This document shows, one piece after another, positions 1 through 34,196 of a DNA stretch of 34,196 bases (positions are counted from its first letter, which is position 1; every line of letters starts with the position of its first letter). The notes beneath the pieces are model-generated. The model was not told the origin of the DNA, did not search any database, and saw only the letters and a program-made list of their open reading frames with translations. The DNA lies in IMG/VR virus record IMGVR_UViG_3300036815_000071, positions 1-34,196 of that record; one strand, given 5' to 3'. The stretch comes from a virus (lineage: Duplodnaviria > Caudoviricetes). The translations under genes and the position numbers were made by a program.

Positions 1-996
1 CGGCTGGAAGAGCCGATGAGCATCGCGGCCGGTGCGCGCGGCTCCGTTGAACTGTGTCAAGCCGCGCAGGTAGCCGTCACTGCTTACGCCTTTGATTAGG
101 CGTTTGTACTTCGAAACTGATGACGTAGACGCCTGAAGACGGATTGCTATGAGTTCACGTACCGCATCTGGAAGACTTGTGTCTGTGAGTCTGCGCTCCA
201 ACGTATCGGCCCGCATGTCAGGTAGCGTAACTGCGTGCTCTCGGAGTATGTATTGAAGCAACTTATCACGCTGAGTTGCTGCGCTAACATCACCTGCCGT
301 TGCTTCGCTAACGTCATTCGCAAGGCCGGCTTGCGCAACGTCAACCGCCTCGATTGCTTTGGTTGCGAGTTCCGTATCGACATAGACACCTGCCATGTTC
401 ATTCGTTGATCGAGAAACCACAGGTTGAGTTCTGCGGCGTTGTTTGGGTAGTTCCACTTCGGCATCTTGTTGTGGAGCTCGCGCATCGCGCGAATGTCCG
501 ACTTCGCGTACTCCTTGAACTCTTCCCACTCGGCCGGATGCGTGAGCCGAGTCTTGCGCCGCAGCTTGCTGGTTTTGCTTTGCGGTTTGCAGAACATTTG
601 AATCAGTTGCTTGCCGCGTTTGTCCTTCGCGTTGTCGCCCAGCTTGAAGATTTCAGAGAGCGAGCCAAGCGACCCCGGCAATCCGTGGGCGAGCGCTTGA
701 ACCATCGTGTCTCGCCATTCACGCTCCGGTATGCGCTGGTAGAGTCCAGGCTCAGCATGCTTTAAAACAACGCGATCAAACATGCCTCCGTTCTGCCAAT
801 ACTTCTCCGTTGAGTTGAGCAAGGCAAGATCAAGCGCAGTGGGCAGGTTTCGCGTTTCGGTTAAGTCCCAACACTCAACAGGGCCGTCGTCAACGGCCCA
901 CGTCAGGAGCATCACTTCCGCCTTTTCGGCGTAAGCGTGCGTACCGTTCGCTATTGGCACTTCGGAGTAGGTTTCGGTATCAAGCCAAAGTTTCAC
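1..996 (-). CDS. Family A DNA polymerase (APSE/SPO2-type), N-terminal part, runs off the window
   Basis: Translated by hand: MKLWLDTETYSEVP... (ExoI DxE), NGGMFDR (ExoII), YAKSD (ExoIII), ending ...LRGLTQFNGAARTGRDAHRLFQP at the window edge. The GTG start overlaps the upstream stop (GTGA). Absent from the ORF track. Confidence 0.93.
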   Translation of the reverse strand, partial: MKLWLDTETYSEVPIANGTHAYAEKAEVMLLTWAVDDGPVECWDLTETRNLPTALDLALLNSTEKYWQNGGMFDRVVLKHAEPGLYQRIPEREWRDTMVQALAHGLPGSLGSLSEIFKLGDNAKDKRGKQLIQMFCKPQSKTSKLRRKTRLTHPAEWEEFKEYAKSDIRAMRELHNKMPKWNYPNNAAELNLWFLDQRMNMAGVYVDTELATKAIEAVDVAQAGLANDVSEATAGDVSAATQRDKLLQYILREHAVTLPDMRADTLERRLTDTSLPDAVRELIAIRLQASTSSVSKYKRLIKGVSSDGYLRGLTQFNGAARTGRDAHRLFQP

Positions 997-1193
997 GGGA
1001 GCACCTCGAACTCAGCTTCAATCCAAATGTCATCTTGCTTGGTTTTGAAGCGCTTGACGTACCATACTTCGAAGTTATCGCCTGTAAGACAACCGCACTG
1101 AACAAGCCATTTCGCAGCTTTACCAAAAGTGGTGAATTGAACTACCGGCGCGTCGATATCGCCGCCTTTCTCGATCACGTTGAACATGGTCAA
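993..1193 (-). CDS. Hypothetical protein, 66 aa or slightly shorter
   Basis: Fills the gap between SSB and polymerase, and its stop overlaps the polymerase start. Confidence 0.7.
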   Translation of the reverse strand: MTMFNVIEKGGDIDAPVVQFTTFGKAAKWLVQCGCLTGDNFEVWYVKRFKTKQDDIWIEAEFEVLP

Positions 1194-1219
1194 ACCCCGC
1201 GCGCGCGGGGCCTCCGTAG

Positions 1220-1813
1220 TTAGGCCAAATCGTCCGCTTCTTCCGGCGCGTCAATCGCATCGAAGTCGCCGTCCTTCGCGACACCCGCACCGCCGAAGCT
1301 GTCACCCTGGCCGGCGTACTGAATGCCGAGCAGCGAGCAGCGAACGCCGCTGTTTGTCCCCGACTGGCAATAGATCGACACCTTGGCGTTGACGTAGCAC
1401 CCGGCGTACAGACGGCCTTCGCCACCCGTCAGCTTCGCAGCCTTGCCCGTGGCCGGGTCTTTGATGCTGTCCAGCAAGATAGGCTTTCCGTCCTTTTGCT
1501 TTCGATGCGCGCCAAGCGCGAACATACCTTCGAAGCCGTCGTACACTTCGCCCGCCTTGTCCTTCTTGTTCTTCGGGTAGCACCACTGCGTCTTGCTCCC
1601 GCGCATGTCGTCCAGCATGCCGTCGGCCTTCTTGCCCCACAGCGTAGCGGCTTCCGCCTTGATGGCTTCCTGAATCAGTTTGTCGTTCGCGTCACCGGGT
1701 TTCACGATGAACGTAGCCGAGTGTCGGAAGTTCTTATTGCCTTCATAGTCTTCGGCGTCGCCAAGCGCCGATTGGCAAAATGCGAGACGTACATTCTTGA
1801 GCATCAGTTCCAT
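1220..1813 (-). CDS. DUF2815-family single-stranded DNA-binding protein
   Basis: LKNVRLAF N-terminus, LYAGCYVNAKV..Y and GVRCSLLGIQY..GDSFGG motifs, acidic C-terminal tail; lies between DUF2800 nuclease and polymerase. Confidence 0.88.
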   Translation of the reverse strand: MELMLKNVRLAFCQSALGDAEDYEGNKNFRHSATFIVKPGDANDKLIQEAIKAEAATLWGKKADGMLDDMRGSKTQWCYPKNKKDKAGEVYDGFEGMFALGAHRKQKDGKPILLDSIKDPATGKAAKLTGGEGRLYAGCYVNAKVSIYCQSGTNSGVRCSLLGIQYAGQGDSFGGAGVAKDGDFDAIDAPEEADDLA

Positions 1814-1822
1814 GATTTTTCC

Positions 1823-3070
1823 TTAGCAGAGGTCGTCAGAGGCTTCGAAGCCGTCTTCAACCGGTTTAATTTCAAGAGCCGGACGCTTGTCCGAATCGAG
1901 TGCAACGTGCGGCTTGCCGGCGGGCTGCACAATCAACGCTTCGATGTGCTTCAACTGGCGCGGCCGATCTTTCATCACTTCGAGGATCGGCTTGGGGCCA
2001 AGAAGTTTGAAGCTATACATCTGATCCTGCTTCACGCGGAACTTCTTGAGCATCGCTTCCGCTTCTTCGTCGCTCGCCCACTGGCGGTTACCCTTCTTGC
2101 CGGCGACTAGCTTCAAGCCAGGGATCGACTTGCCCGCCAGGAGTTCGAACTCGATACGAGCGCGAACCGCTTTCAGCCAATCCTCAATCACTTCGATTTC
2201 AGGGAAAATCCGGCCTAAAGTTTCAACAGAAAAGTGCGTCGGCTCGTTGAGAGTGTCGCCTTTTTCTAGCGCATCGAAGGACGTTGCGATAACCTCTTCG
2301 ACGTGCGCAACACGGGCCGGACAAACAGCGGCTGCTTTGCACCACTGGCAACCCTTCTCGGTTACTTTGAAGTCCTCCGTTTTCAATGCGCGTTCGCCAA
2401 CCATTGCGCGAATGAGAAGTGCCTTTTCGGCGGCGGGCTTGGCGACTTCCTCGACCCACGCAAGCAAGTCGTCCGTGGGAATCGTGCTGCCTTCGATCGA
2501 CTCTTTGCTGCGCGCCGGTTGTTCTATAACGAGATTCACGTAAGTAAATTCGTCAGTCAGTGCGTATTTCTCGATCACGCCGGCCGCATACATTTTCAAT
2601 TGCGGGTTGTCATCAACCAGCACTTCCGAGTAGCCGAACTTGGCATCGATGATATCTAGCCAGGATTGATACTTAGAGTGAACCCGAAGCACAACATCCG
2701 CGCGCCCCGTTGCGCCTTTCTCGCCTGTAATGTGATCGATAGGAACATCCTGTTCAAGGTCCATTTGAACTACAAGGTCTAGATTCTCGTAGTTCTGAAT
2801 CCGGGCGCGAACATTATCGACCACGTTCTGAACGTCGGCGGCGAACTCTGCGTGAACGGTGTGCCCTTTCTTCATAACCGCGCCGATGTAGGCCTTCGCA
2901 TCTACGTTGTCGAAGCTCAGGCACAGCGTTAGCAGTTCGTGCTTATCAGTACCCAAGTCGGCGGCCGCGCCGGCAGTGTCAGGCTGGCCGACTTCAGCCG
3001 CCAGTGAGTTAGCGCACGTGATCCACTTCTCGGCCGACGACGGCGAAGCGATGGCGTGATAGTCGCTCAT
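1823..3070 (-). CDS. DUF2800-family PD-(D/E)XK (Cas4-like) exonuclease
   Basis: HAIASPSSAEKW..C, GTDKHE, GRADVV, IIDAKFG, NPQLKMYA, CQWC...CP, GLKLVAG...RQW. Start moved to ATG at 3070 (ATGA overlap with the upstream stop). Confidence 0.88.
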   Translation of the reverse strand: MSDYHAIASPSSAEKWITCANSLAAEVGQPDTAGAAADLGTDKHELLTLCLSFDNVDAKAYIGAVMKKGHTVHAEFAADVQNVVDNVRARIQNYENLDLVVQMDLEQDVPIDHITGEKGATGRADVVLRVHSKYQSWLDIIDAKFGYSEVLVDDNPQLKMYAAGVIEKYALTDEFTYVNLVIEQPARSKESIEGSTIPTDDLLAWVEEVAKPAAEKALLIRAMVGERALKTEDFKVTEKGCQWCKAAAVCPARVAHVEEVIATSFDALEKGDTLNEPTHFSVETLGRIFPEIEVIEDWLKAVRARIEFELLAGKSIPGLKLVAGKKGNRQWASDEEAEAMLKKFRVKQDQMYSFKLLGPKPILEVMKDRPRQLKHIEALIVQPAGKPHVALDSDKRPALEIKPVEDGFEASDDLC

Positions 3071-3468
3071 AGCAATGCCTGCTCTTTCGTGAAGTTGATG
3101 TAGTCCTCCCACTGCGCTTCAACCAGCTGGGTTGCGCGGTCCACGCCGAAGTGTGCGAGCGCCGCGATAGTTGTATCGCGCCCCTTCGCGGCCGACAGCG
3201 CGTTTGTTGCCTTCTTCACGTCGTCATAGCTGACCGCTGCGGATTCGCTTTCTGAAGGCGGCGAAGTGTCGATAGTGGTATTCAGTTTCTCGTTTGGGAC
3301 TTCCGCCCGAACTTCGAGACCTAATGCTGTGGCCGCTTTGAAATCGGCGGGTTCCAACAGCACTGATTCCTTAACGGTAATCGGCGTAATCATGGCTTTA
3401 TGCTGATTCAAGGCGTAAGTAAGCGCAAGAACCGCTTTGGTCAACTCAGCAATGCTTTCTTCCAACAT
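3067..3468 (-). CDS. Conserved phage hypothetical protein, first gene of the leftward replication operon
   Basis: AGGAG RBS; N-terminal coiled coil; C-terminal VSYDDVKKA...LAHFGV..ATQL domain of the kind usually found upstream of DUF2800 genes. Confidence 0.8.
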   Translation of the reverse strand: MLEESIAELTKAVLALTYALNQHKAMITPITVKESVLLEPADFKAATALGLEVRAEVPNEKLNTTIDTSPPSESESAAVSYDDVKKATNALSAAKGRDTTIAALAHFGVDRATQLVEAQWEDYINFTKEQALL

Positions 3469-3504
3469 GTGTTTTTCTCCTAAGTGGGTTTGTACCGCAA
3501 ACGA

Positions 3505-3534
3505 AATTTAAGTGACGATTTGCACGCGTGTCAA
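3505..3534 (-). promoter_or_regulatory. Leftward sigma70-type promoter
   Basis: Minus strand TTGACA-N18-TAAATT, upstream of the replication operon. Confidence 0.65.
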
Positions 3535-3547
3535 GCTAAATTTGCAC

Positions 3548-3576
3548 TTGCTATTGCGTTTTGCGTTTGCTATAGT
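3548..3576 (+). promoter_or_regulatory. Rightward sigma70-type promoter with extended -10
   Basis: TTGCTA-N17-TATAGT with TG at the extended -10 position; related to the copies at 8203 and 31416. Confidence 0.7.
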
Positions 3577-3602
3577 TCTCTTAACGAAACCGGAGAAACA
3601 TC

Positions 3603-3731
3603 ATGATCTTCAAAAACCTAGCCGACCTGTTTGTTTTCGTAAACGGAATGACGCGCGAAGAGGCAAACGAGCAAATCAAGCTGTACTACGCTTACGACGC
3701 GGCCCAAGAAGTCGAGACTTACAAAGGTTGA
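3603..3731 (+). CDS. 42-aa microprotein MIFKNLADLFVFVNGMTREEANEQIKLYYAYDAAQEVETYKG
   Basis: GGAGA RBS just downstream of the promoter; below the ORF-track size cut-off. Confidence 0.7.
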   Translation: MIFKNLADLFVFVNGMTREEANEQIKLYYAYDAAQEVETYKG

Positions 3732-3745
3732 AATGGGGAGTTGAA

Positions 3746-3847
3746 ATGTCACAACTAGCAAGCGCCATGATGCACGCGGTCTACTTCGAATGTTCGGAAG
3801 CTTTGATTCGTGAATTCGCAGCACAACTTATTTCGGGTAACTACTGA
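3746..3847 (+). CDS. 33-aa microprotein MSQLASAMMHAVYFECSEALIREFAAQLISGNY
   Basis: GGGGAG RBS; stop overlaps the next ATG (TGATG). Confidence 0.6.
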   Translation: MSQLASAMMHAVYFECSEALIREFAAQLISGNY

Positions 3848-4125
3848 TGGGAATCGAAGTTTTCAAAGAGTGGCTGGATGAGTCAGCTGTCTATGAGAAA
3901 TTGGCAGTTGCCTCGCTTGCTGATACGTCGCTCAACATGCTCTACCAGCTGGGGAGCGAGAACCGCAAGGCAAGCTCTGATCTGGCAGGGCGCATTGTGT
4001 CAGCCATCAGTTGCATTAACAGCCGTGCGCGTCACAAGCCGCTGCCATCTGTTGGCCGTGGCGACCTGGCTGCGGCGTGCGCCAAGTGCCCTTATTACAA
4101 TTCGTGTGAGGAGTTTAAGGAGTGA
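3847..4125 (+). CDS. Cro/CI-like HTH regulator with C-terminal CxxC
   Basis: VASLADTSLNMLYQLGSENRKAS resembles an XRE-type HTH; ends ACAKCPY; lies next to the divergent promoters. Confidence 0.65.
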   Translation: MGIEVFKEWLDESAVYEKLAVASLADTSLNMLYQLGSENRKASSDLAGRIVSAISCINSRARHKPLPSVGRGDLAAACAKCPYYNSCEEFKE

Positions 4126-4159
4126 TACACTAACCGCGATCTCCTCAGTGCTTTAAGTT

Positions 4160-4184
4160 GAGCCGCCTTGTGCGGCTCTTTTTT
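4160..4184 (+). terminator. Rho-independent terminator
   Basis: GAGCCGC-CTTGT-GCGGCTC hairpin followed by T6. Confidence 0.85.
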
Positions 4185-4250
4185 CGTCTTGTGGTTTTGC
4201 GAATTCGGAGTAGGATAGCCGGACTTCGTTGGACAACTAGGAGATCACCT

Positions 4251-4427
4251 GTGCTTATCCCTATCGCCGATGTTCTGGCGCTTATTCCCGTCGCTCGTTC
4301 TACCCTCTACCTCCGCATGGCCGAACCTGACTTCCCGAAACCCGTTCGCATCGGCGGGCGTGTATTTTGGGAGCAGGAAGACATTCTTGCCTACATCGAT
4401 TTCAAGAAAGACGCTGCGGAGGCGTAA
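4251..4427 (+). CDS. AlpA-family regulator / excisionase
   Basis: AGGAG RBS then GTG; DVLALIPVARSTLYLRM...FPKPVRIGGRVFW is the AlpA winged-HTH signature. Confidence 0.88.
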   Translation: MLIPIADVLALIPVARSTLYLRMAEPDFPKPVRIGGRVFWEQEDILAYIDFKKDAAEA

Positions 4428-5050
4428 TGATCGTCATTTCGCTTTTCGACAAAACAGGCAACATGGCGCGCCCTTGGGCTGAAGCAGGCTATAAGTGCTA
4501 CTGCTTCGACATCCAGCATGAGCAGCAGGAAATACAGGAGGGGAATACGGTTTTTATAAAGTGGGATGCTCTGAATTCCAGAAATTATTTGCCTGATATA
4601 TTTCCTTTGAAAGAAATAGCGGCAGTGTTCGCCTTCCCGCCCTGCACTCATCTTTCTGTGTCTGGCGCGCGCTGGTTCAAGGGCAAAGGACTTCGTTTGC
4701 TCGCGCAGTCTATCGAGATGTTTGCCGTTGCAACGGAAATTTGCGAGGCGTCAGACGCACCTTATTTAATCGAAAATCCGGTCAGCACAATTTCAACCTA
4801 CTGGCGCAAGCCGGATCACACGTTTCACCCGCATCACTTCACCGCATTCGAGCCGCAAGACAACTACACGAAGCAAACATGCCTGTGGACTGGTAACGGC
4901 TTTGTGATGCCGGAAAAGCGCACAATCGATCTTTCCGCGCCGGATAACCGTATCCATGCCGCGAAGCCCTCAGCAGAGCGCGCAGACTTCCGCAGCGCTA
5001 CGCCAATGGGCTTCGCCCGCGCAGTGTTCGAAGCCAACTCTCTGACATGA
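4427..5050 (+). CDS. Short C5 cytosine DNA methyltransferase-like protein
   Basis: ISLFDKTG (degenerate motif I), FAFPPCTHLS (catalytic PC), IENPV (motif VI), YTKQTCLW, RSATPMGFARA. The ATG overlaps the alpA stop. Confidence 0.8.
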   Translation: MIVISLFDKTGNMARPWAEAGYKCYCFDIQHEQQEIQEGNTVFIKWDALNSRNYLPDIFPLKEIAAVFAFPPCTHLSVSGARWFKGKGLRLLAQSIEMFAVATEICEASDAPYLIENPVSTISTYWRKPDHTFHPHHFTAFEPQDNYTKQTCLWTGNGFVMPEKRTIDLSAPDNRIHAAKPSAERADFRSATPMGFARAVFEANSLT

Positions 5051-7023
5051 CCCAATATCTTAAACTCTATGGCGAACGGCTAGTCGAGCTCGGCTACACC
5101 GTGCTGCCTATCAAGCCCGGCTCCAAACGCCCCGATATAAAAGACTGGCCGCGCCACGCTACCACCGCCGCCAATGTTGTCGCCTGGTACAGCAACGGCC
5201 GCGCGCAGCACGGCGTAGGCATCAATGCACGTAACACGCCGGCGATCGACGTCGATGTACTGGATCCAGAAGTGGCGCAGGCGATGTCGGACGCTATCGA
5301 CCAGGTATTCCCTGGCGTCGCGCTGATGACGCGCACGGGGCTGGCTCCCAAGTTCCTGATTCCGTTTCGCTCAGACGAACCCTTTCGCAAACTCGTATCG
5401 CAAACTTACACGGATGGCAAGCGTGACCACAAAGTCGAAATCCTCGGTGACGGACAGCAGTTCGTTGCTTATGCCGTCCACCCGGATACCGGTCGTCCAT
5501 ACGTCTGGTTTGACGGTGTTTCCGCTGAAGGTATCCGGGAAGTACGCCGGGATGAGTTGCCCGCCCTCACGCGAGATGATGCTCAACGCGTTATTGACGC
5601 ATTCGAGGTACTTGCGAGCAAGAAGGTTCTGAAAGGCGATTGGATTACCAAAGCTCAGATTAGCGTTATGGAGGAAAATCAACGGGTTAGCGACGATCCC
5701 TTCGCCGCGCATGCCGCGCCGGTAGGCAAAGCGGCGCATGAAGTAGAAGCGCTCCTCGCGCGCCATCCGAACAACGAAGCCGATTACGACCACTGGTTCA
5801 AGGTGCTGGCCGCTGTTCATCACGAGCTAGGCGATGCCGGCGAAGATATCGCGCACGCGTGGAGCACCGAGTCACACAAGCATACCGACGAAAAGTTCGA
5901 ACTCACATGGAATTCGCTTGGCAGCTACACCGGCCGCCAAGTCACCCTTCGCAGTTTGCTGAAGGAAGACAAAGCGGTCGCGCCGCCGGTTGGCGATTTC
6001 GTGCAGGCTGCGCAATTCGCATCTGCGCAGCGCGTCGAGTGGCACATCAAGCATGTGCTTCCGAAAAAGGGTTTGATCGTCATCTACGGCGAGCCGGGTT
6101 CGTCGAAGTCATTTTTCGCGCTGGACATGATCGCCCACATCGCACGCGGCTTGCCTTGGCGCGGCCACCGCACCCGGCAGGCTAACGTAGCCTACATCGC
6201 CGCCGAAGGCGTGGCGGGCTTCGGCAACCGTCTGGCAGCCTACGCAAAGCACCAGGACATCGCGCTGTCGGAATTGCCGGTGTTCGTGCGCGGCGGTGCG
6301 CTCATGCTTAATGAGTCCGCTATCGGCATTTCGGAGTCGGTGAACAAGATTGGCGGCGTAGGCGTGATCGTTATCGACACGCTTGCGGCCGTCACACCGG
6401 GCGACAACGAGAACACGTCAGAAGACATGGGCGAGGCGATCAAATCGGCGAATCTCATTATGGAAGCTACAGGCGCGTCGGTGATCCTCATCCACCACAG
6501 CAACAACCAAGGGGGGCTGCGTGGCTGGTCGGGCTTGCGCGGCGCGGTTGACAACCAGATCAGGATTGAGCGCAAGGAAGGCTTGCGCACCGCGCATATC
6601 GAGAAGCAGAAAGAAGGCGAAGACGGCCGCGCCTACGGCTACCGATTGCAGGTTGTCGATCTGTACACGGACGAAGACGGCGACGCTGTCACCAGTTGTG
6701 TTGTCGTCGAAGACGAAAACGTCGCACCGAACACGCGCAACGTGAAGAAGGAGCGCAAACCGCGTTCGGGCGATTTTGAGACGAGCGACAACTACATTAA
6801 AGCGCGGGACTTTTTAGCGATTATTCAGCACGCGATGGGCCTCGATCCGGAAGCGTCGATGACCGAAGATGAGATTGTTGAAGCGATTCAAGCGGACCCT
6901 AAAGCAAACGAAATGGGGCAAGACGACTATCCGCCCAAGCGCTACATCACCCCGACATTGCGGACCCTAGTGCAAAAAGGCAAGATTTACAGAGAGGGCC
7001 GTGATATAAAGCTTTGCGCGTGA
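5047..7023 (+). CDS. Primase-helicase: Prim-Pol + PriCT-2 + RepA/AAA_25-type helicase
   Basis: GYTVLPIKPGSKRP, IDVDV, GQQFVAYAVHPDTGRPYVW; YDHWFKVLAAVHH; Walker A GEPGSSKS, YIAAEG, Walker B VIVIDT, ILIHH, RGWSGLRGAVD. Confidence 0.92.
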   Translation: MTQYLKLYGERLVELGYTVLPIKPGSKRPDIKDWPRHATTAANVVAWYSNGRAQHGVGINARNTPAIDVDVLDPEVAQAMSDAIDQVFPGVALMTRTGLAPKFLIPFRSDEPFRKLVSQTYTDGKRDHKVEILGDGQQFVAYAVHPDTGRPYVWFDGVSAEGIREVRRDELPALTRDDAQRVIDAFEVLASKKVLKGDWITKAQISVMEENQRVSDDPFAAHAAPVGKAAHEVEALLARHPNNEADYDHWFKVLAAVHHELGDAGEDIAHAWSTESHKHTDEKFELTWNSLGSYTGRQVTLRSLLKEDKAVAPPVGDFVQAAQFASAQRVEWHIKHVLPKKGLIVIYGEPGSSKSFFALDMIAHIARGLPWRGHRTRQANVAYIAAEGVAGFGNRLAAYAKHQDIALSELPVFVRGGALMLNESAIGISESVNKIGGVGVIVIDTLAAVTPGDNENTSEDMGEAIKSANLIMEATGASVILIHHSNNQGGLRGWSGLRGAVDNQIRIERKEGLRTAHIEKQKEGEDGRAYGYRLQVVDLYTDEDGDAVTSCVVVEDENVAPNTRNVKKERKPRSGDFETSDNYIKARDFLAIIQHAMGLDPEASMTEDEIVEAIQADPKANEMGQDDYPPKRYITPTLRTLVQKGKIYREGRDIKLCA

Positions 7024-7028
7024 TTTGT

Positions 7029-7134
7029 CGGACGCTACGGACCCTAGCGGACCCTAGCGGACGTTACCTACGGACCCTTAGCGGACCCTACGGACCCTAC
7101 ACCCCTGTCTTTAGACAGGGTAGGGTAGGGTCCG
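7029..7134. repeat. Iteron array plus hairpin, probable replication origin
   Basis: Seven CGGACCCTA-like direct repeats (7029, 7038, 7048, 7058, 7071, 7082, 7091), then a CCCTGTCT-TT-AGACAGGG hairpin and one inverted copy at 7126-7134. Directly after the primase-helicase stop. Confidence 0.75.
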
Positions 7135-7154
7135 AAATAACTTACGGAGTTGTA

Positions 7155-7334
7155 ATGTTTATAAGATTGCACCTTGCCGAAACCGGCGGAGCGTTTTACG
7201 TGAACACCGATCGCGTCCTGTATTTCGGAAAAATGATGGAAGCTACCGCGATGCATTTCACCGGAGGGGAAGTACGCCGAATTCGCGAGACACCAGCGGA
7301 GATTTGTGCACTCCTGGCGGAAGCTTCGAAATGA
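7155..7334 (+). CDS. Small hypothetical protein, weakly FlbD-like
   Basis: GGAG RBS; MFIRLH...FYVNTDRV...TAMHFTGGE...IRETPAEI pattern. Confidence 0.65.
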   Translation: MFIRLHLAETGGAFYVNTDRVLYFGKMMEATAMHFTGGEVRRIRETPAEICALLAEASK

Positions 7335-7513
7335 CCCGCGACGAATCGGTGTTGTGCGCAACGTGTGGCCGGGAGTTCACGATTGCTCTGGTCACGATGG
7401 TGAGGCTCCGGCATCCGCTTTGGTGTGAGAGTTGTATTGCGAATGCCGATCAGGCTTTACGAGAAGCCAGCCAGCGGGCTGCGGGAGTCGGGCAGGTGCT
7501 AGGGGAGGTGTAG
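7331..7513 (+). CDS. Small zinc-ribbon protein
   Basis: CATC...CESC; ATGA overlap with the upstream gene. Confidence 0.65.
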   Translation: MTRDESVLCATCGREFTIALVTMVRLRHPLWCESCIANADQALREASQRAAGVGQVLGEV

Positions 7514-7521
7514 AAGCGAAG

Positions 7522-7544
7522 AAGCCGCCAGAAGGCGGCTTTTT
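7522..7544. terminator. Rho-independent terminator between convergent operons
   Basis: AAGCCGCC-AGAA-GGCGGCTT-TTT, with stop codons on both sides (7513 on +, 7546 on -). Confidence 0.85.
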
Positions 7545-7545
7545 G

Positions 7546-7719
7546 CTATTTGGCGGTGCGCATTCGGGTTAGTGTGGCGTGTGTCTCGCGCACGACTGCT
7601 TTTACGCGGTCGTCCAGCAACTGGTAGGCGACAGGCCGGTTGTGGAAGTTGCTGATGGCGCACATCGGTGCCCAACGGGTTCTGTCTTCGAATCGTCTCG
7701 AGCGTTGGTATTCGTTCAT
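7546..7719 (-). CDS. 57-aa hypothetical protein MNEYQRSRRFEDRTRWAPMC...
   Basis: Hand translation; starts immediately after the upstream stop and ends at the terminator. Confidence 0.65.
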   Translation of the reverse strand: MNEYQRSRRFEDRTRWAPMCAISNFHNRPVAYQLLDDRVKAVVRETHATLTRMRTAK

Positions 7720-7720
7720 G

Positions 7721-7900
7721 TCAGTGCACCTGAGCGTAGCCGAGCGTTAAGCCAGGATTGGCAGCAATCAGCGCGTCGCGGTCTTCAAACCGACCGACGA
7801 TCGCCAGGTGATCAGCCATTGCTTCGAGCGTTGGAGGGCCGTCTGAGCGGATGTAGCCAACCGGCACATCGCCGGGCGTGAGGATGACGTAGGTGATCAT
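7721..7900 (-). CDS. 59-aa hypothetical protein MITYVILTPGDVPVGY...
   Basis: ATGA coupling with the upstream ORF fixes the start at 7900. Confidence 0.7.
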   Translation of the reverse strand: MITYVILTPGDVPVGYIRSDGPPTLEAMADHLAIVGRFEDRDALIAANPGLTLGYAQVH

Positions 7901-8025
7901 TGCATCACCACCTGGTCGTAGAAGATCGTCTGGAAGTAGCAATGGATCAGGTGCCCGTCTGAGCACCGATAGTCGCAGGAATGCAGGATTGCATCCTTGA
8001 AGTTGTGATACGTGTGTTCGAACAT
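7897..8025 (-). CDS. 42-aa His/Cys-rich microprotein MFEHTYHNFKDAILHSCDYRCSDGHLIHCYFQTIFYDQVVMQ
   Basis: GAGG RBS; tiles exactly between its neighbours. Confidence 0.6.
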   Translation of the reverse strand: MFEHTYHNFKDAILHSCDYRCSDGHLIHCYFQTIFYDQVVMQ

Positions 8026-8027
8026 GA

Positions 8028-8177
8028 TCAGACCTCTTCGATGTTCAGGATTTCGCCGTGAACCAGGCCACGAGCTTCGAAATGCGCGATGAAAACGTCT
8101 TGCGCTTGCTCTTCGCTGTTTGCTGCAACCACGACAGCTTGCGACCGTCCGTCTACGCGATGAATGATTTCGAACAT
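8028..8177 (-). CDS. 49-aa hypothetical protein MFEIIHRVDGRSQAVVV...
   Basis: GAGGAG RBS directly downstream of the 8203-8232 promoter. Confidence 0.72.
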   Translation of the reverse strand: MFEIIHRVDGRSQAVVVAANSEEQAQDVFIAHFEARGLVHGEILNIEEV

Positions 8178-8202
8178 GTTGTTTTCTCCTCGGTGTGAGA
8201 TT

Positions 8203-8232
8203 CCACTATAGCAAATGCAAAATGAAATGCAA
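8203..8232 (-). promoter_or_regulatory. Leftward promoter, copy of the 25-bp phage repeat
   Basis: Minus strand TTGCAT-N16-TATAGT with extended -10 TG; 8203-8227 is identical to 31416-31440. Confidence 0.75.
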
Positions 8233-8262
8233 GGAGTTTCTGCATTATGGTCGTGCGTGCGC

Positions 8263-8282
8263 TTGCGAATAGCCTTTCGCAA
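8263..8282. promoter_or_regulatory. Operator-like palindrome
   Basis: TTGCGAA-N6-TTCGCAA perfect inverted repeat upstream of the leftward promoter. Confidence 0.4.
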
Positions 8283-8514
8283 ACGAACATTTCCTGTTCG
8301 GATTTGTTGCAAAACGAACACCGATGCGCGCCTCGAAAACATCGATCAGCGGCTCGTGAAACATCGGCTTTGTAAGTTCCACGTAAGCCTATCTGATAGT
8401 CAAATGAAAGGTTGCGAACAGGGGTTCGGGGCTGATAACGGTGCGGAATGCGTTATGCGAAGTCACTACCTGCCTCAGAGCCTTTACCGGCAAGGGTTTG
8501 CGGGTTAGGGTGGT

Positions 8515-8542
8515 AGTTGACATAATGGATGTTATCGATGTT
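8515..8542 (-). other. dif-like XerC/XerD recombination site
   Basis: Minus strand AACATCGATAA-CATCCA-TTATGTCAACT, an 11-6-11 layout; the right arm matches the E. coli XerD arm TTATGTTAAAT at 9/11. Confidence 0.7.
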
Positions 8543-8806
8543 GCGAATGCGAATCATTCCTGATAGCCGGGTTGTATTAGGGTTTACCCTTACCTATTCT
8601 TACGTGGAACTTACAGATAGATTTCGTGAAACTAACTCTGGCGGGCCTCCCTCGGGGCGGACGCCGGGTATAAATTTTTGTACCCCCTATTCCCAATCCG
8701 CGAACCGAAAAAACATCGATGAAACGGAACGTGCAAACTTTGCAGAATCCAGCGGGCGGCGGCTTGGGATATACTCGCGAGAATTCACAAACGGCAAGGA
8801 GTCGCC

Positions 8807-9604
8807 ATGCCAGGCAACGGTTATCTCACCACGTGGCAGAAAGGGCAGTTCGAACCCGACCCGTTCGTAGCAACGGGCGCGGGCATGGTCGCCGGCGTGG
8901 TCGTGACGGGCGTGGTCGGCCACGCCACGAACCTGACGACGGGCACGACCTACGACCTCTACGAGAACGCGGCTACGGTTCCGCTTTACCCGTGGTTCAC
9001 GGCCGCGCACCCGTTGCAGATCGCATCGGCCTCAGCGAACGACACGGTTGCCGGCAGTGGCGCGCGGCGCGTGACGCTGACCGGGTTGGACGCGAACTAC
9101 AACCTTTTGCAGGAAACGTTGGTAACGAACGGCGTGACGCCTGTCATCACGACGAACAGTTTCCTTCGGTTGAACAAGGCGGAAGTGACGCTGGCAGGAA
9201 CGCTCACGGGTTCCCCGAACGCGGGGGACATCACTGTGGCGCAGTCGGGCGGCGCGAACGTGCAGGCGATTATCCGCGCGGGCTTCGGCATCGGCGCATC
9301 GGGCGTCTACACCGTGGCGGCGGGCATGAGCGCGGTGGTTACGTTGGTGCAGTTCTCGCTAGCAGGCGCGGGCGCCGCGAACTTCGCCCAGGTTGGTCGC
9401 GCGGACAACGGCGGCGGGGCCATGAGCATCGGGTTGCGTTTCGACATCAACTCCGGGTTTCCTTTCGAGCAAGCCGTGCCAGGTGAAATTTTCTTGCCGA
9501 GCAAGACAGACACCGCGATCCGCGTGATCAGCGTCGGGCAGGCGTCAAGCGAGGTTGCGGGGTTGCTGAACATCACTTTGTTCGATAATTCGTACCTGTC
9601 CTGA
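8807..9604 (+). CDS. Putative virion structural protein of unknown function
   Basis: AAGGAG RBS; T/G/A/V-rich and beta-strand-like; SASANDT..GSGAR.V.L.GLDANY motif recalled from phage hypotheticals; coupled to the terminase start. Confidence 0.75.
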   Translation: MPGNGYLTTWQKGQFEPDPFVATGAGMVAGVVVTGVVGHATNLTTGTTYDLYENAATVPLYPWFTAAHPLQIASASANDTVAGSGARRVTLTGLDANYNLLQETLVTNGVTPVITTNSFLRLNKAEVTLAGTLTGSPNAGDITVAQSGGANVQAIIRAGFGIGASGVYTVAAGMSAVVTLVQFSLAGAGAANFAQVGRADNGGGAMSIGLRFDINSGFPFEQAVPGEIFLPSKTDTAIRVISVGQASSEVAGLLNITLFDNSYLS

Positions 9605-11607
9605 TGGCGAGCATGACCAGCGCAGCGACGCTGCGCATCATTTCGGAAGACCGGGCGCTAGCGAGCACGATGGTGTTCCCGCACCGGCACCCGCAGGCGT
9701 CGCCCCCGGCGCATGTGGAAGTAATGGACCTGTGGCGGAGCCAGGATGAGTTCGTGCTGATTGAGATGTTCCGGGAAGGGGGGAAATCTACTCTCTCGGA
9801 AGAATTCCTTCTCATGGAAGCCTGCTTCCAGAACTTTGGCTACTGCATCATCCTGGGCGAGACGTACACGAAAGCCTGCCAGCGGCTCGAGGCGATCAAG
9901 TTCGAAGCGTTGAAGAACATGAAGTTGCTGGCGTTATTCGGGAAGCTGAGAGTCGCCGGCAACGTGTGGAATGAGAATCAGATCGAGCTCGCCAACGGTG
10001 TGATGATCGAGGCGCACGGGTGGGAAGAGGAAATCCGGGGCTTCAAGTGGCATGACTTGCGCCCCGACCGCTGCTACCTGGACGACGTTGAGAACAAGGA
10101 GCGGGTCAAGTCGAAGGGAGCGGTTGACGCCTCGATGCGCAAGATTTATCTCGAACTCATGCCCGCGATGGACAAGGAGAAAGGGAAAATCCGCGTGACC
10201 GGCACGCCGTTGGCTGAAGACTGCATGATCGTGCGCATGCGGACGAACCCCGACTGGACAGCGCGGTCATACCCGATTTGCAACGGGGATATCGACAACC
10301 CGGCGACGGCCGCACTGTGGCCGGAACGCTACCCGATGGAATGGATTCGCAAGAAGCGGGACCAGGCGGAACGCGCCGGCCAGTTGCGCGGCTTCCTGCA
10401 AGAATACATGCTGATGGCAATCGGCAGTCAGGATAAGCCATTCGAAGCGGAGCACATCCATGAGACAGCGCTCGACCCGGCCCCGTGGCTTCCTAAGACT
10501 CTCATTGTGGATCCTGCTCGCACCGCTAACGTTGGCACTTCTGATCGGACTGGACGTGTGGTTGTTTCCCGCCTCGCCACCAAAATCCTTGTGCACGCCA
10601 GTTCCGGCGAGTACTGGAAGCCAGACCAAATCATCGCGGATGCTTTTGGTACCTCCAGCCGATTTGACGGCGCAACGGTGGCGATTGAAAAGAATTCTCT
10701 AGACGAATGGTTGCTTCAGCCAATGCGCGCGGAGATGTTGCGACGCGGCGAGAGTTTGCCGCTCAAAGCGATCCAGGCCCCGCAGGACCGCTCGAAGGAA
10801 CAGTTCATCATGGGCTTGCAGCCGTTTTTTGAAGCGGGCGACATTGTGTTGGTCGGCGGGCGCGGCGCGCATGCGCAGCTCGTCGCCGAGATTTTGAACT
10901 TCCCTTCAGGCAAGCGAGACATCTTGAATGCCTTGGCTTACGCGCAACGCGTCTTTTCCGGAACGGTGGTGTATGAAGACTTCGGCGAAAAGAACCTTAC
11001 GAGCGAGTACGAACCGACAGCGCGCGACGCTTTGGCTATTTGCTTTAACGCCACAGGCAATGAGACTACCGCTGTTCTTGTGGCGGTTGAAGGCGAACGC
11101 CTTGTGGCTGTTGCCGACTGGATATCGCCTGTTTCGCCGGCGCAAGCCGTACCAGATGTGATGCAGTTGGTGCGCGCGGCATTCCCGCGAGCACGTGTCA
11201 CGGCGTGGCTCCCGGCCGATGTGATGGACCAGCAAGACCGCTTGCCGCTCATGGCGGCGTTGCGCGCGGCGAAGTTGAACCCGATGCGCGCGGCCTACTC
11301 CACGATGGCGCGCGGCACGCTATCGCCGCTGATCAGGACGGAGATGAAGGGCCGGCGGCTGTTCCTGGTCGACAGCAACGCGCGGCACACGATGAACGCG
11401 ATGGCGGGCGGATATAACTTTCCGGTCATGAAGAACGGCCAGCAGAACACGGAACCGGAGCGCGGCCCGCACCGTACGCTGATCGAGGGCCTGGAGTGCG
11501 CGGCCTACGTCATTTGCTCGAACGCTGGCAATTCCTTGCCGGATGATTTACATTCTGGTACTAATCCGCAAGGCGCAACCTATTTCACTTCTCTGCCGAG
11601 ACGTTGA
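9604..11607 (+). CDS. terL: Terminase large subunit with extra C-terminal domain
   Basis: FREGGKST (Walker A), IRG...RPD..YLDDVE (Walker B), VTGTP coupling motif, ALWPER, FLQEYM; nuclease IVDPA...IEKN...FPSGKRDILNALAYA. Confidence 0.93.
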   Translation: MASMTSAATLRIISEDRALASTMVFPHRHPQASPPAHVEVMDLWRSQDEFVLIEMFREGGKSTLSEEFLLMEACFQNFGYCIILGETYTKACQRLEAIKFEALKNMKLLALFGKLRVAGNVWNENQIELANGVMIEAHGWEEEIRGFKWHDLRPDRCYLDDVENKERVKSKGAVDASMRKIYLELMPAMDKEKGKIRVTGTPLAEDCMIVRMRTNPDWTARSYPICNGDIDNPATAALWPERYPMEWIRKKRDQAERAGQLRGFLQEYMLMAIGSQDKPFEAEHIHETALDPAPWLPKTLIVDPARTANVGTSDRTGRVVVSRLATKILVHASSGEYWKPDQIIADAFGTSSRFDGATVAIEKNSLDEWLLQPMRAEMLRRGESLPLKAIQAPQDRSKEQFIMGLQPFFEAGDIVLVGGRGAHAQLVAEILNFPSGKRDILNALAYAQRVFSGTVVYEDFGEKNLTSEYEPTARDALAICFNATGNETTAVLVAVEGERLVAVADWISPVSPAQAVPDVMQLVRAAFPRARVTAWLPADVMDQQDRLPLMAALRAAKLNPMRAAYSTMARGTLSPLIRTEMKGRRLFLVDSNARHTMNAMAGGYNFPVMKNGQQNTEPERGPHRTLIEGLECAAYVICSNAGNSLPDDLHSGTNPQGATYFTSLPRR

Positions 11608-11786
11608 TGCTGACCGATAAAGTAATCTTGATTTCTACGGAAGATAGCCCGCGGGCATCAGTGATCGACCTGTTGCCCGCAGCGATGAATCTTCTGACTT
11701 TGAATTTGAACGATAATCTGCCTGATGACGGCAAGATGCACCGTGTAACTTTCACTTGGGCAATTGAGCCCATCGAACCGCTTTAA
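11607..11786 (+). CDS. Hypothetical protein, 59 aa
   Basis: TGATG coupling to terL; lower GC than its neighbours. Confidence 0.6.
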   Translation: MLTDKVILISTEDSPRASVIDLLPAAMNLLTLNLNDNLPDDGKMHRVTFTWAIEPIEPL

Positions 11787-11798
11787 GGAGAAAATGAC

Positions 11799-11960
11799 AT
11801 GGCCGTTTCCCGTACCATCACCCCGAAAGCCCCCTCGCAAAACCCCGTTTCCTTCTACAAAGGCCAGCAGCAAGGCGGCGCGCACGGCAAACCCGAAAAG
11901 GTTGGCGAGAAGCTGACCGGCGGCCCGATGCGCGAAGTGATGCGCCGCAAGGGGCTGTAA
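11799..11960 (+). CDS. 53-aa basic microprotein MAVSRTITPKAPSQNPVSFYKG...MRRKGL
   Basis: TAAGGAG RBS; hand translation. Confidence 0.75.
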   Translation: MAVSRTITPKAPSQNPVSFYKGQQQGGAHGKPEKVGEKLTGGPMREVMRRKGL

Positions 11961-12103
11961 TGGAAGCCAAGAAGGGGCGCATGTCGCGGGTCTACACCGG
12001 CGACAAGAAGCCCGCTTCGCCCGAGCAGGTCAAGAAGGGCGGACGCGATACCGATCCGGGTAAGGGCAAAGGAACGCCTAAAACCCCACGCATGGGCGGC
12101 TGA
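11960..12103 (+). CDS. 47-aa Lys/Gly-rich microprotein MEAKKGRMSRVY...KTPRMGG
   Basis: TAATG coupling; hand translation. Confidence 0.7.
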   Translation: MEAKKGRMSRVYTGDKKPASPEQVKKGGRDTDPGKGKGTPKTPRMGG

Positions 12104-12104
12104 C

Positions 12105-12278
12105 ATGATGAAGCATCACAAGGACGGCAAAAGCACGTCCGAATCGCGCGACGTGCGCGAGTTCTTCGGCAAGACCTCGAAGAAGCCGGAAGCCGACGAC
12201 AAGCCCAAGCGCGTGCCGAAGGATCGGAACACCGGTTCGAAGCTCGCGAACAAGCTCAAAGGTAAGGTCATTGGTTGA
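12105..12278 (+). CDS. 57-aa Lys-rich microprotein MMKHHKDGKS...KLKGKVIG
   Basis: Tiles between the previous stop and the portal ATG (TGATG). Confidence 0.7.
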   Translation: MMKHHKDGKSTSESRDVREFFGKTSKKPEADDKPKRVPKDRNTGSKLANKLKGKVIG

Positions 12279-14455
12279 TGGCGCGCGCAAAAAAGAAAGA
12301 AGAAAAGAAGGATGAACCCGTAATCGAGATTGTCGATTCACGGGCGATTGACGCTGAAAAGACGGGCGAGGAGTTAGAGAACTGGGCTGAAGACATGACT
12401 TCGGATGCCTATCTCGACGCCTGCAAGCTGTACCCGAAGATTCAGAAGTGTTACGAGAACAAGCAACAGCAGTCCGACTGGGTGGAAGAGTACTGGAATA
12501 TCTATAATGCGCGCCCCGACGAAAACCAGCAGTACACCGGCAACAGCCAGTGCTACATACCCGCTGTTCGAGACGCGATCAATGCACGGTGCAAACGCAC
12601 CCTTGCAACGCTTTTTCCCGCGAACTACAAGCACGTTGACGCTGTCGGGCCTGCAAGCGTCACTCCTTTTCCTACGCTTGCCCTTCTTGAACACTACATC
12701 CGAAAGACGAACCTGAAGGACATCGTTCGCGCCGACTTGCTGTCGGGCGACGTGACCGGCCAGTGGTGTCTCTACGTCGATTGGATGCGCACGACGCGGC
12801 GCATCACCGAGCTAGTCAAGAAGCCGCCGATCCTCGCGAGTGACGACGGCGTTGAAGCCGAAGACACGACGGTTGATGAGGAATGGGACCTCGAAGAGAA
12901 AGAAATCGTTGACGAGATGCCCGACATCACGCCGCTGGCGGTTGATGACGTGGCAGTCTACCCGCCGACCGTGAACGACATTGAGCGCGCGATCGCTACC
13001 GCGGTACGCTTGCGCCTGTCGAAAGAATCCGTCCAGCAGTTTATTGACGAAGGCGTCTTCGTCGGTTGGAATGCAAAAGAGATAATGGACAACCTGAACG
13101 AGCCGGACGGCGGCCGTCAGAAGCGTGTCCCGAACAAGCGCCGTACCGCAGACGCGGGCGTGCGCACGGAAGGTACGTATAAGTACGCACTTATTTATGA
13201 AGTTCACACGAACATCGAACTGGAAGAGAGCAAGGGCAAAGAGCCGGTTTTCATCTACTACGCCGGTCCTGAAATCATTCTTGGCATTATCCGCAATCCA
13301 TTTTGGACTAAGAAGCGCCCGCTTATCACCGCGCCCGTTGAGCGCATCCAGGGCACGATCTACGGAATCTCGCGGGTAGAGCCGGTCAAGTACCTGCAAT
13401 GGAACTTGAACGACTATTGGAATATGGGTCAAGACAGCGCGCAATATGCGCTCCTGCCTATCGTGATGACCGACCCGCTCGCCAACCCGAACTATCAGTC
13501 AATGGTCATGGGCTTGGCCGCCGTCTGGCTGACGAACCCGCAAACGACGCAGTTCGCGCAGTTCCCCGCGATCTACAAAGACGCCGTGGGCTTGTGCAAC
13601 GCCATCAAGTCGCAGATTCAAGAGTCGATGGACGTGAACGATGCGATGCTTGGCAAGATGCCGCCGGGGCGCAAGAATCAGGCGCAAGCCGCAGCCCAAG
13701 CGCAATCGCAGGAATCGAACATTATCGACCACGCCAAGCGCTACGAAGGCGTGATCCTGAATCCGCTACTTGAACGCATGTTCGAACTCGACCGCCAGTT
13801 CCGCACCAAGGAACTGACGGTCGTCACGATGGGCGAAGTCGGCGCACGCGCGAAGCAAGAAGAGATTCCCGTGCAAGCCTTCAGCGAGCGCTACTTCTTC
13901 CGTTGGTGCGGTACGGCCTACCAGACCGGCATGCAACGCATGCAGCAGATGATTGCCTGGATGAACGTGCTGCGCGGCGTGCCGCCGCAACAGCTTGACG
14001 GCCGCCGGCTGAATGTCGGTCCGATCCTGGAAATGGGCACCGAACAGATATTCGGCCCCGAAGTCGCGCCGCGTATTCTGATCGATGAACGCAACCTGTT
14101 CCACGTCGATCCCGAAGACGAGAACCTGATGATGCACAACGGCATGCCTGCTGAAGTGCACCCGGCGGATGATGACCAACGCCACCTGAAAACGCACATG
14201 CACGGCGCGCAGATGACAGGCGACCCGGTCGGGTTGTTCCGCGCGCACATCCAGGCGCACATGCAAGCAATGCAACAGAAGATGCCGAAGCCAGCAGGAC
14301 CGCAACCCGGCCAGCCGGGCGTACCCGGTGGCGGAGCACCGGGGGTCGCCGGAACACCGCGCCCCGGCGCGCAACCCGGCCAGCCGCGCCCGCAAGGACC
14401 GCCGGGTATGGTGCACCCTGACCAAGTCGCAGACCCGCAGATGGGGCCGCGATGA
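12278..14455 (+). CDS. Portal protein (P22-like podovirus type)
   Basis: About 725 aa after terL; IYGISRVEPVKYLQ..LN motif, LNPLLERMF helix, P/Q/G-rich C-terminal tail. Confidence 0.87.
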   Translation: MARAKKKEEKKDEPVIEIVDSRAIDAEKTGEELENWAEDMTSDAYLDACKLYPKIQKCYENKQQQSDWVEEYWNIYNARPDENQQYTGNSQCYIPAVRDAINARCKRTLATLFPANYKHVDAVGPASVTPFPTLALLEHYIRKTNLKDIVRADLLSGDVTGQWCLYVDWMRTTRRITELVKKPPILASDDGVEAEDTTVDEEWDLEEKEIVDEMPDITPLAVDDVAVYPPTVNDIERAIATAVRLRLSKESVQQFIDEGVFVGWNAKEIMDNLNEPDGGRQKRVPNKRRTADAGVRTEGTYKYALIYEVHTNIELEESKGKEPVFIYYAGPEIILGIIRNPFWTKKRPLITAPVERIQGTIYGISRVEPVKYLQWNLNDYWNMGQDSAQYALLPIVMTDPLANPNYQSMVMGLAAVWLTNPQTTQFAQFPAIYKDAVGLCNAIKSQIQESMDVNDAMLGKMPPGRKNQAQAAAQAQSQESNIIDHAKRYEGVILNPLLERMFELDRQFRTKELTVVTMGEVGARAKQEEIPVQAFSERYFFRWCGTAYQTGMQRMQQMIAWMNVLRGVPPQQLDGRRLNVGPILEMGTEQIFGPEVAPRILIDERNLFHVDPEDENLMMHNGMPAEVHPADDDQRHLKTHMHGAQMTGDPVGLFRAHIQAHMQAMQQKMPKPAGPQPGQPGVPGGGAPGVAGTPRPGAQPGQPRPQGPPGMVHPDQVADPQMGPR

Positions 14456-14796
14456 AAGGCTATATTGCTCGATCAACGTTGTGGGGAACGATCCAAACGA
14501 CGGATCGTTTTTACGCATTGCCGATTGAGCAACAAATCGCGGTATCGATGCACGAAGCCGCGCACATCAAGCATAAACACGCGTGGAAGCGCCTCGGATG
14601 GATTCTGACCGGGAAAGCGTTCTTCCGGACAGAACGCTTTTTCGCGATGTGCGCCGCGCAGGAACTTGAAGCCGACAGCCACGTACGCGACAGCGGATAC
14701 GGTCGTGAACTGGCAGCTTTTCTGATTTCGCGGGGCATGAGCGCCGCGCCGGGGTATCCTTCTGTGAGAAGCAGATTGGAGAACCTCAATGTCTGA
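14452..14796 (+). CDS. Small M48/M56-like zinc metallopeptidase
   Basis: EQQIAVSMHEAAHIKHKH (HExxH), QELEAD (ExxAD third ligand), GYPSVRSRL (like HP...R). Confidence 0.8.
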   Translation: MKGYIARSTLWGTIQTTDRFYALPIEQQIAVSMHEAAHIKHKHAWKRLGWILTGKAFFRTERFFAMCAAQELEADSHVRDSGYGRELAAFLISRGMSAAPGYPSVRSRLENLNV

Positions 14797-15043
14797 TGAA
14801 TTCCTGATCATTGCCCCGATTGTCCGATCCGAAGGGGTCGGCGTACCGGTCAATGAGATTCAACGGGCGATCAACTCGATTTGCCAGCAGACAACGGCCG
14901 ACCTGAATTTGCTCGCTAGCCAGCCGATCAGCCCCCCGCTGTTCGCGGCGGCGTTCCTTCTCTACTTCAACGCACTCCCGAAAACGCTCCCCGGCACGGC
15001 GGGCGTCATCTGGAATAACGGCGGGACACTCGCGCAATCATGA
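14789..15043 (+). CDS. Small putative tail-associated protein
   Basis: C-terminal LPKTLPGTAGVIWNNGG motif; overlaps both neighbours. Confidence 0.7.
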   Translation: MSDEFLIIAPIVRSEGVGVPVNEIQRAINSICQQTTADLNLLASQPISPPLFAAAFLLYFNALPKTLPGTAGVIWNNGGTLAQS

Positions 15044-15261
15044 CCGAACTTTACGGCCTACCGCAACCGCTGACCGGCGCGGAAACAGTTACGATCCACC
15101 AGTCGCAGAACGGTCAACTCGTTAAGTGCACAATGCCGCTGTACGAACTGGCAGCAATCTTGAACACGTCTTCCACCGCATGGGCATCTACTTTGCCGAC
15201 CACGCGCCCCGCAACGGCGGGCGTACTTTGGAACAATGGCGGAGCCGTCTCGATATCATGA
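15040..15261 (+). CDS. Small putative tail-associated protein sharing the C-terminal motif of the upstream gene
   Basis: C-terminal LPTTRPATAGVLWNNGG motif. Confidence 0.7.
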   Translation: MTELYGLPQPLTGAETVTIHQSQNGQLVKCTMPLYELAAILNTSSTAWASTLPTTRPATAGVLWNNGGAVSIS

Positions 15262-17477
15262 AAAAACTATTCGCGCTTCTCCTTTTCGTCTCGACGGTCG
15301 CGCTCGGGCAGACCTATCCGTCGCCGACGTACAACGCCCTGACTGTTCAAAGCGCGTTCAACGCAACCGGCCTCGTCACCCTGGCGGACCACGCGACGCA
15401 AGCCGCGAACACGATCATAGGCAACGCTACCGGCTCCCCGGCCAGCCCGACAGCGGTCACCGTCACCGGCTGTAACGGCGCCGCGCAGGCACTGCAATGG
15501 ACGAACGGTTCGGGGTTCGGCTGCAACAGCGCGATAATCGCTTCCAACGTCTCGGGCATCGTTGCGCCGGCTAACGGCGGCACGGGTACGACAACCGGCC
15601 TCACGCCCTACGCGCCCACACTCGCGACAATCGCGGCTTTGAACGCCGCCACGTCGGCCACGCTTCCGCAGTCGCAAGTGATCATCGCCGGGTTCTCGAC
15701 GGCGGGCGATGCTGGCGCGGGGCTCTTCAACATCGGCGCGACAACAACCGCGAACGGTTGCACGATTTTCAACGATGCGTCCGGGCGCAGTTGGTATCGG
15801 CAGACAACCGGGAACGTCACGAATGTGCGCTGGTGCGGTGCAAAGGGCGACGGCTCGACCAACGACACAACCGCATTCGTGAACGCGGTCGCGGTCGGCA
15901 AATCGATCTTCGTACCGGACGGCAACTACCAGGTTCTCGACAACAATATTGTCCTGACCGCCGGTCAAGCACTGGAAGGCCCAAGCTTCGCGACTTTCGC
16001 ACCGGGCGCATTCACTGGCGCGGGCGTGATCATAAACTGCACGAACAACACCGGCCACGCCTGTATCGCGGTAACGGCAAACGTGACTTGGATAACAATC
16101 GCCAACGTGACGATTACCCGTTCTGTTTCGCCGGTCGGAACGGCGGCGGTAGGCAGCAACGGTATTCAATTCAACGGCTCGACGCAATACGCCAATATTC
16201 ACGATGTCTACGTATATAACCAGTACATCGGTTTGGTGTTGCACGACACGACGACCAGCTACCTCACGAATGTGACGGTGACTAACAACGGGTTTGACGG
16301 CGTAAGCGTTACTAACGTTTCCGTTGGCCCGTTGCAATGGGTCATGAGCAACGTGCTGTCGGAAGACAACGGGCACGACGGATTCATTATCCAGTCGTTC
16401 AACGTGGGCGGCGCAACGTCCATCAGCTTATCGAACATGGATAAGATTTTCACGTTTGGCAATACGAATGTCGGTTTCGCGATAGTTGGGACCGTAGGCC
16501 AGCCTCTATTTGGCCCCCGTTTGACCAACTGCTTCCTGGGCGGCGACGGCAACGATGAGATTCTGTTCACCGGCCAAGGGGGTGACGTTCAGATATCCGA
16601 TTGCTTTTTCGAGTTGTCCGGCACAGGCTTGACCGGCCCGCTCGGCACTACGGCCGCTTCCGGTCTCGGCAGCGGAATCGAGATTGACAACGGTTCCACA
16701 ATAAAGCTGACGAACAACATCATTAATGGTGAATCCGCTGATGGCATTTTGCTGGCCGGCGGTACGGCCATAACGGTCAGCAATAACACGATCACGAATG
16801 TCGGCCAGAACGCAAGCTCTTCGGCTACGGGACTCTTCATTTCGGCAGGCGTGACGGCGGATGTCACCGGCAACACGATCACCAACGTCTCCGGCAGCAC
16901 GACGCAGAAGTTCGGCATCAACAACGGCGGCACGATCAATGTCCTGAGCGGTAACAACCTAACAGGCAACATCACTAACAATTACACGGGGAACGCCGCG
17001 ACGGATTCGTGCAACGCGGGCGCTACTTGCACCTTCAATCAACCGAGTGTCAACCAACCGAATATTGTTGGAGTGACGACCAACAGCAACGCCGCAACCG
17101 GTAGCGTAGGTGAATTCCTGACCAACCAAACGGGGCCGACCGCTTTCACGTCAGGCACTACGGCAGCCGCCACGAGCTTGACGCTTTCCGCAGGCGACTG
17201 GGACGTAGAATGCCTGGTGTCATTGGCTCCCGCAGGAACGACAGTTGTTTCAGGTGTCATTCTCGGCGTAAGCAATTCAGGAACCGCATTCGGCGCGCTC
17301 GGCTCGTTTATCCAGATGAACGCCACCGCCGCGCAAGGTGCCGCGCAAACTTTCGCGTCTCCGGTCGTGCGGGTAAGTCTCGCCGCATCTACGACATATT
17401 TTTGCCCCGCAAACATCGGCTTCACCGTGAGCACTTTGAATGCGACGGGCTTCATTCGTGCGCGTCGCGTGCGTTAA
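15258..17477 (+). CDS. Tailspike / polysaccharide depolymerase (right-handed beta-helix) with signal-peptide-like N-terminus
   Basis: NVRWCGAKGDGSTNDTTAF...IFVPDGNY (pectate lyase 3-like start), then Asn/Gly-rich beta-helix repeats. ATG at 15258 chosen from the ATGA overlap. Confidence 0.85.
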   Translation: MKKLFALLLFVSTVALGQTYPSPTYNALTVQSAFNATGLVTLADHATQAANTIIGNATGSPASPTAVTVTGCNGAAQALQWTNGSGFGCNSAIIASNVSGIVAPANGGTGTTTGLTPYAPTLATIAALNAATSATLPQSQVIIAGFSTAGDAGAGLFNIGATTTANGCTIFNDASGRSWYRQTTGNVTNVRWCGAKGDGSTNDTTAFVNAVAVGKSIFVPDGNYQVLDNNIVLTAGQALEGPSFATFAPGAFTGAGVIINCTNNTGHACIAVTANVTWITIANVTITRSVSPVGTAAVGSNGIQFNGSTQYANIHDVYVYNQYIGLVLHDTTTSYLTNVTVTNNGFDGVSVTNVSVGPLQWVMSNVLSEDNGHDGFIIQSFNVGGATSISLSNMDKIFTFGNTNVGFAIVGTVGQPLFGPRLTNCFLGGDGNDEILFTGQGGDVQISDCFFELSGTGLTGPLGTTAASGLGSGIEIDNGSTIKLTNNIINGESADGILLAGGTAITVSNNTITNVGQNASSSATGLFISAGVTADVTGNTITNVSGSTTQKFGINNGGTINVLSGNNLTGNITNNYTGNAATDSCNAGATCTFNQPSVNQPNIVGVTTNSNAATGSVGEFLTNQTGPTAFTSGTTAAATSLTLSAGDWDVECLVSLAPAGTTVVSGVILGVSNSGTAFGALGSFIQMNATAAQGAAQTFASPVVRVSLAASTTYFCPANIGFTVSTLNATGFIRARRVR

Positions 17478-17478
17478 A

Positions 17479-17507
17479 TTGACAATTCGTAACAAACAGC
17501 ATATAAC
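17479..17507 (+). promoter_or_regulatory. Near-consensus sigma70 promoter ahead of the head genes
   Basis: TTGACA-N17-TATAAC in the intergenic gap, followed by an AGGAG RBS. Confidence 0.75.
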
Positions 17508-17534
17508 CGGCGAAAGCCTTTCTAGGAGCGTATC

Positions 17535-18053
17535 GTGCGTAAATTACGTTTGGCCGAACTGATCGGCTCGTTGTTCCCGGCGATCCAAGGCCAGACGCCT
17601 GTGATCGCAGATAACGGCTCAATGCCGGATCAAATCAGCTTGATCAATGCTGTTCTGTCGATCAACCCTTGGCAGGCCGCAGTGTATAACGCCGCCGCCA
17701 ACACGACTGGTTTTACCGCAACGCAATCACAGGTCATGGCGGCGGAAGAAACTGTCCTTGAACTGACGGGTACCATCGGCGCGGGCGCGGCTCTCACGCT
17801 CCCGACAGTCGCCTCGATGATCGCCACGCTTACCCCCCAGCAAGCCGTAGTCGGCTCGACCACGACCCTTCGGATCGGGCGCGGCGCAACCGGCGCGTTC
17901 AACTGGACGGTAACAACCAACACCGGCTGGACGCTGAACGGTACGCAAACCATCGCTGCTTCCACGTGGCGCGATTTCATCATCCAGATCACGGCTGTCG
18001 GCGCAACGCCTACAGCCACGTGCACGCAGATCGGCGCGGGCGATTGGAGCTAA
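17535..18053 (+). CDS. Putative head decoration / minor capsid protein
   Basis: T/A/G-rich and beta-like, directly upstream of scaffold and capsid; carries the LFPAI leader. Confidence 0.7.
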   Translation: MRKLRLAELIGSLFPAIQGQTPVIADNGSMPDQISLINAVLSINPWQAAVYNAAANTTGFTATQSQVMAAEETVLELTGTIGAGAALTLPTVASMIATLTPQQAVVGSTTTLRIGRGATGAFNWTVTTNTGWTLNGTQTIAASTWRDFIIQITAVGATPTATCTQIGAGDWS

Positions 18054-18060
18054 ACCACAA

Positions 18061-18774
18061 ATGAACAAGCTGCTGAAAAAGCTGCTAGGACTTCTCTTTC
18101 CGGGGATTGACGGCGATGCTGATGACCTCCCTGATGATCTTCCTGCACCTGATCCCGACGATGATTTGCCTGACGATCTTCCTGACGACGATCTTCCTGA
18201 TGATCCTCCCGTTGCTGCCCGCCAACGCCGTGATGATGCTGCTGACCGTCTGGCTCGGCTGGAAGCTGAAGTCGAACGGCGCGGCCGCGCAGCGGAAGAG
18301 CGGGAACGCGCTTCCCGCACGCCAGCGGTAGACACGGAGTTCCAACGCGAAGAAGAGCGCTTGCGCGCCGCCGACGTGACGGAAATGGAACGCTGGCAGA
18401 TTCAGGCGAACCGCACGTTACGCGCAACGCAAGCCGAAGCACGGCAAGCGATGTTCCAGGCGCAAGACATGTCCGACCGGGCGCGCTTCGAGTCCAAGAT
18501 CGCCAGCGAACCGCGCCGCGCGAAGTACACCGAGCGCGTGGAAGAGGAAGTCAAGAAAGCGCAATCGCGCGGTCAGATGGCTTCCCGCGAAGATGTCTAC
18601 TACTGGATGCTCGGCAAGGACATTGCGGACGGCAAACTGAAGCCGAAAGCGAAATCTTCGCCGGCAGTTCCGCGCGGCAAGCCCGCAGGCGTTCGCAGCG
18701 ATGTTCAAGGACGAGGCCGTCCGAGTTCCGACCGTGACAAGCTGCGTTCGCGGCTTGACAACGTGAATATTTAA
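18061..18774 (+). CDS. Capsid scaffolding protein
   Basis: Acidic disordered N-terminus, coiled-coil middle, basic C-terminus; immediately upstream of the capsid gene. Confidence 0.8.
   Translation: MNKLLKKLLGLLFPGIDGDADDLPDDLPAPDPDDDLPDDLPDDDLPDDPPVAARQRRDDAADRLARLEAEVERRGRAAEERERASRTPAVDTEFQREEERLRAADVTEMERWQIQANRTLRATQAEARQAMFQAQDMSDRARFESKIASEPRRAKYTERVEEEVKKAQSRGQMASREDVYYWMLGKDIADGKLKPKAKSSPAVPRGKPAGVRSDVQGRGRPSSDRDKLRSRLDNVNI
18121..18210 (+). repeat. Coding tandem repeat (DDLP)n in the scaffold gene
   Basis: Degenerate 12-nt units such as GATGACCTCCCT and GATGATCTTCCT, encoding DDLP several times. Confidence 0.8.
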
Positions 18775-18789
18775 CCCTGAGAGGAAACC

Positions 18790-20217
18790 ATGAAATCTTT
18801 CCGTCAATTGGCCCTCTTTCGGGCTTTGTCGACGCTGTTCCCCGGCGTGACCAACCAATCGACCAGCTTCACGGCCGACGTTGAAGCGTACATTCAAGAA
18901 GAAGTTGAGCCGCTGGCGCGCCGGCAACTGGTCGCATACCAGTTCGGCAAACCGCTGAAGCTCGACACGAATCGCGGCACGACCTACACGGCCTCGCGCT
19001 ATCAGCGCTTGCCCTTGCCGTTCGCGCCCTTGCAAGAAGGCGTAGCGCCTCCCGGCGAAGGGATGGCCCTGCAACAAGTCTCGGCCACCGCGCAACAGTG
19101 GGGCGATCGCGTCATCATCACCGACGTCGCGAACCTGACCATCAAGCACCCGCTGTTCCAGCAAGCGTGCGAACTGGTCGCGCTGCAACTGCCCGAAACG
19201 CTTGAGCGCAACACGTTCAACACGCTGATGGCAGCTACGCAAGTGAACTACGCGAACGGCAAAGCGAGTCGCGCGAACCTGCTGGCAACCGACGTGATGA
19301 CGCCGCATGAGAACAACCGCATTGTCGGTTCGTTCCTGACCTTCGGCGTGCCCCGCTTCATGGGCGACGAGCGTGAAGACATGATGATTGAGGCCGGCGC
19401 TTACCGCGACCCGTCGAAGTCTCCCGCCGTCATGCAGCACTACATTGCGCTGATTCACCCGCTGTCGGCGCAGGACATGCGTGAGAACACGACGGTCGTG
19501 AACGCGTGGTCGTACAGCGATGTGAACCGCCTGTACAACAACGAACTCGGCCCGTTCGGCGGTTCGCGGTTCGTTGAGTCGAACATGATGCCGTACTTCA
19601 CGGGTGCAGCCGCCATCCAGGGCACCGCGTCCGCGTCCGGCGGCACGCTGGCGACCAATGCCGGTTACCAGATCATCGTGACAGCAGCGCCCGCGCAAAC
19701 GTCCGTTGAGCAGGTCATCTACCAAGTGTCGAACGCGATCAGCGTCACCGGCCCGACGGGTTCGATCAGCGTTGTCCTGCCGCAACTGGCCGGGTACATC
19801 TTCAACGTGTACATCGGCACGTCGGCCACGCCGTCGAACCTGGCAACCGCCATCGGCTTGGGCGTGCCTGTCACCGGCCCGCTCGCTGGCCAAGCTACGC
19901 AGTTGCTCCCGAACCAGACCGTGACCCTCACGGGCATCGGCGTGGCGCAAACGCCGCCGGCTGCTCCCGCCACGGGCGTGAGCGTGTTCCCGACCATCTA
20001 CATCGGCAACCACTCCTACGGCCAAGTGCTGCTCGAAAACCCGGAATTCCACTACCTGACGGGCGCGGACAAGTCGGACCCGCTGAATCAGACGCGTGTC
20101 GTGTCGTGGAAGGTCTTTTACGGCTCGATCATCCTCAACCAAGCGTTTTTGGCTCGCGTTGAAGCTGGTTCCGCATTTACGCCGGGGTATACTGGCGGCA
20201 CTGTGACAACCCCGTAA
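18790..20217 (+). CDS. Major capsid protein (N4-gp56-like family) with internal insertion domain
   Basis: LVAYQFG, RGTTYTASRY, PLQEGVAP, QWGDRVIITD, YIALIHP...DMR, ELG.FGG.RFVES, DKSDPLNQ..VVSWK. Confidence 0.92.
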   Translation: MKSFRQLALFRALSTLFPGVTNQSTSFTADVEAYIQEEVEPLARRQLVAYQFGKPLKLDTNRGTTYTASRYQRLPLPFAPLQEGVAPPGEGMALQQVSATAQQWGDRVIITDVANLTIKHPLFQQACELVALQLPETLERNTFNTLMAATQVNYANGKASRANLLATDVMTPHENNRIVGSFLTFGVPRFMGDEREDMMIEAGAYRDPSKSPAVMQHYIALIHPLSAQDMRENTTVVNAWSYSDVNRLYNNELGPFGGSRFVESNMMPYFTGAAAIQGTASASGGTLATNAGYQIIVTAAPAQTSVEQVIYQVSNAISVTGPTGSISVVLPQLAGYIFNVYIGTSATPSNLATAIGLGVPVTGPLAGQATQLLPNQTVTLTGIGVAQTPPAAPATGVSVFPTIYIGNHSYGQVLLENPEFHYLTGADKSDPLNQTRVVSWKVFYGSIILNQAFLARVEAGSAFTPGYTGGTVTTP

Positions 20218-20233
20218 TCGGAGATTGACTTAG

Positions 20234-20716
20234 ATGCCACCGCGCACCCCCCACGACCCGTCGAAAGACGGGGATGACGAAGAGTTGAACGCAAGCGCTC
20301 CGGGGGAAACCTCGGAGCAGTTGAAAGCCCGAATCGCGGAACTCGAAGGTGAGTTGCGCCGTTCGGGTGCTGCGCGCCTGATCGCGGAAGAAGAATCCGC
20401 GCGCTTGTCGGCGCAGGCTCAGAACTCCATGTTCACGACCAACGTCACAGAGCGCTTCTCGCGCATCGCTGAAGATGGTAGTGACGTGTATTGGTATCGT
20501 ATCGATCTCGCGCCGTGCGGCGGGACCGAAATCAGGATCAACGGTACCCCGTATTACCACGGTTCGACCTACGAGTTTCGCACTGACCTATTGCGTTCGG
20601 TGAAGGAAATCGTTGCGCGCACGTGGGACCACGAGAACAACATCATGGGTTCGAACGAGAACGCCTATAAAGTTGCGCAAGACCGCGTTCTGCGCGGCGG
20701 CGAACGCAGACACTAA
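20234..20716 (+). CDS. Hypothetical head-associated protein
   Basis: GGAG RBS; follows the capsid gene; coiled coil plus IRINGTPY beta domain. Confidence 0.75.
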   Translation: MPPRTPHDPSKDGDDEELNASAPGETSEQLKARIAELEGELRRSGAARLIAEEESARLSAQAQNSMFTTNVTERFSRIAEDGSDVYWYRIDLAPCGGTEIRINGTPYYHGSTYEFRTDLLRSVKEIVARTWDHENNIMGSNENAYKVAQDRVLRGGERRH

Positions 20717-20724
20717 GAGGAAAC

Positions 20725-21108
20725 ATGGATCAGAAAACTGCCGTTTTGGGTAACTTCCAAATCAATATGCCGGGTCCGAACGGCGCTTCGCTGTCGATCA
20801 GTGGCTATCTGTACGCCGACGAGTCGCAGGAGTCGCTTGACGACCGGATGGACACTTGCCGCGAATCGCTGGCTCGCCAGCAACAAGCGCTTGAAATCCC
20901 CGTACTGGAAGAACGCCTCGGCCAGCTCGAGCGCACAAAAATCCAGATCATGGAAGCGTATGCCGACTTGATGGAAAAGCAGAAGCGCAAGCAACTGCCG
21001 TCCGCCGAAGCATCGCACCTGAAGAACTACCCGACGCAGATCAAGCATATTGACGAAGAAATCGCCAAAGGCAAGGCGAAAATCGGCATGGTCAAGAAGG
21101 CGGCGTAA
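20725..21108 (+). CDS. Hypothetical coiled-coil protein
   Basis: GAGG RBS; coupled to the next gene. Confidence 0.75.
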   Translation: MDQKTAVLGNFQINMPGPNGASLSISGYLYADESQESLDDRMDTCRESLARQQQALEIPVLEERLGQLERTKIQIMEAYADLMEKQKRKQLPSAEASHLKNYPTQIKHIDEEIAKGKAKIGMVKKAA

Positions 21109-21818
21109 TGGCGTATCTAACGTCACAACAAATTGTCACCTTGGCGTGCCAGATTGCCAAGTGCCCCGGCTTCCTCACGCAGGGCGGGCAGTTCTTGAAC
21201 ATGACGTTGGAAGACCTTTGGCTGCACCGCGACTTGAAAATCAATCGCAAGACTGAATTCATTCCGGTGCAAGCCAATAACTTTGGCCCTTTCGTTTTGC
21301 CGCAGAACTACCAGCGCACGTACGACCTGTTTTTCCAGCAGAACAACTTGCCGTACTTCCTGAATCCGATCAGTACGGAAGAGTACGATCAGGAATTTAA
21401 GGATCCGTCGATTGCGAACTATCCTTACGAGTTCATGACGATCCTGTATGACGAGGTGCAGGCGCTTCAACAGATACCGCCGTCCGCCGGCCAGCTTTTC
21501 ATCTACCCGCAGTCGTCCGGCGCAATCAGCCTGACGCACCGGTACATGGTGAAGCAACCGGACATCGCGACGCCCGAGTCATCGGCGGTCATCCCGTGGT
21601 TCCCCGATCAGGATTACCTGATCACGGCCACCGCCAAGCGTTTGATGCAAGTCACCGACGACACGCGCGAAGCCGAGTATCAGGCACGTTGCGATGCGAT
21701 GCTCAGAATCCATATCATCATGGAAGGCGACGAACAGCAGGTCGTCAAATCCGTGAAGCTCGATCCCCGCCGTTTCCATTCGAATCGGACGCTCAAGCCG
21801 ACGAAGATCACCGACTAG
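21108..21818 (+). CDS. Head-tail adaptor (tail tubular protein A-like)
   Basis: LNMTLEDLW, LPQNY, LFIYPQ, PWFPDQDYLI motifs; size and position fit. Confidence 0.7.
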   Translation: MAYLTSQQIVTLACQIAKCPGFLTQGGQFLNMTLEDLWLHRDLKINRKTEFIPVQANNFGPFVLPQNYQRTYDLFFQQNNLPYFLNPISTEEYDQEFKDPSIANYPYEFMTILYDEVQALQQIPPSAGQLFIYPQSSGAISLTHRYMVKQPDIATPESSAVIPWFPDQDYLITATAKRLMQVTDDTREAEYQARCDAMLRIHIIMEGDEQQVVKSVKLDPRRFHSNRTLKPTKITD

Positions 21819-21826
21819 GAGACGTT

Positions 21827-23446
21827 GTGCCAATCCGCAACGGACAGCCGGTACGATTCACTGCCAAAGGCGTCTGTGACGCGTTCGACGCCACCGACGC
21901 GTTCGCTGGCGCGTGCCAGTCACTCACGAACCTTGTCTTCGATCAAGCGAACCCCGAACTGGTCGTAAGCCGTCCGGGCGTCGGCACGTCGCCTACGGTG
22001 TTCGGGTCAAGCCCGACTTTCATTGCTGGTTTCGTCGTGATCGGGAACGTGGCGTACGGCTGGGTAAGCGATGCTGTTTTCCCCGGTCACGATGAGCCGT
22101 TCGCATTCGACCTTGTTGGCGGTGTGTTCATCGCGATTACTGGCGCGACGGCGGGCAATACGCCGACCTCCCCCGCGACCACGGGCGCGTGGACTCCGCC
22201 TACGTTTGCGGTCGTGAGCACTAAGATAATCATGACGCATCCGGGGTTTAACGGCACCGGCTCGAATTTCTTCGGCGTGATTGATATCGCGAACCCGGCC
22301 GCGCCAACCTACACGTCAGCGAACACCGCAACAAACCCGCTCCCCGGCGTGCCGACTTCGGTTGCGAACTACAACAACCGTGCTTGGTATGCATTCGGCA
22401 ACGTCGATTACTTTAGCGATGTGCTTGTGCCGCTCACGCGCACGAACGCCAGCCAGTCGGTGACGCTTGGCGACACTACGCCTATCACCGCGCAATCCGG
22501 CCTCCCGATCCAGACAACGTCGGCCGGCGTGGTCGGCGCGCTGGTCGTGTTCAAAGGATCGAGCATATGGCAGATCACGGGCGACCTGACAACGAACAAC
22601 CTGGCGCTGAATTACATCACGCTCACAACGGGTTGCCTCGCGCCGCGCAGCGTGGTCCAAGGGCCGTTCGGAATCTTCTTTATCGGCGTAGACGCGCCGT
22701 ACATCCTGAACTTCCTGGGCGTGCTGTCGCCTCTGTCGCACACGCCGGGTAATGATGGCGTGGCGGACGTGCAAGTGCCTTTCCAGAACGCGATTACGCC
22801 CTCGCGCATCGCGGCATCGTTCTCAGGCAATATCTTCCGGGTATGCGTCGCGACCACGATTCAGGGCGTGCAGCAGACAAACGATTACTGGTTCGACATC
22901 CGGCGCAAGCGCTGGACAGGCCCGCACACGTTCACCTATGACGCGATTGCACAGTTCGGCAATAACTTCGTCATTTCGGGCATCGATCACGGCGCGGCGC
23001 TGTTCATCAGCCAAAGTATCCCGACAACCACGAGCACGTATCTCGACAACGGCACGCAACTCGTAAGCCACTTGAAGTCGTCATCGTTCCCGAAGACGGG
23101 ACATATGCAGCAAGTGCAAGTGGTCGAATCCACGATAGAATTCGCGTCAAGCGGCTTGTCAGTGCAGTACACGATTACCGGATACGACGATCAGAACAAT
23201 ACGCTTGGCTCGGCGCAAGTGACCACGCCGCCGATTGGCATCACGTGGGGCGGCGGGGCGGTTTGGGGCAGCGGTGCGATCTGGACGACTTCGCAGCGCA
23301 TACCGCACGTGTTCAACATCCCGTGGAAAGCGCCGCTGGTGTTTCAGAAGATGGCGCTTGACGTGCAAGCGTCCGCCGCAAACAGCTTGTCAATCGGTAC
23401 GTTCTTCGCCCGGTATCAAGACACCGGTTACACGAATCAGGGGTAA
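21827..23446 (+). CDS. Tail hub/nozzle (P22 gp10-like DNA stabilization protein)
   Basis: AGGAG RBS then GTG; SRPG, LVVFK.SSIW.ITG, GCLAPRSV, beta-propeller-like composition. Confidence 0.75.
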   Translation: MPIRNGQPVRFTAKGVCDAFDATDAFAGACQSLTNLVFDQANPELVVSRPGVGTSPTVFGSSPTFIAGFVVIGNVAYGWVSDAVFPGHDEPFAFDLVGGVFIAITGATAGNTPTSPATTGAWTPPTFAVVSTKIIMTHPGFNGTGSNFFGVIDIANPAAPTYTSANTATNPLPGVPTSVANYNNRAWYAFGNVDYFSDVLVPLTRTNASQSVTLGDTTPITAQSGLPIQTTSAGVVGALVVFKGSSIWQITGDLTTNNLALNYITLTTGCLAPRSVVQGPFGIFFIGVDAPYILNFLGVLSPLSHTPGNDGVADVQVPFQNAITPSRIAASFSGNIFRVCVATTIQGVQQTNDYWFDIRRKRWTGPHTFTYDAIAQFGNNFVISGIDHGAALFISQSIPTTTSTYLDNGTQLVSHLKSSSFPKTGHMQQVQVVESTIEFASSGLSVQYTITGYDDQNNTLGSAQVTTPPIGITWGGGAVWGSGAIWTTSQRIPHVFNIPWKAPLVFQKMALDVQASAANSLSIGTFFARYQDTGYTNQG

Positions 23447-23449
23447 GCA

Positions 23450-24064
23450 ATGCCTATCATCGGAACGCTACCGAACAATATTCAGAATGGTCAGACGGTT
23501 GATGCCACGCCGGTTATGGCCGACTTCAATTTCATCGTGAATCAGGTGAACGCAAACGCGAACCCGACCGGCACGCTGACAGCGCCTTCAGGCACGCGCA
23601 CGATTTTCCACCAACTAGCGGCTCCGGTCGGTTGGACAATCGATGCGACTATCACCGATCACACTATCCAGATCGACCCTTCGAATGCAGGGCTTACAGG
23701 CGGTGTGAACGGCTACAGTACTATGTTTGCCCTGCCTTGGACTTCAGACGGACACGCGCTCACTACGGCCGAGTTGGCGGCGCACAATCACGGCGTGAAT
23801 GACCCTTCCCACACGCACACGGATTCGGGGCACTCGCATATCTACCCGTCCGATCTGTTAGCGTCAGCTGGCGCTGCGGCTATGCTTGCCGCCAACCAGG
23901 GTATATCTAACACGCGTCCGCTCCCTACTAACTCAGCAACCGCGAATATCCAGGCCAGCGCCACCGGCATTAGCATTCAGAACGCCGGCAGCGGCACGGC
24001 GCACTCGCACACCAAGACGTTCAACGTGCTCGTAGCGGCTGTCATTATGTGCCAGAAGACATGA
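23450..24064 (+). CDS. Short tail fibre / needle with collar-like domain
   Basis: NGQTVDATPVMADFNFI N-terminus, APVGW, HALTTAELAAHNH..DPSHTH...HSH (HxH repeats), IMCQK. Confidence 0.75.
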   Translation: MPIIGTLPNNIQNGQTVDATPVMADFNFIVNQVNANANPTGTLTAPSGTRTIFHQLAAPVGWTIDATITDHTIQIDPSNAGLTGGVNGYSTMFALPWTSDGHALTTAELAAHNHGVNDPSHTHTDSGHSHIYPSDLLASAGAAAMLAANQGISNTRPLPTNSATANIQASATGISIQNAGSGTAHSHTKTFNVLVAAVIMCQKT

Positions 24065-24384
24065 GTAAAGGTCCGGTTTGTCCTCTTCTTAAAAAGCCGT
24101 GCATCGAACATGGTTGCAAATTTTGGGTTCACATCACCGGCATGCACCCGCAATCAGGCGCGAAGATTGACCGCTTCGATTGTTCAATAGCTTGGCTACC
24201 CGTCCTCCTTGTGGAAGCGACACGCACGACCGGCGGCGTACAGGCAGCAGTGGAATCAATGCGTAATGAAGTCGTTCAAAGGCAGGATTCACTTAATAAC
24301 GCCGTGGCGTTAAGCCAACGGCAAACGGCCAAGCAAATCGGGGAACAGGAATGGACGACAGAACGCTTACCGAAAGCGACGTGA
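24061..24384 (+). CDS. Cys-rich protein following the tail fibre
   Basis: CPL.KKPC...C.FW....G.HPQSG.....DCSIAWLP.LL.E; ATGA overlap. Confidence 0.75.
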   Translation: MSKGPVCPLLKKPCIEHGCKFWVHITGMHPQSGAKIDRFDCSIAWLPVLLVEATRTTGGVQAAVESMRNEVVQRQDSLNNAVALSQRQTAKQIGEQEWTTERLPKAT

Positions 24385-24542
24385 AAGCTATCGTTGATGA
24401 ACTGGAAAGGCGAGCAACCCAGCGTTTCCAATTGAACATCGGCAAAGGCGTATTATCCTTAGTTTGGAAAGCCTGTTTTTATCTTATGCTCTGGCTTGCC
24501 GCCTATGGCGCGGCCGGGGGCTTCAAGAAATTCTTCAACTAG
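24351..24542 (+). CDS. Small membrane protein, holin/antiholin candidate
   Basis: One C-terminal hydrophobic segment and a basic tail; start of the lysis cassette. Confidence 0.6.
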   Translation: MDDRTLTESDVKAIVDELERRATQRFQLNIGKGVLSLVWKACFYLMLWLAAYGAAGGFKKFFN

Positions 24543-24551
24543 GAGTTCACC

Positions 24552-24758
24552 ATGTTCGCAGCACTGGAAGCAGAATTTAACGCCATCGTGGCGGATGGCC
24601 GGTCGGTTGCTGAGAAGCTCGAATCGCTGATCGGCTTGCACGCCAAGTCGGCCACGGTTGACTCGTTCGCGCCGGCGCTGACCGCCATCGTGGAAGACGC
24701 CGCCAAAACGACGGAGCAGAAGGTTACCGACATCCTGACCGCAGTAGGCAAGCTGTGA
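24552..24758 (+). CDS. Hypothetical protein with internal duplication
   Basis: AGGAG RBS; AIVADGRSVAEKL and AIVEDAAKTTEQKV halves. Confidence 0.7.
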   Translation: MFAALEAEFNAIVADGRSVAEKLESLIGLHAKSATVDSFAPALTAIVEDAAKTTEQKVTDILTAVGKL

Positions 24759-25174
24759 GCTTCGATCCGGTGGCGCTGAAGGCGCGTCTATCGCTCGAAG
24801 AAGGCCGCAAGCATTCGATCTATACCGACACGACAGGAAATGTGTCGGTCGGAATCGGGCGCAACCTGACCGGCGTCGGCGTGAGCGATGATGAAATCGA
24901 TTTGATGTTCGCGAACGACATCGCGCGCACGGTCGCTTTTCTTAACGCCAGTCTCCCTTGGTGGAGCACGCTTGACGACGTGCGCCAAAGCGTCATTGTC
25001 GATATGGCGTTCAACATGGGCGGCGCGCTGCTTCAGTTCCACCATATGCTCGCCGCCGTGCAAGCGTCCGATTGGAACACGGCCTACAGCGAAATGCTCA
25101 ATAGCACCTGGGCGAACCAGGTCGGCCAGCGTGCGCAGAACCTTGCGCGCATCATGCTTACAGGAGCCTTCTGA
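24755..25174 (+). CDS. Endolysin, GH24 (T4 lysozyme-like)
   Basis: E-x8-D-x5-S triad (EGRKHSIYTDTTGNVS), GIGRNL, DMAFNMG, EMLNSTWANQV..RA. Confidence 0.92.
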   Translation: MSFDPVALKARLSLEEGRKHSIYTDTTGNVSVGIGRNLTGVGVSDDEIDLMFANDIARTVAFLNASLPWWSTLDDVRQSVIVDMAFNMGGALLQFHHMLAAVQASDWNTAYSEMLNSTWANQVGQRAQNLARIMLTGAF

Positions 25175-25551
25175 TGGCACTCGATCCCGTTACCGGCGCG
25201 CTCGACCTCGCGAGCACCATCGTCAACAAGATATGGCCCGACAAGTCGCAGCAGGAACAGCAGCAGCTCGCCGCCGTGCTCGCGATGGTCCAGGGTCAGA
25301 TGGCGATTGACCAGGCCGAAGCCACGAGCACCGATCCGCTGCAACACTGGCGCGGGGGCTTGGGCTGGGTTTGCGTTATGGGCTACTTCTGGAACTTCGT
25401 GGGCGAACCGCTCACGAACGCCGTATCGCAAGCGCTCGGCCACCCACTCGCACTTCCAGGCCTCGATATTGGCCCGCTCGCCACGCTCACGCTTGGCATG
25501 CTTGGCCTTGGCGGTTTGCACGTTGCCGCGCAGATGAAAGGTGGTTCGTGA
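25174..25551 (+). CDS. Holin (3TM/GTA-type)
   Basis: KIWPD, EA.S......WR...GWVC, L.TL..GMLGLGGL motifs. Confidence 0.8.
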   Translation: MALDPVTGALDLASTIVNKIWPDKSQQEQQQLAAVLAMVQGQMAIDQAEATSTDPLQHWRGGLGWVCVMGYFWNFVGEPLTNAVSQALGHPLALPGLDIGPLATLTLGMLGLGGLHVAAQMKGGS

Positions 25552-26114
25552 ACAATCTAGTCAAAATCGCGCAGGGAATCGACACCGCGCCTTTGCTGCT
25601 CGCCATCGCGCGCCAGCCAAAGCTGTGGAACCGGCACAAGTGGCGCAAGGAAGGCTTTGAGAACAGCCCGCACGTTGGCTCTTCGGATATCTGGCTGCGT
25701 TACAACGACGAGAAGCCGTTCAAGGAATCAGGCGACTGGTCAACCTTCAACGATGCGCACGACCCGATTTTCTACCCCGAGTGGTATGCGTTGCCGCAAG
25801 CGCGGCCAATCGTTTTCGGGCTGATGGCGCGCGTGGAAGGAACCCGGCTTGGCGGTATCCTGATTACGAAGATCCCCCCAGGCGGGCGCATCCTACCGCA
25901 CGTTGACGATAGCTGGCACGTTCGGCATTACAATACGAAGTTGTATGCAGTTTTGCAGTCAAACCCTCAGTGCGTCAACCGAGTGGAAAACGAGCAAGTC
26001 GCGATGGCCCCCGGCGAGGCTTGGTACTTCGACAATACGAAAGAGCATGAAGTCGTGAACGACGGGCCAGATGACCGTATCAGTTTGATTATCTCGATCA
26101 GGTGCGAAAAGTGA
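25548..26114 (+). CDS. Aspartyl/asparaginyl beta-hydroxylase family 2OG-Fe(II) oxygenase
   Basis: ITKIPPGGRILPHVD (HxD), GEAWYFDNTKEHEVVN (distal H), DRISLI (2OG-binding R); GTGA-coupled start. Confidence 0.88.
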   Translation: MNNLVKIAQGIDTAPLLLAIARQPKLWNRHKWRKEGFENSPHVGSSDIWLRYNDEKPFKESGDWSTFNDAHDPIFYPEWYALPQARPIVFGLMARVEGTRLGGILITKIPPGGRILPHVDDSWHVRHYNTKLYAVLQSNPQCVNRVENEQVAMAPGEAWYFDNTKEHEVVNDGPDDRISLIISIRCEK

Positions 26115-26392
26115 TCAAGCACCACTTTGCCGGCGGCGTGTACGCCCGCGAACAGACGCTCGACGCTGGTCAGGAAGTTGACAAGCATGTGCACGACTAT
26201 GACCACTTATCGTTTCTGTGCAGCGGCATTGCGATAGTGGAAGTCGGCGGCGACCTGCAAACGCTGCACGCGCCTTGCGCTTTGATGGTCAAAGCGGGCG
26301 AAACGCACAAGGTGTACGCGGTGACTGACATCGTTTGGCTCTGTATCCACGCGGAAGCGGTTGCTGATCCGGAAGTTATTGTTAAGGAGTAA
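26111..26392 (+). CDS. Small cupin-fold protein
   Basis: HHFAGGVYARE, HVHDYDH, AGETHKV, WLCIH. Confidence 0.85.
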   Translation: MIKHHFAGGVYAREQTLDAGQEVDKHVHDYDHLSFLCSGIAIVEVGGDLQTLHAPCALMVKAGETHKVYAVTDIVWLCIHAEAVADPEVIVKE

Positions 26393-26395
26393 ATC

Positions 26396-27502
26396 ATGCC
26401 CTTCGCAGCGAGCGGTATAGGCGCGGCAATAGCCACTTCGGCAGCAGGCGCTGTGGCCGGCGGGTTGATATCCTCTGCCATGGCCCCCGGCACCTCAGGC
26501 GGTAGCGGAGGCGGCGGGGGGAATTACTACATACCGACCGGTCTTCAGAGTGCCGACCAGCAGTGGCAGGCGTTGCAGACCGGGAACTACAACACCTACA
26601 ACAACACAGACTTGCAGCAGTACGGCGGCCAGTCATTGAACGCCGGTATGCAGGCGTACGACAACACCGCACCCGGGTACCAGAACGCCGCGAACATGGC
26701 AGGTAGCCAATACAGCATGCTCGGCCAGCAGCTTCAAGGAGCCGCCGGCCAGCAGTTCGGCGCGCAAACGGGGCTGTTGAACGCCGGCCAGCAGCTTTAC
26801 CAGACGTCGCTCGATCCGCAGAACGCGCTTTACAACCGCACGGTGCAGCAGCTTCAGGACCAGACGGGCGCGACAAATTCGATGTACGGCCTCGGGTCCA
26901 GCGCAGCCGGCGCGGGTGTCGCGAACCAGGCGCTTGGCAACTTCAATATCGACTGGCAGAACCAGCAGTTGCAGCGCCAGGCAACTGGCTTGCAGGGCTA
27001 CGGCGCAGCGGTGGGGCAGGCGGGGCAAGCAGCCGGCCAAGGTGGGGCGCTCGGCGGCGCAGGCGCTGGCTACACGTTGCAAGGCGGGCAGACGCCGTAC
27101 ACCGCAGGTCAGACGCTGGCGGCAACACCCGGCCAGCTTGGCAACACCTACGGCCAGTATTTGAACAACAACGTGTATGGACCGGCGCAAAGCATCCAGG
27201 GGCAAGGGATTCAGTACATGAATTACGGTAACGCCGCGCAGGCTACGCCTTATAACGCGCAAGCGCAAGGCGCAGGCGCAGCAGGCGCGCTGGTGTCGCA
27301 GGGTATCAACAGCTTAGGCAGCAATCCGCAGCTTCAATCCTCGCTGGGAAATCTGTTCGGCGGTTCGCCGTCTCAGGGCTACTTTGGCAACACCGGCAGC
27401 TTTGGCGATTACAGCGGCACGGGTTACGGCGGTTTCGGATTAGGATCGGGCGCAAGTTCGGCGTACACCGGCGCAGGCAATACGTACGGATTTACAATGT
27501 AG
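26396..27502 (+). CDS. DNA ejection / pilot protein 1
   Basis: AAGGAG RBS; hydrophobic G/A N-terminus; G/Q/A/Y-rich and almost free of charged residues. Confidence 0.7.
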   Translation: MPFAASGIGAAIATSAAGAVAGGLISSAMAPGTSGGSGGGGGNYYIPTGLQSADQQWQALQTGNYNTYNNTDLQQYGGQSLNAGMQAYDNTAPGYQNAANMAGSQYSMLGQQLQGAAGQQFGAQTGLLNAGQQLYQTSLDPQNALYNRTVQQLQDQTGATNSMYGLGSSAAGAGVANQALGNFNIDWQNQQLQRQATGLQGYGAAVGQAGQAAGQGGALGGAGAGYTLQGGQTPYTAGQTLAATPGQLGNTYGQYLNNNVYGPAQSIQGQGIQYMNYGNAAQATPYNAQAQGAGAAGALVSQGINSLGSNPQLQSSLGNLFGGSPSQGYFGNTGSFGDYSGTGYGGFGLGSGASSAYTGAGNTYGFTM

Positions 27503-27517
27503 TTTTTAGGAGGCGGC

Positions 27518-29065
27518 ATGGCTGGATTCAACGTAAGCGGGCTTCCCGCCTTCATTCAGTACCAGGGGCAGCTGCAGCAACAGCAGCAGGCACAACAAGA
27601 ACAGCAGATGCGCCTGCAAGCGTGGCAGCAATCGCAGCAGGACCGCCAGCGTCAGCAAGCCGCGCAAGCGGCGGCCGGCAACGCTTTGCCGCAACTTCTG
27701 CAAGGCGGCATGCCGGCGCAGCAGCCTCAAGGGCAAATGCCGCCCCCTCCGCAGCCGCCGGCACCCGGCCAAGCGTCGCAGCCGATGCCGCAACCCGGCA
27801 TGCCAATGCCTGGTCACGGTACGCCGCCGGGGCAAGCGCAAGTGAATCAGCCGCCCTTGCCGCAGGGACAACCGCAGCATCCCCCACCGTTTCGGCCGAT
27901 GCCGACTAGCCCGCCGCCTCAGCAAGCCGCGCCGCAAGGCATTCCCGCGCCTCCGCAGCAACCGCAAATGCCTCAGCAGCAAGGACCGGGCGGTCCTCTC
28001 ACAATGCAAAGCGCCATTAAGGTCTTGCAGGATCAAGGCTTGTCCGGCGCGGACCTGATGGCGGGCTTGCAGCAGCTTACGCCGTTGCTCGACAGCCAAG
28101 CGAAGCAGCAATCCGCGCAATTGCAAATGCAGTTCAACAACGAACTGAAGTTGCAAGCGGTTTCCGACCGGCACGACCAGTTGGCAGAGCGCGTGCGTGA
28201 AGCTGATCAACGCGCGCAGGACCGGCAAGCATCTTTGGAAGACAGGCAGCAAGCCCGCGCAGAATCGAACGCACTGCGCGGCGAGACAATCGCGCTTCGC
28301 AAACAGACACTCGCACTTAGCAATGGCGACGATGCCAAGTTCTCGCCGGATGACCTGACCTTCTTGGCGCAGCAAGCTCGCCAAGGGGACACGTCCGTGT
28401 ATCAAAACCTTGGGCGCGGTGCGCAGGGCGCAAAGAACATCATCGCGTTGCGGCGCGAAGTAATGAAGCAGGAACGCGAAGCCGGCGGTACAGGGGCTGA
28501 CATCGCAGCGGCAAATGTCAGCTTCCAGGGGGAGAAGGCGGCGGCGCGCACGGGCGCGACGAAGGCCACGAACGTTGGCATGGCGGTCACTGAAGCGCAG
28601 CAAACTTTCCCCTTGGTGCGCCAAGCGTCGGCCGCACTGCCGCGCACGGAGTTCCCCGGTGTCAACCGTGCGTTGCAAGCTGCGCAAACCGGCACGGGCG
28701 ACCCGCGCGTGATCGCGCTCGGCACGGCGCTGAACACTTCTGTGAACGCCTACGCCCGCGCTATCAGTCCTTCAGGCACGCCGACTGTATCCGACAAGGA
28801 ACATGCACGCGAACTGCTGAATACGGCCAGTACGCCGGAACAGTTGAACGCCGTGCTTGGCATGATGGAAAAGGAAATGGCGGCGGCTTCCAAAGCGCCT
28901 ACCGAAGTGATGAACCGCCAGAAGGCGCGTGTCTCAGGGCGTGAAGCCCCCTCGGCCTCGGATACCGGCGCACCCGTGCGCATCTCGTCGGATTCGGAAT
29001 ACAACGCTTTGCCATCAGGTGCTGAATTCACCGCGCCCGATGGCTCGCATCGGAGAAAACCGTAA
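27518..29065 (+). CDS. DNA ejection protein 2 with Gln/Pro-rich N-terminus
   Basis: AGGAGG RBS; poly-Q/P tract then helical region; ends Y.ALPSGA.F.APDGS.R.KP. Confidence 0.7.
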   Translation: MAGFNVSGLPAFIQYQGQLQQQQQAQQEQQMRLQAWQQSQQDRQRQQAAQAAAGNALPQLLQGGMPAQQPQGQMPPPPQPPAPGQASQPMPQPGMPMPGHGTPPGQAQVNQPPLPQGQPQHPPPFRPMPTSPPPQQAAPQGIPAPPQQPQMPQQQGPGGPLTMQSAIKVLQDQGLSGADLMAGLQQLTPLLDSQAKQQSAQLQMQFNNELKLQAVSDRHDQLAERVREADQRAQDRQASLEDRQQARAESNALRGETIALRKQTLALSNGDDAKFSPDDLTFLAQQARQGDTSVYQNLGRGAQGAKNIIALRREVMKQEREAGGTGADIAAANVSFQGEKAAARTGATKATNVGMAVTEAQQTFPLVRQASAALPRTEFPGVNRALQAAQTGTGDPRVIALGTALNTSVNAYARAISPSGTPTVSDKEHARELLNTASTPEQLNAVLGMMEKEMAAASKAPTEVMNRQKARVSGREAPSASDTGAPVRISSDSEYNALPSGAEFTAPDGSHRRKP

Positions 29066-31128
29066 TGGCAGGCTGGCAAGACGCCCCCTTGGTTACCCCT
29101 GGCGGCGGTAAAGCCGCTTGGGAAAGTGCGCCGGTCGTCAACGCCTCCGCGCCACCGGCAGGGAAACCGCCTGAGCAACCTCCGCAGAACATGGCGGCAT
29201 TCGTCGGCGGCAACCTGTCTAAAGGCGTGGCCGATGTCGCGGGCTTGCCTGTCGATCTCGCCAGTTCGGCTATCGAAGGCGTTAAAGGCTTGGCGAACCT
29301 TGGCGGCGCGAAGCTGAAGGCAGAACAAGCCCCTGTTGGTGGTTCGGAATGGATCAAACAGAAGTTGTCGCAAATCGGCTCGATTGGTCCTAGCGCGGAA
29401 CCGCGCACAGCGGGCCAACGCATCGTTGCCGCAGGCTTAGAGGCCGCGCCTTCGGCAGTCCTGCCAGGGGGCGGAGCGAAGGCCCTGCCGCGCATCGGTG
29501 CAGCAATGGGCGGCGGCGTAGGCGGCGAAGTCGGGCGGCAAATCGGCGGCGTACCGGGGCAAATCGCAGGATCGCTGGTCGGCGGCGGGCTTGGGGGCAT
29601 GGCGGGTGCGGAGCGCGGCATTGCTAAACCCCCGTCTGAAGCCGCACGCGCGTCGCAGGCGTCAGGTATTCCGCTCACTATCGGGCAGGAGACGGGCAGC
29701 AAGGCGATTATCTCGGTCGAAAACCGGTTGCGTGAATTGTTCCCCTCCAAGGGTACGGCGCACGCCGATGAACTCAAACAGGTCACTGCCGGCGCGAATC
29801 GCGTCACCGAACTGGCGGACCGCCTCAGCGCACCGCAAGGCATACCGGGCGAACTGCTAGAAACGAACATCGGTGAAAAACTTCGGTTCGCGTACCAAAA
29901 TACTGTCAAGAAAATTGATACGCTGCGCGACGCTAACGCAACGCGCGATTACGGTGAAGTGCGCAAGCTGGCCGGCGACAAGCCCGTGATCGGTTATCAG
30001 AACACGATGGACACGCTCGACAAGATCATCGCCGAAAACACTAATGTGCCTTCTGCCGACGCCAAGAAAGTCGCCGCGCAAGCCGAAAGCATCAAGAAGG
30101 CGTTGACCGTGACGACACCGGGCGCGCCGGGTAAGCCCGCTTCTACCATCTTGGGGCCGTCCGGTGCGCCCGCTACGGCGGCTATTCCTGCCGCGCCCGC
30201 GACGACCGGTGTAGCCACCCACACGATAAACGACGCGATGAAAACCCGCTCGGCGTGGGGAAGAGCCGCGCGCCGCAGCGGAAACATCTTCTCTGATATC
30301 GACCCGACCGCAAACCAGATGCTCGCCAAGCGATTGTTCGGCGCGATCAACAAAGATTTTGAGTCCGCGAGCACGGCGCAGACACCCGTAGCGCAAGCAC
30401 TAAAAGCCGCGAACCAGAACTACGCTAAGGCGTCGCAATCGCTCACGTTCATTGAGAAGTCGGCGCTTGGCAAACTACTAGGTGAAGACGTGGCCGATGC
30501 CGCATTCACGGGCGTGCAAGGATCGAGCAAAGCGCCCGAAGCCATCGCGAAAAAGTACTTGTCGATGACGCCTAGTCAAGCGAAATCGGTTACCGCCATT
30601 CTGCAATTGCACCAACCTGAAGTGCTTCAAGACGCCAAGGCGTTCGTGCTGCGCAACGGTTTGGAAGCAGCGAAGAACAACGCCCCTGGTGCGGCCCCTA
30701 TCTCGTTCGCCAAGTTCCGCAAAGAGATGGACCGCGTACAGCCTAAGTTGGCGCAAATGGGCTTCTCGAAGAAAGACATAGCCGATATCAAGGACGTTAC
30801 TGACACGATGGCGCGTGCGGGCGACCGCGCCGGTATGAACCCGTCGGGTACGGCGGCAGCGGGCCATATGTTGGGCACGGCCGGTATCGCCTTCACTCAC
30901 CCGATGGCGGCTGCTGCTTCAGTGCTCACGCCTTACATAGCTTCGAAGGCATTGCTTACGAGCAAAGGCCGCGATCTGTTGCGCGCGGCTGTCGACTCGA
31001 AGAACGGCAAAGCGCAAGCGGCGGCAATCGGTGCACTGCGTTCGGCCTTTCAAGAGCCGTCTAAGCAGAGTGATGGTGGTGCTCAGCCCCCGCCAGGAGG
31101 AGCGCAACTAGCATCACCCCCTCAATGA
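29065..31128 (+). CDS. DNA ejection protein 3 (P22 gp16-like position)
   Basis: WQDAP/WESAP N-terminal repeats, Gly-rich hydrophobic stretch, GIPLTIGQ.TG, NPSGTA near the C-terminus. Confidence 0.72.
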   Translation: MAGWQDAPLVTPGGGKAAWESAPVVNASAPPAGKPPEQPPQNMAAFVGGNLSKGVADVAGLPVDLASSAIEGVKGLANLGGAKLKAEQAPVGGSEWIKQKLSQIGSIGPSAEPRTAGQRIVAAGLEAAPSAVLPGGGAKALPRIGAAMGGGVGGEVGRQIGGVPGQIAGSLVGGGLGGMAGAERGIAKPPSEAARASQASGIPLTIGQETGSKAIISVENRLRELFPSKGTAHADELKQVTAGANRVTELADRLSAPQGIPGELLETNIGEKLRFAYQNTVKKIDTLRDANATRDYGEVRKLAGDKPVIGYQNTMDTLDKIIAENTNVPSADAKKVAAQAESIKKALTVTTPGAPGKPASTILGPSGAPATAAIPAAPATTGVATHTINDAMKTRSAWGRAARRSGNIFSDIDPTANQMLAKRLFGAINKDFESASTAQTPVAQALKAANQNYAKASQSLTFIEKSALGKLLGEDVADAAFTGVQGSSKAPEAIAKKYLSMTPSQAKSVTAILQLHQPEVLQDAKAFVLRNGLEAAKNNAPGAAPISFAKFRKEMDRVQPKLAQMGFSKKDIADIKDVTDTMARAGDRAGMNPSGTAAAGHMLGTAGIAFTHPMAAAASVLTPYIASKALLTSKGRDLLRAAVDSKNGKAQAAAIGALRSAFQEPSKQSDGGAQPPPGGAQLASPPQ

Positions 31129-31149
31129 AATTGAAAGCCATGTCAGGAG

Positions 31150-31392
31150 TTAGCATTCGTAACCCCGCGCGCGGCACTGCTGGCGATTGCTTTCGATTTG
31201 CTGCTGAATCATTTGCTGGCGCATGATACGGGTTTGTTCCTGCATCTCCGCTATTTGCTGCTGTTGGTACTGGCGTTGCTGTTCTTCTTGCGGGTTCGTG
31301 GAGTAGCCGACATACGCAGGAAGGCCGGCAACACCCCACGCATTAGCGACAAGCGGCATCGAAGCGACGAGTAAAGCGAAAATGAGTTTCAC
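31150..31392 (-). CDS. Small exported Gln-rich protein (moron)
   Basis: GGAG RBS then GTG; MKLIFALLVASMPLVANA signal peptide; own promoter; antisense to the late operon. Confidence 0.75.
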   Translation of the reverse strand: MKLIFALLVASMPLVANAWGVAGLPAYVGYSTNPQEEQQRQYQQQQIAEMQEQTRIMRQQMIQQQIESNRQQCRARGYEC

Positions 31393-31415
31393 GGTGATCT
31401 CCCAGGTTGTTACGA

Positions 31416-31446
31416 CCACTATAGCAAATGCAAAATGAAAATACTA
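31416..31446 (-). promoter_or_regulatory. Leftward promoter, second exact copy of the 25-bp repeat
   Basis: Extended -10 TGCTATAGT on the minus strand; 31416-31440 is identical to 8203-8227. Confidence 0.7.
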
Positions 31447-32778
31447 GTAATTGATGTCGGCTCAAACGCTTTGGACCTGTGCATGCGCTGGCAACAGCAA
31501 GGGCATGAAGTGCGCTGGTATGACAAACCCCGTCCGGACGGTACCGATCGGCACGCGGGCGAAGGCATCATCACCAAGATTACCGATTTCAGCGACTTGC
31601 GCAAGAAGTGGATAGGCTGGGCTGACCTGATCTACACGCCAGACAACGTGTCGTATCTCGACCTGCTAGAGCCGTACCGCAAGATCGGCTACCCAATCTT
31701 CGGCTGCAATCTCGAAGCCGTTGAGTGGGAACTAGACCGGGAAGTCGGGCAAAAGATCATGGACGATTGCGGTATGCCATGCATACCCGGCAAGACGTTT
31801 CATGACTACAACTCAGCCATTGCTTATGTCAAGAAGCAGGGTAAGGCGTTCGTCTCCAAGCCTTCCGGTGACGGTGAACGCGCAATGTCCTACGTCGCTA
31901 ACAGCGCAGCCGATCTCGTCTACATGCTCCAGCGCTGGAATAAAATCCCGAAGTATGTTCAAGCTGCCCGTGAAATGGGCTTCATTCTGCAAGAAAAGAT
32001 TGACGGTATGGAAATGGCCGTTGGCGGTTGGTTCGGACCGGCTGGCTGGTCGAAAGCGGGATGGGTCGAGAACTTCGAGAACAAGAAGCTCATGAACGGA
32101 GACCTGGGCGTAAATACTGGGGAAATGGGCACGACCGTTCGTGTCGTTAAAAAGTCGAAACTCGCGGACCAAGTTCTTAAGCCGGCGACTGAAGCCCTCC
32201 ACAGGGTCGGTTACGTCGGATACGTCGATGTGAACTGCATGATAACGCACGATGGAGCTCCTTATCCGCTTGAGTGGACGATGCGCGACGGATGGCCGAT
32301 CCGCCACAACCTAACCGCACTGATCGAAGGCGACCAGGCGCAGTGGATGCTTGATTGGGTGAATGGTAAGGACACCCTGAAAATAAAACAGGATACCGTG
32401 TGCATCTCGGTCCTGATGGCGCTTCCCGACTTCCCGTACTCGAAGATCACGAACAAAGAACTGTGCGGAATCCCGATCTATAATGCGGAAGATATCGACC
32501 ATCTGCACTGGTCGGAAGTCATGATCGGCGACGCGCCGCGCGAAATAAACGGGAAAGTAGTTGACCTACCCGGCCCGGTGACGGCGGGGGACTACGTTCT
32601 AATAGCGACAGGTACAGGCGAGACGATAACAGGCGCTCGCCGCAGCGCGTACAGTGCATTGAAGAAAGTGAAGATACCGAATTCACCGTTTTACAGAACG
32701 GACATAGGAGCCGGTAGGTTGAAGAAACAGCTTCCCGATCTTCAACGTTTGGGTTATGCGATTGGTCTTTCATATTAG
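31435..32778 (+). CDS. PurD (GAR synthetase)-like ATP-grasp amide ligase
   Basis: MKILVID, PIFG......WELDR..GQ.IM, FVSKP, ILQEKIDGMEM, E.KKLMNGDLGVNTGEMG, GYVGY, LEWTMR.GWP. Confidence 0.85.
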   Translation: MKILVIDVGSNALDLCMRWQQQGHEVRWYDKPRPDGTDRHAGEGIITKITDFSDLRKKWIGWADLIYTPDNVSYLDLLEPYRKIGYPIFGCNLEAVEWELDREVGQKIMDDCGMPCIPGKTFHDYNSAIAYVKKQGKAFVSKPSGDGERAMSYVANSAADLVYMLQRWNKIPKYVQAAREMGFILQEKIDGMEMAVGGWFGPAGWSKAGWVENFENKKLMNGDLGVNTGEMGTTVRVVKKSKLADQVLKPATEALHRVGYVGYVDVNCMITHDGAPYPLEWTMRDGWPIRHNLTALIEGDQAQWMLDWVNGKDTLKIKQDTVCISVLMALPDFPYSKITNKELCGIPIYNAEDIDHLHWSEVMIGDAPREINGKVVDLPGPVTAGDYVLIATGTGETITGARRSAYSALKKVKIPNSPFYRTDIGAGRLKKQLPDLQRLGYAIGLSY

Positions 32779-32786
32779 GAGTCATC

Positions 32787-32924
32787 ATGCCGCTCAAGAA
32801 AGGTAAGTCGAAAGAAGCCGTGAAGTCGAACATCAAAACCGAAATGAAAGCCGGCAAGCCGCAAAAGCAAGCCGTGGCGATTGCGCTCAACCAAAAGCGG
32901 CACTCTACGCCGAAACGCAAATGA
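32787..32924 (+). CDS. 45-aa basic protein MPLKKGKSKEAVKSNIKTEMKAGKPQKQAVAIAL...
   Basis: AGGAG RBS; hand translation; recognisable small phage protein pattern; ATGA-coupled to the next gene. Confidence 0.85.
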   Translation: MPLKKGKSKEAVKSNIKTEMKAGKPQKQAVAIALNQKRHSTPKRK

Positions 32925-33454
32925 CAGGCGAATCACGGCAAGCCGGACTGGTTTCCGAAGCTTCGATCAAAGCCGCGTTGACCGAAGCGAAGGGAGACCT
33001 GTTTCTAGCCGCCTGCGCGCTCGGCTGCACCGCTCGCGAGGTCGATCAGTACATTCGTCGCTCCACATCCCTTCAGGCTTTTGCCGGGGCTGTCGAGACC
33101 GTCAAAACCGATCCAGCTTATTCGCGGCTCAGTACAGAGCAATTCGAGAACCATGTCGCGGACCTCATGCGGGCTTTCCGCGTAGACGGTATCAACGAAG
33201 TCCATAAGCTTGCCACGATGGCATTCGGCGACAGCGCCGCTCTCGCCAAAGTCAAACTGGATGCGGCACTTGCACTTACCGGAAGCACTAGCGCGCGCAC
33301 AGGCAATAGCGAGGTGGAGGGTGCCCTCGCGGAACTCAACGCTCTTTATCATGCCAATGCTCCTAGAATCAAAGAGATTCGTCAGACGGTGATAACGCTT
33401 CGAGATGATCGGGAAGCGACTCCACTAACAATCGAACATCGCTCAAATTCTTAA
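32921..33454 (+). CDS. HTH protein, candidate terminase small subunit
   Basis: IKAALTEAKGDLFLAACALGCT (Fis-like HTH) followed by helical oligomerisation-like segments. The gene is well supported, the function is inferred. Confidence 0.55.
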   Translation: MTGESRQAGLVSEASIKAALTEAKGDLFLAACALGCTAREVDQYIRRSTSLQAFAGAVETVKTDPAYSRLSTEQFENHVADLMRAFRVDGINEVHKLATMAFGDSAALAKVKLDAALALTGSTSARTGNSEVEGALAELNALYHANAPRIKEIRQTVITLRDDREATPLTIEHRSNS

Positions 33455-34196
33455 GCGCCTCATTGCGATCCTTCTGAAGCTTGCGCCAGTTCGGCGTCTC
33501 AGAAGGATAGTGGTGCAGGCGCTTCAAGCCGATGTACCCGAAGCGTGCCATCTCTTCCACTTGCGGCCGGAAGCCGGCGTTCGTGATCGCGGCGCGCGGT
33601 ATGCAACCGCTCTCAAGCCATTCCCAAGCAGGCAAGAACTCCAGGCGCTCAGGCGCTAACCGCTTCTGGATATACCAGTGCTCTTTGGGCTTCAGCGCGT
33701 TCTTCATGGCGCGCACCTGGATGACAGACCAGCCGCTAGCTTGCGACAACTCGGAATCCGACATTTCGCGCCCGCCGCAGTGTTGCCATAATTCCTGCAG
33801 GAACTTGGTTTCCGGGAAGCGCATGTCGATCTCTTCGTCATACGCTGTCCAGCTAACCGGGCGCGGGATCACTCCGTATTCAAGGTTGTACTTGTTGACC
33901 GCTTCCAGGCGTGCGAGATTATACGGGCACTCAATCATCACCGTCACGTCCGCGGCTGGAATCGCTAGGTGGGTGTCTTGCGCGAGCAGCACGCCGCCTT
34001 TAACGCCCCAAGCGATTAGCTGACCTTCCGAGTCGGTGTTCTCCTTGTACATGAACACCGGCAGGTCCAGCAGCACGCCGGTTGCGAACGGAATCGACTT
34101 GTGGAGCGTGTGCGCGCGGTTCAGCACGACATGCGTAAAGGCTTTGTGCGCGACGCGCACGGACGCCGCGATATCGGTTGTGGAATAGAGTTTCAT
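33369..34196 (-). CDS. Hypothetical protein with possible HTH
   Basis: 275-aa ORF with ATG at the window edge; MSDSELSQASGWSVIQVR is HTH-like; overlaps the upstream + gene convergently by 86 bp. Confidence 0.7.
   Translation of the reverse strand: MKLYSTTDIAASVRVAHKAFTHVVLNRAHTLHKSIPFATGVLLDLPVFMYKENTDSEGQLIAWGVKGGVLLAQDTHLAIPAADVTVMIECPYNLARLEAVNKYNLEYGVIPRPVSWTAYDEEIDMRFPETKFLQELWQHCGGREMSDSELSQASGWSVIQVRAMKNALKPKEHWYIQKRLAPERLEFLPAWEWLESGCIPRAAITNAGFRPQVEEMARFGYIGLKRLHHYPSETPNWRKLQKDRNEALKNLSDVRLLVESLPDHLEALSPSDESL

Follow-up and report, generated by a model that had tools for sequence, protein, structure and literature searches.

A shared N-terminal leader on unrelated phage virion proteins and a candidate M48-type peptidase for its removal

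The virus record analysed here (34,196 bases; "the window" means this whole stretch of DNA) has a podovirus-like gene layout, and three consecutive genes in its head region encode proteins that begin with a similar leader. What maintains such a leader on unrelated proteins, whether it is removed, and which enzyme would read it are the questions raised by this locus. The original prediction had named a protease (the encoded HExxH peptidase or a host enzyme), a modifying enzyme, or a membrane or assembly site as possible readers.

Three leaders in one gene cluster

The genes and leaders relevant to these questions are as follows:

9604-11607: terminase
12278-14455, plus strand: portal (phrog_332 and phrog_1216), without leader
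14452-14796, plus strand: candidate leader peptidase, 114 aa, predicted minimal zinc peptidase of M48 type, overlapping the portal stop codon at its start
15258-17477: beta-helix spike with its own signal-peptide-like N-terminus
17535-18053, plus strand: spike/decoration-like protein, 172 aa, beta-sandwich, GTG start
17535-17582, plus strand: leader of the spike/decoration-like protein, 16 aa, LFPAI at 17571-17585, cut predicted between A16 and I17
18061-18774, plus strand: scaffolding protein, 237 aa, assigned from its position before the capsid gene and its composition
18061-18105, plus strand: scaffold leader, 15 aa, LFPGI at 18094-18108, cut predicted between G15 and I16
18790-20217, plus strand: major capsid protein, 475 aa, N4-gp56 family (TIGR04387, E 3e-38; phrog_1357, E 4e-39)
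18790-18846, plus strand: capsid leader, 19 aa, LFPGV at 18835-18849, cut predicted between G19 and V20
23450-24064, plus strand: tail-fibre-like protein (phrog_8469), leaderless in the window

Two small genes lie between the HExxH gene and the beta-helix spike gene. The capsid protein scores 131.9 bits against TIGR04387, above the curated cut-off of 60. Its relatives at about 81-83% identity lie within Burkholderia and Paraburkholderia genomes, and no capsid match above 28% identity was found among isolated phages. For the scaffolding protein, no family match could be detected in Pfam, PHROG or NCBIfam, and the same was true of the 172-aa protein, which is a probable capsid spike or decoration protein as judged from its predicted fold and gene position. 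Its AlphaFold model (pLDDT 86) has the Pa223 capsid spike 9ny6_C as top structural match (Z 8.2, rmsd 3.1, 95 aligned), but tailspike domains tie with it (Z 7.3-8.0), so that the earlier label of decoration protein is a guess at the level of fold.

Ahead of LFP, the spike, scaffold and capsid leaders have 12, 11 and 15 residues, with net charges of +2, +3 and +3 and best 11-residue hydrophobic moments of 0.58, 0.61 and 0.56, respectively. These values agree with the basic amphipathic stretch of 11-15 residues described in the original prediction, whose positions and codons for the three motifs were also reproduced. In the scaffold, an Asp/Pro-rich tract directly follows the leader. A six-frame scan of all 34,196 bases yielded exactly three LFP[AG][IV] sites, which are the three leaders; near-matches are VFPGV within the primase (5305) and LFPAN within the portal (12611). 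The chance of finding the motif in the first 25 residues is approximately 7e-5 per protein and 5e-9 for two further proteins, both being rough figures as the motif was picked post hoc and the amino-acid frequencies came from six window proteins. Across the 45 nt up to and including the motif, pairwise DNA identity is just 22/45, 17/45 and 15/45 (33-49%), so recent duplication at the DNA level does not account for the leaders.

The LFPAN site in the portal was considered as an origin or target of the leader and rejected. Among eight portals examined, [LM]FP occurs at the same site in three leaderless relatives and two relatives with Leu-type leaders (see below), and two portals had no match. 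By this comparison, LFPAN belongs to the portal itself and has no relation to the leader.

Conservation, translation and predicted end of the leader

In 80 close viral loci, the pattern [LIVMF]-F-P-[AGS]-[IV] is kept in all three proteins with few exceptions, and F14 and P15 of the spike leader are nearly invariant (38 rows). More broadly, the capsid leader takes the form M-basic-hydrophobic-[FLY]-[LF]-x-[PL]-[G/A]↓[VILA] (the arrow marks the predicted cut), which is present on 56 of 56 capsid clusters of one clade (clusters formed at 92% identity), in line with the conservation among orthologues expected of the motif. These leaders are 14-25 aa long and contain 87 basic versus 2 acidic residues among 983. 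P5 is F in 36 and P4 is L or F in 50 of the 56 clusters, P1 is G in 45, and P1' is aliphatic in every one (V 39, I 7, L 6, A 4). Since P2 varies (L 30, P 25, I 1), LFP appears to be one dialect of a wider leader; it describes the three leaders of the window, as first reported, but it is not an invariant motif.

A leader-like scaffold start was read by eye in 47 of 47 clusters with the scaffold gene in view, out of the 56. In the Leu-type branch, the tag is also found on spike paralogues and tail-fibre-like proteins, with six tagged genes per locus in L174 and in L161 and five in L169. The leader is therefore borne by capsid, scaffold and spike, as had been claimed, but is not specific to head proteins. 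In one group of 93%-identical capsids, the leader reaches 49 aa (32 aa longer) and still ends in LFPG↓V; two of its alleles differ by six changes, all synonymous (6/6), which points to selection on the leader sequence beyond the cut site. The low DNA identity of the window's leaders and the retention of the wider form on all 56 capsid clusters bear out the proposed selection on the peptide: on these comparisons, virion proteins that are otherwise unrelated have kept the leader at the peptide level.

Other types of leader occur in the same capsid family. Six clusters lacking the peptidase gene carry different N-terminal extensions (clear in L219, L247, L251 and L262, and with an uncertain start in L221 and L226), indicating that leaders in the N4-gp56-type family need no M48 enzyme. 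Firmicute-type members have LNL-x-LF leaders that resemble the motif of the protease Prp. As distant members of the family carry Prp-like and other leaders, leaders seem to have arisen several times.

An objection foreseen from the beginning was that the true starts lie downstream, so that the leaders would be untranslated and the real starts would be at the Val codon. Such a reading gains something from the capsid Val/Ile codon, which is GTG in 60 of 126 distinct capsid leader DNAs, the window's V20 among them. However, a ribosome-binding site precedes the leader Met in 116 of the 126 and the Val/Ile codon in none, changes in the leader DNA are skewed to third codon positions (2661 versus 1740 and 1206), and P1' is encoded by an Ile codon in scaffold and spike. 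Downstream starts are thus extremely improbable; judged from these patterns, the capsid leader is translated and the annotated start holds.

The end of the leader could be placed by comparison with leaderless homologues. The nearest leaderless capsids start with M-A-T-N, and a conserved Asp lies 11 residues further on; in the alignment their Met falls on G19 and their Ala on V20. Likewise, in leadered homologues of the 23450 protein, the P1 residue lies in the register of the window protein's start Met in 14 of 16 cases. Because leaderless homologues of two unrelated families start at the same register, the cut is likely to be at G/A↓V/I (G19↓V20 in the capsid), which narrows the shared cut near P-G/A-I/V that had been anticipated. 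Removal at this bond would yield the N-terminus that leaderless forms obtain by loss of Met.

It is also conceivable that the leaders stay uncut and act as amphipathic docking helices through which virion proteins reach the membrane or one another, with the peptidase as a linked passenger. The amphipathic and basic character of the leaders and the synonymous differences (6/6) between the long-leader alleles are consistent with this, as is the precedent of phage 80alpha. In the account given in PMC5744158, the capsid and scaffold leaders of 80alpha are cut by host Prp, and the scaffold leader is essential for assembly; uncleavable capsid and scaffold mutants are nevertheless viable and assemble normally, although the cleavage is real, whereas a scaffold supplied in pre-cleaved form does not give viable phage. 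Normal assembly of LFP mutants, originally put forward as a refutation of the leader hypothesis, would therefore be an unsafe one. On the other hand, docking explains neither why, in two unrelated families, a small P1 and an aliphatic P1' sit exactly at the start of the leaderless homologues, nor the intact enzyme, and uncut leaders are considered unlikely. The essential leader and viable uncleavable mutants of 80alpha, together with the synonymous alleles of the 49-aa leader, suggest that the leader itself may matter more than its removal.

Host signal peptidase would be the cutting enzyme if the leaders were degenerate export-type signal peptides, with assembly tied to the membrane. The 15258 protein has a classic-looking signal peptide ending near the same register, and five of nine tail-fibre homologue matches in peptidase-free relatives are likewise signal-peptide-like with a similar register. 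Judged by hydropathy and composition, however, the longest uncharged run in the leaders is only 8 residues and their mean hydropathy 0.4-0.7, whereas the 15258 signal reaches 14 and 1.7; the leaders also end in FP[GA] and contain neither A-x-A nor a lipobox Cys. Moreover, capsids must meet DNA in the cytoplasm, and this explanation appears highly improbable.

The candidate peptidase and its co-occurrence with the leader

By its residues, the product of the gene at 14452-14796 is a minimal M48 variant, probably of Ste24/HtpX-like type, with predicted zinc-dependent proteolytic activity. The catalytic residues H34, E35, H38, E71, D75 and R108 show no variation across 29 rows that are 22-50% identical, and in the alignment to Ste24p the zinc motif is H34-E35-x-x-H38, with the downstream Glu E71 as third ligand. 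PF01435 matches 28 of 29 homologues (best E 1e-15), and the window's own copy gave no match to it at E 0.01. A profile search recovered Ste24p (E 2.7e-5) as well as ZMPSTE24, HtpX and proabylysin. With the structure model (pLDDT 94; 0.97 in the ESM Atlas), Foldseek placed ZMPSTE24 first (TMq 0.77 but E 0.05), and the top 11 rows were all ZMPSTE24/Ste24p, at E 0.05 or worse. No full transmembrane helix was predicted (best 19-residue hydropathy 0.84); a short, Trp-rich amphipathic segment follows HExxH, where L168 has a long hydrophobic insert, and from these features an association with the membrane may be guessed. As described in PMC7948416, ZMPSTE24 favours a hydrophobic P1', which fits the leaders in that their P1' is aliphatic in all 56 clusters. 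A predicted complex of the peptidase, zinc and capsid residues 1-36 scored 0.28, short of the mark of 0.32, and gave no indication either way.

The distribution of the enzyme was compared with that of the leader by grouping 282 of 297 loci into 80 capsid clusters, 54 of which had the portal-to-capsid region in view. Fifteen loci were dropped (no anchor, no start, or <380 aa), L212 was restored for the tree, L384 had no portal coverage and was not counted, and a capsid group of 35-45% identity around P0156-P0165 was reached through a single search. All 18 peptidase-bearing clusters have the leader, and none of the 36 peptidase-free clusters has it (30 with short N-termini and the 6 with other extensions), which is the co-occurrence that had been suggested as a check. 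In a larger locus set, every covered cluster of the leader clade (24 of 24) and every redundant locus (223 of 223) had the peptidase. In most cases its absence refers to a stretch reaching up to 10 kb from the capsid gene; a whole-record search detected it in four of four controls and in none of five records outside the clade, of which only one was a virus record with a completeness rating of 90% or more. No isolated phage among 50,697 records gave a match to the peptidase. In the other- or longer-leader loci L014, L091, L219 and L226, no second peptidase was found by Pfam in 34 of the 63 listed ORFs.

In a quick capsid tree built without the leaders, leader and peptidase define one clade (SH-aLRT 99, 29 rows), and its sister clade of 29 rows has neither. 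The co-occurrence therefore represents a single evolutionary gain and not independent proof, and no joint loss of leader and peptidase was found among the clade loci examined. Capsid and scaffold agree on whether P2 is Pro in 43 of 47 clusters and disagree in four (scaffold read by hand; of the 56 clusters, the 9 without a scaffold were left out). After kinship was removed, this agreement was not significant (4 independent pairs, sign test p 0.25). L169, which lies inside the Leu-type capsid clade, has Pro on all five of its leaders. Co-evolution of peptidase and leader type was considered and rejected: the peptidase tree (29 rows) tracks the capsid tree and not the leader type, and no column of the 29-row alignment cleanly splits Pro-type from Leu-type enzymes.

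A single gain would also suit a host protease that cuts the leaders at the same place, with the phage M48 gene doing another job such as quality control or the cutting of host proteins. The precedent of Prp in 80alpha (as described in PMC5744158), the Prp-like leaders of Firmicute-type capsids, and the M48 enzymes encoded by the host genomes themselves are in keeping with such a role. However, in a loose first look with a 19-position leader profile, a leader-bearing host protein was absent from five genomes: the three prophage genes were recovered in each of four Paraburkholderia/Burkholderia genomes, with just two weak other matches in long frames (E 3.5 and 4.4), and nothing was found in a Glaciimonas genome. 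In addition, the Burkholderiales (Glaciimonas) prophage relative has neither leader nor enzyme, and no clade member was seen with leaders but without the enzyme. Cleavage by the host is accordingly rated as quite unlikely. Among the readers named at the outset, the encoded HExxH peptidase is thus the best candidate in view of its 18/18 co-occurrence, the host enzyme gained no support from the five genomes, and nothing was found that points to a modifying enzyme.

Removal of the shared leader by the phage's own M48-type zinc peptidase is therefore the probable reading, although by no means a certain one, because the leader peptide is conserved, its end matches the starts of leaderless homologues, and an intact enzyme accompanies it throughout the clade. 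In the proposed mechanism, the peptidase would bind the basic amphipathic helix, probably on the cytoplasmic side of the inner membrane; the register would be set by Phe/Leu at P5-P4, Pro/Leu at P2 and a small residue at P1, and the S1' pocket would accept the aliphatic P1'. Since tail-fibre-like proteins are also tagged, cutting would likely not be confined to the prohead interior but act on free subunits or early assemblies. Before its removal, the tag may serve localisation or timing. A more far-reaching possibility, tentative and rather doubtful at present, is that a movable amphipathic leader, which any virion protein can gain or lose, keeps head and tail subunits membrane-bound or unable to assemble, and that a minimal Ste24-like zinc protease then frees them.

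Relation to known maturation systems and implications

As in the 80alpha/Prp system, scaffold and capsid share a short, basic and hydrophobic N-terminal extension with a common end. The motif, however, is F-h-x-[PL]-G↓V here and LNLQ[FH]F↓A in that system (PMC9405229, Table 1), a difference that the original prediction had stated correctly. Furthermore, the candidate enzyme is a phage-encoded zinc protease in place of a host cysteine protease, the tag is also present on spike and tail-fibre-like proteins, and no L27-like host mimic was found in five genomes in a loose first look with the short 19-position profile. Prp itself is described from Firmicutes, Fusobacteria and a few other phyla (PMC9405229). 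The leader system would thus operate in the manner of 80alpha/Prp without belonging to it.

Phage Cp-1 offers a second comparison, in which a cysteine protease of clan CR takes an N-terminal extension of approximately 40 aa off the capsid protein, as outlined in PMC9405229. Both cases involve a phage-linked enzyme for a capsid N-terminal extension (here a candidate), whereas in the present one it would be a metalloprotease acting on tags of 14-25 aa on several proteins. With the M48 family (Ste24p/ZMPSTE24, HtpX, BepA) and the minigluzincins (proabylysin), the phage peptidase shares HExxH, a downstream E-x-x-AD, a C-terminal [HY]P..R and possibly the fold, and a hydrophobic P1' preference is predicted for it as well. 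It differs from them in its length of just 114 aa, in the lack of predicted full transmembrane helices in the window copy, in being encoded by a phage, and in its proposed substrates, the virion leaders.

The classical prohead proteases HK97 gp4, T4 gp21 and lambda gpC are serine enzymes that act inside proheads and remove scaffolding domains. The peptidase gene resembles theirs in lying beside the portal gene and ahead of the scaffold and capsid genes, and in its proposed role in head-protein processing, but it encodes a zinc enzyme and would act on a short shared tag. No PHROG or Pfam match to a Ser-His prohead protease gene was detected among the 43 window proteins. In the literature, of which subscription journals were thinly covered, no report of an M48 peptidase processing phage leaders was found.

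If the proposed cleavage is real, it would represent an unusual, metal-dependent maturation of virus particles, in which a zinc enzyme joins the known phage maturation proteases, and one capsid family would have taken up several different leader systems. It would also provide a directly testable enzyme-substrate pair, consisting of a 345-bp gene and tags of 15-19 aa with a predicted bond, and a very small relative of Ste24/ZMPSTE24 and HtpX that might serve as a tool for tag removal. If the movable-tag possibility proved true, a metalloprotease class of maturation enzyme would act particle-wide, and a 114-residue model of Ste24/ZMPSTE24 catalysis with natural short substrates would become available. 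Finally, in Burkholderia/Paraburkholderia prophages and a large group of soil phages, the mature N-termini as now predicted would be corrected by removal of the leader.

Capsid leaders and extensions in the N4-gp56 family

The leader, a short basic amphipathic N-terminal peptide, varies in length and type among the capsids of related viral and prophage loci (L numbers; figures after a colon are positions within a locus, and a slash marks the predicted cut).

L014:3464-3610, in-frame extension of the capsid leader to 49 aa
L219:9399-9494, 32-aa capsid extension ending in ICY/A
18790-20217 (+), capsid of the window

The 49-aa leader, which retains the LFPG/V end, is carried by L014 as well as L020, L028, L029 and L039, and all six differences found by allele comparison are synonymous (6/6). 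One part of its insert is similar to the unrelated capsid extension of L219, a phage without the gene for the M48-type zinc peptidase and with a leaderless scaffold; in its close relative L220, the capsid starts with Met-Ala. Further leader types were found in the same capsid family without the M48 gene (L237-L249, L257, L262-L267, L235, L251 and L250), ending in MAGG/A or IAGG/A, and also in VG/A or VG/L. The MAGG/A or IAGG/A type is common to capsid and scaffold in L262.

In addition, a stretch of ~150 aa past capsid residue 305 lies outside the coverage of the N4-gp56 and PHROG profiles. It is common to the clade having both leader and peptidase, and is possibly an inserted surface domain.

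Spike-like paralogues and enzyme-like genes

17535-18053, 172-aa spike-like gene
31435-32778 (+), PurD-like ATP-grasp gene, downstream of internal virion genes
25371-26392 (+), Asp/Asn beta-hydroxylase-like gene and cupin gene, between lysis and internal virion genes

The spike-like gene occurs as two tandem paralogues immediately upstream of the scaffold in many relatives (L155, L161, L169, L171, L178 and others), usually with the leader on both copies; in L205 and L384, the longer of the two copies lacks it. The TIGR00877 match of the PurD-like gene is under the cut-off; the sister phages L219 and L221 also carry this gene at the corresponding place. The beta-hydroxylase-like and cupin genes suggest protein or surface modification.

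Signal-peptide-like N-termini

15258-17477 (+), beta-helix spike-like protein

The first 17 aa of this product look like a classic Sec signal peptide, with an uncharged run of 14 residues; this start is also present in L053, L190 and L209 and is odd for a presumed virion protein. Moreover, signal-peptide-like starts were observed on homologues of the tail-fibre-like protein (23450-24064, leaderless in the window) from peptidase-free relatives (L281:17409, L288:14586, L295:15106, L300:13662 and L293:19147). Members of this tail-fibre-like family thus fall into three classes by N-terminus: with the phage leader, with a signal-like start, or with neither.
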